This document shows, one piece after another, positions 1 through 64,000 of a stretch of DNA of 64,000 bases (its first letter is position 1; each line of letters opens with the position of its first letter). The stretch is from positions 832,001-896,000 of the forward strand of contig CBDCRW010000004.1 in NCBI GenBank assembly GCA_965221125.1, read 5' to 3'. The notes under the pieces are model-generated. The model did not search any database, was not told where the DNA came from, and worked only from the letters and a program-made list of their open reading frames with translations. Position numbers and translations under genes: made by a program. Origin of the DNA: Alphaproteobacteria bacterium (GTDB lineage Bacteria > Pseudomonadota > Alphaproteobacteria > UBA828).

Positions 1-87
1 GGCGGTTCAGCGCACGGGAGGCGACCCGCGCTTCCTCCCGGGTCAGCCCGCGCGGAGCGTGTGCGGCCGCAGACTGAAGCGCGGTCT

Positions 88-383
88 TAGCCCGCATTTC
101 TCACCAAGGCCATGGTCTGCGCGGCGCTGTCCGGCTGACAGGCAAGGAGAGGCGCGCAGCGCGTCGCGCGGTACGCGCGCCTCCGGCGCGATGTGGGACA
201 TCGGGCAAGCGCATCGACGCAGCGTGTCGGCCGGACAGCGCCGCCCTTCGGGTCGCGCCTAGGCGCCCGCCCGCGGCGTCGCGAGCCTCCACCGTATTCC
301 CTGATACGCTTTTCGGCCCGCTCCTGGCGGATCGAACGCCTGGACGCGACGCAGGCCGTGGCCTTGGTGAGAAATGCGGGCTA
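88..383. mobile_element. MITE-like non-autonomous element with 34-bp terminal inverted repeats
   Basis: 88-121 TAGCCCGCATTTCTCACCAAGGCCATGGTCTGCG versus reverse complement of 350-383 TAGCCCGCATTTCTCACCAAGGCCACGGCCTGCG (2 mismatches). TA at both ends. Nested internal IR 121-140/225-244. No credible ORF. Confidence 0.8.
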
Positions 384-450
384 GTCATCGACGTTGGAAG
401 GCGAGCGACGGCGCCGGGCTTGCAGCCGGCGCCGCCATCCCGCGGTCAGG

Positions 451-1506
451 CTACTGCAGTAGCCACTCGTTGAACTTCTCGCCAAGGGATTCGCCGAAAT
501 CGGCCCAGAAGATGCCGTCGGCCTTCAGCCCGATGTCGATATGCGCCGTCGGCAGATCGTTCTGTACCGCCGGATCCACCAAAGCCGCCGCGGATCGGCG
601 CGTCGGCCCGTAGGCCACATCCTGCATGCCGGACAGCGGCACCGTGCCGGTCGCGAATTTCACGAAGTCCATCGCCTGCTCCATGTTCGGCGAGCCCTTC
701 ACCACCGACCACACGTCGAGGTCGAAGATGTGGCTGTCCCAGACCATGACGAAGGGACGGTCATGGTCCTGGATGTCCTTGAAGATGCGGCCGTTGGCCG
801 ACTGCACCAGGACCGCCCCGCCGTCGTTCAGCAGCTGGGGCGCCTGCGACCATGACTCGTACCAGACGAGGTCGTCCCGGATGGTGTCGAGCTTGGCGAA
901 GGCCCGCGCCTGGCCCTCGTCCGTCGCCAGCGTCTCGTACACCTGGTCGCGCGGCACGCCGTCGGCGATGAGCGCCCACTCGAGGTTGACCTGCGGCCGC
1001 TTCCGCATGGCCCGCTTGCCGGGGAAGGTCTCGGTATCGAAGAAGTCCTCGATCTTGCTGGGCGTGCCGCCCTGGATCGTCTCGGTGTTGTAGGCGTAGA
1101 TGATGGTCCAGAAGATCACGCCGACGCCGCACTCGTTGGCGAGCGCCTCCTCGAAGAAGTCCTCCTCGGCCGGCGTGCCGTCGTCGCCGGGCGGCAGGAT
1201 ATCGCGGGGGATGATCTCCAGCAGGCCTTCGGAGCAGGCCCTCTCCAGGTCGATCACCTCGATATCGACGACATCCCACTGGATGTTGCCGGCTTCCACC
1301 TGCGCCTTGATCTCGGCGATGCCGCCGGAATAGTCCTCGAACAGCACATTGTTGCCGCTGGCCGCGATGTAGGGGTCGACCATGTGCTCCTTCTGCGCGG
1401 CACCGTAAGCGCCGCCGAAGGACACGGCGGTGAGATCCCGCGCCGCCGCAGGGGTAGCAGCGACGGCCAGGATTGCCGCTGCGCTCAACAGGGTCTTGAG
1501 TCTCAT
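451..1506 (-). CDS. PotD/PotF-like ABC transporter substrate-binding protein (polyamine/amine class)
   Basis: Signal peptide MRLKTLLSAAAILAVAATPAAA; SFGGAYG, YSGGIAEIKAQV, WDVVD and DFFD...FPGKR motifs; ATG 1506 with upstream GGGAGA SD. Confidence 0.88.
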   Translation of the reverse strand: MRLKTLLSAAAILAVAATPAAARDLTAVSFGGAYGAAQKEHMVDPYIAASGNNVLFEDYSGGIAEIKAQVEAGNIQWDVVDIEVIDLERACSEGLLEIIPRDILPPGDDGTPAEEDFFEEALANECGVGVIFWTIIYAYNTETIQGGTPSKIEDFFDTETFPGKRAMRKRPQVNLEWALIADGVPRDQVYETLATDEGQARAFAKLDTIRDDLVWYESWSQAPQLLNDGGAVLVQSANGRIFKDIQDHDRPFVMVWDSHIFDLDVWSVVKGSPNMEQAMDFVKFATGTVPLSGMQDVAYGPTRRSAAALVDPAVQNDLPTAHIDIGLKADGIFWADFGESLGEKFNEWLLQ

Positions 1507-1568
1507 CGTCTTTCTCCCTTTCGTTGATAACGGTTGATCTTCGGTCGCCATAAAAGGCTCATCCGCGC

Positions 1569-2744
1569 TCACATCGTGCGGAAGGCAAAGCAGTCGCTTC
1601 GTTGCCACTGAAGCCGTGCAAACTCTCCCTCCTGAAACTTCGGTGCCGTCAAATCGTTCAAGAGTTTCACGGTTATTTCCGTCCCGTCCTCCAGCTCGAA
1701 GTAGTAGCGAATGAAGTCGCCGACGTAGTGACGCACGATGAAGCGCGCCGTGATTTCGTTGTCGTGGCTGCTTCCGTTCGTCTCGAGAAATATTTTCTCG
1801 GGCCGTACCGATACGATGCAGGGGGCACCGATATCCTTGGCGTCGGCCAACGCGGTCACGACGTGCTGATCGCCCGAAATGGAGACCCGCACCGTGCGGT
1901 CGTCCACGGCGGCAACGGTGCCGGGCACCATGTTGTTCTCGCCGATGAAGTCGGCGACGAAGGCGTTTCCGGGCCGTTCGTAGAGCTCGTCGGGCGTGGC
2001 GCACTGCTGGACGACGCCGTCGTTGAACACGGCGATCCGATCCGACATCGTGAGCGCCTCGGTCTGGTCGTGCGTCACGTAGATGACGGTGAAGCCGAGG
2101 CGCTGATGCAGCCGGGTGATCTCGAACTGCATCTGCTCGCGCAGCTTCTTGTCCAGCGCGCCCAGCGGCTCGTCCATCAGGACGAGCGACGGCTCGAAGA
2201 TCAGCGCGCGGGCGAGCGCCACGCGCTGGCGCTGGCCGCCGGAAAGCTGGGACGGATGGCGGTTGCCGAAATCGCCGAGCTCCACCAGGGACAGGTATTC
2301 CTCGACCCGCTCCTTGATGACGCTGCGGCCGACCTTCCTGGCCTTGAGGGGGTAGGCGAGGTTCTCGGCTACCGTCATGTGGGGAAACAGCGCGTAGTTC
2401 TGGAAGACGATGCCGATGTTGCGCTTGTTGGGCGCGGTGCGGGTGATGGGGGCGCCGCCGATCAGGATGTCGCCGCCGGTGACGCTCTCGAAGCCGGCCA
2501 GCAGCATGAGCACCGTCGTCTTGCCCGAGCCGGACGGCCCCAGCAGGGTGATGAACTCCCCCTTGGCGACGTCGAGATCGAAGCCCTTCACGACCAGCGT
2601 CCTGCGGTCGTAGCTCTTCTTCACGTCGATGAAGCGGAGAAACCCTTCCGGCCCTGGGGGTTGAGCCGCTTGGTCGTCTCTTTCGCCGCCCGGAGATGGC
2701 CTGCCCGCGCTCTCTTGCCGAACACCCGCTTCAGTGCGTTCCAT
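1569..2744 (-). CDS. PotA-like ABC transporter ATP-binding protein
   Basis: Walker A GPSGSGKT, LSGGQRQR signature, DEPLGALD, VTHDQ, C-terminal TOBE-like region; start uncertain. Confidence 0.9.
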   Translation of the reverse strand: MERTEAGVRQESAGRPSPGGERDDQAAQPPGPEGFLRFIDVKKSYDRRTLVVKGFDLDVAKGEFITLLGPSGSGKTTVLMLLAGFESVTGGDILIGGAPITRTAPNKRNIGIVFQNYALFPHMTVAENLAYPLKARKVGRSVIKERVEEYLSLVELGDFGNRHPSQLSGGQRQRVALARALIFEPSLVLMDEPLGALDKKLREQMQFEITRLHQRLGFTVIYVTHDQTEALTMSDRIAVFNDGVVQQCATPDELYERPGNAFVADFIGENNMVPGTVAAVDDRTVRVSISGDQHVVTALADAKDIGAPCIVSVRPEKIFLETNGSSHDNEITARFIVRHYVGDFIRYYFELEDGTEITVKLLNDLTAPKFQEGEFARLQWQRSDCFAFRTM

Positions 2745-3206
2745 GGCAGGGACCGGCAAGAGGGTTTATCCCGGACACTGGGTGGGTTACTTGGGCGAGT
2801 CTCCAATGACGTGTTGGGGTACCGGCTCCGCTCGCCACCGCGCCTGCGCAACGGGAGCACCGCGCACCGATTGCCGCGGGTCTCTTGACGTGCCCCGCCC
2901 TGACGTCCCGACTCACTCTTCGCAATTCCGTCGGCGGACTGCCATGCTGCCCATGCCGCGATTCCCCGCGCCGTTCAGCATGTACCCTCCCCCGGACCAG
3001 CACTCACCGCAGCGCGTGCGCGCCGGCCGTTGCGGTCGACACTTCAGTGGTTCGCAAGTATACAAGCTGTTATGCGAATTGTATGATCAAAGCGGGGTCA
3101 GATATGCGAATATAGGGAAACTTTCTCCCGCTTCCGTCTATCCCCACGCTGCCCGCGCAGGGCGCCAAACAAGAGCCAGGGACCAGCCGATGGCCGCACC
3201 GCCCTG

Positions 3207-3386
3207 AAAGGCGAAGGTTTCGAGTTCGTCGGCGAGCAATACCGGCTGGACGAAGGAATCGGCATCGCCGTGCACCACGAGGACGCCTCACTTCGGCAAC
3301 GCCTGAGCGGCGCGCTCAAGGCCATCCTGGAGGACGGCACCTATGAGCGGATCAACGCCCGCTACTTCCCGTTCAGCATCTACTAG
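3207..3386 (+). pseudogene. 3' remnant of a polar amino-acid ABC substrate-binding protein (HisJ/ArgT-like)
   Basis: Translates KGEGFEFVGEQYRLDEGIGIAVHHEDASLRQRLSGALKAILEDGTYERINARYFPFSIY*, the typical family C-terminus. No ATG/GTG/TTG in frame back to TGA at 3084. Confidence 0.75.
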
Positions 3387-3534
3387 GTTGATTGGGGGCG
3401 CGCTACCAGGTTCGGGAACGCCGTCTCGGTGCCGATCCTCTGCCCGGCGGGGCGCACATGCGAAGACGCCGGGGCGAACAGCGCGCGCGTCAGCGTCTCC
3501 GGGTGCTCGTCGTGGTCGCCGGAGATGGCGCCGG

Positions 3535-4932
3535 TCAGTTGCCGGTGAGCAGGCGGTCCACCAGCTGGCGCACGGACGGGATGAAGCGGTTCGAGTAGAA
3601 GGGGTCGTCCGCGAACCTGAACGCCGCGTGGCCGGCGAACATGAGCTGGTTCTCGATGTCCTCGCCGTGGATGATCTCCTGCAGCGTCTTCTGGATGCAG
3701 TAGCTGCGGGGGTCGGTCTTCTTGCCGGTCGAGCCCGTCTCGTTGGTCGCCCAGTTGCTGAAGCGGCAGGCGCTGAGGCAGCCCATGCAGGCCGCCTGGT
3801 CGGCCCTGATTTCGCGCGCCTTCTCGTCGGTCACGAAGATGATCGTGGTGTCGGGGGTCTTCAGCACCGAGGTGAAGCCCTCGTCCATCCACTCCTCGGC
3901 CCGCACCAGATCGCCCCCGGTCAGCCAGAAGCTGCGCTCGCGCGGGCCGGGCGTGAATTTCCGATCGTGGTCGCCGATGGGCTCGGCGGTATAGGCCACC
4001 TGGCGCTGCTCGCGCTCGGCGAGCTCGTGGATGAAGGCGTTGCGCACGGCGGACGAGTAGAATCCGGTCGGGCTAAAGCGGTTCAGGTTGACGTCCCCTT
4101 CCTTCATCGTCAGCAGCTTGCGCTTCCACGTTTCGGAGATGGGGCTTTCCTCGGTCACCAGCGGGCGGGTGCCGAACTGAAAGACGACGGGGCCGATCTC
4201 GGGATTGTCGAGCCAGTCCTCCCAGTCGCGCAGGTACCAGACCCCGCCCGCCATCACGATGGGCACGTCGTCGAGGCCGTACTCGTTCATCTGCTTGCGC
4301 AAGGCGGCGACCCGCGGATAGGCGGGCTCGGGCTGTTCGGGATCCTCGCTGTTGGAAAGCCCGTTGTGGCCGCCGGCGCGCCAGGGGTCCTCGTAGACCA
4401 CGCCGCCCATCCACTCGGAGAAGCGATGGTAGGCGCGCTTCCAGAGCGCGCGGAACGCCCGCGCCGACGAGATGATCGGGTAGTAGTGGACCTCGTACTG
4501 CGCGGACACCTCGGCGAGCCGGTAGGGCATCCCGGCGCCGCAGGTCACGCCGTGAATGAGGCCGCGCGTGGCTTCGAGGACGCCGTGCAGGATGCGCTCG
4601 GCGGCGGCCATCTCCCACAGCACGTTCATGTGGAGCCGGCCCTCGCCGCCCGAGACGTCGTGGGCGATCCGGGCCTGCGTGATGCCGCCCCGGATCGCGT
4701 AGTCGACGAGCTCCTCGTGGCGCTCCTTTCGCGTACGCCCGCGATAGACCTGCGGGACGGCACGGCCCTTCTCGTCGTAGGAGTCGGCGTTGACGCCGGA
4801 GAAGGTGCCGACGCCGCCGGCGGCGGCCCAGGCGCCCGAGCTCAGGCCGTTGGTCACGCCGATGCCCTTGCCCCCTTCGATCAGGGGCAGAACTTCGCGA
4901 CCCGACAACCTGATTGCGTTCAACGCCTTCAT
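3535..4932 (-). CDS. Nitronate monooxygenase-family (2-nitropropane dioxygenase-like) flavin oxidoreductase
   Basis: PLIEGGKGIG, CGAGMP, AGGHNG, MAGG and QFGTR motifs; CMGCLSAC Cys cluster near the C-terminus. Confidence 0.85.
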   Translation of the reverse strand: MKALNAIRLSGREVLPLIEGGKGIGVTNGLSSGAWAAAGGVGTFSGVNADSYDEKGRAVPQVYRGRTRKERHEELVDYAIRGGITQARIAHDVSGGEGRLHMNVLWEMAAAERILHGVLEATRGLIHGVTCGAGMPYRLAEVSAQYEVHYYPIISSARAFRALWKRAYHRFSEWMGGVVYEDPWRAGGHNGLSNSEDPEQPEPAYPRVAALRKQMNEYGLDDVPIVMAGGVWYLRDWEDWLDNPEIGPVVFQFGTRPLVTEESPISETWKRKLLTMKEGDVNLNRFSPTGFYSSAVRNAFIHELAEREQRQVAYTAEPIGDHDRKFTPGPRERSFWLTGGDLVRAEEWMDEGFTSVLKTPDTTIIFVTDEKAREIRADQAACMGCLSACRFSNWATNETGSTGKKTDPRSYCIQKTLQEIIHGEDIENQLMFAGHAAFRFADDPFYSNRFIPSVRQLVDRLLTGN

Positions 4933-5071
4933 AGTCGGTCCGTCCACCGTTGCGCCTGGCTCGCTCCACGCGCCGTGGCGAGGCAGGGTGGCGGGCCGGC
5001 GCCGCCGCTACGCCGCGATGTGGGCGGCGGCAGCGCCGATTGCAAGATGTCGCTTCTCTCGGCGGCTTTTC

Positions 5072-7198
<2,127 letters not shown>

Positions 7199-7245
7199 GC
7201 TGTTTCCTTCGTTCCATTGGCGAGCCGCTCATTCGGCCCGCCCCT

Positions 7246-7297
7246 GCATGAGCGCAGCGTCGGAGGCTGCGGCCCCATGCCGCGCCTCCCGCCATGC
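7246..7297 (-). promoter_or_regulatory. Long stem-loop in the rpsO-pnp spacer (candidate RNase III processing/autoregulatory stem)
   Basis: Minus strand GCATG..GGAGGC-GCGGC-atggg-GCCGC-a-GCCTCC..CATGC. Position matches the pnp leader stem known in other bacteria (by analogy). Confidence 0.5.
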
Positions 7298-7345
7298 CCT
7301 CTTGACCCGCGTGCCGCATGCGTGCGGACCACGCGAACGCCAATT

Positions 7346-7615
7346 CTATTTGCGCAAGCCCAGCCGCTGAATCACGGTGGCATAGCGCTCCTGATCGTTG
7401 CGCTTGAGATAGTCGAGCAGGCGGCGCCTGCGGCTGACCATCTTCAGGAGGCCCTGCCTCGAATGAAGATCCTTCTTGTGGGTCCGAAAGTGCTCGGTCA
7501 GGTTGTTGATCCGTTCGGTCAGGATCGCGACCTGGACTTCCGGCGAGCCGGTATCGTCGGTCTTGGTGGCGTAATCCGATATCAGCTCTGTCTTCCGCGC
7601 AGCGGTGATCGACAT
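7346..7615 (-). CDS. rpsO: 30S ribosomal protein S15
   Basis: [30 protein letters not shown]; 89 aa. Confidence 0.98.
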
Positions 7616-7628
7616 CTGGCTACTCCGC

Positions 7629-8528
7629 TTATTGAATGTTGAAGACCCGCACCGGGCGGGCCTGACCCGCGCCGACTTCGGCTAGCGCCACGAGGCGGGA
7701 GCCGGCGGTGGCGCGGACCCTTCCGGGCGCCGCACCGGGCGCAGGCACAGGCTGGCCGTGGCGCAGACGATCTGCCTCGCGCGCGGTCAGGGGCAGAGCC
7801 GGGATGTCGGCCAGCACTGCATCGACCGGCAGCAGGCTTTCGGCGAGGCCCGGACTATGCCCCAGTGCGACCAGTTTATCCAGTGGTTTCGCATCGTCCT
7901 CGGTGAACGGCCCGACCGCGGAGCGGCGCAGCCAGCTCACGTGGCCCACCGTCCCCGCAGCCCGGGCGATGTCGCGGGCGAGCGCCCTGACGTACGTCCC
8001 CTTGCCGCACGTGACCTCGAAGGCGGCGCCCTCGTCGTCGGCCTCGGTCAGCGTGAGGCTCGCCACGTGGACGGTGCGGGGCGCAAGCTGCGGCGGCCGG
8101 CCCCGGCGCGCCAGCGCGTAGGCGCGCTCGCCGCCCACCTTGAGGGCGGAGAATGCCGGCGGCACCTGCTCGATGCGGCCGATGAAGGCGGGGAGCACGC
8201 TTGCGAGCGCCGACTCGGACGGGCGGCTCCCGCTGGTCTCGATCACCGTTCCCTCGGCGTCGTCGGTATCGCGCTGCTCGCCCCAGCGCACGCCGAAGCG
8301 GTAGCGCTTGGTCGCGTCCATCACGAACGAGACCGTCTTGGTCGCCTCGCCAATGGCGATGGGCAGGACGCCCGTGGCCATCGGATCGAGCGTGCCGGCA
8401 TGGCCCACCTTCGCGCCGCGCCCGACCAGGGCCTTGATGCGGGCAACGGTCGCCGCAGAGGTGATGCCGCCCGGCTTGTCGACCACCAGCCAGCCGTGGA
8501 GCGCGCGCGGGGCCGCGCCGTCAGCCAT
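7629..8528 (-). CDS. truB: tRNA pseudouridine(55) synthase
   Basis: [40 protein letters not shown]; lies between rbfA and rpsO. Confidence 0.96.
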
Positions 8529-8904
8529 CGGAACCGCCGCCCGCGTCGAGCAGCCTGTCGATGCGCTCGACGTTCTCGAAGCTGCGGTCGAGCTCGAAGC
8601 GGAGCGTGGGCGAGAATTTGAGCCTGACGCGGCGGTTCACCTCGCCCCGCAGGTAGCCTGCGGCGCGCTGCAGGGCGTCGATCGCTTCCGCCGCCCGCTC
8701 GCCGCCGAGGGGCATCACGTAGACCCTGGCGGAGCGCAGGTCCGGCGCCGGCCGCACCTCCGTCACGGTGAGGCGGACTTCGCTCAGGACGGGATCGCGG
8801 AACTGGCTGCGGGCGAGCGATTCGGACAGCGCCACCCTGATAAGCTCGCCGACCCGCCGCTGCCGTTGGCTGGGCGTGTCAGCGCTGCCGCTTCTCCTCG
8901 TCAT
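8521..8904 (-). CDS. rbfA: Ribosome-binding factor A
   Basis: RQRRVGELIR, VTEVRPAPDLRSARVY, LKFSPTLRFELD; directly after infB. Confidence 0.95.
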   Translation of the reverse strand: MTRRSGSADTPSQRQRRVGELIRVALSESLARSQFRDPVLSEVRLTVTEVRPAPDLRSARVYVMPLGGERAAEAIDALQRAAGYLRGEVNRRVRLKFSPTLRFELDRSFENVERIDRLLDAGGGSDG

Positions 8905-8928
8905 CGGTCGCTGGGCAGACGCCGCGCT

Positions 8929-11574
8929 CTACGCGTCCAGCGTGCGCGCGACCTCCTCGATCTCATAGAGCTCGATGACGTCGCCTTCGCGCAGGTCGGT
9001 GTGGTTCTCGAAGGACATGCCGCACTCGTAACCTTCCTTTACCTCGCGCACGTCGTCCTTGAAGCGCCGGAGCGTCTTGAGCGCGCCGTCGTGAATGACG
9101 ACGTCGTCGCGCAGCAGCCGCGCCTTCGAGCCCCGGCGCACGAGGCCGTTGGTCACCCGGCAGCCCGCGACCTTGCCCACGCGGCCCACCTCGAACACTT
9201 GCAGGATCTGGGCGCTGCCCATCGTCCGCTCGCGCGCCTCCGGGCGCAGCATCCCTTCGAGGCTGGCACGCACCTCGTCGACCACGTCGTAGATGACGGC
9301 GTGGTAGCGAAGCTCGATCGCCGTCCGCGCGGCGAGCTCGCGCGCCTGCGCGTTCGCGCGCACGTTGAAGCCGATGATGGCCGCATCCGACGCAGCCGCG
9401 AGCGTCACGTCGGACTCGGTGATGCCGCCGACGCCCGAATGGAGCACGCGCACCGCCACCTCGTCCGTGCCCAGCCGGCCGAGCGCGCCCACCAGCGCCT
9501 CCACCGAGCCTTGCACGTCCGCCTTGATGACGAGCGGCAGCTCGCTCTTGCCTTCCTTCTCCTGAATCTCGGAGAAGAGCTGCTCCAGGCTCAGCGGCGC
9601 GCCGCGCGCGACCTCCTTCTCCCTGGCGCGCGCCTGGCGGAACTCGGAGACCTCCCGCGCCCGGCGCTCGTTCTCGACCACCACGACCTCGTCGCCCGCG
9701 AGCGGCGCCCCGCTCAGCCCGAGAACCTCGACCGGCACCGCAGGCCCCGCCTCCCTGGCGGCGGCGCCGTGGTCGTCGTACATCGCCCGCACCCGGCCCC
9801 ACTGCGCGCCGGCAACGACGATATCGCCGATACGGAGCGTGCCGCGCTGGACCAGGACGGTCGCCACCGCGCCGCGCCCCCGGTCCACCTTGGCCTCGAT
9901 CACGACGCCTTCGGCAGCGCGGTCCGGATTGGCGGTGAGCTCCAGCAGCTCCGCCTGGAGCAGGATCGCCTCCTCCAGCTTGTCGAGGTTGAGCTTCTGG
10001 GTCGCCGATATCTCGACCGCGAGCACGTCCCCGCCCATCTCCTCCGTCACGATCTCGTGCTGGAGCAGGTCCTGGCGCACGCGGCCCGGATCGGCGTCTG
10101 GCCGGTCGATCTTGTTGATGGCGATGAGGATGGGCACGCCTGCCGCCCGCGCATGATTGATGGCTTCCGCGGTCTGCGGCATGACGCCGTCGTCGGCCGA
10201 AACCACGAGCACGACGATATCCGTGACGCTCGCGCCACGCGCGCGCATCTCCGTGAAGGCGGCGTGGCCGGGCGTGTCGATGAAGGTGATGCGGGACCCC
10301 TTCGGCGTCTCCACCTGGTAGGCGCCGATATGCTGCGTGATGCCGCCCGCCTCGCCGGAGGCCACGTCGCTGGAGCGGATGGCGTCGAGCAGCGACGTCT
10401 TGCCGTGATCGACATGGCCCATGACGGTGACCACGGGGGGACGCGAGAGAAGGGCGTCGGCGGCATCGTCCTCGCCCTTGAGCCCGATCTCGACATCGGA
10501 CTCGCTGACGCGCCTGACCTTGTGGCCGAACTCCTCGACCACGAGCTGTGCGGTGTCCGCGTCGATGGTCTGGGTGATGGTGACGACCGTGCCCATCTCC
10601 ATCAGGCGCTTGACGACCTCGGCGCCGCGCACGGCCATGCGGCTGGCGAGATCCTGCACCGTGATCGCTTCGGGAACCACGACCTCGCGCACCACCGGCT
10701 TGAGCTCGTCGGCCCGCATCGCCTCCCGCGCGAGGCGCTTTTCGCGCTCGCGCTGGCGCCGCAACGACGCGAGGCTGCGCCCGCGCTGCTCGCCGACGGT
10801 GCCGTCGAGCGCTTCCGACAGCGTGATCTTGCCGCCGCGCCGGCGCGGCTGGTCGCGCCGCGTGGGGCTGGGGGGGCGGCGCTGCTCGCCACGGCGGCGC
10901 GGCCTGCCACGGTCCTCCTCCGCCGGCGCATCGCCCGGCCGGGCGGGCCTCGCCGCGGCCGGCGCCTCGGCCGCCGCGGCTTCTTCCGGCTTGGGCTCCT
11001 CCGGCTGAGGCAGCCGTTTGGCGGCATCTTCCTCCGCTCGCTTGCGCGCGTCCTCCTCGGCCTTGCGGCGCGCGTCCTCTTCGCTCTTCCGCCGCTCCGC
11101 CTCGGCGTGTTCGACGGCCTGGCGCTCTTCCTCCTCGGCACGCCGCCGGGCTTCCTCCTCCGCCCGCTCGCGCTCCTGGCGCTCGGCGCGTATCGCGTCC
11201 TCGACGGCACGGGCACGGGCGGCTTTCTCGTCGCTCGTCAGCGTGCGCAGGACGACCCGTGAGCGGGGCGCGGTGGAGGTCTGCTGCACCTCCTCCTGAG
11301 GAGGAGGAGGCGGCGCCGCTTCGGCCACCGGCTCCGGCGGCGACGCCTTGGGCGGGGCCTTCGGCTTGGGCGCGACCGCCGCATCGGCGGCGGGGCTCCG
11401 CTTCAGCGTCCGCTTCTTGCGCACCTCGACGGCGACGGCACGGCTGCGGCCGTGCGAGAAGCTCTGCCGCACCTGGCCGGCGTCGACCGTCTTCTTGAGC
11501 TCGAGCCGCCCCGGCCGCTTCAGCGAGAGCGGCTTGCGGCGTTCCTGATCACCGGCTTCGGTTTCGTCAGTCAT
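8929..11574 (-). CDS. infB: Translation initiation factor IF-2
   Basis: [10 protein letters not shown]-terminus, [34 protein letters not shown]. Confidence 0.98.
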
Positions 11575-12182
11575 GATGCCTTGTCCCGATCGCCGGATTC
11601 TGCACGCACGCCATCGAGCCGCGCCGATTCCCGAAGGAACCGCTCGGCGAGTCGGCCGGGCGCCAATGCGGCGTGCACCACATTCTCACGGCCCAGGCTG
11701 CGGCTCAACGTAGCGCCATCGAAATGCGCGATCACGGGAATGTCCCGCGCGAGCGCGCCGAGGCGTGCCCGGCCGTGCCGGGCGCCGTCGCTCGCTTCCA
11801 CCAGGACGGCCACGCGACGCTCGACGAGCGCCCGCTGCACCTTGTCGAAGCCCATGACGAGGCCGCCCGCGCGCCGCGCCAGGCCGAGCACATCCAGCGC
11901 CCGCGCGGTCAATTGCCGCTCCACCTCGTCGATCAGATCGGGGGCCACGACGATCGGCCGCCGCGCGGCGCGGGCGAACAGGCCGCGCTCGCAGGCCTTC
12001 GCCAGCAAGGCGCGCTCGGCGGAGATCCACAGGCCCCGCCCCGGCAGCGATTCGCCCAGGTCGGGCACCAGCGCGCCCTCCGGTCCGACCACGAAGCGCA
12101 GCAAGGCATCGCGGGGCCGGCTGGCGCCGCTTGCGATGCAGCGCCGGGCTCCGGCATCCGACGAAACCTGGCTCTCGCTCAT
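11571..12182 (-). CDS. YlxR (DUF448)-L7Ae fusion RNA-binding protein
   Basis: [21 protein letters not shown] (YlxR) plus [25 protein letters not shown] (L7Ae-like); between nusA and infB. Confidence 0.9.
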
Positions 12183-12196
12183 GTGTGCCCGCGCGG

Positions 12197-13777
12197 TCAA
12201 ACGTTCGCTCTCTCGTGCTCCTCGGCGTCGGCAGCCTCGTCGGCCTCCGCCCCGTCGACCGGCTCTTCGTCCTCGAACCAGTGGGCCCGCGCCAGCATGA
12301 TGACGGCGTTGGCCTCGTCGATCGTGGGCGCGAGGTCGCCCAGCATCTCGATGAACTCGTCGCCGGCGAGGTCGCCCAGATCGTCCAGCGTCTTGACGCC
12401 ATTCTCGCCGAGGGCCACGAGGATCGCCGGGTCCAGGCCCTCGATGGCGGCCACCTCGTCGCTGACGCCGAGCTCGATGCGGCGCTCGTTCAGCGCCCGG
12501 TTCGTCGCTTCGACGTAAGCCCCGGCCCGCTCGGCCAGCTCGATCGCCAGCTCCTCCTCGAAGCCCTCGATCGCCGCCAGCTCCTCGAGCGGCACGTAGG
12601 CCACTTCGTCGACCGTGCTGAAGCCCTCCGTCACGAGCAGGTGGGCGATCACCTCGTCCACGTCGAGCGCCTTCATGAACATCTCGGAGCGCGTGAGGAA
12701 CTCCTCCTGGCGGCGCTCCGATTCCTCGGCCTCGGTCAGGATGTCGATGTCCCAGCCCGTGAGGTTGGAGGCGAGACGCACGTTCTGCCCGCGCCGGCCG
12801 ATGGCCAAAGAGAGCTGCTCGTCCGGCACGACCACCTCGATGCGCTTGGCTTCCTCGTCGAGCACGACCTTGGTGACCTCGGCCGGCGCCAGCGCGTTGA
12901 CGATGAACGCGGCGGGATCGGGCGACCACTGGATAATGTCGATCTTCTCGCCCTGCAGCTCGCCGACGACCGCCTGTACGCGCGAGCCGCGCATGCCGAC
13001 GCAGGCGCCGACGGGGTCGATGCTGCTGTCGTTGGAATGCACGGCGATCTTGGCGCGGCTGCCGGGGTCGCGGGCCACGGCGTCGATCTCGATGATGCCG
13101 TCGTAGATCTCCGGCACTTCCTGGGCGAAGAGCTTGGCCATGAAGTTGGGATGGGTGCGCGACATGAAGATCTGCGGCCCGCGCGGCTCGCGGCGCACGT
13201 CGTAGATGTAGGCGCGCACGCGGTCGCCGTTGCGGAAGGATTCGCGCGGCAGCAGGTCTTCGCGGCGGATCACCGCCTCGGCCCGGCCCAGGTCGACGGT
13301 GAGCCCGCCGTACTCGGTCCGCTTGACGAGGCCGTTGGCGATCTCCTGCACGCGGTCCTTGTATTCCTCGTACTGGCGCGCGCGCTCGGCCTCACGCACC
13401 TTCTGCACGATCACCTGCTTCGCCGTCTGCGCCGCGATGCGGCCGAAGTCGATGGGCGGCAGCGGGTCGGCCAGATAGTCACCGACCTGCGCGGCCGGGT
13501 TGCGCTCCTGCGCCTCGCTGATCGCGATCTGGGTCGCCTCGTTCTCGATCTCCTCGGCGACTTCCAGGTAGCGCATGAGCTTGATCTCGCCGGTCTCGCG
13601 GTCGATATCGGTGCGGATGTCGTGCTCCTGGCCGTACTTCCGCTTGCCGGCGTGGGTGATCGCCTGCTCCATGGCCTCGAGCACGAGCTCGCGCTCGATC
13701 CCCTTCTCCCTGGCGACGGCGTCGGCCACCTGGAGAAGCTCGAGGCGGGCGAGGCCCGACGTGTCCTGATCCGCCAT
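12197..13777 (-). CDS. nusA: Transcription termination/antitermination factor NusA
   Basis: [51 protein letters not shown]. Confidence 0.98.
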
Positions 13778-14268
13778 CACAGCCGCTCCGCCGCCTGGCT
13801 CGCGGCCAACAGTTCGTCCGTCAACACGAGCTTCGCCGCGCGAATCCCGTCGAAGGGCAACGACACGTCCCGCTCGTCCACGGTCATGCGCACGCAACCG
13901 TCGCCGGCGCCCTGCAGCAGGCCGCGGAAACGGCGCCGGCCCTGCAGCGGCTCGCTCATCTCCACCTTGGCCTCGAAGCCGGCGAAGCGGGAAAAATCCG
14001 CGAGCCGCACCAGCGGGCGGTCGATCCCCGGCGAGCTGACCTCGAGCGTGTGCTCGGCGGCCGGCAGGTTGTCGTTCTCGAATTGTGCCGTGATGGCGCG
14101 GCTCGCCGCAGCGCAGTCGTCCACGGTCAGCGGCACGCGGTCGGCCCGCTCGATCATCACCTGAAGCACCGTCTGCCTGCCCCCGCCAAGGCGGATTCGC
14201 ACGACCTCATAGCCCATCGCCGCCAGCATCGGTGCAATCGCACGTTCGATCTGCCGTTCCGTGTCCAC
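13777..14268 (-). CDS. rimP: Ribosome maturation factor RimP
   Basis: LEVSSPGIDRPL, GRRRFRG, AKLVLTDEL; GTG start at 14268 inferred. Confidence 0.93.
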   Translation of the reverse strand: MDTERQIERAIAPMLAAMGYEVVRIRLGGGRQTVLQVMIERADRVPLTVDDCAAASRAITAQFENDNLPAAEHTLEVSSPGIDRPLVRLADFSRFAGFEAKVEMSEPLQGRRRFRGLLQGAGDGCVRMTVDERDVSLPFDGIRAAKLVLTDELLAASQAAERL

Positions 14269-14298
14269 GTCTCGCGTCTTCGTCACACCACAGGACAG

Positions 14299-14325
14299 AA
14301 AAAAGGCGGGCCAGCACTGCCCACC
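14299..14325 (-). promoter_or_regulatory. rimP-leader terminator/attenuator hairpin
   Basis: Minus strand GGTGGGC-AGTGCTG-GCCCGCC-TTTTTT about 30 nt before the rimP start; matches the GGGC...GCCC + U-run leader described for rimP-nusA operons. Confidence 0.7.
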
Positions 14326-14445
14326 ACGATCACTCAAAACCCTGGGCATACTACACGCGGCACCCTTCGCGCCCGAAGAGCACCGCAGCGCTAACCTATC
14401 GCGCTCGGTGCCCCGACTTCAAGGAGTTTCTCCCCTTTGGCGCCC

Positions 14446-14497
14446 GTTCTCCCTCTCCTCCCCGCCGGGGAGGAGAGGGCTGGGGTGAGGAGGGGGC
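14446..14497. repeat. REP-like palindrome family A (CCCTCTCC...GGAGAGGG-N-GGGGTGAGG)
   Basis: CCCTCTCCTCCCC-GCC-GGGGAGGAGAGGG at 14451-14479; related copies at 20278, 32084 and 37478. Confidence 0.85.
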
Positions 14498-14533
14498 GAT
14501 GGCAACCGTGTTCGCGGCGAACCCGCGCAAGCC

Positions 14534-15232
14534 TCAGCGGGGAACGCGGACGTAGCGCAGGAACACCGGCGGCCGGCCGGCGGCGCGGGCCTTCTGCTCG
14601 TAGCGAGTCTCGGGCCAGTCGGCCGGCCGCGACGGCCATGCGCCCGCGCCCTGCTCGGGCCCCTCGAACGCCCCGCTCGCCGCGACCCGCTCCAGCGTCC
14701 ATTCCACGTAGTCCCTGTCGTCGGACGCCCATCGGAACTCCGCGCCGTCCTTCAGGATGCGCGCGAAGCCCGTGAGCGTCTCGGCCGCGATCAGGCGGCG
14801 CTTGTGATGACGCTTCTTGGGCCAGGGGTCGGGAAACAGGACGAACAGCCGCCCGATGCAAGCGTCGGGCAGGCGATCTATCAGGAGGCGCGCATCGTCG
14901 GGGAAGATGCGGACGCGCCCGGCCGTGCCGTCGTCCTCCAGGTGGCGCAGGAGGCCGGCGATGCCGTGCACGAACGGCTCGCAGCCGATGAAGGCCACAT
15001 CCGGGTTGGCGCGGACCTGATGGGCAAGGTGCTCGCCGGCGCCGAAGCCGATCTCAAGCCAGAGATCCCGGAGCGGTTCCGGGAACAGGGCGCGCGGGTC
15101 CAGCCGCGCGCCCTCGCCCGCGGGAAGCGCGATCCGGCGTGCCGGCAGGGAGCGCTCAAGCAGCGCCCGGCGGCCGGGGCGGAGACGGTAGCCGAGCCTT
15201 CGCCCGTAGACGCGGCGCCGGGGCTGCTCCAT
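14534..15232 (-). CDS. trmB: tRNA (guanine-N7)-methyltransferase
   Basis: LEIGFGAGEHL, FIGCEPF, FPDPWPKKRHHKRR, TRYEQKA; metK-trmB-rimP synteny. Confidence 0.95.
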   Translation of the reverse strand: MEQPRRRVYGRRLGYRLRPGRRALLERSLPARRIALPAGEGARLDPRALFPEPLRDLWLEIGFGAGEHLAHQVRANPDVAFIGCEPFVHGIAGLLRHLEDDGTAGRVRIFPDDARLLIDRLPDACIGRLFVLFPDPWPKKRHHKRRLIAAETLTGFARILKDGAEFRWASDDRDYVEWTLERVAASGAFEGPEQGAGAWPSRPADWPETRYEQKARAAGRPPVFLRYVRVPR

Positions 15233-15263
15233 CGCGTGCGGAGCGGACGCCGGGCGGCGGCCC

Positions 15264-16433
15264 CTACCCCACCGCGGCGAGAAGCGGGTCGACGAGGTCC
15301 GTCCGTTCCCAGGAGAAGCCGCCGTCGGCCTCGGGCTCGCGGCCGAAATGGCCGTAGGCCGCCGTCCGCTCGAAGACGGGGCGCGCCAGGCTCAGATGCT
15401 CGCCGATGCCGCGCGGCGAGAGGTCCATCACCGATTCGAGCGCCGCAGCGAGCCTGGCTTCGTCGACCGCGCCGGTGCCGTGGGTGTCGACGTAGACCGC
15501 GAGCGGGTGGGCCACGCCGATGGCGTAGGCGAGCTGGATCGTGCAGCGCGACGCGAGGTTGGCGGCGACCACGTTCTTGGCCAGGTAGCGCGCCGCATAC
15601 GCCGCCGAGCGGTCGACCTTGCTCGGGTCCTTGCCCGAGAAGGCACCGCCGCCGTGGGGCGCCGCGCCGCCGTAGGTGTCGACGATGATCTTGCGGCCCG
15701 TGACGCCGGCATCGCCGTCCGGCCCGCCGATCACGAAGCGGCCGGTCGGATTGACGTAGAACCATTTTTCGTCGCACATCCAGCCGTCGGGGAGCGCGGC
15801 CACGACATAGGGGCGCACGATCTCGCGCACGTCGTCCTGCGACAGCTCCGCCGCGTGCTGGGTCGAGACGACGACGGAGGTGGCGCCCTTAGGCACGCCG
15901 TCCTCGTAGCGGAGCGTCACCTGGCTCTTGGAATCGGGGCCGAGGCCGGGCGCATCGCCGGCGTGGCGGGCCTCCGCGAGCGCGGCCAGGATGGCGTGGG
16001 CGTAGTGGAGCGGCGCCGGCATGAGCGCGTCGGTTTCGCGGCAGGCATAGCCGAACATGATGCCCTGGTCGCCCGCGCCCTGGTCCTTGTTGCCGGCCTG
16101 GTCCACGCCGAGCGCGATGTCGGCCGATTGCGCGTGGACGTGGATCTCGACGGCGGCCTTGGCCCAGTGGAAGCCCTCCTGCTCGTAGCCGATCTCGCGG
16201 ACGCAGTTGCGCGCGATGCTCTCAAGCGCGTCTGCGGTGATCGAATCGGGGCCGCGCACCTCGCCGGCCAGGACCATCCGGTTGGTCGTGACCAGGGTCT
16301 CGCAGGCCACGCGGGCGTTGGAATCGAGTGCCAGGTAGGCATCGACCACCGCATCGGAGATGCGGTCGCAGACCTTGTCCGGGTGCCCTTCCGACACCGA
16401 TTCGCTGGTGAACAGGTACTCTCCTCGCCCCAC
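15264..16433 (-). CDS. metK: S-adenosylmethionine synthetase
   Basis: [46 protein letters not shown]; GTG start at 16433. Confidence 0.97.
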
Positions 16434-16613
16434 GGCTTCCCCCGATTTCCATGATGTTGCGGAGGCGGGCGGCGGGCGGCCGCGCCGCGGGCCGGTTTTC
16501 GCAGCGTTCGCGGGAGCGGTCAAGCGCGCCCGCGCAGACCATGACCCTGGCGCGACATCCGGGCTAGAGTGACGGCGGAACAAGGCGGTGGCTTACCGAC
16601 AGGGAGGGAGCGA

Positions 16614-17399
16614 ATGCTTGCCGATATCCGGGGCGTGGGGATCAACTACGAGGTTTCGGGAAACGAAGACGGGCCCTGGCTCACCTTCTCCAACTCGCTG
16701 GCCACGAACCTCGGCATGTGGAGCGAGCAGGAGGCGGCGCTCCGGGGCGACTTCCGCATCCTCCGCTACGACAAGCGCGGGCACGGCAAGTCGGCGCCGG
16801 TCGAGGGGCCGTACACGTTCGACGATCTGATCGGCGACGTCGTCGGCCTCTGGGATCACCTGGGCATCGCCAAGAGCTACCTCGTGGGCCTCTCCATCGG
16901 CGGGATGACGGCGCAGGGCCTGGCGCTGCGCCACGGCGAGCGCATCGCGGCCACGGTGATGGCGAACACCACGGCGCACTGCAGCGCCGATTTCCGCGCC
17001 GCCTTCGATGGCCGGGTGGCGGCGGTGGCGGACGGCGGTATGGAGGCGGTGGTCGAATCGACCATCGAGCGCTGGTTCAGCGAGAGCTACCGGACGAGCG
17101 GCGCCGCGTGGCTCGAGGACGTGCGGGGCATGATCCGCACGACCTCGGTGGCGGGCTACACGGGCTGCGCGCGGGCCATCCAGGGCCTGGCCTATCTCGA
17201 CGAGCTGGCTACGCTCGACCATCCCGTCCTGCTGATCGCGGGTGCGCACGACCCCGCCACGACGCCCGCCGACATGCGCCTCATGCACGAGCGGATCAGA
17301 GGCTCGGACTATGTCGAGCTCGACGCCGCCCATCTCTCCAACATCGAGCAATCGCCGGCCTTCACGGCCGCGCTGAAGGAGTTCTTCGCCAAGAATTAG
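16614..17399 (+). CDS. pcaD: 3-oxoadipate enol-lactonase-like alpha/beta hydrolase
   Basis: FSNSLAT, RYDKRGHGKS, GLSIGG nucleophile elbow, AAHLSNIEQ; SD GGAGGGAG before ATG 16614. Confidence 0.75.
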   Translation: MLADIRGVGINYEVSGNEDGPWLTFSNSLATNLGMWSEQEAALRGDFRILRYDKRGHGKSAPVEGPYTFDDLIGDVVGLWDHLGIAKSYLVGLSIGGMTAQGLALRHGERIAATVMANTTAHCSADFRAAFDGRVAAVADGGMEAVVESTIERWFSESYRTSGAAWLEDVRGMIRTTSVAGYTGCARAIQGLAYLDELATLDHPVLLIAGAHDPATTPADMRLMHERIRGSDYVELDAAHLSNIEQSPAFTAALKEFFAKN

Positions 17400-17598
17400 A
17401 GCGCGTCCGGCATTGACGGACGCGCTCCAGGCCGCGACCGCGGCCCGCCGCGAATGCGGCGCCCTCGCGGAGGCGCCGGCCGTCGCGCCGGAGGCGCGCG
17501 GAATCGATAGCGCCGGCAGGCGCGCACAATCGCAAGACGGCCGGCTGCCGTGAGCGATAAAGGCATGGAGCGTTTCCGCGCAAAGTGGAAACGCTCCA
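17397..17598. repeat. Hairpin-terminated intergenic repeat family B (RIME/MITE-like)
   Basis: Ends AGAGCGCGTCCG..CGGACGCGCTC and GGAGCGTTTCC..GGAAACGCTCC. Core GCCGCGAATGCGGCG..CTGCCGTGAGCGATAAAG shared with 29795-29952. Confidence 0.8.
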
Positions 17599-17652
17599 TG
17601 AGTTGCCGGGGCGACGAGGGACAGCCGCCCCGGCACCCACCGACAACGCCGC

Positions 17653-18657
17653 TCACTCGGTCGTCGTGTGAATCGGCGCGTCGGGATGGAAGGCGTGGAA
17701 GGCGAAGGCGAAGCTGATGTCGTAGGGCACGTCTTCCAGGCCGTCGCCGCCGTTGCGCTGCACCACCACGTTGCCGACGTCGCGGCCGTCCGCAATCGTG
17801 CGGCTGTCGAGAGCCGAGTTCTGGCCGGCCTCCCAGGTGATGACCAGGTCGCCCCGCTCGAAGCGCCCGGCTTCGCGAATCAGCGCGAGGCTCCAGGCCT
17901 CGTCGTCCACCACCACCACGCGGGCGAGCGGCGCGATCCCCTCCGGCAGGTCGCCGCGATAGAGGAAGGGGCTCGTGGACGAATCGTAGCGCGCATACGG
18001 GTTCACGCCGTAGGCGCGGGCGCCGTCGTTCTCCGGCACCAGGACGAGGGCGTCCGCGCCGGCGCGCTCGCGATAGCGGGCGAAGGATTCGACCCGCGAC
18101 GGCAGCCGCTTGAGCACGGTGCCGGTGTGGACGCCGACGATCCCCTCGCCAGTGAACTGCTGCCACCAGCTCTCGGTCTGGCGGTCGTACATCACGAGGT
18201 CCGAGTTGCGGAGCTTGCCGGTGGTGCCGAAGTCCAGCACCGCGTCGCCCACGCGCCGGTCGTAGACGACGGCCGAGTTGCAGAGCGGGCAGAAGGTGAC
18301 CGAGACCGGCACGCCGCCCGCCGTGTCGTTGACGATCTCGTGCCACATCAGGATCTGCAGCGGATAGGCGCGATGCTCGCCGCCGAGCAGCACGCTGATC
18401 ACGGGCTCGGTGTCGGCAAGGTGGTCGATCTCGCCGGCGGACACGAAGACCGGATTGTCGACCGCTGGAATGCCGTCCTTGGGCGGCCCGCCGGACATGA
18501 TCTCGTCGAAGTCGATCGACGCCTTCGAGAAATCCGTCTCGCCCCATTCGTACAGCCAGTTGGAGGGCGCCTCGCGCGCCATCGCCGGCTGGATCGAGAG
18601 CGCCGCGACGAGCGCGAGAGCGGGAACGGTGAACGCTGAAAGAGCAAGGCTCCGCAT
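17653..18657 (-). CDS. DUF3179-family exported protein with CxxC motif
   Basis: Signal peptide; SGGPPKDGIPA, RAYPLQILMWHEIVND, FCPLCNS, GKLRNSDLVMYDRQTESWWQQ. Confidence 0.85.
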   Translation of the reverse strand: MRSLALSAFTVPALALVAALSIQPAMAREAPSNWLYEWGETDFSKASIDFDEIMSGGPPKDGIPAVDNPVFVSAGEIDHLADTEPVISVLLGGEHRAYPLQILMWHEIVNDTAGGVPVSVTFCPLCNSAVVYDRRVGDAVLDFGTTGKLRNSDLVMYDRQTESWWQQFTGEGIVGVHTGTVLKRLPSRVESFARYRERAGADALVLVPENDGARAYGVNPYARYDSSTSPFLYRGDLPEGIAPLARVVVVDDEAWSLALIREAGRFERGDLVITWEAGQNSALDSRTIADGRDVGNVVVQRNGGDGLEDVPYDISFAFAFHAFHPDAPIHTTTE

Positions 18658-18884
18658 CGGGTCATCCTCCGTCCTGTGACGGGTGGAATGTCGGGTCTGC
18701 CGGGGCGCGGCGCCAATCGCGATGCTTCAACTTGTCGTGACGAGGCCCGCGCCGGCTCGGCCCAGCATCCCGCGCTGCTGCCGAATTCACCGAATAATGT
18801 TCTAAATCAATGGGCTATACGAAATTGGCTTCGTTTTGCAATTTCGTCTTTTTCCGCCCGCCGCCCCCGGACGAACTTTCCCGG

Positions 18885-19676
18885 TCAGCCGGCGGCGGCC
18901 ATCGCGCGCTGGGCCATGACGCCCACCAGGTGCGCGCGGTACTCGGCGCTCGCGTGGATATCCGCGTTGAGGCCGTCCGCCGAGAGCGCCGGCAGCTCGG
19001 CGTCGGCATCGAGGGAGCCGCCCAACGCGGCCTCCATGGCGGTGGCGCGGAACACGCAGGGCCCCGCCCCGGTCACGGCGATGCGCACGCCGTCCGCCGT
19101 CTCCGCCGCCATGACGCCGACGATGGCGTAGCGCGACGCCGGGTTGGGGAACTTGGCGTAACCGGCCTTCGCCGGCCGGGGGAAGCGCACCGCCGTGATG
19201 ATCTCGCCCTCCTCCAGCGCCGTCTCGAACAAGCCGGTGAAGAAGTCGTCCGCTGCGATGGTGCGTGCGTTCGTAACCACGGTGGCGGCGAGGCCGACAA
19301 GCGCGGCCGGATAGTCAGCCGCCGGGTCGTTGTTGGCGACCGACCCGCCGATGGTGCCCTTGTTGCGCACCTGCGGGTCGCCGATCTTGCCCGCGAGCGC
19401 GGCAAGCGCCGGGATCGCGCCCCGCACCTCGGCCGACGCCGCGACCGCCGCATGGGGCGTGCGCGCGCCGACCTCGACCGCCGCGCCATCGACCGCGATG
19501 CCGGCGAGCCCCGCGATCCCCGCCAGGTCGATCAGGTCCGACGGCGCCGCGAGGCGCTGCTTCATCGTCGGCAGCAGCGTGTGGCCGCCGGAGAGATAGG
19601 CGCCGTCCTCCGCCGCCCGAAACGCGGCGGCGGCGTCCTCGACCGATGTGGCCCGGTGGTAATTGAATGCGTGCAT
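18885..19676 (-). CDS. Xanthine/CO dehydrogenase-family FAD-binding (medium) subunit, CoxM-like
   Basis: SGGHTLLPTMKQRL, IGDPQVRNKGTIGGS, DPAADYP, DIHASAEYR. Confidence 0.92.
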   Translation of the reverse strand: MHAFNYHRATSVEDAAAAFRAAEDGAYLSGGHTLLPTMKQRLAAPSDLIDLAGIAGLAGIAVDGAAVEVGARTPHAAVAASAEVRGAIPALAALAGKIGDPQVRNKGTIGGSVANNDPAADYPAALVGLAATVVTNARTIAADDFFTGLFETALEEGEIITAVRFPRPAKAGYAKFPNPASRYAIVGVMAAETADGVRIAVTGAGPCVFRATAMEAALGGSLDADAELPALSADGLNADIHASAEYRAHLVGVMAQRAMAAAG

Positions 19677-19809
19677 GGCGTGCGCTCCTCTGCGGCCAGA
19701 CTATGGCCTTCGCTCAGGTTTTGCCAGGGCACCATGGTCCGGGTCCGCCGGCCTTTCGGGCGCCCGCCGGCGCCGGCTACGATGCGCGCTCGCGGGAGAG
19801 GAGGCGCGG

Positions 19810-20196
19810 GTGGTCACGCTCAGGCGCGCCCAGATCGTCAATCTGGTCGAGCACAGCTACTACAGCAATATCGATTTCCGCCGCCTCGGCACGGTGCTCG
19901 ACTGCTTCGCCCAGGACGCGGTGCTCTCGGTCGACGGCCGGCACCACCGCGGGCGCGACGGCGAGATCAGGCAGTACCTCACGCAGATGCTGGCGGACCA
20001 CCCCACGATCCGCCACGCGGTGCTGAGCCACGAGGTCGACGAGGCCGGGCAGCAATCGACCTGCCGATTCTCGCTCCGCCTCGAAGACGCGAAGGGGGGC
20101 GCGCGCGAGGTCGGCGGCAGAGCCACCTTCCGCCTCGAGAACGGCAAGCTCGCGGCCGTGACGATCGAGAGCGACGGCAGCGGCCGCTCAATATAG
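19810..20196 (+). CDS. SnoaL/NTF2-like fold protein
   Basis: YYSNID...VLDCFAQDAVL...GRDGEIR...H pattern; SD GAGGAGG before GTG 19810. Confidence 0.65.
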   Translation: MVTLRRAQIVNLVEHSYYSNIDFRRLGTVLDCFAQDAVLSVDGRHHRGRDGEIRQYLTQMLADHPTIRHAVLSHEVDEAGQQSTCRFSLRLEDAKGGAREVGGRATFRLENGKLAAVTIESDGSGRSI

Positions 20197-20223
20197 TCCT
20201 TGCCACGCACTCCGGGCCGAAAA

Positions 20224-20323
20224 CCCCCCTCCCCCAAAGGCGGAGGGGGGATGCTGTCGTGGACGGCGGCGCCTACTCCCTCTCCTCCCCTCGGGGGAGG
20301 AGAGGGCCGGGGAGAGGTGGGGG
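20224..20323. repeat. REP family A dimer
   Basis: CCCCCCTCCCCC-AAA-GGCGGAGGGGG plus CCCTCTCCTCCCC-TCG-GGGGAGGAGAGGG-CCGGGGAGAGG. Confidence 0.8.
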
Positions 20324-20392
20324 CGACGGTGCGTTTGCGTTTGCGAGGCCGATGCGCTCAAGATGCACTGGGCTAGAGACGCGGGGTGCGGC

Positions 20393-21037
20393 ATGGCTTC
20401 GGATATCGACATCTACAAGACGCAGAATTTCGGGAACCGTCTGGGCTTCGGCGAGAAGGCGGCGCTGCTCATCGTCGATTTCGTCAACGGCTTCACCGAC
20501 CCGGCGAAGTTCGGCGGCGGCAACATCCAGGAGGCGATCGACACCACCGTGGGGCTGCTCGCCTTCTGCCGCGAGCGCGGCGTGCCAGTGGCGCACACCC
20601 GCGTGATCTTCGCCGACGACGCGGCGGACGCGAACATCATGTGCATGAAGGTGCCCTCGCTCAAAGGCCTGACGGAGGACGCGCCGGATAGCCAGATCGT
20701 GGACGAGCTGGCGCCGCAGCCAGGCGAGATCGTCGTCCGCAAGCGGGTGCCGTCGGCCTTCTTCGGCACCGACCTCGCGCCGGCCTTCGCGAAGATGCGC
20801 GTCGACACGGTGATGGTCGCGGGCTGCACCACGTCCGGCTGCGTGCGCGCGAGCGTGCTGGATGCCATGTGCCACGGCTTCCGCCCGGTGGTGATCGGCG
20901 ACTGCGTGGGCGACCGGGCGCTCGGCCCCCACGAGGCCAACCTCTTCGACATGGCCCAGAAGTACGCCGACATCGTCACCAGCGCCGAGGCGATGGACAC
21001 GCTCTCCGGCGCTGTCGCAGCCGAGGCGGCCGAGTAG
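20393..21037 (+). CDS. Isochorismatase/cysteine hydrolase (N-carbamoylsarcosine amidase/maleamate amidohydrolase-like)
   Basis: ALLIVDF, K..PSAFFGT, GCTTSGCVRASVLDA, NLFDMAQKYAD. Confidence 0.88.
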   Translation: MASDIDIYKTQNFGNRLGFGEKAALLIVDFVNGFTDPAKFGGGNIQEAIDTTVGLLAFCRERGVPVAHTRVIFADDAADANIMCMKVPSLKGLTEDAPDSQIVDELAPQPGEIVVRKRVPSAFFGTDLAPAFAKMRVDTVMVAGCTTSGCVRASVLDAMCHGFRPVVIGDCVGDRALGPHEANLFDMAQKYADIVTSAEAMDTLSGAVAAEAAE

Positions 21038-21046
21038 CGCCCCGCC

Positions 21047-22075
21047 GTGAAGGCGGCCGTCATCCGCGCCCACGGCGGCGTGGAGAACCTGCTCTACGAG
21101 GAGGTCGAGACGCCCCGGCCCGGACCTGGCGAGCTGCTCGTGCGCATCCGGGCGAGCGGCATCAACCACCTCGACCACGACGTGCGCGAGGGCGTCTCCG
21201 GCATCCCGGTGACGCTGCCGCACGTGCCCGGCTGCGAAGGCGTGGGCGAGGTGGCGGCGCTCGGCCCCGGCGTGGACGGCCCGCCCGTGGGCTCCCGCGT
21301 CGCCATCGACTTCGCGCAAGGCGATCCGCTGTCGGAGCCCTGGCTGAGCGGCCTCGACGGCGTGGATTTTACGCACGGCCGCATCGGCGCCGGCCAGTGG
21401 GGCACGCACGCGGAGTACTGCGTCTCGCACGCGCTCTCGGTGATCCCGCTGCCGGACGCGCTCCCCTTCGAGACCGCCGCCGCCGGCATGATCGGCCTCG
21501 GCACCGCGTGGCACATGACGGTGGCGCTGGGCCGCGTGCAGGCGGGGCAGACGGTGCTGGTCAACGCGGCCGGCAGCGTGGTCGGCTCGTCGGCGATCCA
21601 GGTGGCGCTGCTGCACGGCGCGCGGGTGATCGCGAGCGCGGGCTCCGCCGCCAAGCTCGAGAAGGCGCGCGAACTCGGCGCGGCCGAGACCATCGATTAT
21701 TCGCGCCAGAGCATCCGCGACGAAGCGCTGCGCTTCACCCACGGGCGCGGCGTCGACCTCGTGATCGAGAGCGTGGGCGGCGACGTGCTGCGCCAGAGCA
21801 TCGACGCGGTCTGCTTCAACGGCCGCCTCGTCACCTGCGGCGCGCACGCGGGCGAAGAGGTGCCGCTCAACGTGATCGAGCTCTTCCGCAAGCACATGAC
21901 GATCCACGGCAGCCATTTTTGTGGCCGCCGCGAGCTGGCGACCGTCTTCGCGCTGATGGCGGAGGGCCGGCTCGGCCCGGTGATCGATACCGTCTACCCG
22001 CTCGCCGAAATACAGACCGCCGCGCGGCGGACCGCAGACCGCGACGTCTTCGGCAAGATGGTGCTGGTGCCGTAG
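21047..22075 (+). CDS. MDR-superfamily (quinone oxidoreductase/alcohol dehydrogenase-like) protein
   Basis: GINHLD, PHVPGCEGVG, VLVNAAGSVVG, GKMVL. Confidence 0.87.
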   Translation: MKAAVIRAHGGVENLLYEEVETPRPGPGELLVRIRASGINHLDHDVREGVSGIPVTLPHVPGCEGVGEVAALGPGVDGPPVGSRVAIDFAQGDPLSEPWLSGLDGVDFTHGRIGAGQWGTHAEYCVSHALSVIPLPDALPFETAAAGMIGLGTAWHMTVALGRVQAGQTVLVNAAGSVVGSSAIQVALLHGARVIASAGSAAKLEKARELGAAETIDYSRQSIRDEALRFTHGRGVDLVIESVGGDVLRQSIDAVCFNGRLVTCGAHAGEEVPLNVIELFRKHMTIHGSHFCGRRELATVFALMAEGRLGPVIDTVYPLAEIQTAARRTADRDVFGKMVLVP

Positions 22076-22278
22076 GGGGAGTTACCGCCCCCGACGGTTT
22101 GCCGCATTCCCTTTTGTCGCTAGACAGCGCGTGTGTTCTCCAACTGAGGAGAGAGTCTGCAACCACGCTTTGCCCAATCGGAAGCGAGTGTTGGCTGTAT
22201 GGGCATTTCTCGCTACGCTCTGATATCTTGACCATCACCTGCCCTGGCGCCCCGTCTGACAAAGTCGAAGTTGCTCGC

Positions 22279-23367
22279 ATGGACATAGAACAGGCCTTGA
22301 AGGCAGCAGTCGGCCGACTTCAGTCTGGGCGGTTGGACAATGAGGCACAGGTCAAACAAGCCGTTATCCTCCCGGTTCTACGTGCCTTGGGCTGGGATGA
22401 CACAGATCCAGAAGCCTTTAAACCTGAGTACCGCGCGGGGAAAGGCTTGGTTGATTATGCATTGCTTGATCGTGGCAGACCACTAGTTTTCATAGAAGCA
22501 AAGCAACCTGGGAATCTGAGCGCTAGTGCGGAGAATCAGCTGTTTGGTTACGCCAATAATCGAGGTGTTCCATTTCTCGTTCTAACCGATGGAAATCGTT
22601 GGGACTTTTATCTCAGTATGGCAGACGGAGACCCCAGGGATCGGCAATTCTATGAAATGGAATTACAGTCAGATTATGCTGCTATTGGATATGCCACTTT
22701 TCTCAATGAACACCTCAAAAAAGACTCAGTCGTTTCGAGGAAAGCCCGGCTAAGTGCTGAGGAGTTACTTGCTCGCAGACGAGCCCTCGACAGAGCCCGC
22801 AAAGCGATTCCGAGAGTTTGGCGTGATCTGGTGAAGGAGCCAGACGAAACACTACGCGACTTACTTGCCGAGACTGTAGAGAGCACATGTGGGACGAGAC
22901 CTTTGCATGATGACGTGGTGACTTTCCTCAGAGACCTTCCCTCTCCCACCTTGCCGCCTGAGCCCACTCCGAATCCCACACCTGTTGCTCCCAAGCCTCA
23001 GCCCTCGCCACCCAGACCGGAATCTGCAAAGGCAAGAATTTCTGGCTTCATGATTGGAGGGGAACGCATCGAAGTTGGAACCGCGAGAGGAACACTGATC
23101 GCCATCATATTGAAATTTGATCAGAATGATCCAACCTTCATGGAGCGCTTCTACAAAGCGTCAACTACCAGACGTAGAAGACTTGTGTCACGAAACCGGG
23201 CCGAACTATACGATAAGCCGCACCTGGTAAGTGAAGCCAAGGACTTAGGCAATGGTTGGTGGATAGGAACCAACCTTAGCCAACAGCAAATTCGGTCACG
23301 CATAAAAACTGCTTGCAGCGTCGCGGGAATGGAATTCGGCCGCGAACTGAAACTGATTGAGCGCTAG
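22279..23367 (+). CDS. HsdR-N-type PD-(D/E)xK restriction endonuclease-like protein with Pro linker and SeqA-like C-terminal domain
   Basis: NEAQVKQAVILPVLRALGWD, VDYAL..FIEAK, QLFGYA, LTDGNRWDFY; markedly more A/T-rich codons than flanking genes. Confidence 0.75.
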   Translation: MDIEQALKAAVGRLQSGRLDNEAQVKQAVILPVLRALGWDDTDPEAFKPEYRAGKGLVDYALLDRGRPLVFIEAKQPGNLSASAENQLFGYANNRGVPFLVLTDGNRWDFYLSMADGDPRDRQFYEMELQSDYAAIGYATFLNEHLKKDSVVSRKARLSAEELLARRRALDRARKAIPRVWRDLVKEPDETLRDLLAETVESTCGTRPLHDDVVTFLRDLPSPTLPPEPTPNPTPVAPKPQPSPPRPESAKARISGFMIGGERIEVGTARGTLIAIILKFDQNDPTFMERFYKASTTRRRRLVSRNRAELYDKPHLVSEAKDLGNGWWIGTNLSQQQIRSRIKTACSVAGMEFGRELKLIER

Positions 23368-23429
23368 AGAGTAGGAAACCAGCGTCCTGATTGAGAAGTT
23401 CCCGTGATCAGTCAACACATCCCTCTCAC

Positions 23430-23528
23430 CGTCATGGCCGGACTTGTTCCGGACATCCACGTGTTCACACACCACTCTGTCGGACCAACAGTAAAACATG
23501 GATGCCCGCAACGAGTGCGGGCATGACG
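23430..23528. repeat. CGTC-tagged REP dimer (head-to-head)
   Basis: CGTCATGGCCGGACTTGTTCCGGACATCCA ... TGGATGCCCGCAACGAGTGCGGGCATGACG; related copy at 31760-31848. Confidence 0.85.
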
Positions 23529-23602
23529 AAGTAAAGGTTTGAGGTTGAGGAAGCCAAGCACGGGATCGAAAACGCAGAAACTTCGGGCTGGGGTTCCGTC
23601 CC

Positions 23603-25015
23603 CTACTTCTGCTTGCCCGCCTGGCCGCGCTTGAGGAACTGGCCGCCGCCCTCGCGGCCGAGCCAATTGCGGCCGTCGACGATCAGCTCGCCGCGCAGGA
23701 ACACCTTGGCCACGCGCCCGGTCACCTCGCGGCCCTCGAACATCGTGTACTCGACCCGGCTGTGGTGCTCGGCGGCGCGGATGGTCCAGGTCTCGTCCGG
23801 GTCGAAGAGCACGATGTCGGCGTCCGAGCCCACCGCGATCGTGCCCTTGCGCGGGAACAGGCCGAAGAGCTTCGCCGGCGCCGTCGCCATCAGCTCCACG
23901 TAGCGGTTGAGCGACATGCCGTTGCGCCGCACGCCGCCGTCGTAGACCAGCGGCATGCGGGTCTCCAGCCCCGGCGCGCCGTTCGGGATCTTGCTGAAGT
24001 CGTCGCGGCCGAGCTCCTTGGAGAGCCGCAAGCCCAGCACGTTCTCGCTGAAGCAGAAGGGGCAGTGGTCGGTGGCGATGACCTGGAGGTCGTCGGTCTT
24101 CAAGCCCCGCCAGAGCGCGTGCTGGTGCGTGGCGCTCCTGAGCGGCGGCGTCATGACGTACTTCGCGCCCTCGAAGCCGGGCCGGTCGTACTCCTCGTCG
24201 GTGAGGAAGAGGTAGTGCGGGCAGGTCTCGGCGTGGACCGGGAGGCCGCGGTCCCGCGCCTCCGTCACCGCGTCCAGCGCCTCGCCCGCAGACAGGTGCA
24301 CGATGTAGACCGGCGCCTCGGCAAGCTCGGCGATGCGGATGACGCGGCTGGTCGCCTCGCCCTCCATGATCGTGGGCCTGGTCAGCATGTGCCACTTGGG
24401 GCTCGTGTTGCCGGCGTCCAGCGCCTCCTGCACCAGCACGTCGATGACGTGGCCGTTCTCGGCGTGGACCTGCACCATGCCGCCGTTGGCGCCCACCATC
24501 CGCATGGTCTTGAAGATCGCCCCGTCGTCGATCATCAGCACATCCGGGTAGGCGGTGAAGAGCTTGAAGGTGGGCACGCCCTCGTCGTGGATCAGGCTCT
24601 TCATGTCAGCGAGGGTCTGGTCGTTCACGTCGGTCATGATCATGTGCGCACCGACATCGACGGCGGCGACCGACGCGCGCTCGTGCCAGTTGGCGAGGCC
24701 GGCGAGCGGGCTCTCCCCCTTCGTCTGGTTGGCGAAGTCCACGATGGTGGTGGTGCCGCCGAAGGCCGCCGCCTGGGAGCCGGTGTAGAAGGTATCCGCC
24801 GTGCGCGCGGGCCCGAAATCCCAGTCGAGGTGGGTGTGGACGTCGACGCCGCCGGGCATGACCAGCAGGCCCCTGGCGTCGTGCTCGGCGACGTCGTCGC
24901 CGACGGGGAGGTCCGTGCCGATCATGCGGACGCGCCCGTCCTCCATCAGGATGTCGGCCGTGTAGTCGTCCACCGCCGTCACGATCCGCCCGTTCCGAAT
25001 CACGGTCGCCGTCAT
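23603..25015 (-). CDS. hydA: Dihydropyrimidinase / D-hydantoinase
   Basis: PGGVDVHTH, GGTTTIVDF, VHAENG, AETCPHYL, TDHCPF, IPNGAPG. Confidence 0.92.
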   Translation of the reverse strand: MTATVIRNGRIVTAVDDYTADILMEDGRVRMIGTDLPVGDDVAEHDARGLLVMPGGVDVHTHLDWDFGPARTADTFYTGSQAAAFGGTTTIVDFANQTKGESPLAGLANWHERASVAAVDVGAHMIMTDVNDQTLADMKSLIHDEGVPTFKLFTAYPDVLMIDDGAIFKTMRMVGANGGMVQVHAENGHVIDVLVQEALDAGNTSPKWHMLTRPTIMEGEATSRVIRIAELAEAPVYIVHLSAGEALDAVTEARDRGLPVHAETCPHYLFLTDEEYDRPGFEGAKYVMTPPLRSATHQHALWRGLKTDDLQVIATDHCPFCFSENVLGLRLSKELGRDDFSKIPNGAPGLETRMPLVYDGGVRRNGMSLNRYVELMATAPAKLFGLFPRKGTIAVGSDADIVLFDPDETWTIRAAEHHSRVEYTMFEGREVTGRVAKVFLRGELIVDGRNWLGREGGGQFLKRGQAGKQK

Positions 25016-25064
25016 CGTCGCCTCCCTGGAGCGTGGAGACCCCCTCATTCTCCGCCCGCCCATC

Positions 25065-25406
25065 ATGCCGCGCCCGCAGGCAGCCGTCCATTGCGCGGCA
25101 TGGGCGGCTTTGCCAGAGTCGCCTCGGGCTCACGGCGGGAGCAGGGAGGGCACGTCGCCGCTACTCGAGAACAAGGACCTCGCCATCGCCGACATCTACG
25201 TGCCGGCCAAGCGCCGCCGCACGCTGAAGCAGGCGACGGTCGATACGCTCGCCGAGAGCATTCTGGAGGACGGGCTGAAGGTGCCGATCCTGGTGCGGCA
25301 GGACGGCTCCCGCTACGTGCTCGTGGAGGGGCTGCACCGGCTGGAAGCGTGCAGGGCGCTCGGCGAGGAGGTCATCGCCTGCACCTTCGTCCAGGCCCGG
25401 AGCTGA
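25065..25406 (+). CDS. Small ParB/Srx N-terminal-domain protein (true start uncertain; conserved part begins about 25161)
   Basis: IADIYVPAKRRRTL..LAESILEDG..PILVR..LVEGLHRLEA. Confidence 0.75.
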   Translation: MPRPQAAVHCAAWAALPESPRAHGGSREGTSPLLENKDLAIADIYVPAKRRRTLKQATVDTLAESILEDGLKVPILVRQDGSRYVLVEGLHRLEACRALGEEVIACTFVQARS

Positions 25407-25475
25407 CGGGCGCGGCGGTGCTGGCGGCTGCCATCGCCCGGCTCGCGGCGTGGCGGCCCACATCGGGAGCGACGG

Positions 25476-25844
25476 ATGACCGAGGTTCACACCGGCGGCT
25501 GCCTCTGCGGCGGGGTCCGATACCGGGCGACCGGCCCGTTGCGCGCGGTCATCGCCTGCCACTGCGGGCAGTGCCGCAAGACCTCGGGCCACCATGCCGC
25601 CATGACCTCGGTGCCGCTGGCCCGCTTCGCGCTCGAGAGCGACGAGACCCTGGTCTGGTTCCATTCGTCTGACACCGCGCGGCGCGGGTTCTGCAACCGC
25701 TGCGGCGGCAACCTGTTCTGGGAGCCGGTGGGCGAGGACCGCGTCTCGATCACCGCGGGCACGCTCGACGGCGCCACCGGGCTCGCCATTGAGCGCCACA
25801 TCTACACCGACGACGCGGGCGACTACTACGACGTGCCGGGGTGA
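25476..25844 (+). CDS. GFA/CENP-V family zinc protein
   Basis: GGCLCGGVRY, CHCGQCRK, RGFCNRCG. Confidence 0.92.
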   Translation: MTEVHTGGCLCGGVRYRATGPLRAVIACHCGQCRKTSGHHAAMTSVPLARFALESDETLVWFHSSDTARRGFCNRCGGNLFWEPVGEDRVSITAGTLDGATGLAIERHIYTDDAGDYYDVPG

Positions 25845-25984
25845 TCGGGAATAGACCGACGTGCGACCGCGTGGTGCGCGGCGGTCTCGTGCTCCCAGAC
25901 CGCGTGCTGGAAGGCGGCTCCCTCGCGGTCCGTGACGGCGTGATCGCCGCACTCGGCACGGACACCTTCATCCGCCCGGTGTGA
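25841..25984 (+). pseudogene. Internally deleted amidohydrolase (allantoinase/dihydroorotase-like) remnant
   Basis: GTGA overlap with the GFA stop. Translates VIGNRPTCDRVVRGGLVLPDRVLEGGSLAVRDGVIAALG-TDTFIRPV*, i.e. the amidohydrolase N-terminal beta-strands joined to a typical FIRP tail. Confidence 0.55.
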
Positions 25985-26112
25985 GACGCGCACGCCGAAG
26001 GTGCAGACCGCACCATGGTCCGGGGCGGCGGGCCCACAGTGCTTTCCGGTCTTACGAGATCACTGCGGCAACCGGGTAGGTCTCCACTCGGTCGGACAGG
26101 GCTCCAGCCGGC

Positions 26113-26571
26113 CTACTCCTCGACCCAGCCGTCCTTGTGCGGGGTGAAGAACTTCAGGTCGATGCGCAGGTGCTTGTAGTACCAGGTGCCGTCCACGCGC
26201 ACGTAGTCGTCGTCGTATTCCGCGAGCAGCCAGCGCGCCTCCTTCGGCCCGCCGCCGAGCTCCGTGGTGCACGGCATGATCAGCCACCACTTGCCGTTGG
26301 CGCTGTCGCCGTCCACGGTAATGATCGGATTGAGCACCAGGTGGGCGGCGAAGACGATGTCGTTCGAGATGCCGGAGAAGAACTCGTGGATCGCCGCGCG
26401 TCCGGTATGGCAGCCGAAGTTCTCGCCGCCGTCCCACACGCCGTCCTCCACGAACATCGCCGCGATGCCGTCGGGATCGTAGCCGGCGTCGCAGAGCTGG
26501 CAGTAGCGCGCCTTGAGCTGCTTGATGTCCTCGATCGCATTGAGCCGCTCGACCTTCTCCTCGAACGTCAT
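26113..26571 (-). CDS. SnoaL/NTF2-like protein (LinA/BaiE-like dehydratase fold)
   Basis: IEDIKQLKARYCQLCD, FVEDGVW, HLVLNPII, YDDDYVRVDGTW. Confidence 0.85.
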   Translation of the reverse strand: MTFEEKVERLNAIEDIKQLKARYCQLCDAGYDPDGIAAMFVEDGVWDGGENFGCHTGRAAIHEFFSGISNDIVFAAHLVLNPIITVDGDSANGKWWLIMPCTTELGGGPKEARWLLAEYDDDYVRVDGTWYYKHLRIDLKFFTPHKDGWVEE

Positions 26572-26732
26572 CGCTTCCTCCTTGTCTCTCGCAGGCGCCC
26601 GCCCCGGTACGCCTTCGCAGGCTAGGTAGCACAGAGGCGCCCGAGTCGGGCAAGCCTTCCACGTGCCATCGCCAGCGTGAGTATTCCCGGCCAATTGCCT
26701 ATCATGGCCGCGCAGGACACGCGGAGGGGACG

Positions 26733-29063
26733 ATGGCACGGTTCGGCGTCGGCCAGTCAGCGCCGCGCAAGGAAGACGACGCGCTTCTCAAGGGCGGCGG
26801 GCGGTTTCAGGACGACATCTCGCTCGACGGCGAGGTGCACGCCTGCTTCGTGCGCTCGCCCCACGCCCATGCGGACATAACGGCGATCGACGCCTCGGCG
26901 GCGGCCGCGGCGGACGGCGTGCTCGCCGTCTACACCGGCGCGGACGTGGCGGCGGACGGCCTCGGCACGCTGCCCTGCATCGCCGACGCCTTCGTGGCGC
27001 TGACGCGGCCGGACGGCAGCCCCGCCTGCTATCCGCCCAACCCGATGCTGCCCTGCGAGCGCGTGCGCCACGTGGGCGAGGCGGTGGCCATGGTCGTGGC
27101 CGAGACCCTCGCAGCCGCCGAGGACGCGGCGGCGCTGGTGAACGTGGAGTACGCCACCCTGCCCGCCGTGGTCGACGCCGCGCAGGCCCGCGCGCCGGAT
27201 GCGCCGGAAATCTGGCCGGAGGCGCCGGGCAACCTCTCGTGTACCTGGGTGCAGGGCGATGCCGATGCCACGGACGCCGCCTTCGAGGCCGCGGCCCACG
27301 TGGTGGAGATCGAGCTGGTCAACAACCGCCTGGTCGTGAGCACCATCGAGCCGCGCGGCGCGCTCGGCGTCTACGACCCGGAAGGCGAGCGCTACACCCT
27401 CTACATCAACAGCCAGCATGTGCACGGCGCGCGCGCCATCGTCGCCGGCATTCTCGGGATCGAGGAGGAGCGGCTCCGCATCCTCTCCCACGATCTCGGC
27501 GGCGGCTTCGGCATGAAGTACTTCACCTACCACGAGCAGGTCCTCGTGGCCTGGGCCGCACGCAGGCTGGGGCGGCCGGTGCGCTGGCTGTGCGGGCGCA
27601 CCGAGGGCTTTCTCAGCGACACGCAGGCGCGCGACCACCTGACGCGCGCCGCGCTGGCGCTGGATGCCGACGGGCAGTTCCTGGGCCTGCGCGTGCGCAC
27701 GCTCGCCAACCTCGGCGCCTACGTCTCCAACCTCGGGCCCATCTCGCCCACCCTGCTGTATACGCGCATGCTGGCGAACGCCTACCGCACGCCCGCGATC
27801 CATGCCGAGGTCGAAGGCGTGCTCACCAACACCGTGTTCACCGACGCCTACCGCGGCGCGGGCATTCCGGAATCGAACTACGTGGTCGAGCGCCTGGTGG
27901 AGAAGGCCGCAGGTGCGCTCGGCCTCGCGTCCGACGAGATCCGCCGGCGCAACCTGATCCCGGCGGCGGCGATGCCCTACCAGGTGCCGCTCGACATCAC
28001 CTATGACTCCGGCGACTACGCCCGCAACCTCGACGACAGCCTGGCGCTCGCCGGCTGGTCGGGCTTCGCCGAACGGCGCGCGGAGGCGGCGCAGCGGGGC
28101 AAGCTGCGCGGCATCGGCATGGCGGTCTACGTCGAATCGACCGTGGGCGATCCGGCCGAGCACATCTCCATCCGCTTCCGCGACGACGGCGGCGTCTCCC
28201 TCAGCTCCGGCACGGGCGCGTCCGGCCAGGGGCACGAGACCACCTACGCCCAGCTCCTCGGCGAGAGCCTGGGCATCCCCTACGAGGCCGTCACGCTGGT
28301 CGAAGGCGACAGCGACGACCTGCCGGCCGGCGGCGGCAGCGGCGGCTCGCGCTCCACCTACATGGTGGCGCTCGCGATCGAGGACGGCGCCGCCAAGGTG
28401 GTCGACAAGGGCACGCAGGTCGCCGCCAACCTGCTCGAGGTGGCGCCCGAGGACATCCGCTTCGCCGACGGCAGCTTCGCCATCGCCGGCACCGACCGCG
28501 CCATCGACATCATGGAGCTGGCGGCGCAGGCGAGGGACCCGGCCAACGTGCCCGACGGCATGGAGCCCGGCCTCGACGCCGACGGCAGGACCGAGACCCT
28601 CGACGGCACCTTCCCCAACGGCTGCCACATCTGCGAGGTCGAGGTCGATCCCGACACGGGCGCGCTGGACATCGTCAGCTACGCCGCCGCCAACGACTTC
28701 GGCCGCATCGTCAATCCCGTCCTCGTGGATGGGCAGGTGCACGGCGGCGTGGCGCAGGGGCTGGGCCAGGCGGTGTTCGAGAACTGCGTCTACGACGAGA
28801 GCTCGGGGCAGCTGCTCTCCGGCTCCTTCATGGACTACTGCCTGCCGCGCGCCGACGACATGCCGCCCTTCGCGCTTGCCGACAACGGCGTGCCGACCAG
28901 CCAGAACCCGCTCGGCATCAAGGGCTGCGGCGAGGCGGGGGCGATCCCTGCGCCTGCGGCCGTGGTGAACGCCGTCCTCGATGCGCTGAAGGAGCGCGGC
29001 GTCACCGATATCGACATGCCGCTCACCCCGGAGCGCGTGTGGCGCGCGCTCGCAACGGCTTAA
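26733..29063 (+). CDS. Xanthine dehydrogenase-family molybdopterin-binding (large) subunit
   Basis: [43 protein letters not shown]. Confidence 0.93.
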
Positions 29064-29067
29064 TCGT

Positions 29068-29202
29068 GATCCCTCAAGCGCATCGCGCACCTGCGCGCGT
29101 ATCCGCGCGACGCGCTCGCTCCGCTCGCTTGGCTTCGCGCTACGCGCATCGTGCGCTTGCGTACGTGGCCGTGCGACGCGCAGTCGCGCCGTCCGGGCGG
29201 CC
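29068..29202. repeat. Repeat family C (GCGCTCGCTCCGCTCG...CGTGGCCGTGCGACGCG..GTCGCGCCGTCCGGGC)
   Basis: Near-identical blocks recur at 31919-32033. Confidence 0.7.
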
Positions 29203-29250
29203 AGTAGTGGCCGCCCGGTAACGCAACTCATCAACGACACGAGGAATTTC

Positions 29251-29787
29251 ATGGCCGCGACCGACCCCGTCTTCACCGACCTGCCCAACAGCATCATCGG
29301 CCAGACCCGGCAGATCTGCATCGTCACCCGCGACCTCGACGCCTGCGTCCGCAACTACGCCGACCGCATGGGGATCGGCCCCTGGTGGGTGCAGGAGTAC
29401 GCGCCGCCGCTGCTCGTCGACAGGCATTATCGCGGCGGCCCCGGCCAGTTCTCCATGCGCCTCGCGCTGGCATGGACCGGCGATCTCAACTGGGAGATCA
29501 TCGAGCCGCTGGAAGGCCCCAGCATCTACCACGAGTTCCTCGACGATCACGGCGAGGGGCTGCAGCACGTGGGCTTCCTGCTGCAGGACACGGGCCTCGA
29601 CTGGGACGCCTGCATCGCCGACATCGAGGGGCGCGGCTTCGCGCGGGTGATGAGCGGAGGCTGGCGCGGCGTGCGCTTCTGCTACTTCCAGACGGAAGAC
29701 GCGCTCAAGACCACCTTCGAGCTGATCCACCGCCCGGAGGGCTACCGGCGCCCGGACCCGATCTACTGGTACCCCGCGCGGGACTGA
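29251..29787 (+). CDS. VOC/glyoxalase family protein (methylmalonyl-CoA epimerase-like)
   Basis: QICIVTRDLD, GIGPW, EIIEPLEGPSIYHEFL..HGEGLQHV, FELI. Confidence 0.87.
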   Translation: MAATDPVFTDLPNSIIGQTRQICIVTRDLDACVRNYADRMGIGPWWVQEYAPPLLVDRHYRGGPGQFSMRLALAWTGDLNWEIIEPLEGPSIYHEFLDDHGEGLQHVGFLLQDTGLDWDACIADIEGRGFARVMSGGWRGVRFCYFQTEDALKTTFELIHRPEGYRRPDPIYWYPARD

Positions 29788-29794
29788 TGGGGGC

Positions 29795-29952
29795 GGAGCG
29801 CGTCCGTCAAAGACGGACGCGCGACAGGCCGCGAATGCGGCGCGCCCTCGCAGGCGTTGGCCGGTCGCGCCGGCAGGCGCGCGGAAGCGAAGACCGGCCA
29901 ACTGCCGTGAGCGATAAAGACTCGGAGTGCGTCCGACCTTGACGGGCGCTCT
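29795..29952. repeat. Repeat family B copy
   Basis: GGAGCGCGTCCGTC-AAA-GACGGACGCGC ... GAGTGCGTCCG..GACGGGCGCTCT; core shared with 17397-17598; between convergent genes. Confidence 0.8.
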
Positions 29953-30764
29953 CAGCTATCTTGCCAGACGGGGTCCCGCTTCTCGAGGAAGGCCGTGATC
30001 CCCTCGCGCGCGTCGTCGGCCTGGATGGTGCGGTAGATCACCTCGCCGGCGTAGTCGTAGGCATCGCCCCGGTCCATCTCAAGCTGGCGGTAGAAGGACT
30101 GCTTGCCCTGCGCGATGGCGTAAGCCGACTTCGACGCAATGTGCCGCGCCACCTCGTCGACCCGCTCGTCGAGCGTCTCCGCCGGCACCACCTCGCTCAC
30201 CAGCCCCATGCGGAACGCGGTCTCGGCGTCGATCATCTTGCCGGTGAGCAGCATCTGCATGGCATGCTTGGGCGCCACGGCGCGGCTCACCGCCACCTGC
30301 GGCGAGTGGCACCAGAAGCCGATGTTCACGCCGGGGGTGGCGAACCTGGCGTCCGCCGAGGCGTAGACGAGATCGCAGCTCGCGACCAGCTCGCAGCCCG
30401 CCGCGGTGGCGATGGCGTGGACCTTGGCGATCACCGGCTGGGGCAGGCCGATCAGGCTCTGCATCATGCGCGAGCACGTGGCCGTCGCCTCCCGCTTGGT
30501 CTCCGGCGCCTTCATGGCCTCGACCGATTCGTTGAGGTCGTGGCCGGTGCAGAAGAGCCGCCCGGACGCTGCCAGGACCACCACGCGCACCGAGCGGTCG
30601 TCCCTGATCTCATCGAGGGTGTCCTGCAGCTCGTGGACCAGCTGGTGGGAGAGGCTGTTGCCCGAGCTGGGCCGGTTGAGCGTGAGCGTCGTCACGCCGT
30701 CGTCGTCCTTGCGGCGCAGCACGCGCGCCACGCCTGCCGGCAGTTCCGCGATCTCGGTCGCCAT
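29952..30764 (-). CDS. Enoyl-CoA hydratase/isomerase (crotonase family)
   Basis: FCTGHDL, ATAAGCELVASCD, FATPGVNIG, AFLEKRDPVW. Confidence 0.9.
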   Translation of the reverse strand: MATEIAELPAGVARVLRRKDDDGVTTLTLNRPSSGNSLSHQLVHELQDTLDEIRDDRSVRVVVLAASGRLFCTGHDLNESVEAMKAPETKREATATCSRMMQSLIGLPQPVIAKVHAIATAAGCELVASCDLVYASADARFATPGVNIGFWCHSPQVAVSRAVAPKHAMQMLLTGKMIDAETAFRMGLVSEVVPAETLDERVDEVARHIASKSAYAIAQGKQSFYRQLEMDRGDAYDYAGEVIYRTIQADDAREGITAFLEKRDPVWQDS

Positions 30765-30929
30765 CACGTCCTCCAACTCTCGAGCGAGCGGGCGGCATAT
30801 TAGCACTCCGCAGCGGGAAACGAAGGTAGCCGGATGGCTTGCTTGCGGCGGCGCCCGTTGTGGCCTATGTCGTGGCCCGCCGGGGGCGAGGCCGGGCCGG
30901 CACGAGCATCGATGAGAAGCGGGAGATCC

Positions 30930-31691
30930 ATGGCACAGCTTGAAGGGAAGGTCGCCGTCGTCACCGGCGGCGGGCGGGGCCTGGGCCGCGCCTATTGCGA
31001 GGCGCTGGCGCGCGAGGGCGCGGCCGTCGTCGCCGCCGACATCCGCGACACCGCCGAGACGGTGGACGCCATCGGCAAGACCAACGGCCGCGTCACCGGC
31101 ATCGCGTTCGACGCCGCCGACATGGCGAGCTGCGAGGCCATGGCCAGGCACGCCGTCGACGAGTTCGGGCGCATCGACGTGCTGGTGAACAACGCAGCAC
31201 TCTACGGCGACATCCAGGGCGGGCGCTTCGACAAGATCAGCGAGGACGAGTGGGACCGCACCATGGCGGTCAACGTGCGGGGCGTCTGGAACTGCTGCAA
31301 GGCGTGCGTGCCGGCCATGCGCGACGCCGGCGGCGGCTCGATCGTCAACATCGCCTCGCTGGCCGCAGTCTACGGCATGCCTTTCGGGCTGCACTATGCC
31401 ACGTCGAAGGCGGCCGTCATCGGCATGACCCGCGCGCTCGCCCGCGAGCTCGGGCGCGACTGGATCAGGGTCAACGCCGTCGCACCCAGCGCCGTGCTGA
31501 CCGAAGGGACGGACGAGTTCTTCGGCGAGAAGAAGGAAAAATTCCTCCACGCCGTCGCCGGCGGCCAGAGCCTGCAGCAGAACCTCACCACCGACGATCT
31601 CGTCGGCACCGTGCTCTACCTCTCGTCCGACGCCAGCCGGCTCGTCACCGGCCAGACCCTGATGGTGGACGGCGGCACGGTCTTTCTGTAG
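30930..31691 (+). CDS. SDR family oxidoreductase
   Basis: TGGGRGLG, NNAA, YATSK, IRVNAVAP, GQTLMVDGG. Confidence 0.93.
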   Translation: MAQLEGKVAVVTGGGRGLGRAYCEALAREGAAVVAADIRDTAETVDAIGKTNGRVTGIAFDAADMASCEAMARHAVDEFGRIDVLVNNAALYGDIQGGRFDKISEDEWDRTMAVNVRGVWNCCKACVPAMRDAGGGSIVNIASLAAVYGMPFGLHYATSKAAVIGMTRALARELGRDWIRVNAVAPSAVLTEGTDEFFGEKKEKFLHAVAGGQSLQQNLTTDDLVGTVLYLSSDASRLVTGQTLMVDGGTVFL

Positions 31692-31759
31692 CGGTCCGGT
31701 CTTGGGTTTCGCGTGGCTTGAGGTCGGCCAAGCGGCCTCCCCGGCCCGTCCACCCCTCT

Positions 31760-31848
31760 CGTCATGCCCGCACGTGTTGCGGGCATCCACTCTTGCCGGG
31801 CGGAGCCGGATTTACCCCTGGATGGCCGGGACAAGCCCGGCCATGACG
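31760..31848. repeat. CGTC-tagged REP dimer
   Basis: CGTCATGCCCGCACGTGTTGCGGGCATCCA ... TGGATGGCCGGGACAAGCCCGGCCATGACG. Confidence 0.85.
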
Positions 31849-31880
31849 TGGTGAGTTATTCGGGCCGGCCCCGAACCGCC

Positions 31881-32130
31881 GCCCCACCTCCCCCTGTCCC
31901 CCTCCCGACTCTTTTCTTATCCCTCAGTCGCCGGGCGCTCGCTCCGCTCGATCGTGCGCTCCGCGCACGTGGCCGTGCGACGCTTCGCGCTCCGCGCACG
32001 TGGCCGTGCGACGCGCGGTCGCGCCGTCCGGGCCTGCGGCCCGGCAGGGCGGAGGGGGAACGCAAGTCGGCGCTGCCTGTTCTCCCTCTCCGCCCCTGGG
32101 GGGCGGAGAGGGTCGGGGTGAGGTGGGGGA
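31881..32130. repeat. REP family A dimer split by an inserted family C repeat
   Basis: 31881-31905 and 32046-32129 together match the reverse complement of the intact dimer 37461-37579; the intervening sequence is family C. Confidence 0.75.
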
Positions 32131-32148
32131 TTCTTTTCGGGTCGCGGG

Positions 32149-32937
32149 CTACCTGCCCGTGAACTTGGGCAGGCGCTTTTCCATGAACGCGGTGCGCCCC
32201 TCGGTGTAGTCGGCGCTGGTGAAGCAGGCCGAGACCAGCTCCTCGCAGAGCGCCGGGTCGATCCCCTCGGCGCCGCTCCGCGCGAGCTCGGCGATCATGC
32301 GCTTGCTCGCGCGCATGGAGAGCGGCGCGTTGGCGGCGATGCCGCTGCAGTAGCCCTCGATGGTCTCGGCCAGCGCGTCGTCCGGCACGGCCTGGTTGAC
32401 GAGGCCGATGCGCTCGGCCTCCGCGGCCGAAAAACGCCGCGCGGTGATGAGGATCTCCTTCGCGAAGGCCGGGCCCACGAGGTCGGTCAGCAGCTTGAGC
32501 GAGCCGATGCGGTAGCCGACGCCGAGCCGCGCGGCCGGGATCGCGAAGGTTGCGCCCGCGCCCGCAATCCGCAGGTCGCAGGCGATGGCGAGGCCGAGCC
32601 CGCCCCCCATGCAGTAGCCGCGGATCATGGCGATGGTCGGCCGGTCCGCGTTGCGGAGCCGCTGGGTCGCGCCTTCGGCAAGCTCGTCGTAGGCCGCGAC
32701 GGCCTCCTCGCTCGCGCGCTCGGTCGCGAACTCGGAGATGTCGGCGCCCGAGACGAAGGCCCTCTCGCCCGCGCCCTTCAGCACGATCACGCGGATCGCG
32801 GGGTCGGCCTCCAGCCGGTCGAGCGCCTCCGGCAGCGCGCGCCACATGGCGACGGAGAGCGCATTGTGCTTCGCCGGGTTGTTGAAGGTGATCCAGCCGA
32901 CGGCGCCTGCCGTCTCCACGAGCAATTGGTCAGTCAT
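32149..32937 (-). CDS. Enoyl-CoA hydratase/isomerase
   Basis: AFVSGADISEF, GYCMGGG, PAARLG, AFMEKRLPKF. Confidence 0.9.
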   Translation of the reverse strand: MTDQLLVETAGAVGWITFNNPAKHNALSVAMWRALPEALDRLEADPAIRVIVLKGAGERAFVSGADISEFATERASEEAVAAYDELAEGATQRLRNADRPTIAMIRGYCMGGGLGLAIACDLRIAGAGATFAIPAARLGVGYRIGSLKLLTDLVGPAFAKEILITARRFSAAEAERIGLVNQAVPDDALAETIEGYCSGIAANAPLSMRASKRMIAELARSGAEGIDPALCEELVSACFTSADYTEGRTAFMEKRLPKFTGR

Positions 32938-32949
32938 GGCATTCCTGCT

Positions 32950-34143
32950 CTACACGATTCCCCGGCCGCGAAAGTCCTCGATCTCGGCGGCGCCGTAGCC
33001 GAGCGCGCCCAGAATCTGGTCGGTGTGGGCCCCGAGCTCCGGCGTCGCCCCGTGCACGTTGAATGGCGTGCGGCTGAGCCGCGCCGCCTGGGAGACGATG
33101 CGCGTGGCCCCAAGCGCCGGGTGCTCCACAGGGTGCGCCATGCCCAGGTGCTGCACCTGCGGGTCGGCGAACATCTCGTCGATGCCGTAGATCGGCCCGC
33201 AGGGCACGCCCGCCGCATTGAGCGCGTCCACCCATGCCGTGCTCGGCTTCGTCCGCGTGCGCTCGTTGATGAGCGCGTTGAGCGCCGTCCGGTTCTCGGA
33301 GCGGCCCTGCCCGGTGGCGAAGCGCTCGTCCGTGATCAGCGCCGGCATGCCCAGCGCTTCGCAGAGCCGCTCGTAGATCGCGCCGCCGGAGGTCGCGATG
33401 TTGATGTGGCCGTCGGACGTCTCGAACACGCCGGTCGGGATGCTGGTCGGGTGGTCGTTGCCCGCCTGGCCGGGGGCCTCGCCCTCGAACAGGTAGCGCG
33501 CGGCCTGGAAGTCGAGCTGCGCGATCATCGCCTGCAGCAGGGAGGACTGCACCCACTGGCCCTCGCCCGAGTGCTCGCGCTCCAGCAGGGCGACGAGGAT
33601 GCCGATGGCCGTGTAGAGTCCGGCGCTCAAGTCCGCGATGGGGATGCCGACGCGCATCGGCCCCCGGCCGGGCTCGCCGGTGATCGACATGAGCCCGCCC
33701 ATGCCTTGCGCGATCTGGTCGAAGCCCGGCCGCTTGGCATAAGGGCCGTCCTGACCGAAGCCCGAGAGGCTGGCGTAGACGATGCGGGGGTTGAGCGCGC
33801 GGAGCGTCTCATAGTCGATGCCGAGGCGGTGCTTCACGTCGGGCCGGTAGTTCTCCACCACCACGTCGGCGGTCTCCGCGAGGCGCTTGAAGATGGCGGC
33901 GCCCTCCGGCTCCTTCAGGTTCAGCGTGAGGCTCCGCTTGTTGCGGTGCAGGTTCTGGAAGTCGGGGCCGTGGCGCGCCTTGATGGGGTCGCTCGCCGTC
34001 CCCGGCGTGTCCGGCGCCTCGATCTTGATGACGTCCGCGCCCCAGTCGGCGAGCTGGCGCGCCGCCGTCGGCCCCGCCCGGTAGCGGGTGAGGTCGAGCA
34101 CGGTGAAGCGCGCGAGCGCGCCGTCTGCCGGGGGATGCGTCAT
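32950..34143 (-). CDS. CoA transferase family III (CaiB/BaiF)
   Basis: VLDLT..AGP, GADVIKIE, HRNKRS, VENYRP, SGFGQDGP, GFDQIAQGMGG. Confidence 0.93.
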   Translation of the reverse strand: MTHPPADGALARFTVLDLTRYRAGPTAARQLADWGADVIKIEAPDTPGTASDPIKARHGPDFQNLHRNKRSLTLNLKEPEGAAIFKRLAETADVVVENYRPDVKHRLGIDYETLRALNPRIVYASLSGFGQDGPYAKRPGFDQIAQGMGGLMSITGEPGRGPMRVGIPIADLSAGLYTAIGILVALLEREHSGEGQWVQSSLLQAMIAQLDFQAARYLFEGEAPGQAGNDHPTSIPTGVFETSDGHINIATSGGAIYERLCEALGMPALITDERFATGQGRSENRTALNALINERTRTKPSTAWVDALNAAGVPCGPIYGIDEMFADPQVQHLGMAHPVEHPALGATRIVSQAARLSRTPFNVHGATPELGAHTDQILGALGYGAAEIEDFRGRGIV

Positions 34144-34187
34144 CGGAACCCTTCTACCGCCGCCGCTGCTCTCTTGGTAGTGCGCGC

Positions 34188-35081
34188 TCACTCCTCCGAG
34201 AAATCGCGGACCGCGCTGTCGAACCGGCCGTAGCCGGCGTAGTCCACGATGTCATAGAGGTGCGCCCTGGTCATCATGCGGGGCACGAGGCCAGGCTGGT
34301 CGTCGCTCTCGTCGAGCGCGCGCAGCCCGTCCTCCACGGCCTTCATGGCGAGCCGGAAGGTCGTGACCGGGTAGATCACCAGGTTGTAGCCGAGGCCCGC
34401 CAGCGTGGCCCGCGAGAGCAGGGGCGACTTGCCGAACTCGGTCATGTTGGCCATGAGCGGCACGTCGAGCGCGGTGCGGAAGGCCTCGAACTCGCGCTCG
34501 TCCTGCAGCGCCTCGGGGAAGATCATCGCCGCGCCCGCGTCCACGTAGGCCTTGGACCGGTCGATGGCCTTCTCCAGGCCCTCCGGCGCGCGGGCATCGG
34601 TGCGGGCGATGAGCAAGAAATCCGGGTCCCGCTGGGCCTCGGCGGCGGCGCGCACCCGGCGCACCATCTCCGCCGTGGGCACCAGGGTCTTGCGCTCCAG
34701 ATGACCGCAACGCTTGGGGCTCTCCTGGTCTTCCAGGTGGCAGCCGGCGAGGCCCGCTTCCTCCAGCAGCGCGACGGTGCGGGCGGCGTTGAGCGGGGCG
34801 CCGAAGCCGGTGTCGACATCGACGATGACCGGCAGTGCACAGGCGCGCACGATCGCCTGGGCGCGGGCCGTGACCTCGCTTTGCGTTACCAGCCCGATGT
34901 CGGGCAGGCCGAGATCGGCGGAGAGCGCCGCTCCGGAGACGTAGACGCCGTCGAAGCCCTGGCGCTCGATGAGCGTCGCCACGATCGGCGCGAACGCGCC
35001 GGGGAAGCGCAGCAGGGTCCCGCTCGCGAGCGCGTTGCGGAGCGCCCGGCGGCGCTCAGGCGCAGGCGCGGGCGCGATCAC
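34188..35081 (-). CDS. prpB: 2-methylisocitrate lyase
   Basis: LGLPDIG, VDVDTGFG, KRCGH catalytic motif, IARTDA, ANMTEFGKSP. Confidence 0.85.
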   Translation of the reverse strand: MIAPAPAPERRRALRNALASGTLLRFPGAFAPIVATLIERQGFDGVYVSGAALSADLGLPDIGLVTQSEVTARAQAIVRACALPVIVDVDTGFGAPLNAARTVALLEEAGLAGCHLEDQESPKRCGHLERKTLVPTAEMVRRVRAAAEAQRDPDFLLIARTDARAPEGLEKAIDRSKAYVDAGAAMIFPEALQDEREFEAFRTALDVPLMANMTEFGKSPLLSRATLAGLGYNLVIYPVTTFRLAMKAVEDGLRALDESDDQPGLVPRMMTRAHLYDIVDYAGYGRFDSAVRDFSEE

Positions 35082-35212
35082 GGGCGGCCTCCCCGTACCC
35101 GCGGCGGGGTGCGTTCGCCGTACAAATGGTGGTATATGGTGCGCCGGTCCGCGCCAGGGCGGGCAAGCCGCGGCCTCGTGCGCGCGGCGCCACGGGGCAG
35201 AGGAGGAGATCG

Positions 35213-36316
35213 ATGAAGCTTGGCCTGTTCATGATGCCGATCCACAACCACGTGAGGGACTACCACACCACCCTCATGGAGGATATCGAGGCGATCGTCC
35301 ATGCTGATCGGCTTGGCTTCTCGGAGGCCTGGGTCGGCGAGCACTACAGCTCCAAGTCCGAGCAGATCACCTCGCCGCTGCTCTTCCTGGCCCACGTGCT
35401 GCCGCAGACCAAGCAGATCGTCGCCGGCACCGGCGTCATCTGCCTGCCGCAGTACCACCCGGCGGTCACGGCCGGGCAGATCGCCATGTTCGACCACCTG
35501 GCGAAGGGCCGCTACATCGCGGGCCTCGGCCCCGGCGGGCTGCCGCCCGACTTCGAAATCTTCGGCATCATGGATTCGGACCGCAACGCCATGATGATCG
35601 AGGCCATCGACATCATGGTCGACATCTGGACCTCCGATCCGCCCTACGAGTACGACGGTGAGCACTGGAAGATCTCCCTCAAGGACTGGATCTACGAGGA
35701 TATCGGGCTGGGCTACATGGCCAAGCCCTATCAGAAGCCCTATCCGCCCATCGCGATCTCGGCGATGAGCCCCTTCTCGGGCTCGATCAAGTTCGCGGGC
35801 TCGCGCGGCTACATCCCGATCTCGGCCAACTTCATCGGCACGTGGTCGGCCAAGTCCCACTGGCAGGTCTACGCCGACGCGGCGGCCAAGGCGGGCCATC
35901 CGACCGATCCGGAGATCTGGCGCGTCGCCCGCAACGTCCACGTCGACGAGACCGACGAGGCGGCCGAGGCCTTCGTCAAGAAGGCCGACGACAGCACCGA
36001 CTGGTACTTCAGCTACCTCTTCCGCATCTTCGAGCGCGCCGAGATGAAGGGGCCGTTCGTGGTCAACCAGGGGGACGACCCGGCGGCGCTCACCCACGAA
36101 TCGATCCGCGACAACTACACGATCTACGGCAGCCCGGAGACGGTGGCCGAGAAGATCCTGGCGCTGCGCGACGAGATCGGCCACTTCGGCACGCTGATGC
36201 TGACGGCGCAGGACTGGACCGACAAGGAGCGGATGAAGCGCTCCATGTCGCTGCTCGCCGAGGAGGTCATGCCCAAGGTCAACGCCGCCATCGGCACGCA
36301 GGCGGCGGCGGAGTAG
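35213..36316 (+). CDS. Luciferase-like (LLM) flavin-dependent monooxygenase
   Basis: MKLGLFMMPIH, GFSEAWVGEH, GTGV..LP.YHP, KPYQKPYPPI, GSPETVAEKI. Confidence 0.9.
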   Translation: MKLGLFMMPIHNHVRDYHTTLMEDIEAIVHADRLGFSEAWVGEHYSSKSEQITSPLLFLAHVLPQTKQIVAGTGVICLPQYHPAVTAGQIAMFDHLAKGRYIAGLGPGGLPPDFEIFGIMDSDRNAMMIEAIDIMVDIWTSDPPYEYDGEHWKISLKDWIYEDIGLGYMAKPYQKPYPPIAISAMSPFSGSIKFAGSRGYIPISANFIGTWSAKSHWQVYADAAAKAGHPTDPEIWRVARNVHVDETDEAAEAFVKKADDSTDWYFSYLFRIFERAEMKGPFVVNQGDDPAALTHESIRDNYTIYGSPETVAEKILALRDEIGHFGTLMLTAQDWTDKERMKRSMSLLAEEVMPKVNAAIGTQAAAE

Positions 36317-36350
36317 GGCGGCCGCGCGCGAGCGCCGGGGAGGACGGGCG

Positions 36351-37079
36351 ACGGCCGAGTACGCGCTCATCACCGGCGGCGCCCGCGGCATCGGGCGGGC
36401 GTGCGCCGCGCGGCTCCGCGCCGAGGGCTGCCGCGTCGTGGTCTTCGACCGCGTCGAGCCTATAGACGCGGTGGACGAATTCGTCGCCGTCGACCTCGCC
36501 GACACCGCGGCCACCGCAGAGGCGCTGGAGCGCGCGCTGGCGGACCGCACCATCACGCGGCTGGTCAACAACGTGGGCGCGGTGCGGCCGGCGCTGCTGG
36601 AAGACGCGGAGCTTGCCGACTTCGACTACCTGATGGCGCTCAACGTGCGCTCCGCCATCCAGTGCACCAAGGCGCTGGCGCCGGGGATGCGGGCGACGGG
36701 CTTCGGGCGCATCGTGAACGTCTCCAGCCGCTCCGTGCGCGGCAAGGAGCTTCGCACCAACTACGCCGCGACCAAGGCGGCGCTGATCGGGCTCACGCGC
36801 ACCTGGGCGCTGGAGCTGGGCGCAGACGGCATCACGGTCAACTGCATCTGCCCGGGCCCGACGGCGACCGAGCTTTACGTCGAGGCCAACCCGCCGGAGT
36901 CGCCCCGCACCAAGGCGGCGCTCGCCGCGATCCCGGCCGGGCGCATCGGCACGCCCGAGGACATGGCCCACGCCATCGCCTTCTTCCTCGACGCGCGCAG
37001 CTCCTTCGTCACCGGCCAGGCGATCATGGTCTGCGGCGGCTCGAGCCTCGGCGCACGGGAGAGCTACGCGCCGGCTTAG
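36351..37079 (+). CDS. SDR family oxidoreductase with apparent ACG start codon
   Basis: (T/M)AEYALITGGARGIG, NNVG, YAATK, VNCICPGP. GGAGG at 36339-36343 lies 7 nt before ACG 36351. The first canonical start (36438) would delete the Rossmann motif. Confidence 0.8.
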   Translation, partial: TAEYALITGGARGIGRACAARLRAEGCRVVVFDRVEPIDAVDEFVAVDLADTAATAEALERALADRTITRLVNNVGAVRPALLEDAELADFDYLMALNVRSAIQCTKALAPGMRATGFGRIVNVSSRSVRGKELRTNYAATKAALIGLTRTWALELGADGITVNCICPGPTATELYVEANPPESPRTKAALAAIPAGRIGTPEDMAHAIAFFLDARSSFVTGQAIMVCGGSSLGARESYAPA

Positions 37080-37146
37080 GTTCGCCAAGTTCCGCGGCGT
37101 TCCAAGCTCGCCGGAGCGGATCAGGCCGCCTCGCCGACCGTGACGC

Positions 37147-37365
37147 TCACGCGCCTCCCCTGCCGGCGCTCGACGGCTCGGGCAGGGTCTCGCCCTCCCG
37201 AATCGTGGTCGCGATCAGCTCGCGCAGCAGGTCCTTTGCTTCGAGGAGCGCCTCGTCGCGCGTGGCGCCGTCGGTGGCGCCCCATCCGAAATCGGGAAAC
37301 GTGACGACATGCCGGCCGTCCTCGTCGCGCTCGATCTCGGCGGGATAGTCGTAAGTGTCAGGCAT
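37147..37365 (-). CDS. Short HicB-like antitoxin (RNase H-fold part only), no adjacent hicA
   Basis: YPAEIERDEDG..VVTFPDF..GATDGATRDEAL..A.D.L...LPEPS; 72 aa. Confidence 0.78.
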   Translation of the reverse strand: MPDTYDYPAEIERDEDGRHVVTFPDFGWGATDGATRDEALLEAKDLLRELIATTIREGETLPEPSSAGRGGA

Positions 37366-37460
37366 GCGTTCGGTCTCTGGGGACACGTGCGTCGTTCCCG
37401 CATAGTTGCGCGCAATTTTGAGCGCAACTATCCGCCCTCGGCAACTGCGCGAGTCAAGCG

Positions 37461-37579
37461 CCCCCACCTCACTCCGGCCCTCTCCTCCCCGGCGGGGAGG
37501 AGAGGGAGAACAGGCGGCACCGGCTTGCGTTCCCCCTCTGCCCCTTTGGGGCGGAGGGGGACAGGGGGAGGTGGGGGTG
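37461..37579. repeat. REP family A intact dimer
   Basis: CCCTCTCCTCCCC-GGC-GGGGAGGAGAGGG and CCCCCTCTGCCCC-TTT-GGGGCGGAGGGGG with CCCCCACCTC / GAGGTGGGGG ends. Confidence 0.85.
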
Positions 37580-37870
37580 TTTGGTACCTATGCTTCCGGT
37601 TGCACATTTTTCATGGCATCAACCTGTGCCCGCCACTGTTTAGCCGCGGGTGCGCGACTCTTGGTATTCGCGCGCAGGTATGCGCGCCCCGCACCTTGGT
37701 GCGGTGCACGGGGCAGGCGGGTGGGGGCAGGCTCTGCGGATGCAGCGCGCAGACCGTCGCACGTCCGGGACAGCAGACCACCGTCCTTCCGGGGCTGGCG
37801 GGCCGGAGCGGCTCCGGGGAGCCGGCTCGTCGCCGGGCGCTCGTTTATCCGGCTCCAGCCGCCGCCGGGA

Positions 37871-37997
37871 CGGGCCAGCTTGGGCCACCATGAACCGCCT
37901 TGGGCCACTTTGGGTCACTTTGGGTCGCTCGTTTCGGACCACCTTGGGCCACTTTGGACCACTTTGGGCCGGAATAGACCGGAATAGGCCGCCTTGA
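37871..37997. repeat. Degenerate 10-bp tandem repeat (consensus ~TTGGGCCACT), about 12 units
   Basis: CGGGCCAGCT TGGGCCACCA TGAACCGCCT TGGGCCACTT TGGGTCACTT TGGGTCGCTC.. TCGGACCACC TTGGGCCACT TTGGACCACT TTGGGCCGGA ATAGACCGGA ATAGGCCGCC. Confidence 0.8.
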
Positions 37998-38073
37998 AGC
38001 CTTCCGCGCAGAACGGACGCGCTCTGGTCCGCGCCCTTCACCAATGTCACGCGCGCGGCGGCGCGGCGGGCGG

Positions 38074-39138
38074 TCAGGACTGGCGCTTGAGCGCGCCCTC
38101 GGCGGAGACATCGCCCTTGAAGGGCCAGTAGAGCTCGGCGTTCCGCGTGATCCCGCTGCGCCGGAAGATGATGATCAGCATCATCACGACGCCGACCACG
38201 ACCCATGTGCTGCTGGAGGGCAGCGTGAAGCCGTCGTCGCCGAACATGCCGGACTCGAGGTTCTTCAGCAGGTCGATCACCACCGTCAGCACCACGACGC
38301 CGACCACGGCGCCGGAGAGGCTCTGCATGCCGCCGATGACCAGCATGGCGAGGGTGATGAGCGTGAGGTTGAGGAAGAAGGTGTCCACCGTGAGCATGCC
38401 GAGGAAGTGGCCGAAGAGGCCGCCGGCCATGCCGCAGAAGAAGCCGCTGATGACGAAGGCGATCAGGCGCTGGCCGAAGACGTTGACGCCGGCCGCACGG
38501 GCCGCGACCTCGTCGTCGCGCGACGCCCGCAGCGCCAGGCCGAACTTGGAGCGCGAGTAGAAGAAGGCCGCGACGATCGTGATGACCGCATAGACGTAGG
38601 CGACCCAGGGCGAGGTCGTCTGCGGCAGGCCGATCACCGAGCTGGCACCCGAGGTCCAGGTGCTCCAGCGCAGATAGACCGAGTAGATGATCATCAGGAA
38701 GGCGAACGTGCCAATCGACGCCGCGATCCCCGACAATCGCATCAGCGCGATGCCGGCCACGAAGGCGACGAAGGCGCTGAGCAGCCCCGCGAGGAGGATC
38801 GCCAGCACGAAGTGATGGGTGTTGGTCAGCAGATACTCCGGCAGGCCCGGCATGAACATGTCGCGGGTGAAAGGGCAGCAGGTCTGCCAGCCCGTGGCGT
38901 AGGCGCCCACCATCATGAAGCCGATATGGCCGAAGGACATGATCCCGGAGTTGCCGATGAACATGTAGAGGGCGACCACGATGACGACCCGGATCAGGCC
39001 CTCGGTGAGCGTCCGCGCCAGGATCCTGTCGTCGAGCGCGACCACGATGGCGGTGATGATGAGCAGGCCGACGACGAGGTTGATCACCGGCCAGAATTGC
39101 CGGATGCGCTGCATGAGCGGCGTGGTGGCGTCGATCAT
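38074..39138 (-). CDS. Branched-chain amino acid-type ABC permease (LivM-like)
   Basis: GIMSFGHIGFMMVGAY, LRASRDDEVAARAAGV, MLVIGG; multiple TM segments. Confidence 0.9.
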   Translation of the reverse strand: MIDATTPLMQRIRQFWPVINLVVGLLIITAIVVALDDRILARTLTEGLIRVVIVVALYMFIGNSGIMSFGHIGFMMVGAYATGWQTCCPFTRDMFMPGLPEYLLTNTHHFVLAILLAGLLSAFVAFVAGIALMRLSGIAASIGTFAFLMIIYSVYLRWSTWTSGASSVIGLPQTTSPWVAYVYAVITIVAAFFYSRSKFGLALRASRDDEVAARAAGVNVFGQRLIAFVISGFFCGMAGGLFGHFLGMLTVDTFFLNLTLITLAMLVIGGMQSLSGAVVGVVVLTVVIDLLKNLESGMFGDDGFTLPSSSTWVVVGVVMMLIIIFRRSGITRNAELYWPFKGDVSAEGALKRQS

Positions 39139-40055
39139 CACACCCGCTCCTTGAACGCCCTGGTGGGCACCAGCCCTTGCGGCCGGGCCAGCAGGATCAC
39201 CACCACGAGGCCGAACACGAAGGCGTCGCGGAAGCCGCGCATCCCCTCCGGCAGGACCGCGATCAGGACGGTCGAGAAGATGCCGACGACATAGCCGCCG
39301 ACCACGGCGCCGATGAGGCTGCCCATGCCGCCGATCACCGTCGCGATGAAGGCGTAGAGCATCAGGAAGACGCCGCCGCGGAAGTTCAGGATGCCGGTCT
39401 GCGTGTGGTACATCAGCGCCATGATGCCGGCGAGCGCGCCGCTGATAATGAAGGCGAGCGCGATCACCCGGGTCGCGTTGACGCCGAGCATCCGCGCCAT
39501 CCTGAAGTCCTCGGCCGCCGCCCGCATCTCCACGCCGATGGGCGTGCGCCTGAGGAAGAGCGTGAGCAGGATCAGCAGGATCCAGGTCACCGCCACGATC
39601 ACGAGCTGCAGGATCGGCACCTGGAGCTTGCCGGAGAGCTCGATCACGCCGGTGAGCTCCGGCCAGAGGCCCACCGCCTTCGGCCGCCCGCTGTAGATCA
39701 TGATGACGAGGTTCTGGATCGAGAAGCTGAGCGCCACGGAGGCGATCATGAGGACGGCGGGCGGCGCCGTCTGGATATGGCGGAAGAGCAGGAAGTACGA
39801 GGCGAGCGCCCACACGATCACCACGCCGACCACGCAGATGATCAGCGCCACCGGATGGAAGTCGAGGATCAGCGGGATCGCGACCACCGCCGTCGCCGGC
39901 ACGATGAGCGAGAAGCCGCCCACCGTGATGAAGTCGCCGTGGGCGAAGTTGATGAGCCTGAGCACGCCGAAGAGGAGCCCGATGCCGAGCGCGCCCAGGG
40001 CATAGAAGGAGCCGAGGCTCAGGCTCGAGATGATGGTCTGGACGACGATTTCCAT
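39138..40055 (-). CDS. Branched-chain amino acid-type ABC permease (LivH-like)
   Basis: GSFYALGALG, INFAHG, MRAAAED, VIGGMGS, RPQGL. Confidence 0.92.
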   Translation of the reverse strand: MEIVVQTIISSLSLGSFYALGALGIGLLFGVLRLINFAHGDFITVGGFSLIVPATAVVAIPLILDFHPVALIICVVGVVIVWALASYFLLFRHIQTAPPAVLMIASVALSFSIQNLVIMIYSGRPKAVGLWPELTGVIELSGKLQVPILQLVIVAVTWILLILLTLFLRRTPIGVEMRAAAEDFRMARMLGVNATRVIALAFIISGALAGIMALMYHTQTGILNFRGGVFLMLYAFIATVIGGMGSLIGAVVGGYVVGIFSTVLIAVLPEGMRGFRDAFVFGLVVVILLARPQGLVPTRAFKERV

Positions 40056-40801
40056 CAGAAGGTCGCCTCGCCTGCGTGTTCCACCCCTTCGGTGAAGCCG
40101 AAGTAGGCCTGGCGCACTTTCTCGCCGTCCTGCAGGTCCGCGGCGTCGCCTTCCAACTGGATCTCGCCGCTGCGGAGCACGTAGATGCGGTCCGCCGCCT
40201 TGAGCGCGCGCTCGGAGCTCTGCTCGACGATCAGCAGCGTGAGCCCCCGCGCTTCCCTGAGCTCGAGCAGGACCTCGTAGACCCGGTCCACCAGGTTGGG
40301 CGCGAGGCCGAGGGAGGGCTCGTCGATGGTCATGATGCGCGGGTTGGTCAGCAGCGCGCGGCCGATCACCAGCATCTGCTGCTCGCCGCCGGAGAGCTTG
40401 CCCGCCGCGCCCTTGCGGCGCTCCGCCAGCACGGGGAAGAGCTCCAGCACCCGCTTGAAGTCGGCCTCGATCTCGCCCCGGTCGCGGCGCATCCGGGTGC
40501 CGAGCCGCAGGTTCTCCTCGACGCTGAGCGTGGTGAAGACGTGGCGGCCCTCCGGCACCTGGGAGACGCCGCGCCGCGCCACCGCCTCGGGCGTGAGGCC
40601 GGCGATCGAATCGCCGTCGAAGGTGATCGTCCCCTGCGAGGGGCGGAGCACGCCGGAGATGGTGAGCAGCGTCGTCGACTTGCCGGCGCCGTTGGGGCCG
40701 ACGACACAGACGATCTCGCCCTCGCCGACGCCGATGGAGACGCCGCGCACCGCCGGCACCCGGCCGTAGTGGACATGGATATCCTCGACGGAGAGCAGCA
40801 T
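40055..40801 (-). CDS. ABC ATP-binding protein (LivF-like)
   Basis: GPNGAGKST, VPEGRHVF, LSGGEQQML, DEPSLGLAP. Confidence 0.93.
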   Translation of the reverse strand: MLLSVEDIHVHYGRVPAVRGVSIGVGEGEIVCVVGPNGAGKSTTLLTISGVLRPSQGTITFDGDSIAGLTPEAVARRGVSQVPEGRHVFTTLSVEENLRLGTRMRRDRGEIEADFKRVLELFPVLAERRKGAAGKLSGGEQQMLVIGRALLTNPRIMTIDEPSLGLAPNLVDRVYEVLLELREARGLTLLIVEQSSERALKAADRIYVLRSGEIQLEGDAADLQDGEKVRQAYFGFTEGVEHAGEATF

Positions 40802-40806
40802 GCGCG

Positions 40807-41562
40807 TCACTCGTGGCCGAGGTAGGCGGTGATGACCGCCTCGTTGGTCTGCACCTCGGCCGGGGTTCCGCGCGCGATGGTCCGCCCGCTGTCCAGCACG
40901 TGGATGCGCTCGCAGACGCCCATGATGACCCGCATGTTGTGTTCGATGAGCAGCACCCCGCAACCGAAGCGCTCGGGGATCTCGCGGACAAGGTGCATCA
41001 CGTCGTCGCATTCGAGGTCGGACATCCCGGCCGCCGGCTCGTCCAGCAGGACGAAGGCCGGGCTCATGGCGAGCGCGCGCGCGATGCCGACTCGGCGCTC
41101 GTCGGTGTACGGCAGCACGCCGGCGGGGTCCTGGGCCTGGTCGGCGAGGCCGATCCACTCCAGAATCTCCATCGCCTGCCGATGCGCCTTGCGCCGCGAG
41201 GCGCCGAGGCTCACCGCGGCGACCTCGACGTTCTCGCTCACCGGCATGTCGCGGAAGAGCCGCCCGGCCTGGAAGGTGCGGGCCACGCCGTGGCGCCTGA
41301 TCCAGTGGGGCGTCAGCTTCGAGATCACCTTGCCGCCGAGCAGCACCTCGCCCGCAGCGGGGACCTGGAAGCCGGTCATGGCGTTCACGAGCGTCGTCTT
41401 GCCCGCGCCGTTGGGGCCGATCAGGCCGAGGATCTCACCCTGGTGCAGGGTCTCGTCGACGTTGTCGACCGCGGTGAGGCCTTCGAAGCGCACGGTCACG
41501 CCGCGCGCTTCCAGCGTCTGGCCGTTCTGCCCTGCCGCCTCCGATCCGGCGTCCGTTGACAC
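40807..41562 (-). CDS. ABC ATP-binding protein (LivG-like)
   Basis: GLIGPNGAGKTT, ARTFQ, LLDEPAAG, IEHNM, VITAYLG. Confidence 0.92.
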   Translation of the reverse strand: MSTDAGSEAAGQNGQTLEARGVTVRFEGLTAVDNVDETLHQGEILGLIGPNGAGKTTLVNAMTGFQVPAAGEVLLGGKVISKLTPHWIRRHGVARTFQAGRLFRDMPVSENVEVAAVSLGASRRKAHRQAMEILEWIGLADQAQDPAGVLPYTDERRVGIARALAMSPAFVLLDEPAAGMSDLECDDVMHLVREIPERFGCGVLLIEHNMRVIMGVCERIHVLDSGRTIARGTPAEVQTNEAVITAYLGHE

Positions 41563-41803
41563 CAGTCGCCCTCCTGCTGCCTCGCCCGGTTCTTCGCGCC
41601 GCCGCGTCGACGACGCGGCCGCTCGGTCGCCCGCGTGGCCGCGTCTCCCTCGATAGCTACCGAAGGCACGGTCGCGAATCAACGGGGAAATCGTCCGCGC
41701 CCTCAATCGGGCTTGCAAAAGTCGCAGCCGCAATGACAATGCGTTGTCGTAAGGTGCTCGGCACCCGGCCGAGCGCAAGGATTCTCATGCAGGGAGGTCT
41801 CGG

Positions 41804-43021
41804 ATGAGAAAAGTCGTCTCACTAGCTGCTGCCGGTGCACTCGCGCTGGGCATGGCATCGGCCGCGCCGGCGATGGCGGACGATCACGAGGTCGTCTTCG
41901 GCTTCGCGGCGTCATACTCCGGCTGGATGCAGGCCTACAGCGGGCCGTCCACCAATGCAGCGTTGATCGCGATCGACGACTGGAACGCCAAGGGCGGTCT
42001 GCTCGGCAAGCAGATCAGGCCGGTCTTCGCCGATGGCAAGACCGACCGGGCCGAGGGAGCCAAGGCCGGGATCTCGGTGATCAACGACGGCGCCGTCGCG
42101 ATGGCGGTGGACTGCGACTACGACTTCGGCGCGCCCGCCGCGCTGCAGGCGCAGAACGCGGGCATCATTTCGATCTTCCTGTGTGCGGAGAGCGTGCTCG
42201 CCGGCATTCAGGGGATCGGCAAGTACTCCTTCTCGAGCTCGATCCTGGCCGCCGTGCAGGGCGCCACGATCGCCGAGTGGGGCTACAAGGTGAAGGGCTG
42301 GCGGACCGCCTACCTGCTCCTGGATGACGTGCTCGAGTACAACAAGGGCATCTGTTATGGCTTCGACTGGATGTGGCGCGAAGTGCTGGGCGCCGAGGTC
42401 GTCGGCCACGACGTCTACCAGAACGAGGACCCGAGCATCCAGGCCCAGGTCGACCGCATCCGGGCGCTGCCCGAAGAGCCCGACATCATCGAGAACTGCA
42501 GCTACATCCCGGGCGGGGCGAGCGCGATCAAGCAGATCCGCGCGGCCGGCATCAACGCGCCCATCGGCGGCGGCAGCTCGATGACCGGGGTCTACTGGCA
42601 GGATTCGGTGCCCGGTCTCTCCGGCCACTTCGTGCCCGAACAGGCGTCGATCTACGGCGACGATCCGCGCCCGGCGGTGCAGGAGTTCCTCAAGAAGTAC
42701 GAGGCCAAGTTCGGCGAGCCGGTGAACAACCAGTACGCCTTCCCCGGCTACGTGGTCTTCGAGATGTGGGCCAAGGCCGTCGAGAAGGCCGGCACCTTCG
42801 ACTCCGACGCGGTCGTCGAGGTGCTGGAGAGCTTCCGCGAGGAGCCGGTGCTGGTCGGCACGCGGACCTTCACGGACCAGCTCCACCATCAGAACTTCGC
42901 GCCCTATCTGATCGTGGAGACCACGAACAATCAGCCGGCGGTCGTCGACTCCTGGACCATCTCGGAGCCGGTGCCCATGGATGTGCTGTTCGGCAAGCGT
43001 TACGAGTACATCGCCCGCTAG
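41804..43021 (+). CDS. ABC substrate-binding protein (LivJ/type I periplasmic binding fold)
   Basis: Signal peptide, AIDDWNAKGGLLGKQI, AVEKAGTFDSDAV; divergent from the Liv ATPase/permease operon. Confidence 0.88.
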   Translation: MRKVVSLAAAGALALGMASAAPAMADDHEVVFGFAASYSGWMQAYSGPSTNAALIAIDDWNAKGGLLGKQIRPVFADGKTDRAEGAKAGISVINDGAVAMAVDCDYDFGAPAALQAQNAGIISIFLCAESVLAGIQGIGKYSFSSSILAAVQGATIAEWGYKVKGWRTAYLLLDDVLEYNKGICYGFDWMWREVLGAEVVGHDVYQNEDPSIQAQVDRIRALPEEPDIIENCSYIPGGASAIKQIRAAGINAPIGGGSSMTGVYWQDSVPGLSGHFVPEQASIYGDDPRPAVQEFLKKYEAKFGEPVNNQYAFPGYVVFEMWAKAVEKAGTFDSDAVVEVLESFREEPVLVGTRTFTDQLHHQNFAPYLIVETTNNQPAVVDSWTISEPVPMDVLFGKRYEYIAR

Positions 43022-43222
43022 GGTGGGCTGCCGGATAGCCGGAGCTGCGGCCGCTTGGCCGCGTCCCGGCCGTTCGGGTTTCGAAGCGACGCCCCGTCCG
43101 GGCAACCGGGCGGGGCGTTTCCTTGAGCGAGAAGCGTCGCCGGCGCCGCGCGATCGAGGCGCGCGGTTGTCACCCCTGCGGCGCTTTGCGATGATCGGAG
43201 CAGGCGAGGCGGATCGAACGAC

Positions 43223-43804
43223 ATGGACACGAGCGGCGAAACAGGCGCGGGGCCCTATCTCGAAGGGCAATTGCTCGTCGCCATGCCGACGATGGCCGAT
43301 CCGCGTTTCGAGCACAGCGTCATCTACATGTGCGCCCACTCGGACGACGGCGCGATGGGCCTCGTCGTCAACAAGCTCCTCGAGTCGCTCAGCTTCTCGG
43401 ACCTTCTCGAGCAGCTCGAAATCGAGGCGGAGAGCGTGGACAAGCGCATCCGGGTGCATTTCGGCGGCCCGGTCGAATCCGCGCGGGGCTTCGTCCTCCA
43501 TTCCACCGACTACAGCCACGAAGCGACGATGCGCGTCGATGACAGCTTCGCGCTCACGGCCACGGTCGATGTGCTGAAGGCCATGGCCGAGGGCCGCGGC
43601 CCGCGCCTCAGCATGCTCGCGCTGGGCTACGCCGGCTGGGCGCCGGGTCAGCTCGACCGTGAAATTCAGGAGAACGGCTGGCTCACCGTGCCGGCGGACG
43701 AGGAGCTGGTCTTCGACGCGGCGCAGGACGGCAAGTGGGAGCGCGCCGTCGGCCGCCTCGGGTTCGACCCCGGCAACCTCTCGGGCTTCGCCGGCCGCGC
43801 CTGA
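43223..43804 (+). CDS. YqgE/AlgH family protein
   Basis: LLVAMP.MADPRF..SVIYMCAH, GGPVE..RGFVLH, LGYAGWAPGQL, GRA end. Confidence 0.93.
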   Translation: MDTSGETGAGPYLEGQLLVAMPTMADPRFEHSVIYMCAHSDDGAMGLVVNKLLESLSFSDLLEQLEIEAESVDKRIRVHFGGPVESARGFVLHSTDYSHEATMRVDDSFALTATVDVLKAMAEGRGPRLSMLALGYAGWAPGQLDREIQENGWLTVPADEELVFDAAQDGKWERAVGRLGFDPGNLSGFAGRA

Positions 43805-43813
43805 GCAGTCGGG

Positions 43814-44071
43814 CTACGCCGCCTTCTCGCTCTCGGTCTCCCGACGCGATGCAGGGCGCAAGATGTCGGTGGGCCACTCGAGGCCGGTCGGCCAGTGATC
43901 GCTCAGGTACTGGACCACGTTCTGTGCGACGCGGAGCGTGCAGCTCCGCCCCCCTTGCAGACGGGCGAAGAACTTGCCGTCTCCGGCCGCCAGGAAGCCC
44001 ACCCGCCACAGACTGACGCCGCGCGCGTCCGCGAAGCGCTGCCCAAGATCGACCAGGGACTGTTCATTCAT
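43814..44071 (-). CDS. Phage Cro-like small HTH protein
   Basis: 85 aa; VSLWRVGFLAAGDGKFFARLQGGRSCT..WP..LEWP..I.RP; divergent from an S24 repressor. Confidence 0.65.
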   Translation of the reverse strand: MNEQSLVDLGQRFADARGVSLWRVGFLAAGDGKFFARLQGGRSCTLRVAQNVVQYLSDHWPTGLEWPTDILRPASRRETESEKAA

Positions 44072-44087
44072 GCGCCCATGATAAGGC

Positions 44088-44202
44088 ACATATAACTCTG
44101 ATGACAGAGTGTATGTCCTCGATGTTTGTGACCTGCATGACGCGGCAACACTTCAATTTTTCAAGTCTGTTGCCTTCTCCGCACAAGGGAATTATCCCTT
44201 GT
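44088..44202. promoter_or_regulatory. Candidate operator region between cro-like and cI-like genes
   Basis: Palindromes ACATATAACTCTG-ATGA-CAGAGTGTATGT (44088-44116), GGCAACA..TGTTGCC, and perfect ACAAGGGA-ATTA-TCCCTTGT (44183-44202); AT-rich. Confidence 0.6.
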
Positions 44203-44205
44203 AGC

Positions 44206-45036
44206 GTGGACGATATCCTCCGAGAGATCGACGACGCGCTGCGGCGCCACGGCATTTCTGCCAGGGCGGCCTCCATTCGGGCACATGGCTCGCCCGAGCT
44301 GATCCGGGACATGCGGCGCGGCCACGTCCCGTCCGTGGAGAGGCTGCGCTCGCTCTGCGAGGCTCTCGGCCTCGAGTTCTACGTGGGACGGCCTCGAGGG
44401 CTGGAAGGCGACGATGGCGCGGGCGTGCCCGACGTTTCGCTCCACTCGCTGGAGCGGATTGCTCGGGCCTTGGCGCAGCTCACGGCGGATGCCGGCGGCA
44501 ACCCGATTGCCGACGATCTCTGGCATGCCCTTTCCGCTCGTCGCTATGGCGACTTGACGGCGGACACGGCGTCGCGCCCGGTCCGCTACCTTACCGAGCG
44601 TCCGCCACCGGCGTATGGCGGCGAGGCGCGCGAAGCGCCATCGCCCGACCTGGTTCGGTTCGACATGACGGACGGCGCCGGCAACCGGCTGTCCACGGAG
44701 GGCGACGAAGACTCGTTGTGGATGAGCCGCGCGCTGCTGGAGAAACAAGGCCTCGATCCCGCACGCTGCAGCGCCGCCCGCGTTGAAGACGACTCCATGG
44801 AGCCCACGTTTCCGAACGGGTGCGGGGTCCTGGTCGATCACACGCGCACCGATTGGCAGCCTCCCTGCATCACGGTCGTGCGCACCGACGAGCGCGCAAT
44901 CGTTAGACGCGCCGCTCTGGATGAGGACGGCCAGCGCCTCATGAGGAGCGATCATCCGGGCTGGCCCGACGTTCCCTTGCCCGACAGGGCCGAGATCGTC
45001 GGGCAGGTGCGATGGGTGAACTGGTGGATGGCCTGA
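44206..45036 (+). CDS. CI-like repressor: N-terminal HTH plus S24 peptidase-like domain
   Basis: SARAASIRAHG..IRDMRRGHVPSVERLRSLCEALGL (HTH); VEDDSMEPTF.NG..VLVD and IVGQVRW (S24); GTG start inferred. Confidence 0.8.
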   Translation: MDDILREIDDALRRHGISARAASIRAHGSPELIRDMRRGHVPSVERLRSLCEALGLEFYVGRPRGLEGDDGAGVPDVSLHSLERIARALAQLTADAGGNPIADDLWHALSARRYGDLTADTASRPVRYLTERPPPAYGGEAREAPSPDLVRFDMTDGAGNRLSTEGDEDSLWMSRALLEKQGLDPARCSAARVEDDSMEPTFPNGCGVLVDHTRTDWQPPCITVVRTDERAIVRRAALDEDGQRLMRSDHPGWPDVPLPDRAEIVGQVRWVNWWMA

Positions 45037-45136
45037 CGCAGCCCAGCGCGGCATTCGGCTGTCGGCTGCGGAGTGAATCGCGCCCCTGACGCTGGATCGC
45101 CAGGAGGGAACCCGCCTCAGGGCCGGCCAGTCGCGC

Positions 45137-45922
45137 TCAACCCTCGAAATGCACCTCCGCGGTGCCGATGGGGCCGAACTCGGCGGTTACCGTGTCGCCC
45201 GGCTGGCACTGCACCACGTCCGCAGCGCTGCCGGTGGTCACGACGTGGCCGGCTTCGAGCGCAATGCCGCGCGCGCTCAAGTGATTGGCAAGCCAGACCA
45301 TGACGTTCCACGGGTCGCCGAGGACGTTGGACCCTGCGCCTTCGCTCGCCACCTCGCCGTTTACGCGGACGATCACGGGTTGGCCGGCGAGGTCGTGGTC
45401 GAGCCCGCCCGCCGCCGCAGGCCCCAGGCAGAGCATGCGGCCGATGGCGTTGTCGCCGATCAGGTCTTCCGCGTGCATGGAGAGCCAGTCGGAGTAGCGC
45501 GAATCCGGCACCTCGATGGCGGGATGGACGCTCGCCACCGCCGCCCGCACCTCGTCCCGCGTATAGGGCGCGTCGCGCGGGGGCAGCGCGCCGCCCATGA
45601 CGAAGTCGAACTCCGCCTCGATGGCGTAGAAGTTGACCGTGTTCGCGGGCACGGTGAGCGGGCTCCCGCCCACGAAGTCGCCGAAGATGCGGCCGGAGAA
45701 CGGGGCGTCCACGCCGAAGCGCGCCTGCACTTGCGCGTTGGTGGCGCCGATCTTGTAGCCCGCGACGGCAAGCCCGGCGCTTGTCGCGAGCCCGTCCTGC
45801 ACCGCGTAGGCCTCGTCGAGCGTCCCCGGCCGGCAGTCGTCCGGCAACGCGTCGATCTGCCTGCGCCCCTGCCAGGCCTCCCAGAGCAGCGCGCCGCCGC
45901 GTTCAGCCGCCTCTCGGTCCAT
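45137..45922 (-). CDS. 2-keto-4-pentenoate hydratase-like (FAH superfamily)
   Basis: AYAVQ, GYKIGATN, IEAEF, PAIEVPDSR, VLGDP, WLANHL, VVTTGS. Confidence 0.88.
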   Translation of the reverse strand: MDREAAERGGALLWEAWQGRRQIDALPDDCRPGTLDEAYAVQDGLATSAGLAVAGYKIGATNAQVQARFGVDAPFSGRIFGDFVGGSPLTVPANTVNFYAIEAEFDFVMGGALPPRDAPYTRDEVRAAVASVHPAIEVPDSRYSDWLSMHAEDLIGDNAIGRMLCLGPAAAGGLDHDLAGQPVIVRVNGEVASEGAGSNVLGDPWNVMVWLANHLSARGIALEAGHVVTTGSAADVVQCQPGDTVTAEFGPIGTAEVHFEG

Positions 45923-45957
45923 TCGCTCTCTCCTTGACGTACCGCCTTGCTGGGCCG

Positions 45958-46707
45958 TCACGCCGCCGGGCGGCGCTTGGCGCGGGCGCCCATCAGGCGC
46001 GTGAAGTTGCGGAACAGCCGGCTGCCGTTCGCCCGCAGCGTCCCTTCTTCGCGCGCCGCCGCGGCGACCATGCGCTCGAACGCTCCGGCGCCCTGCTCGC
46101 GCTCCAGCGCTTCGACGTAGGCGGGGAAGAGCTCCGTGCCGCGCACCAGGTCCGCGTCCACCTCCATGTGGAACTGCACGCCGTACGCCCGCTCAGCCAG
46201 CCGGAACGCCTGGTTCGCGCAGGCCGGCGACGATGCGAGCAGGACTGCCTCGGGCGGCAGCGCGGTCACCGCGTTCAGGTGCCACTGCATGGTGAGCGGG
46301 GCAGGCGGCATGCCTGCAAAGAGCGGGTCGGCGATGCCCTCCGCCGTGAGCGCCACGTCGAGGATGCCGACCTCGCCCTCGTCGAGCACTCCCACGGTGC
46401 CGCCGTGGGCGTCGGCGAGCAGCTGGCAGCCGAGGCAGACGCCGAGCACCGGCATGCCGCGCGCCACCGCGTCCCGCAGCAGCGCCTTCTCGGGCCGGAG
46501 CCAGGGATGGAGGTGCTCCTCGTCGGCCTGCTGCGGCCCGCCCATGGCGAGCACGGCACCAAAGCCGTCGAGCACCGGCAGCGGCTCGCCCTGCCACGGA
46601 TCGCAGGTCTGCCAGGCGATCCCCGCCTCGTCCATCACCTCGCCGAAGACACCCGGAACGTCGATCTCCGAATGCTGGATGACGAGGACCGGCTCCTGTG
46701 CCGCCAT
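45958..46707 (-). CDS. Type 1 glutamine amidotransferase
   Basis: MGGPQ, GVCLGCQLL, QWH, GVQFHME. Confidence 0.9.
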   Translation of the reverse strand: MAAQEPVLVIQHSEIDVPGVFGEVMDEAGIAWQTCDPWQGEPLPVLDGFGAVLAMGGPQQADEEHLHPWLRPEKALLRDAVARGMPVLGVCLGCQLLADAHGGTVGVLDEGEVGILDVALTAEGIADPLFAGMPPAPLTMQWHLNAVTALPPEAVLLASSPACANQAFRLAERAYGVQFHMEVDADLVRGTELFPAYVEALEREQGAGAFERMVAAAAREEGTLRANGSRLFRNFTRLMGARAKRRPAA

Positions 46708-46709
46708 CC

Positions 46710-47852
46710 CTACCAGAGCCGGTCGGAGGCCAGCGCCGCGCCCTCGGCGAGCGTGCGGAGCTTCGCGTAGCAGATGGCCGGGTCGATCTTGCCGAAGCCC
46801 GCGAAGGTGGCGAAGCCGCAGTCGGCGCCGGCGAGCACACGCTCGCGCCCGACGATGTCGGCGAAGCGGCAGATGCGCTCCGCCACCAGCGCCGGGTGCT
46901 CGACGAAGTTCGAGACCGAGTCGATCACGCCGGGGATCAGCACCTTGTCCTCGGGCACGCCGCGCTCGGCGAAGACGCACCACTCGTGGGCGTGGCGCGG
47001 GTTCGCGGCCTCGAAGGAGATCGCCTGCGGCTTCGCCTTCATCACCACGTCGTAGATGGCATCCAGCTCGATGTCGCAGACGTGCGGCCCCTCGTAGTTG
47101 CCCCAGCACAGGTGAAGCCGCGCGGCCTCGGCGGGCACGTTCTCCAGCGCGTGGTTGAGCGCCTCCACCTGCTGCTCGGCATGGGCGACGAAGGCCTCGT
47201 CGCTCTCGTCCGAATACATGGTGTGCCGGCCCATGGCGAGGTCGGGGCAATCGAGCTGGATCACGAAGCCCGCCGCGTGGATCGCCTCGTATTCGGCCCG
47301 CATGATGTCGGCCAGCGCCTCCAGGTAGGCGTCCTCGTTCGGATAGTGGCTGTTCGGCTGGAACACCGAGATCACGCCGGGGGACGCAGCGTTCATGAAG
47401 CCCTCGGCGGCGCCCGAGCCCTCCAGCGCCGCAGCCATGTTGGCGATGTCCTTCTCCAGCGGCGCCTCGTCCTTGATGCTGATCTCGCCGGTGCACATGG
47501 CGCGCTTCAGCTTGGGCGTCTGGCCTTGCGATGCGATGCGCTGCACGTACTCGGGGTAGAGCGCGAGGTCCGCCGGCACCCGGCGCGGGCTGTCACCGGA
47601 GAAGCCGTTGAGGCGGTCCTTGATGTAGGTGGAATAGCCGATCTTGCTCATCTCGCCGTCGGAGACGACGTCGATGCCAACGTCCACCTGCTGGCGCACC
47701 ACGGCGGCGACGGCGCCCGTCATGCAGGCGTCGAAGGCGGCCGGGTCGGCGAGCGTGCCCTCCTCCTTGGCGAGCAGCATCTCGGAGACGTCGGGCGGCC
47801 GGGGCAGGCTGCCGACATGCGTGGTGAGGATGCGCTCGGTGCTGAGCTTCAT
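46710..47852 (-). CDS. Cobalamin-independent methionine synthase II (catalytic-domain-only MetE-like)
   Basis: TTHVGSLPRP, SDGE, HLCWGNYEGPH, FEAANPRH, DCGF zinc ligands. Confidence 0.9.
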   Translation of the reverse strand: MKLSTERILTTHVGSLPRPPDVSEMLLAKEEGTLADPAAFDACMTGAVAAVVRQQVDVGIDVVSDGEMSKIGYSTYIKDRLNGFSGDSPRRVPADLALYPEYVQRIASQGQTPKLKRAMCTGEISIKDEAPLEKDIANMAAALEGSGAAEGFMNAASPGVISVFQPNSHYPNEDAYLEALADIMRAEYEAIHAAGFVIQLDCPDLAMGRHTMYSDESDEAFVAHAEQQVEALNHALENVPAEAARLHLCWGNYEGPHVCDIELDAIYDVVMKAKPQAISFEAANPRHAHEWCVFAERGVPEDKVLIPGVIDSVSNFVEHPALVAERICRFADIVGRERVLAGADCGFATFAGFGKIDPAICYAKLRTLAEGAALASDRLW

Positions 47853-47991
47853 GCCGTCCTCCCTCGATCCTCCCAGCGGGACAGGCAGCGGATCGCCCGG
47901 ACTATACGCAGAAGCGGCGACGGCCGCACGCTTGACCGGCATCCTGCGCAGGCGTAACCCATCGCCGGATACCAACGGGGCCTGGCGCATC

Positions 47992-49371
47992 ATGGACGAG
48001 CGGCAACAACTCCTCGCGGCGGTCGAGGCATTCTGCGCGCGCGAGGGCATGGCGCCCACCACCTTCGGCCGCAAGGCGATGGGCGACGGGCGTTTCGTCG
48101 GCAGGCTTCGCGACGGCCGGAAGGTGCGGGAGGCGACTCTGGCGCGGGCGCGGCAGTTCCTCACGGATCACGGGGCGGCGGTCTCGAAGGGCACCGGCGC
48201 GGCGGGCGCTTCGGCAACTCAAGATACCGGGACCGACGACAGCGACGGGAAGGGCGCCTTCCGCTTCTACGACAACCGCCAAAAATACCTGATGTTCGTC
48301 AACACCTGCAGCGAGAAGTGGGCGGTGGCCGAGCGCGCAGGCCTCGAGCTCGGGCACGTCCACCCCAGGCCGCCGGCGCTCCGGGTGTTCGACGCCGGCA
48401 TGGGCGACGGCACCGTGCTCACCGGCGTCATGCGGCAGATGCACCGGCGCTTCCCGACGATGCCGTTCTACATCGTGGGCAAGGAGATATCGGTCGAGGA
48501 CGTGCGCCTCGGCCTTGAGAAGATGCCGGACCGGCTGTTCGAGCATCCGGCGACGGTGCTGGTGATGACCAACATGCATTACTCCGAGGCGCCCGCGCTG
48601 CAGCCTCGCTCCATGCAGGCGGCGTCGACACTGAACTGGATGGAGATCCCGCTCTCGGGCAACACCTCCCACGAGTTCCACGAGCAGATCGCCGACCTTC
48701 AGCCGACCCTCGCCGATACCTGGCGCGTGCGCCCGAGCCCGAAGACGGGCAATCCGCTCTATGCCCGCGCGTCGGTGCTGGTGCTCTACCGCGAGGACCA
48801 CAAGTTCCTGCTCGACCCCGTGATTCCGCGCCCCGGCCGCGCCAGCGACGGCTACGACCTAGTCATCGCCTCGCAACCCTACCGGGCGCGGATGCACGCC
48901 GACTTCAAGGTGCAGAAGGTCCTGGCGCCGCTCGCCCGCAGCCTCGGTCCTGGCGGCCGGCTGCTCTGCATCCAGTCCCACGGCGGCGATCCCGGCATGG
49001 AGATCATCCGCAGGATCTGGCCCGACGAGCACCCCTTCCAGACCGACAGACACGTGCTGCTCAAGGCGCTCAAGGCCGAGATCGGCAAGAGCCGGCGCAA
49101 CCTCAACTACAACGCCTATTCCGACCGGCGCGCGATCTTCCGCTACGACATGCACACGCTGCCGACGGAAATCGAGGGCTCCAGCATCGGCACGTCGACG
49201 CTGTTCGCGGCGTGGAACGCGGCCATCTACGTCGCCCAGATCGAGGACGCGCGGCTGGAGGGCGTGGTCGCCGACGGCTCCTACCTGGATGCCACGCGCT
49301 CGGTTCTCAGCAATCGCGGCGGGCTCTGGTTCTACGACGAATCCTTCGTGGTCTCCCGCCGCCGCGATTGA
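47992..49371 (+). CDS. Cro-like HTH fused to class I SAM-methyltransferase-like domain
   Basis: N-terminal MAPTTFGRKAMGDGRFVGRLRDGR; motif-I-like VFDAGMGDG, VGKE, YDLVIASQPY, LARSLGPGGRL. Confidence 0.65.
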   Translation: MDERQQLLAAVEAFCAREGMAPTTFGRKAMGDGRFVGRLRDGRKVREATLARARQFLTDHGAAVSKGTGAAGASATQDTGTDDSDGKGAFRFYDNRQKYLMFVNTCSEKWAVAERAGLELGHVHPRPPALRVFDAGMGDGTVLTGVMRQMHRRFPTMPFYIVGKEISVEDVRLGLEKMPDRLFEHPATVLVMTNMHYSEAPALQPRSMQAASTLNWMEIPLSGNTSHEFHEQIADLQPTLADTWRVRPSPKTGNPLYARASVLVLYREDHKFLLDPVIPRPGRASDGYDLVIASQPYRARMHADFKVQKVLAPLARSLGPGGRLLCIQSHGGDPGMEIIRRIWPDEHPFQTDRHVLLKALKAEIGKSRRNLNYNAYSDRRAIFRYDMHTLPTEIEGSSIGTSTLFAAWNAAIYVAQIEDARLEGVVADGSYLDATRSVLSNRGGLWFYDESFVVSRRRD

Positions 49372-49384
49372 CGGCTGCGTTGCG

Positions 49385-50911
49385 TCAGCGCTCCGGCACA
49401 CCGCCTTCGGCAACCCGCCGGGCCACGAAATCGTCCAGCTCTTCCTCGATGGCGGGATCGAGCGGCGGCGGCTCGTAGTCGGCGAGAAGCTGCTTCCATA
49501 TCTTCGTCGCGCGGTCGGAGGTCTCGACCGCGCCGCTGTCGCGCCAGTTCTCGAAGTTGCGCCAATCCGACAGCAGCGGCCGGTAGAAGGCGGTCTCGTA
49601 GCGCGCCATCGTGTGTTCGCAGCCAAAGAAATGACCACCGGGCCCGACTTCGGCGATGGCGTCGAGGCCCAGCTCCGCCTCGTCCGTGTCCAGCGGCTTC
49701 AGGAACTCCTGCATCATCTGGACCATTTCGGCATCGAGGATGAACTTCTCGTAGGAAGCGCAGAGCCCGCCTTCGAGCCAGCCGAAGCCGTGGTTGATGA
49801 AGTGGGCGTGACTCAGCACCACCGGCCAGAGCGACATCTGCGCCTCGTAGGCGGCCTGCGCGTCGGCGGCATTCGACGCCGTTGCGCTCGACGAGCGCCA
49901 GGGGAAGTTGTAGCGCCGCGCGAGCTGCCCGCTCGCGATGGTGGCCTTGGCGTATTCCGGCGTGCCGAAGGCGGGCGAGCCGCTCTTCATGTCCACGTTG
50001 GACGTGAAGCTGCCGTAGACCGTCGGCGCCCCGGGATTGACGCACTGCGAGAACGCGATCCCCGCCAGCGCTTCGGCATTCTGCAGCACCAGGGCGCCGG
50101 CGACGCTGACAGGCGCCATGGCACCGGCCAGCGTAAACGGGGTGTAGATGACCGGCTGGTTCAGCTCGGCCATCACGATCGCCCCCTCCAGCAGGCCCCC
50201 GTCGTAGATCAAGGGCGAGTTGGAATTGACCACCGTGTGGATCGAGGGCTGGCGCAGCAATTCCTCGCGGCTGACTCCGCGCGCGATGCGCACGATCTCG
50301 ATACCGTCCGCCATACGCGGGCCGCCGATCGCGTAGCCGAATTGGGGCTTGTCGGTGAGGCGCACCGCCGCCGAGATCGCGTGCAGGTGCCGCGTCCGCA
50401 CCTCAAGATCGGTAGGTTCCACCGGGTAGCCTGCGAGCGTGTGCACGGCGTTCAGCGCCTGGGAGAGCCGCACGAGGTTCTTGTAGTCCTCAAAATTGCC
50501 CATGACCCGGCCGCGCTCGCGATCCGACACGTTTGGCGCAGAGCCCACGGTGCCCCAGATCGCGGTGTCGCCGCCGAATTCGAGATCACGGTGGCTGGAG
50601 CGGCCGTGCAGGGTGAAGCGCGACGGCACGGTCGTGAGCTTTTCCTCGACGAAAGCGGGATCGAAACGGACGCGTTTGCCGTCCTCGCCGACCTCAGCCC
50701 CTGCCTGGCGCAGGATCTCGACGGCGCGCGGCAGTTGAAACTCCATCCCGTTGTCGCGCAGTACCCGGAGCGAGGCGTGGTGAATCGCCTCGACCTGGTC
50801 GTCCGAGATCGCCTTCATCGGGTCGTAGGGATTGCGCACCTGGCCGAACGCCAGTTGCTCGACGGCGCCCTGGGCGGCGGCTCTTCTTTCGCGGCTCCTG
50901 CCTCGTCTCAT
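49385..50911 (-). CDS. Trimethylamine methyltransferase (MttB) superfamily, non-pyrrolysine
   Basis: IHHASLRVL, NSNSPL, PFTLAGAMAP, VDMKSGSPAFGTPE, GWLEGGL.ASYEK, VGPGGHF; no internal TAG. Confidence 0.92.
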   Translation of the reverse strand: MRRGRSRERRAAAQGAVEQLAFGQVRNPYDPMKAISDDQVEAIHHASLRVLRDNGMEFQLPRAVEILRQAGAEVGEDGKRVRFDPAFVEEKLTTVPSRFTLHGRSSHRDLEFGGDTAIWGTVGSAPNVSDRERGRVMGNFEDYKNLVRLSQALNAVHTLAGYPVEPTDLEVRTRHLHAISAAVRLTDKPQFGYAIGGPRMADGIEIVRIARGVSREELLRQPSIHTVVNSNSPLIYDGGLLEGAIVMAELNQPVIYTPFTLAGAMAPVSVAGALVLQNAEALAGIAFSQCVNPGAPTVYGSFTSNVDMKSGSPAFGTPEYAKATIASGQLARRYNFPWRSSSATASNAADAQAAYEAQMSLWPVVLSHAHFINHGFGWLEGGLCASYEKFILDAEMVQMMQEFLKPLDTDEAELGLDAIAEVGPGGHFFGCEHTMARYETAFYRPLLSDWRNFENWRDSGAVETSDRATKIWKQLLADYEPPPLDPAIEEELDDFVARRVAEGGVPER

Positions 50912-51083
50912 TCGCCTTCGCTCCCGACGACGTAGCAATCGTGGCCTACGGTACGCCGCCTCGCGAGGCGCCAACCAGAGAAATCTTTTTGTGCAGGCGC
51001 CACAAGGTCGAATGCTGCCGGTTCGACGTCATGGTCCATACAACGTGTGAGATGGCGAACGAGCGTTCGGCACCCTTTCGGCG

Positions 51084-52271
51084 TCAGCCTTCGCGCGGCG
51101 CGTCGTCGATGCGGGGCCGGGTGAGGATCGGCCAGTAGGCCGCGATGAAGAGCGCGAAGGCGCCGGACCAGAGCACCGCCGAGGCCGCGAAGGCGTGGGG
51201 CTCGGCGTCCGGCCCGGCGAGCGGGCCGAAGACGCGGAGCGCAGCACCCAGGTGCACCAGCACGTAGGCCGCCACCTCCACCGGACGCGCGGCGAGCGGG
51301 CGCCCGGTGTGGCCGAGCGCGCTCCGCGTCATCATGCCCAACATGAGGCCGCCAATCGTGCCGGTGCCCAGCGCGTGGTAGGCCGCGGCCGCCGGTACGT
51401 CGGCGCCGGCCAGCCAGAGCGCGCGCAGGATCAGCGCCACCGGCAGCCAGGCGTAAGAGAGCGGCAGCACCCAGAGCAGCGGCTCGCCCCTTGTCGCGGC
51501 CGGGTCCCAAAGCCAGAGCCGGGCGACATGGGCAAGCGCGCCTGCCGCCGCAACGCCGGCGAGCCACGAGCCGCGCGGCAGCCAGGGCTCGAACGGGCCG
51601 GCCAGCAGGAGAACCGCAAGAGTGCCGAAGGCCAGGGCCTCCACGTAGGCGTTGCGCCGGGGCTTGGCTTGCGGCACCGCGTTGGCGTTAAACGCCGGGA
51701 TCACGCGTCCGGCCATCAACGCGACGAGCAGCGCGAAGAGATCGAGGGCGAGCAGCGCGCCGCCGTTGGCGCGCGCGAGCGCGATGAGGCCCGCATGGTC
51801 GAGGTGAAACAGCAGGTTGGCGGCGCCGAGCAGCGCCGGCACCGCCGCCACCGGCAGGTTCCGCCAGTTCCGCGCCTTCAGGACCGGAAGCGCCACCGCG
51901 AGGGAGACGCAGGGCAGAAACAGGCAATCCACGACAATGGCCGGGAGCGCCGGCCCCGTCGCCACCAGCACCCGCCCTGCGATCCACAGCAGAGCCAGCA
52001 CCGCAAGACGCCAGCCGCTGGGCGTGGCGCGGCCGGTCCACGCCCGTGCCGCCGTCAGCAGGAACCCGGTAAGCACCGCCGCGGCGAACCCGAACGCCAT
52101 CTCGTGCGCGTGCCACGCCACGTCCGCGAGATAGGGCTCGCCGGGCAGCAGCTCCCCCGACGCGAAGTGCCAGACCGGCAACCCCACCGCGGCAAACGCC
52201 GCTGCCAGCAGATAGAACGGCCGGAAGCCCATGGCGAGAAAGGGGCCCGCTTGCCCGCGCGCGTCATTCAT
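51084..52271 (-). CDS. nnrS: NnrS family membrane protein
   Basis: GFRPFYL, WHAHEMAFG, GFLLTA..WTG, GRVIPAF, RSALGHTGR. Confidence 0.9.
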   Translation of the reverse strand: MNDARGQAGPFLAMGFRPFYLLAAAFAAVGLPVWHFASGELLPGEPYLADVAWHAHEMAFGFAAAVLTGFLLTAARAWTGRATPSGWRLAVLALLWIAGRVLVATGPALPAIVVDCLFLPCVSLAVALPVLKARNWRNLPVAAVPALLGAANLLFHLDHAGLIALARANGGALLALDLFALLVALMAGRVIPAFNANAVPQAKPRRNAYVEALAFGTLAVLLLAGPFEPWLPRGSWLAGVAAAGALAHVARLWLWDPAATRGEPLLWVLPLSYAWLPVALILRALWLAGADVPAAAAYHALGTGTIGGLMLGMMTRSALGHTGRPLAARPVEVAAYVLVHLGAALRVFGPLAGPDAEPHAFAASAVLWSGAFALFIAAYWPILTRPRIDDAPREG

Positions 52272-52475
52272 CGGCCCGACATAGGGCCGCCGTCACGGGC
52301 CGGTCAATGATCCCGTGGCATTGATCTCGTGTATCCTTGTGCCCGCTGCAAACGCAGCGCGCTGAAGCCGAAAGAGCGATAGACGAGCGCGCCACCGGCT
52401 GGAATACTGCAGCCAGAAACGCATCCGATTCTCTGCGCTATCGCCTGAAGTCCGCCCACCAGACGGTTTGATGAC

Positions 52476-54794
52476 ATGAATTTGGAGCGCTGCATCGACC
52501 TCGTCATGCGTCGTCGGTGGCTGACGATTCTCCTCTCATTGCTTGTCATGCTGGCTCTCGCTGCGGGCGCCGAGCACCTGGTCTCTGTCGACGTCGACGT
52601 CCGGAACCATTTCAAGAAAGACGACCCGCACATTGTCGCGCTCGACAATCTGGAAGACACCTACGCCATCTCCGATAACGTGCTTGTGGCCGTCGCGCCC
52701 AAGACCGGAACGATTTTCAACCGGGATACGCTCGTTGCCATAGAAGAGCTGACCGAACAGCTTTGGCGAACGCCCTATGTCACCCGCGTCGATTCCATCG
52801 CCAACTATTCGCACAGCGAAGGGCTCGAAGATGAGTTGATTGTCGAGCCGCTCATCGATGACGCCGCATCCTTGAGCGATGGCGACATAGAACGAATAGA
52901 GAGAATCGCGCTCGAGACGGAAGAGGTTGCCGGGCGCTTCGTCTCCCGGGACGGCCGCGTTGCCGGCCTGTTTGTCAGCATCGCACTTCCCGACGCTCGC
53001 GAGGATCGAGCACCGGCCAGGATAGAGGTGGTCGACTACCTCTATGACACTGCCGCCGAGGCTCGGGCCAAGTATTCGACCGTCGAATACCACATCACCG
53101 GCGAGCTCGCGCTCAATCGCGCCATGAGCGACGCACTGGACGAAGAATTCGGCCTTCTCGGACCCATCGCGCTTGGGACGATGCTGCTCCTCGCGATAGT
53201 CCTGCTGCGCTCGATTTGGGGAACCGTTGCGATCATCCTGATGATCGTCGCCGTCATCCTGGCCGCGACGGGATTCGTCGGTTGGACCGGCATGCCGCTG
53301 TTCGGTGAAAGCGCGGCCGCAATATTCGTCCTGATGGCGATTGCGGTGGCGCACTCCGTCCACGTCATAGAGGCCATGCTGGCGGGATTGCGCCAGGGAA
53401 TGGACCGCAAGCAGGCGGCAATTCATTCCCTGGAACTCAACGTCTGGCCGGTCTTCCTCACGTCGATCACGACGTCGATCGGCTTCCTCAGCCTCAATTT
53501 CTCGGAAATGCCGCCGTTTCAGGTCATGGGCAACATGGTGGCGTTCGGCTCGGTGTGCGCCTTCGTCTTTGCCGTGACGCTCCTGCCCGCGTTCCTGTCG
53601 TACATGCCCATGCGCGTCCGGCCCGCGCGCGAGGGAAGAGTGGACTACTTCGATCGTCTCGGGCGGTTCGTCGTCTCGCGGCGTGTGATCCTTCTGTGCA
53701 CCTTCGGCGTCCTGACCGTTGCGCTGATGGCCGGTATCGCCCGGATCGAGCTCAAGGAAAATTGGCTCGAGCTGCTCGGCGAAAGCTATGAGTTCCGCCG
53801 ATCCACCGACTTCATCAGCGAGAATTACACGGGCGTCGAAGCGTTCGAGTATTCGCTCAGCGCGGGCCAGGAGGGCGGCGTCACGGACGTCGAATACCTG
53901 AAGCAGGTCGACGCGTTCGCGGAGTGGTATCGGGCGCAACCGAAAGTCGCGCACGTCTTCGCCATCTCCGACATCATGAAGCGCCTGAACAAGAACCTGA
54001 ACGGCGACAGGCCGGAGTTCTACAGCATTCCCGACAGCTCCGACCTCGCCGCCCAGTACCTGCTGCTGTACGAGTTTTCGCTGCCGGTCGGCCTCGACCT
54101 CAACAATCTCATCGACGTCGAGCGCTCGGCGACGCGCGTGACGGTCGTACTCGGCAGCCTGTCCACCAACGAGAAAGTAGAGCTCGATGACCGCGCGCGC
54201 GCGTGGTTCCAGCAGAACGCGCCCAATCTGGAGACCGGGGCCGCCGGGGTTTCGATCGTCGGCGCTCATTCGATCCAGAAGAACATAAGGAACATGCTGA
54301 TCGGCACCATCACGGCGATGGGGATCGTCTCGCTGCTGCTGGTCATCATCTTCAGGAGCGTACGCTTCGGTGTGATCAGCCTGATACCCAACTTCGTTCC
54401 GGCCGCCATGGCGATGGGTTTGTGGGGGTATGCGGTCGGAGCGGTCGGAAATGCGGCGGCGGTGGTCACCGCCATCGCGTTCGGCATCATCGTGGACGAC
54501 ACGATCCACTTCATGACCAAGTACATCAGGGCCAGAAAGAACGGGCAGACGCCGGAGGAGTCCGTGCGAGGCGCCTTCCGCACCGTGGGCAAGGCGCTGG
54601 TCGCGACGACCGTCGTGTTTGCGCTCGGATTCATGGTGTTCGGTGCATCGGGAATGGCCACCAACCAGGCGCTGGGCCTCCTCGTCGGAACGACCGTCAT
54701 CATCGCCTTGCTGGCGGACTTCCTGTTCTTGCCACCGTTGCTGATGGTTCTCGAGCGGTTCAGGTTCGGGAAGGCGAGTGGAGAAGGCAGTTGA
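52476..54794 (+). CDS. MMPL/RND-superfamily exporter
   Basis: Two repeats of TM + large periplasmic loop + 5 TM; TSITTSIGFLSL, SLIPN, GIIVDDTIHF. Confidence 0.9.
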   Translation: MNLERCIDLVMRRRWLTILLSLLVMLALAAGAEHLVSVDVDVRNHFKKDDPHIVALDNLEDTYAISDNVLVAVAPKTGTIFNRDTLVAIEELTEQLWRTPYVTRVDSIANYSHSEGLEDELIVEPLIDDAASLSDGDIERIERIALETEEVAGRFVSRDGRVAGLFVSIALPDAREDRAPARIEVVDYLYDTAAEARAKYSTVEYHITGELALNRAMSDALDEEFGLLGPIALGTMLLLAIVLLRSIWGTVAIILMIVAVILAATGFVGWTGMPLFGESAAAIFVLMAIAVAHSVHVIEAMLAGLRQGMDRKQAAIHSLELNVWPVFLTSITTSIGFLSLNFSEMPPFQVMGNMVAFGSVCAFVFAVTLLPAFLSYMPMRVRPAREGRVDYFDRLGRFVVSRRVILLCTFGVLTVALMAGIARIELKENWLELLGESYEFRRSTDFISENYTGVEAFEYSLSAGQEGGVTDVEYLKQVDAFAEWYRAQPKVAHVFAISDIMKRLNKNLNGDRPEFYSIPDSSDLAAQYLLLYEFSLPVGLDLNNLIDVERSATRVTVVLGSLSTNEKVELDDRARAWFQQNAPNLETGAAGVSIVGAHSIQKNIRNMLIGTITAMGIVSLLLVIIFRSVRFGVISLIPNFVPAAMAMGLWGYAVGAVGNAAAVVTAIAFGIIVDDTIHFMTKYIRARKNGQTPEESVRGAFRTVGKALVATTVVFALGFMVFGASGMATNQALGLLVGTTVIIALLADFLFLPPLLMVLERFRFGKASGEGS

Positions 54795-54805
54795 GCGCGC
54801 CTGGG

Positions 54806-56122
54806 ATGGGCGGTTCCCTCCATCGCAAGATCGGGAACGTCCTCGGGCAAATCGGCGCGGCCCGCCTGACCGTGGTTCTTGCGCCTTTGTCGCTGCTGGT
54901 TTCGGTGCAGGTGGCGACCGGCGCGCACGCCGACGACGGGTTCGTGGAATTCGTGGAGGTTACCGGGCGCCTCTCCCCGGAAACCCGGCTCTACCCCGAG
55001 ACTGCCGCGTACCCCGGCCAGCGCTCGCACGCGAGCGGGCTTGCCGCGGAGATGACGCTCTACATGGAGGACGAGGACGGCAGAAGCATCACGGTCACGC
55101 CGTTTTACCGCTACGACGCCGGGGATCCGGACCGCACCCACGGCGACCTCCGCGAGGCCTTCCTGCTGCTCTACGGCGATCTCGGCGAGGACGAATGGGA
55201 GCTGCGTCTCGGGTTCGACCGCGTGTTCTGGGGAGTCGTGGAGTCGCGCCCCCTGGTCGACATCGTCAACCAGACCGATCTCGTGGAGAATCCGAACGAG
55301 AAGACCAAGATGGGTCAACCCATGGCCCATGTCACCTGGGCCGGAGACTGGGGGGCGCTGGAGCTGTTCGCGCTGACCTGGCACCGCGAACGCACCTTTC
55401 CGGGCCGGCACGGCCGCCTGCGCGCCGGGCTCGTCGTGGACCACGACTTGACCTCGTACGAGTCGGCGGACGAAGAGTGGCACCTCGACCTCGCCGCCCG
55501 CTTCTCCAGCAGCTTCGGGCCGGTCGACATCGGGCTCAGCGTGTTCGACGGCACCAGCCGCGAGCCCACGCTGCTGCCGACGCTGGTGGGCCACGAACTC
55601 GTTCTGGCGCCCCATTACGAGCAGATCACCCAATTCAGCCTCGATACCCAGATCACCACGGGCTCATGGCTGCTCAAGCTGGAGGCCATACACCGCGCCG
55701 GCGCGCAGAACCGCCGGCTCGATCAACAGCTCAGGTACGAGGAAGAGGACTACGCAGCCTTCATCGCGGGCGGCGAGTACACGATCAACGGTGTGTTGGA
55801 CACGGACGCCGACCTGAGCCTGATCGGCGAACTGGCGCGCGACGGGCGGGGCCGATGGGCCACCAATGCGTTCGAGAACGACATATTGCTGGCCGCACGT
55901 CTCGGGCTGAACGACGAGCAGAGCACCGAGTTCACGGTCAGCGTTCTGGAGTCCCTGGACAACAGCACCCGCGTTCTAAGCGCCGAGCTCAAGCGCCGCC
56001 TTTCGGAGAACTGGTCCATGCACGTGGAGAGCACCGCCTACTTCGACGTCGACGAGACTGACGTCATATACGAAGTGCGGCGCGACAGTTTCATCGGGGT
56101 GAACCTGGACTACAACTTCTGA
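54806..56122 (+). CDS. Putative outer-membrane beta-barrel protein (DUF1302-like)
   Basis: Signal peptide ending AHA; LREA, VFWGVVES..LVDIVNQ; C-terminal FIGVNLDYNF beta-signal; alternative TTG start at 54791. Confidence 0.7.
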   Translation: MGGSLHRKIGNVLGQIGAARLTVVLAPLSLLVSVQVATGAHADDGFVEFVEVTGRLSPETRLYPETAAYPGQRSHASGLAAEMTLYMEDEDGRSITVTPFYRYDAGDPDRTHGDLREAFLLLYGDLGEDEWELRLGFDRVFWGVVESRPLVDIVNQTDLVENPNEKTKMGQPMAHVTWAGDWGALELFALTWHRERTFPGRHGRLRAGLVVDHDLTSYESADEEWHLDLAARFSSSFGPVDIGLSVFDGTSREPTLLPTLVGHELVLAPHYEQITQFSLDTQITTGSWLLKLEAIHRAGAQNRRLDQQLRYEEEDYAAFIAGGEYTINGVLDTDADLSLIGELARDGRGRWATNAFENDILLAARLGLNDEQSTEFTVSVLESLDNSTRVLSAELKRRLSENWSMHVESTAYFDVDETDVIYEVRRDSFIGVNLDYNF

Positions 56123-56167
56123 AGCGAGTGTGAAGGCTCAGAGAATGGCCACCGACAGGAGGAAACG

Positions 56168-56986
56168 GTGATGCGCGTCGCACTCCCCCACCCACTGCTT
56201 GCCGTGCCCGTGATGTTCGTCGCCCTCGTGGCCTGGGCGGTCGAGCCGTCGGCGGCGCGCGCGGACAGCGCGGAGGAAGCCGGCCTCAAGATCGCGACGG
56301 ACGCTCGCGAACGCCAGAAGGGTTTCGGCAATTTCACCGCAAACCTGACCATGACCCTGCGCAACAAGCGCGGGCAGGAAAGCCAGCGCGAGCTCCGCCT
56401 CAAGGTGATCGAGGTGGAGGGAGACGGCGACCGCACCCTGTTCGTGTTCGACCGCCCGCGCGACGTGAGAGGCACCGCGTTTCTCGTTCACGCCCACAAG
56501 GGCGAGCCGGACGACCAGTGGCTCTATCTCCCCGCCTTGAAGCGGGTCAAGCGCATCAGCTCCTCGAAGCAATCGGGATCCTTCATGGGCAGCGAATTCT
56601 CGTACGAGGACATGGGCGCCGTCGAGGTCGAGAAATTCACGCACCGGCACCTGCGCGACGAAGCCTGCGGCGATCTCCAATGCGCCGTTCTGGAACGCGT
56701 GCCGCTGAGCAAGGATTCGGGGTACGCGCGGCAACTGGTCTGGCTCGACCGGGAAGAGCTCCGCACCATGCAGATCCAGTTCTTCGACCGCCGGGACGAG
56801 CATCTCAAGACGATGGTCGTCGAAGACCACCGGCAGTATCTGGATCGCTTTTGGCGGGCAGGAACCATAACGATGACGAACCACCGCACGGGCAAGGGCA
56901 CCGTGCTGGTCTGGCAGGACTACGAGTTCGGGACCGACCTCGACGAGGGAGACTTCACGAAGACGGCGCTGAAGCGGGTCCGGTAG
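56168..56986 (+). CDS. LolA-like outer membrane lipoprotein-sorting family protein
   Basis: Signal peptide; F..PRDVRGTAFL, DDQWLYLPALKRVKRI, SFMGSEFSYED. Confidence 0.88.
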   Translation: MMRVALPHPLLAVPVMFVALVAWAVEPSAARADSAEEAGLKIATDARERQKGFGNFTANLTMTLRNKRGQESQRELRLKVIEVEGDGDRTLFVFDRPRDVRGTAFLVHAHKGEPDDQWLYLPALKRVKRISSSKQSGSFMGSEFSYEDMGAVEVEKFTHRHLRDEACGDLQCAVLERVPLSKDSGYARQLVWLDREELRTMQIQFFDRRDEHLKTMVVEDHRQYLDRFWRAGTITMTNHRTGKGTVLVWQDYEFGTDLDEGDFTKTALKRVR

Positions 56987-57133
56987 GCTCGGACGAGGGC
57001 CGGCGACGGCTCTCGCCCTCTGGCATCGCCGCTGCGCGCACGGATAGCACGTGTACGTCAGACAGGCAGCGCGCGCTTCTGCTCGGCGATACGGTAATGC
57101 AGCTTCTTGCTCTGCTTTATCGACGGAACAGGT

Positions 57134-57472
57134 CTATCCGATCACGCCGGACCGATGCGCGCCGGTGAGAGTCCGATCGGAATTGCGATCGGCACGGGGG
57201 GCGTCCGGATAGAACTGCCTGCAATAGCGCCGATACTTGCCGATGGGACCGTCGGAACGACACAAGCGCGGACGGCGCCTGTAGCTCTTTTGCTGCCAGA
57301 TTACGACGTCCTGAAGAACATCCTTCTCCTGCATGGACATTATGATCCTGTTCATGGTCCTGGTGCGCAATCCAACCGGCAGGAACCGGAGCCCGGCGAT
57401 CGCACGTCTCGGCTTTCGCAGTTGCCGAAGCTGCGAGACCAGAACCAGCTCGATGAGCGTGCCATCCACTGG
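57134..57472 (-). pseudogene. Rieske oxygenase (KshA/Neverland-type), 3' fragment
   Basis: PVDGTLIELVL...QDVVIWQQKSY..PRLCRSDGPIGKYRRYCRQFY, resembling the KshA C-terminus; in frame with 62094-62604 once the transposon is removed. Confidence 0.85.
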
Positions 57473-57877
57473 TGTTGTTTCGCACGTTATTTGACGCCGA
57501 ATCTCCCAGATTATTTGACGTGATCGCTGCCCTGATTTCCCAGATTGCTCGGTCTTTTCCGGATCGAAGCGTAGGAGCTCATGGTCTCTGCGGGCGGTCC
57601 GGGGTCGCTGTCTGATTGAGGTTTGGACTGGTGCTTGAGGAGAGCTGACGAGGTGTCGCGCGGCCGTCGGCGCGTCAAGCGGCTGCGCCGCTCCTGCGCT
57701 TCGCTTCGGCCCTTCGGGTGACTCGCCACCGTCCACACGACGAAGTGCTGCCATGGCCTGAAGCAAGCTTCCGGCCACGGACTGGCCGCTCACCTGACGT
57801 AGTATCCCGGTGGAGGCGCAGCGCCTTCCGGACCGTTGGGGAAGGGTGGTTCCCGACGGCGGTTCCGGCTCGAACCC

Positions 57878-58918
57878 CTAGGCGTTGGCGGAACCGGGCT
57901 CCGGGAACCGCGGGGCCTGCGGCCGACTGCTGCCGTTGGCGGCGGCGGCCGCCGCCCGCTTGTCCGCTGCGCCTGCGACGACGCTGTAGCCGCCCTCGGC
58001 GTTGCGCGCGACGCGACCCTCCTGGACGAGCTTTTGCAAGATTACGCCGACGGTCTTGTGCCGGGTCGCGGCGCGTTCCCGGATCTGGCGTTGCGAGAGC
58101 GGCGCCCCGGCGTCGGCGAGCGCCTTGAGAACGCGGCATTCGGGTGTTTCGGGCTGAGGCGCCCCGCCGCCGGCCGTGGGCGGCTGGCGCAGCCGGAAGG
58201 AGGGCTCCTCTCCGTCTTCCTTGAGCTCGATCTCGATGTCGTCGAGACCGCGTGCGGCGCGATGCTCGACGGTCATGAGGGTCTGCCGGTCCCGGCGGCG
58301 CAGGTAGAGGTTCGAGTCCCCCCAGGCGTGCAGCTCACTGCTGCCCCGCAGGGCCTGCCCCGGCCTCGTGGCCCCGCTCTTGCGGGCGTGGTGGACGAGG
58401 AGGACGGCGGTCTCGAAGCGGCGTTGCAGGTCGCGCAGGAAGCCGAGGATCGGGGCGACGTCCGCAACCGTGTTCTCGTCCACGCCGTGCAGGCGGACCA
58501 GGGGGTCGAGGACCACGAGGCGCGGTGCGATGCGCTCCACGGTCTGCTGCAGGCGGCGGCGGTCGTCGAGATGGTCGAGGCGCAGTGTGGGCACGTCGAT
58601 GACGGCGATGTCGAGGGTCTCGAAGCGGGCGCCTGCGGCGCGGGCGATCCCCTGCAGGCGCTTGCGCACGAGGTGGCCGGCGTCTTCTGCGGCGAACAGC
58701 AGGACCGGGCCAGGCCGGGCCGGGGCGAAGTGCCGCAGGCATGGGACGCCGGCGGCGACTGCGACCGCGAGGTCCAGCGCCAGGATGGACTTGCCGCACT
58801 TCGGCTCGCCGCCGACGATGCCGACGGCCTGCTCGCCCCATAGCGTGTCCACCAGCCATTGCTGCTCGCGCGGCCGCTCCTCCAGCTCGATCGGGGCGCG
58901 GGTCGGGAAGCCGGTCAT
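57878..58918 (-). CDS. AAA_25 / RepA-like RecA-fold helicase-ATPase with C-terminal winged helix
   Basis: WLVDTLW, Walker A GGEPKCGKS, AAED, LVVLDPL, DEN, LLVHHARK, RGSS; C-terminal PLSQRQIRER..VGVILQKLVQEGRV; ATGA overlap with the ExeA stop. Confidence 0.82.
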   Translation of the reverse strand: MTGFPTRAPIELEERPREQQWLVDTLWGEQAVGIVGGEPKCGKSILALDLAVAVAAGVPCLRHFAPARPGPVLLFAAEDAGHLVRKRLQGIARAAGARFETLDIAVIDVPTLRLDHLDDRRRLQQTVERIAPRLVVLDPLVRLHGVDENTVADVAPILGFLRDLQRRFETAVLLVHHARKSGATRPGQALRGSSELHAWGDSNLYLRRRDRQTLMTVEHRAARGLDDIEIELKEDGEEPSFRLRQPPTAGGGAPQPETPECRVLKALADAGAPLSQRQIRERAATRHKTVGVILQKLVQEGRVARNAEGGYSVVAGAADKRAAAAAANGSSRPQAPRFPEPGSANA

Positions 58919-59715
58919 GGCCGCAGTTCCTCGAGCGCGTGCTGCAGGTGGTCGGCACTGACGGTCCTCGCCTCGTCGAGAGCGGCGGCGGAGAGCGCGT
59001 AGTGGGCGATGCGGTTGATCTGGCGCGGCAGGCCGCGCGCGCCCTGGAACAGGGCCTCGACGGCGGGCTCTTCGAACAGCGGCAGTTCGCATCCCGCGAG
59101 CCTGAGGCGGTGCTTGATGTAAGCGTCGACCTCGTCGCGGTCGAGACCGCTCAGGTGGTGGCGGACGACGAGGCGCTGGCTGAGGGATTCGTGCATGGCC
59201 ATGGCCAGGCGGCGCCTGAGCTCGGTCAGACCGACGAGGACGAGGCACAGGCGCTGCTCTGCATCCATGGCGAAGTTGGTGAGCAGGCGCAGGTCCTCAA
59301 GGACGTCGTTGCGCAGATGATGGGCCTCGTCGATGACGAGGACCGGCAGCTGCTTGGCCTCGGTGACGAGGCGGGAGATCTCGTTTCGGATGGCCTGATA
59401 GGCCGAGGCGCGGGAGCGCTCGATGGGCAGGCCGATCTCCCACGCGATCGCCTTGTACATGTCGAGCACGTTGCCCGTGGTCAGCGAGACGTAGTGGACC
59501 CGGTAGAGGCCTGGATGAAGCTGCGCGGTCAGATGCCGGCACACGGTGGTCTTGCCGGAGCCCACCTCGCCGGTGAGCAGGCCGATGCCGCGCAGGTCGA
59601 TGAGGTGGCCGAGCCTGGCCTCGGCCTCGCGGCGCGCGTTGGACTCGAACAGCTCGTCGGTCTCTGCCGGGGTCTCGAAGGGCAGGCGGGTGAAGGCGAA
59701 GTGGCGCAGGTACAT
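58915..59715 (-). CDS. ExeA-family AAA+ ATPase (transposition regulator)
   Basis: YLRHF.F..PF, GEVGSGKTT, VIDEAHHL, LVLVG, GLPRQIN; TGATG coupling to the transposase. Confidence 0.9.
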   Translation of the reverse strand: MYLRHFAFTRLPFETPAETDELFESNARREAEARLGHLIDLRGIGLLTGEVGSGKTTVCRHLTAQLHPGLYRVHYVSLTTGNVLDMYKAIAWEIGLPIERSRASAYQAIRNEISRLVTEAKQLPVLVIDEAHHLRNDVLEDLRLLTNFAMDAEQRLCLVLVGLTELRRRLAMAMHESLSQRLVVRHHLSGLDRDEVDAYIKHRLRLAGCELPLFEEPAVEALFQGARGLPRQINRIAHYALSAAALDEARTVSADHLQHALEELRP

Positions 59716-61043
59716 CACTCGTCCTCCTTCTTGTCCTTGAGGTTGCGCATGGCCAGCGGCGAGGGCGGAGGCTCGGGCGCCGGATCTTCGGCCTCGATCT
59801 CCCTGGCCGGGTAGGTGCGCCTGACGGCGGTATTGGCGTAGGCGTCGAGAGGGCTGGCCTTGCCGGCCGGCTTGCCGTCATGGACCACGTCGAGAGGGCG
59901 CGAGGGCGGCGCGGCCGGGTCGTAGCGCAGGATGACGTTCTGACCCACCAGGAGGGCGTCGACCTCGTAGACGCGGCCGTTCAGACTAACGGTGCGGTCC
60001 TTGTAGACACGGCGCCTGGCCTCGAAGAGGAACAGATCGTCGAGGTCCATGGTGGCGTCGGGATAGCGCACGCCGGCCGAGGCCAGCGCCCACTGCTCAA
60101 GCGGGGTGCGCCCCTCGTCGAGGCCACGATGCGGGCTGTTGTGATACTCCCCCTCGATCCAGGCCCAGAGGCTGCGGTTGAGCGCCTCCAGGCTGTCGAC
60201 GTCATCGCCGAGGTGGCGGAGCCAGCCGGCCCGGAGGGTGCGGAAGAAGCGCTCGATCTTACCCTTTCCCGCTGGCTGGAACGCCCTTGCGTGAATCAAC
60301 GCAACGCCGAGCCTGGCGCAGACCAGGGAGAGATGACGGGAGCGGTAGGCGCTTCCGTTGTCGACGTACAAGCGGGCCGGGAGGCCGCGCCGGATCAGCG
60401 CGTCCTTGAACACCGGCAGGAACGCCGCAGTGTTCTCCGCCATGGCGAAGGCGGCGAACGGGATGACGCGGGTGGCGTCGTCGATGAAGGCGATCAGGTA
60501 GGTCTTGCGCCGGGTTCGGCCGTGCCGGACCTTGGGTCCGTGCATGACGTCGCTCATCCACATCTCGCCGGCATGCCGGAAGGCGAAGCGGCGGCGATCC
60601 GCCCCGTCGGGCGGCTTCTTGTCGAACAGGCCCTCGCGGCTGAAGAGGCGGTGCACGGTGGACGAGGCGAGCGGGTGGTCGATACCCTCCTCCTTGACCT
60701 TCTGGATGATGGCGCGAACCGACAATGCGTCGTTCTCGGTCTTCAGCGCGATGAGGCGCTCGGCGACCTCGGGCGGCAGCCGCCGGGGCTTCCCCCGGTC
60801 GGTGCGGGGCTTGGGGTAGAGCGCGTCGAAGCCGCCGTAGCGGTAGTCCTTGATCCAGCGCCGCATGGTCTCGGCGGCGACCCGGGTCCTGGTGGTTCCG
60901 GGGATCGTGTAGGTCTTCTCGGCTTTGGCGCGCATCATCGCGCCGGCACCCGGTGCACCCACGGGCAGATGCACCAGATCGGCGATGACGTCGTATCGGA
61001 AGAGCGCGATCTGTTGGCGAAGGTCGTCGTCTGAGCTGTTCAT
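59715..61043 (-). CDS. DDE integrase/transposase with Mu-like C-terminal domain
   Basis: HTH (TMRRWIKDY..GGFDALYPK.R.D), WMSD, YVDNGSAY, KGKIERFF, YHNSPHRGL, RRVYKDRTVSLNG. Confidence 0.93.
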   Translation of the reverse strand: MNSSDDDLRQQIALFRYDVIADLVHLPVGAPGAGAMMRAKAEKTYTIPGTTRTRVAAETMRRWIKDYRYGGFDALYPKPRTDRGKPRRLPPEVAERLIALKTENDALSVRAIIQKVKEEGIDHPLASSTVHRLFSREGLFDKKPPDGADRRRFAFRHAGEMWMSDVMHGPKVRHGRTRRKTYLIAFIDDATRVIPFAAFAMAENTAAFLPVFKDALIRRGLPARLYVDNGSAYRSRHLSLVCARLGVALIHARAFQPAGKGKIERFFRTLRAGWLRHLGDDVDSLEALNRSLWAWIEGEYHNSPHRGLDEGRTPLEQWALASAGVRYPDATMDLDDLFLFEARRRVYKDRTVSLNGRVYEVDALLVGQNVILRYDPAAPPSRPLDVVHDGKPAGKASPLDAYANTAVRRTYPAREIEAEDPAPEPPPSPLAMRNLKDKKEDE

Positions 61044-61088
61044 GGTGCGATCCTCGTTCAGGGACTCCCTGGCCCCGGGATCGTCACG

Positions 61089-61724
61089 CTACGAACTCTC
61101 CGGCGGCGGGTCCGGCCCCGCCCGTTGTTGGAACTGCGGTTTGCGATTCCCCACGTCGATGCCGTGGGGTTGGAAGCCCAGAGGCGCGGGTAGCGTCCGG
61201 AGCTGCCCGGCGACCAGGCCGCGCAGTTCCATCAACGCGCTGTCGCTCTTCAGACGCTCGCGCACCGCGCTCATGGTGGGCGCGCAGCCCGCGAGCAGGT
61301 CGGGGATCAGGCCGATGACGCGCACAAGCGCGTCGTGCACAAGCTTCAGCCTGCGGCGGATCCAACGCACGGCGCCGGGAAGCTCGATGGCGTCCTCGTC
61401 CTCGGGGCAGCGCACCTCGTCCGCTGCCTCCTCCAGGCTGCCGGCCTCCTCCGCCACGACAACAACCGCTTCCAGCGCATCGAGCGTGCCCGGCAGCCGC
61501 GCCGCCAGACAGTCGGCCAGCAGGCCGATGGTCGTATGGCTCTCACGGCAATACCAGCGAGGAACCCTTGCGCCGGGCGGGGTCTTCCGCTCGTAGGTGC
61601 CGTGGCTTGCCACAGAACATCCGCCGTGCGGGTGATTCGGGCAGCGCTCAAGCCTTGCGTCGCGCCACGCCTCGGTCTTAACGTATTCCTCGCTGGTGAG
61701 CCCCGTTTCGTAGCGAAGCTGCAC
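61089..61724 (-). CDS. Cys/His-rich transposon helper protein (DUF6431-like)
   Basis: CPNHPHGGC..HGTYER..RWYCRESHTTIGLL.DC; first gene of the transposon operon. Confidence 0.6.
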   Translation of the reverse strand: MQLRYETGLTSEEYVKTEAWRDARLERCPNHPHGGCSVASHGTYERKTPPGARVPRWYCRESHTTIGLLADCLAARLPGTLDALEAVVVVAEEAGSLEEAADEVRCPEDEDAIELPGAVRWIRRRLKLVHDALVRVIGLIPDLLAGCAPTMSAVRERLKSDSALMELRGLVAGQLRTLPAPLGFQPHGIDVGNRKPQFQQRAGPDPPPESS

Positions 61725-61813
61725 CGGCCCTGGCCCGGCGGGAGTTCCGTCCCCCGGGCCTCTCTTTGTCGTTCAGTGAGAGGCCAAGATTACGGACGCT
61801 CCCCGCCGCCGCC

Positions 61814-61947
61814 AAGCTGTGGAGCCGTGGACGCGTCCTGCGGACCGATCGGCGTCCTGCGGACCGTGTGGACAGCCCGTGGACAAGCTGGCGCTTGCCC
61901 ACCGCCTGACCACACTCGCCGATCTCGCGCCCACCGCTCCACAGCTT
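61814..61947. other. Long nested hairpin in the transposon leader
   Basis: AAGCTGTGGAGCCGTGGACGCG / CGCGCCCACCGCTCCACAGCTT outer arms; inner GTGTGGACAGCCCGTGGACAAGC / GCTTGCCCACCGCCTGACCACAC. Confidence 0.7.
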
Positions 61948-62093
61948 CAACAGCAATGAGGATTCTGCTGAGGATCAAAAAAATGCCGCAGGCAGCGTCC
62001 TTCCCGCACTCGGCCACCATCCCGGGAAATCCACCAACCAATCAAAGTGAGAAAAAAACCCGTGCTTCTATCCGGCTAGACCGGAAAACAACA

Positions 62094-62604
62094 ACTGGCG
62101 TGGCAAGGACCCACAGACGCGTGTCCATTCCTATCGAGTGTTCGCGGACATCGACGTACGAGTAACCCAGCCCATGGACGTGTGTGATGGCTGAAACATC
62201 GTAGTGAACATCGGCGAGACCGGCGATGCGCCAGCGACGCCGGAAGTTGAAGCAACTCACGAGATGCGCGCCGTCTACGGTGGCTGTTCCAACAGCTTCC
62301 ACATTGTCGTAGCCGTGAACGTACCGCAGGTGCGCCAAGTCTACCGAGTTCTCCGTCGTCTCCTGAGGATGGCCGGCGAATCGGAAGGTCCGAGTTTCCA
62401 TGCCGCTCCACTCGCCTCCGCCCTCCGGCCCTTTCGGAAGGTCCCATTGCGGCGGGCGTCCATCGATGCCCCACCAGGCGAAAACCAGGCCGGCAATCTC
62501 CCGTGTCTCGAAGACGTTCAGCCTTGTGGACTTGGGCGGCTCAGCAAAGGGAGTCGCGACACAAGCACCGGCGGCATTGTAGGCGAAGCCGTGAAAGGGA
62601 CAGA
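62094..62604 (-). pseudogene. Rieske oxygenase (KshA/Neverland-type), middle fragment
   Basis: CPFHGFAYNAAGACVATP (Rieske CxxH), GLVFAWW, ENSVDLAHLRYVHG (mononuclear Fe site), LWVLATP; 5' part cut off by IS256. Confidence 0.88.
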
Positions 62605-64000
62605 GGTTGTGTCCCCAGACGTGGTGTAGGAGCTCCCGCTACCCCCGGTAGCTGTGGGTAACCGGCTTGGCGCCGCGACCGCCCTCGAGTCTGGTGGCGC
62701 CAAGCCGGTTATCCACAGCGGGGTGGCCATCGCGGTTCCGGTTTAGGGTTTGGGTGAATCCGAATCGACCCGAGCCTAAGGAGAACCACGATGACCGATG
62801 ACAAGCTTACCCTGCGGACGCTGTTGGAGAAGAGCTCTGACGCCGATCTGCTGCGTGAGATGATCGCCTTCTCTGCGCAGCGCCTTATGGAGCTGGAAGT
62901 CGAGGGCCTGACCGGCGCCGAGCATGGCGCGCGGACGCCGGAGCGGATCAACCAGCGCAACGGCTACCGCGATCGGCCTTGGGAGACCCGGGCCGGCACG
63001 GTCGACCTGAAGATTCCGAAGCTCAGGAAGGGGAGCTACTTCCCCGGCTTCCTGGAGCCCCGACGGACGGCGGAGAAGGCGCTCACGGCGGTGATCCAGG
63101 AGGCCTACATCCAGGGGGTATCGACCCGCTCGGTCGACGAACTGGTTCAGGCCATGGGCATGAGCGGGATATCGAAGAGCCAGGTCTCGCGCCTTTGCGG
63201 GGAGATAGACGACAAGATCCGCAGCTTCCTCGACCGCCCGCTCGAAGGCGACTGGCCCTATCTCTGGCTGGATGCGACTTACGTGAAGGTGCGCGAGGCC
63301 GGGCGCATCGTCCCGGTCGCGGTCACCGTGGCCGTCGCGGTCAACGACCAGGGCCGGCGCGAGATCCTCGGCATGGCGATCGGCGCCTCCGAGGCCGAGA
63401 CCTTCTGGACCGAGTTCCTGCGCTCGCTGACCAGGCGCGGCCTGCGCGGCGTGCAGCTGGTGATCTCCGACGACCACAAGGGCCTGAAGGCCGCCACCAC
63501 CCGGATCCTCGGCGCCACCTGGCAGAGATGCCGCGTCCACTTCATGCGCAACCTGCTGGCCCATGCCGGCAAGCAGGGCCGGCGCGTCGTCTCCGCCTTC
63601 GTCGCCACCGCCTTCGCCCAGGACGATGCCGAGGCCGCTGCCGCCCAGTGGCGCCTGATCGCCGACCAGCTCAGGCCCAAGGCCTCCAAGCTGGCGGCCC
63701 TCATGGACGAGGCCCAGCACGACGTCCTCGCCTACATGAGCTTCCCCAAGGAGCACCGGGTCAAGCTTCACTCGACCAACCCGCTCGAACGCGTCAACGG
63801 CGAGATCAAGCGACGCACCAACGTCGTCGGCATCTTCCCCAACGAGGACGCCATCACCCGCCTCGTCGGCGCCGTGCTGCTCGAGCAGAACGACGAATGG
63901 ACCGTCGGAAGGAGGTACATGACGCTGGAATCGATCGCTCCCCTGAGCGACAATCCCACGATCAAGCTGTCCGCTGTGGCAGCCTGAATAACCCGGCCCT
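62605..64000 (+). mobile_element. IS256-family insertion sequence (right end beyond window)
   Basis: Probable left IR GGTTGTGTCCCCAGACGTGGTGTA begins exactly where Rieske homology stops; transposase 62791-63987. Confidence 0.85.
62791..63987 (+). CDS. IS256-family (mutator-type) transposase
   Basis: [58 protein letters not shown]. Confidence 0.96.

Follow-up and report, generated by a model that had tools for sequence, protein, structure and literature searches.

What is a gene for a predicted replicative helicase doing inside a DDE transposon? The question arises from an element in the window (the whole stretch of 64,000 nucleotides that was analysed), in which a gene for an AAA_25 protein with a winged helix follows directly behind the gene for a transposition ATPase. 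Either this fourth gene contributes to some step of transposition or it travels with the element as cargo, and the evidence on the element itself, on the protein and on its relatives bears on the choice in different ways.

An autonomous and recently proliferating transposon of the Tn6049 kind

The sequence-only reading had delimited the element by its ends and by an exact ACTGG duplication (Table 1), and BLAST of the 4621 bp against its own 4.58-Mb genome bore this out, returning 20 copies at 100% identity. Seventeen are intact, with alignments whose limits are precisely bases 1 and 4621, which proves the boundaries independently; in each of the other three a copy of one IS256-family insertion sequence (IS), ~1.45 kb, interrupts the element. 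Flanking sequences form an exact 5-bp duplication at 15 copies, a 4-bp duplication at two and a 5-bp duplication with one mismatch at one. The remaining two copies have reciprocal flanks (GAGGG and CCCCG around one, CCCCG and GAGGG around the other), which indicates an inversion between them that fits replicative inversion or ordinary recombination alike. Since the 20 copies are identical, the transposon has been active recently, as had been proposed from the window alone.

The terminal inverted repeat is only 8 bp and insignificant taken alone; lineages of related genomes have terminal repeats of 12-24 bp. One of the subterminal repeats, GATTTCCCAG (57534-57543), is found again, inverted, near the opposite end of the element, and these repeats are presumed to be transposase-binding sites. 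The ~147-bp insert on the promoter side is missing from three other lineages in the alignment of class 1, the class to which the window's element belongs, and in its own genome it is confined to copies of the transposon.

Removing the element in silico rejoins the KshA_C frame, which then runs uninterrupted through 292 codons from stop to stop. The expected restoration of a Rieske frame therefore stood, but its ~843 nt are a remnant: the oxygenase gene is still broken after excision, its Rieske N-terminal part having been lost at 62605 to an IS256-family element. This is the same IS that splits three transposon copies, and it has 14 copies in the genome.

Table 1. Features of the transposon and its surroundings, in window positions
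Feature	Position	Strand	Evidence or remark
3' part of disrupted KshA-like Rieske oxygenase gene	57134..57472	-	KshA_C profile positions 157-207
Target-site duplication ACTGG (5 bp), left copy	57468..57472	.	
Whole transposon, 4621 bp	57473..62093	- (genes on minus strand)	20 own-genome copies aligning from base 1 to base 4621
Terminal inverted repeat TGTTGTTT, AAA_25-proximal end	57473..57480	.	class-1 lineages keep TGTTGTYT
Subterminal repeats: TTATTTGACG twice (57487-57496, 57511-57520) and GATTTCCCAG (57534-57543)	57487..57543	.	conserved blocks, class-1 alignment
Conserved non-coding stretch downstream of AAA_25, ~240 nt	57637..57877	-	class-1/class-2 DNA homology
Long hairpin/palindrome centred on the AAA_25 stop codon	57848..57909	-	paired hexamers GGTTCC (two) and GGAACC (two)
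AAA_25 and winged-helix protein, 347 aa	57878..58921	-	core ~residues 1-245, wHTH ~260-315; Pfam AAA_25 127 bits
AAA_22 (GspA/ExeA-, MuB/TnsC-like) transposition ATPase	58915..59715	-	ORF 58915-59715/59718; Pfam AAA_22 95 bits
DDE transposase, 442 aa (HTH_32, rve, Mu-transpos_C)	59715..61043	-	Pfam; IS481 model; phrog_310 169 bits
Cys/His-rich 211-aa protein, divergent DUF6431-type zinc-ribbon	61089..61724	-	profile-profile match DUF6431, probability 95.7%, E 9.2e-9
Lineage-specific insert, ~147 bp, promoter-side non-coding region	61812..61958	.	contains short direct repeats and an inverted repeat of 22 nt
Subterminal motif GATTTCCCGG, inverted copy	62022..62031	.	conserved in class-1 alignment
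Terminal inverted repeat AAACAACA	62086..62093	.	
Target-site duplication ACTGG, right copy	62094..62098	.	
5' remnant of disrupted KshA-like oxygenase gene, cut by the next element	62099..62604	-	KshA_C positions 2-124
IS256-family IS, runs off the window, outside the transposon	62605..64000	+	Transposase_mut 407 bits

The four co-oriented ORFs are present as described, with a TGATG overlap between transposase stop and ATPase start and an ATGA overlap between ATPase stop and AAA_25 start. For the Cys/His-rich protein a direct Pfam search gave no match; the DUF6431 assignment comes from profile comparison, and the corresponding orfA of class-2 elements also matches DUF6431 profiles. The best family match of the transposase is IS481 (201.9 bits, below the 224 cut-off), and the IS21 model scores 43 bits. 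The ATPase matches phrog_296 ('DNA transposition protein', 104 bits) and TIGR03015 (168.6 bits, below its cut-off), and the TniB model stays under its threshold (20.8 vs. 22.4 bits). In studied systems, AAA+ partners of the MuB/IstB/TnsC type capture target DNA.

With MuA/MuB of Mu, TnsB/TnsC of Tn7 and TniA/TniB of Tn5053 the element shares an rve domain with a Mu-transposase C-terminal barrel, an AAA+ partner, TG..CA ends, a 5-bp duplication, the phrog_310 and phrog_296 matches and weak TnsB/TnsC matches. However, it has no TnsA, TniQ/TnsD/TnsE, resolvase or phage genes, and its original placement among these transposons has to be given up. The named relative of the architecture is Tn6049 of Cupriavidus metallidurans CH34, also found on P. 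aeruginosa pHS87a and mechanistically unstudied. Both elements have, in the same order, a small zinc-ribbon ORF, an IS481-family DDE transposase and a GspA/ExeA-type ATPase. Each is also present in many copies per genome, bounded by short inverted repeats that start with TG and by a duplication of 4-5 bp. The fourth gene of Tn6049 is a 71-aa ORF rather than a helicase. Tn6049 is described as a 3.5-kb element whose 12 copies each include the ATPase gene (PMC2864759), and it has repeats of 12 bp and a duplication of 4 bp (PMC4739549). That it reaches 12 copies without a helicase speaks against the helicase being indispensable. Its transposase is 48.7% identical to that of the class-2 sister elements, not to the class-1 transposase of the window, whose nearest annotated relatives belong to 35-40% identical DUF6431/DDE/ATPase triplets on Cupriavidus, Streptomyces, Geobacillus and Acidithiobacillus plasmids. 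These plasmid-borne relatives hold other genes in the fourth slot.

The helicase-winged-helix protein and its cassette

The suggestion that the AAA_25 protein is RepA-like was upheld. A PDB sequence search found RSF1010 RepA (1g8y, E 1.8e-10), and Foldseek matched the AF2 model (pLDDT 89.5) best to DnaB, RepA (TM over target 0.69-0.73) and RadA. All RepA motifs align (PAEDP/AAEDA, LMVLDTL/LVVLDPL, HHASK/HHARK and RGSS) and are invariant across eight lineages, and the least conserved region is the wHTH, seen in Pfam as a sub-threshold MarR_2 winged helix. The protein is thus predicted to fold as a hexameric helicase core of the DnaB/RepA type with a winged helix. It differs from those helicases in having this domain at the C-terminus, in lacking the DnaB N-terminal and primase domains and in that its gene belongs to a DDE transposon and not to a replicon of a plasmid or phage. 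Among PHROGs it matches the helicase portions of phage primase-helicases, and a prophage Zn_Ribbon_Prim and AAA_25 primase-helicase from the same genus is a 30% identical homolog. At the search thresholds applied, the collections of plasmid and phage records contained no relatives.

Comparison of class 1 with class 2 showed that the gene moves together with adjacent DNA. The transposases of the two classes are only ~26% identical and the ATPases ~28%, and DNA homology is limited to element nt 165-1451, ending exactly at the AAA_25 start codon, with 76-78% identity in the coding part and 73-77% in the non-coding stretch beyond it. In a tree, class-1 AAA_25 proteins form a single clade (SH-aLRT 99) nested among class-2 sequences. 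The helicase gene therefore acts as one cassette with the ~240 nt that follow it, and the hairpin of this cassette lies at the stop codon or shortly beyond it. No conserved ORF and no Rfam match was found in the non-coding stretch, whose fold z-score is 0.41. Pairing of the hexamers is kept in other lineages with changed sequence (GTTACC/GGTAAC, GTTCCC/GGGAAC), and the hairpin could be a mere terminator.

These features may instead point to regulation or immunity, with the winged helix binding the hexamer palindrome or the element ends and the ATPase tuning the transposase or blocking nearby insertion. Such a protein-site pair would co-evolve, in keeping with a variable wHTH, with a palindrome that changes in sequence but not in architecture and with a non-coding stretch that moves with the gene. 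We nevertheless find this role decidedly unlikely, since the full set of invariant motifs and the DnaB/RepA fold exceed the needs of a repressor, and a recurrent primase-like partner (see below) is unsuited to regulation. Immunity is in any case not strict, because in L149 one copy adjoins or sits inside another element.

The gene with its conserved non-coding repeat array also resembles a rep-ori pair, of which RSF1010 RepA/oriV is an example. The cassette might then be a minimal replicon, made of a helicase-initiator, an adjacent cis site and in some lineages a primase, allowing an excised circle to replicate for a time as a plasmid until it reinserts or is transferred. Relatives with 97-99% AAA_25 identity occur in MAG records other than that of the window's genome, and the element is also present in records titled as other phyla, which suggests ready horizontal spread. 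However, a tblastn search of 72,556 plasmid records with the protein gave no match, polymerase and partition genes are absent, and among the assembled contigs none joins both element ends. Element contigs of run X1 stand at ~390-400 in depth vs. 17-22 for the flanks; these are depths and not copy numbers, and their ratio, close to the 20 chromosomal copies, gives no sign of many free copies. An episomal phase is the least probable of the accounts considered here.

The fourth slot among related transposons

Three backbones have the cassette immediately after the transposition ATPase: class 1, the Tn6049-like class 2 and IS21-like elements. Among metagenome loci that offer 900 nt or more upstream of an AAA_25 relative (48-57% identity), 59/59 have such an ATPase directly upstream, 54 of them AAA_22 in Tn6049-like elements (51 also with a transposase) and five IstB. 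In these five the AAA_25-wHTH gene, 49-55% identical, directly follows a gene of the IstB type, which scored 248-258 bits at the two loci that were run against Pfam; where the contig extends far enough, a gene of the IstA type is present too. IS21 likewise pairs a DDE transposase with an AAA+ ATPase, although the ATPase of the window is AAA_22 and not IstB_IS21; we know of no classical IS21 with a third gene. AAA_22 is also directly upstream in 79 of 80 genome loci that hold a 65-99% relative. In 20 of 91 classified loci a Toprim_2 and DUF3991 gene comes after AAA_25, and in one variant this primase-like gene occupies the fourth slot alone.

Such linkage was expected if AAA_25 is constant in the four-gene order, but close relatives without it exist. 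One sibling element, with DNA 85% identical in the backbone that the two share, has a small ORF in its place and its own clean 5-bp duplication, so AAA_25 is not indispensable in cis; its genome also holds four helicase-bearing copies, which could act in trans. The idea of a core component fared similarly: this sibling lacks the gene in cis, whereas every full-length copy has AAA_25 where both genes were counted (20/20 here and 30/30, 9/9, 12/12 and 16/16 in sister genomes), and identities of AAA_25, transposase and ATPase fall together to ~50% among the metagenome loci, so that the helicase co-diverges with the backbone.

The helicase could still be a passenger, selfish or useful to the host, in a post-ATPase slot of variable cargo, perhaps a cassette derived from the replication module of a phage or plasmid, or one that interferes with other mobile elements. 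In relatives that slot is filled by a ~70-aa ORF, by a gene for a serine protease or by hypothetical genes, the helicase-less sibling inserted with a proper duplication, Tn6049 multiplies without a helicase, the cassette has passed between backbones as a unit, and half of the AAA_25 clusters nearest to its own are viral. Against this, cargo is rarely retained at every copy through bursts of 9-37 copies in several genomes, and rarely co-diverges with transposase and ATPase to such a depth. A constant position, often with translational coupling, behind three unrelated ATPase types is unexpected for cargo; dN/dS equals that of the core genes (0.21-0.31 vs. 0.18-0.38 for the transposase, with similar dS); PADLOC gave no defence match; and a host benefit poorly explains twenty helicase copies per genome. 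We regard a passenger as unlikely, and these comparisons support the helicase as a lasting component of the transposon rather than chance cargo.

The slot had also been read as that of a target selector. Tn7 and Tn5053 keep their selectors directly after the target-capture ATPase, where AAA_25 lies, and a TnsE- or TniQ-like adaptor might steer ATPase and transposase to forks, gaps, single-stranded DNA or mobile DNA. The predicted DNA-binding winged helix would suit this role, as would the binding of single-stranded or branched DNA by DnaB/RadA-type proteins, judging from the titles of Foldseek matches. Yet Tn6049-type relatives have the ~70-aa ORF in this slot and not TniQ. The 20 insertion sites are nearly random, fall in ordinary genes and share only a weak CCNGG preference, with orientations of 11 against 9 relative to local GC skew; this lack of site specificity argues against a TnsD-like selector. 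A near-identical cassette behind IstB and ~28%-identical ATPases is also awkward for a specific adaptor, and target choice seems decidedly unlikely.

A possible role in copying the element

We tentatively favor, at a probability of roughly 40%, a role in the DNA-synthesis step of copy-type transposition, with the helicase serving fork assembly encoded by the element. Once the transposase had joined the 3' ends of the element, a fork would be needed at an element end, whether on a strand-transfer intermediate or on a copy-out intermediate in the style of IS3 or IS21. The element would then bring a replicative helicase of its own and need not depend on the restart primosome of the host, and the winged helix, the AAA+ ATPase or both would position this helicase; IstB is DnaC-like. 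The Toprim/DUF3991 primase-like partner would be added in some lineages. Numerous identical copies, mostly simple insertions with intact duplications, are what copy-type transposition predicts. That the helicase has been retained with such transposons over long evolutionary time suggests that the element helps to copy itself.

Boundaries and copies of the transposon

The transposon consists of four minus-strand genes, the second and third joined by a TGATG overlap and the third and fourth by ATGA, and it is enclosed by inverted repeats of 8 bp. Its ends, the ACTGG duplication, the gene order and both overlaps had been described in a sequence-only reading, and all of them were borne out. An 8-bp repeat is weak evidence taken alone. 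However, the window's own genome holds 17 full-length copies of 4621 bp at 100% identity, whose alignments all have base 1 and base 4621 as their exact limits, and 3 additional copies that are each interrupted by one insertion. Because copies across the genome end exactly at these two bases, the boundaries are settled despite the short repeat, and the earlier view of firm boundaries and a recent jump stands. At 20 x 4.6 kb, the element accounts for ~2% of the genome. The flanks carry an exact 5-bp duplication at 15 of the 20 copies, a 4-bp duplication at 2 and a 5-bp duplication with one mismatch at 1. The last two copies are inverted, lie 45 kb apart and have reciprocal flanks (GAGGG/CCCCG and CCCCG/GAGGG), which means that the segment between them has been inverted; recombination between two copies and one intramolecular replicative transposition are indistinguishable as its cause. 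A comparison of insertion sites had been proposed; the 20 sites were near-random and yielded only a weak CCNGG preference, with no orientation bias relative to GC skew (11 vs 9). Autonomous and recently proliferated, this DDE transposon has an ATPase of the MuB/IstB type and makes 5-bp duplications.

The interrupted host gene was also reconsidered. Removal of the element does restore a continuous KshA_C frame of 292 codons from stop to stop, but the 843-nt Rieske frame read earlier is a remnant and not a whole gene: the oxygenase gene remains broken at 62605, where an IS256-family element cuts off its Rieske N-terminal part. That element is present in 14 near-full copies in the same genome. 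It both truncates the oxygenase gene and splits three copies of the transposon, so the genome has seen activity of two element families, one after the other. Two lineage-specific inserts make the window's transposon ~230 bp longer than its relatives, and in the first of them short direct repeats accompany an inverted repeat of 22 nt. We considered whether these inserts are separate miniature elements, which was ruled out as they were found only inside the 20 copies.

Coordinates of the transposon and associated features. Locations refer to the window, to contigs (C) of its own genome (G000), or to fetched loci with related elements (L).
Feature	Location	Remarks
Terminal inverted repeat TGTTGTTT	window 57473-57480	read from sequence
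Terminal inverted repeat AAACAACA	window 62086-62093	read from sequence
Target-site duplication ACTGG	window 57468-57472 and 62094-62098	both flanks of element
Lineage-specific inserts	window 61812-61958 (~147 bp) and 57556-57640 (~85 bp)	non-coding ends
Paired-hexamer hairpin	window 57848-57909	at or just after helicase stop codon
Hairpin equivalents	L033, L034, L089, L036, L090, L115, L039, L136, L150, L128, L117	
Reciprocal-flank copies	G000 C4:671960-676580 and C4:716887-721507	inverted pair
IS256-family element	window 62605-64000	Transposase_mut, ~1.45 kb, about 8-bp duplications
IS256-family element inside transposon copies	G000 C5:758404-759851, C6:194952-196404, C7:276233-277685	
Small fourth ORF	L158 5900-6121; L156 6357-6572; L157 6266-6481; L152 7161-7358; L155 7089-7286	
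IS21-type elements with AAA_25-wHTH as third or fourth gene	L220 93-3866; L225; L228 936-4871; L182; L184	

Gene products and kinship with Tn6049

The 442-aa transposase combines HTH_32, rve and a Mu-transposase C-terminal barrel. Its best curated family (NCBIfam) is IS481, at 201.9 bits and below the cut-off of 224, and it also matches phrog_310, a transposase family of Mu-like phages. The ATPase encoded directly downstream (266-267 aa) matches AAA_22 with 95 bits and also phrog_296, the 'DNA transposition protein' family of phages; scores for the ExeA/GspA-type model TIGR03015 (168.6 bits) and for TniB (20.8 bits against 22.4) were below the respective cut-offs. The Cys/His-rich first gene, orf1, gave no Pfam match even at E 10. 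A profile built from six copies of the window-type backbone (class 1) nevertheless aligned with DUF6431 proteins (hhalign probability 95.7%, E 9.2e-9), a family for which we found passing mentions only in the open literature.

The fourth protein (347 aa) matches AAA_25 with 127 bits and, below threshold, a MarR-type winged helix in Pfam. Alignment to RSF1010 RepA (1g8y) places all helicase motifs, and the RecA-type core contains Walker A/B and the RepA motifs H1a, H3 and H4, which are invariant in 8 lineages. An AlphaFold model from an alignment of 71 sequences reached a pLDDT of 89.5 and was the one used; a model from 8 sequences was too poor (pLDDT 50.9). Foldseek searches with the former ranked DnaB, RepA (TM over target 0.69-0.73) and RadA first, with E values of about 1e-10 for DnaB and RepA. 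The protein is therefore predicted to be a DnaB/RepA-type hexameric helicase core with a winged helix, in agreement with the RepA-like character first assigned to it. Relatives of the helicase on viral contigs are only 21-30% identical, and phage records held no match to the protein at 1e-8. A 597-aa database protein (P0004) contains AAA_22 and AAA_25 together, probably because gene calling fused the two frames at the ATGA overlap. In contigs from RNA libraries (public runs X17 and X18), relatives of all four genes are covered in part, although this is no proof of transcription.

Plasmid records contain many triplets of a DUF6431 protein, a DDE integrase or IS481-family transposase, and an AAA ATPase, in Cupriavidus necator, Streptomyces, Geobacillus and Acidithiobacillus, and their transposases are 35-40% identical to that of the window. 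The transposase of a second backbone found in sister genomes (class 2) is 48.7% identical to the 'IS481 family transposase' of pMOL28/pMOL30 from C. metallidurans CH34, and matching of records to papers identifies these loci as copies of Tn6049. Tn6049 is 3.5 kb long and present in 12 copies, all with the ATPase gene gspA (PMC2864759), and it has 12-bp imperfect inverted repeats and a 4-bp duplication (PMC4739549); the parts of these two papers available to us describe no mechanism. Its small ORF, aligned with the class-2 orfA, matched DUF6431 at 94.2%.

With annotated Tn6049 copies defining the type, the window's element shares a GspA/ExeA-type AAA_22 ATPase gene directly after the transposase gene, with the TGATG overlap, a DUF6431-like zinc-ribbon gene upstream of the transposase, and short TG-initiated inverted repeats with a duplication of 4-5 bp. 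Its transposase is more distant, with an IS481 score under the family cut-off and ~26% identity to class 2, and the fourth ORF of ~65-75 aa is replaced by the 347-aa AAA_25-wHTH gene. In a broad sense, the element belongs to the Tn6049 type. Unlike Tn7, it has only four ORFs and lacks TnsA, TnsD/TniQ and TnsE, and models for TnsB and TnsC match weakly (27 and 16.5 bits). It differs from Tn5053/Tn402 in having no TniQ or resolvase and in its sub-threshold TniB score, from Mu in the absence of phage genes, and from the IS481 family in its four genes and its low-scoring transposase. As TnsA, TniQ, resolvase and phage genes are all absent, the element falls outside the Tn7, Tn5053 and Mu families, and its initial assignment to the Mu/Tn7 type has to be given up.

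Distribution and exchange of the helicase cassette

Of 20 other genomes of the genus, 10 carry the helicase gene, with multiple copies in the sister genomes; 40 genomes searched outside the genus had none. It resides in two kinds of element. Class 1 has TGTTGT ends and measures 4.39-4.62 kb, and class 2 has TGAGCG ends, a length of 4.4-5.2 kb and its own zinc-ribbon ORF, followed by a transposase of 505-523 aa, an AAA_22 ATPase of 277 aa and the helicase. Between the classes the transposases are ~26% and the ATPases ~28% identical, compared with 69-79% for the helicases. DNA common to both is confined to element positions 165-1451, comprising the helicase ORF and ~240 nt downstream, and this homology breaks off at precisely the helicase start codon. 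A tree of 47 helicases, rooted at the midpoint only, grouped class 1 in one clade (SH-aLRT 99) among class-2 sequences. This nesting suggests a single capture of the cassette by class 1 from class 2. Such an exchange across unrelated backbones is a clean case of modular transposon evolution.

What the cassette displaced is indicated by a helicase-less class-1 element in a sister genome (L158). The two copies of this sibling are 85% identical in DNA to the window's element between the helicase start codon and the opposite end, one of them has a clean 5-bp duplication, and in place of the helicase an ATGA-coupled ORF of 73 aa follows the ATPase gene. This ORF is homologous to the 65-71-aa ORFs after the ATPase gene in Tn6049 and the plasmid triplets. 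Across Proteobacteria, Tn6049-type elements usually have as their fourth gene a conserved small ORF of about 65-75 aa with the motif LSDEAA..Y..Q.RRY..PF. The ancestral plan thus comprised four genes with a small last one, whose place the helicase cassette took. A gene with Toprim_2 and DUF3991 follows the helicase in 20 of the 91 loci classified, and in one variant, with a transposase 53% identical to class 1, the Toprim gene occupies the fourth slot alone. A PDB sequence search gave no relative of the Toprim protein.

Helicase and transposase copies matched closely in number. Every class-1 transposase was accompanied by a helicase in the window's genome (20/20) and in three sister genomes (30/30, 9/9 and 1/1), as were 4 of 6 in a fourth, where the other two are the sibling; for class 2 the counts were 12/12 and 16/16, in a comparison that leaves out the 37 class-2 transposase copies of one genome. 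On contigs sampled at one genome per species, a 65-99% identical helicase was seen at 80 loci, and at 79 of them the gene immediately upstream is AAA_22. At the remaining locus (L121) this position is taken by an IstB-like gene, presumably an unrelated IS21 insertion. Close relatives that lack AAA_25 do exist, as the sibling shows, and AAA_25 is therefore not indispensable in cis. A class-1 copy with 91% DNA identity and the duplication CCGAG was seen on a 442-kb contig titled as a Dehalococcoidia MAG (L074 4819-9309), and short contigs titled Poribacteria, Acidobacteria, Gemmatimonadota, Chloroflexota and Acidimicrobiales hold relatives. Close-relative records are mostly 'Alphaproteobacteria bacterium' MAGs with few under other phyla, and relatives bearing other-phylum titles reflect either cross-phylum transfer or binning error. 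Public runs with 50-69% of the element's sampled words were labelled sponge metagenome in three studies, marine metagenome in one and coded organism B in one; the best-holding runs, as a possible source, are left out of this tally. In the sister genome G009, 30 class-1 and 37 class-2 transposase copies occupy a 5.8-Mb genome, ~5% of it at 4.4 kb each.

A profile search placed 730 representative clusters in the helicase family at E <= 1e-30. Metagenomes were scanned with full-length representatives that are distant from the window's protein (33-52% identity), and the best 80 of 588 relatives carried helicases 48-57% identical to it. At the 59 of these 80 loci with at least 900 nt upstream (21 were too short there to judge), 54 had a class-2-like AAA_22 gene directly upstream, 51 of them also with a transposase. 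The identities of ATPase (46-58%) and transposase (mostly 46-54%) parallel those of the helicase, which indicates that all genes diverged in step. This association is lasting and not a local oddity. The co-divergence with the transposase expected of the four-gene order was thus upheld, but not its restriction to one type of end, since the helicase also lies inside class-2 TGAGCG ends. At the other 5 judged loci tblastn placed an IstB gene directly upstream, and Pfam identified IstA (rve and Mu-transpos_C_2) and IstB (248-258 bits) at 2 of them. Where contigs extend far enough, these elements comprise a small ORF, IstA and IstB.

Proposed function of the helicase cassette

We propose that copy-type transposition uses the helicase cassette in its DNA-synthesis step, a reading to which we give a probability of about 0.4. 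It is favored by a replicative-type helicase with phage primase-helicases as nearest kin, by the repeated acquisition of a primase-like partner, by the constant position behind an AAA+ ATPase, by its occurrence in three unrelated backbones, which fits a generic DNA-level function better than a specific protein adaptor, and by simple insertions in many identical copies of an element that has neither TnsA nor resolvase. The IstB ATPase of IS21 is a DnaC-like protein. Two points count against a DNA-synthesis role: the helicase-less sibling and Tn6049 are mobile too, and other genes occupy the same slot in relatives. The same two points speak for the rival view of the cassette as a passenger gene, which we consider unlikely. 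Defence-system models gave no match to the helicase. In class 1 the dN/dS of the helicase is 0.21-0.31, with values of 0.18-0.38 for the transposase, 0.18-0.23 for the ATPase and 0.32-0.44 for orf1, and dS is similar across the genes.

Its location where a target selector would be expected had raised the possibility that the helicase selects targets. We regard this as quite improbable. A role as regulator or immunity factor would suit the winged helix, yet seems very improbable. That the cassette forms a transient episomal replicon, as a replicative-type helicase might allow, is highly improbable: assembled contigs of four public runs listed no end-to-end (circle) joint, and plasmid records gave no match to the helicase protein at 1e-15. 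No contig of these runs spans an empty site, and the element DNA has no match in plasmid records.

Several cis features accompany the cassette. Subterminal repeats of the form GATTTCCC(A/G)G are present at both ends and inverted between them, and TTATTTGACG occurs twice at the helicase end. The paired-hexamer hairpin was found in all 12 lineages folded, with z-scores from +1.05 to -3.5 (below -1.8 in 7 of 12), and its hexamers vary by lineage (GGTTCC/GGAACC, GTTACC/GGTAAC, GTTCCC/GGGAAC) with pairing kept. Instead of a plain terminator, it may be a loading site or a binding array. The 240 nt beyond it are 73-77% identical between classes, against 76-78% in the coding part, and contain no conserved ORF, no Rfam match above chance, no tRNA and no unusual fold energy (z-score 0.41). 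Candidate roles are a terminator, a helicase loading site and an array to which the winged helix binds. A scan for promoter and terminator consensus sequences returned nothing useful.

More tentatively, the DNA-synthesis role can be extended to a portable 'fork module', made up of the helicase-wHTH protein, the cis hairpin/repeat site and, in some lineages, a Toprim primase, and carried by Tn6049-like, class-1 and IS21-like elements. The AAA+ target-capture ATPase of the element would load the helicase onto the transposition intermediate, as DnaC loads DnaB, and the element would build its own replication fork, independent of host restart proteins. These elements may then be a widespread, so far undescribed transposon class that is partly self-replicating, and such a module, if true, would account for the bursts of 20-67 copies in these genomes.

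The backbone is already known, as Tn6049 by name and as IS21 by family. For the helicase-bearing form we found no description in the open literature, although an ISfinder or TnCentral entry may exist. Searches of the open literature on IS481/ExeA transposases or AAA_25 transposons and on insertion-sequence expansion in sponge symbionts gave nothing relevant to this element, and Tn7 surveys, in the passages available to us, mention no such helicase module.

Recruitment of replication by copy-type DDE transposons is understood mainly for phage Mu, through host restart proteins. A helicase behind a MuB/IstB-type ATPase, sometimes with a primase-like partner, is a compact natural study system, and this element family could show how a replisome takes over from a transposition complex and whether a helicase can be loaded by an IstB/DnaC-type ATPase. 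If the mechanism holds, these elements would be a functionally new transposon class. The abundance of the helicase family, with hundreds of metagenome loci, and the share of the elements in the two genomes mean that they matter for annotation and genome plasticity in these bacteria.
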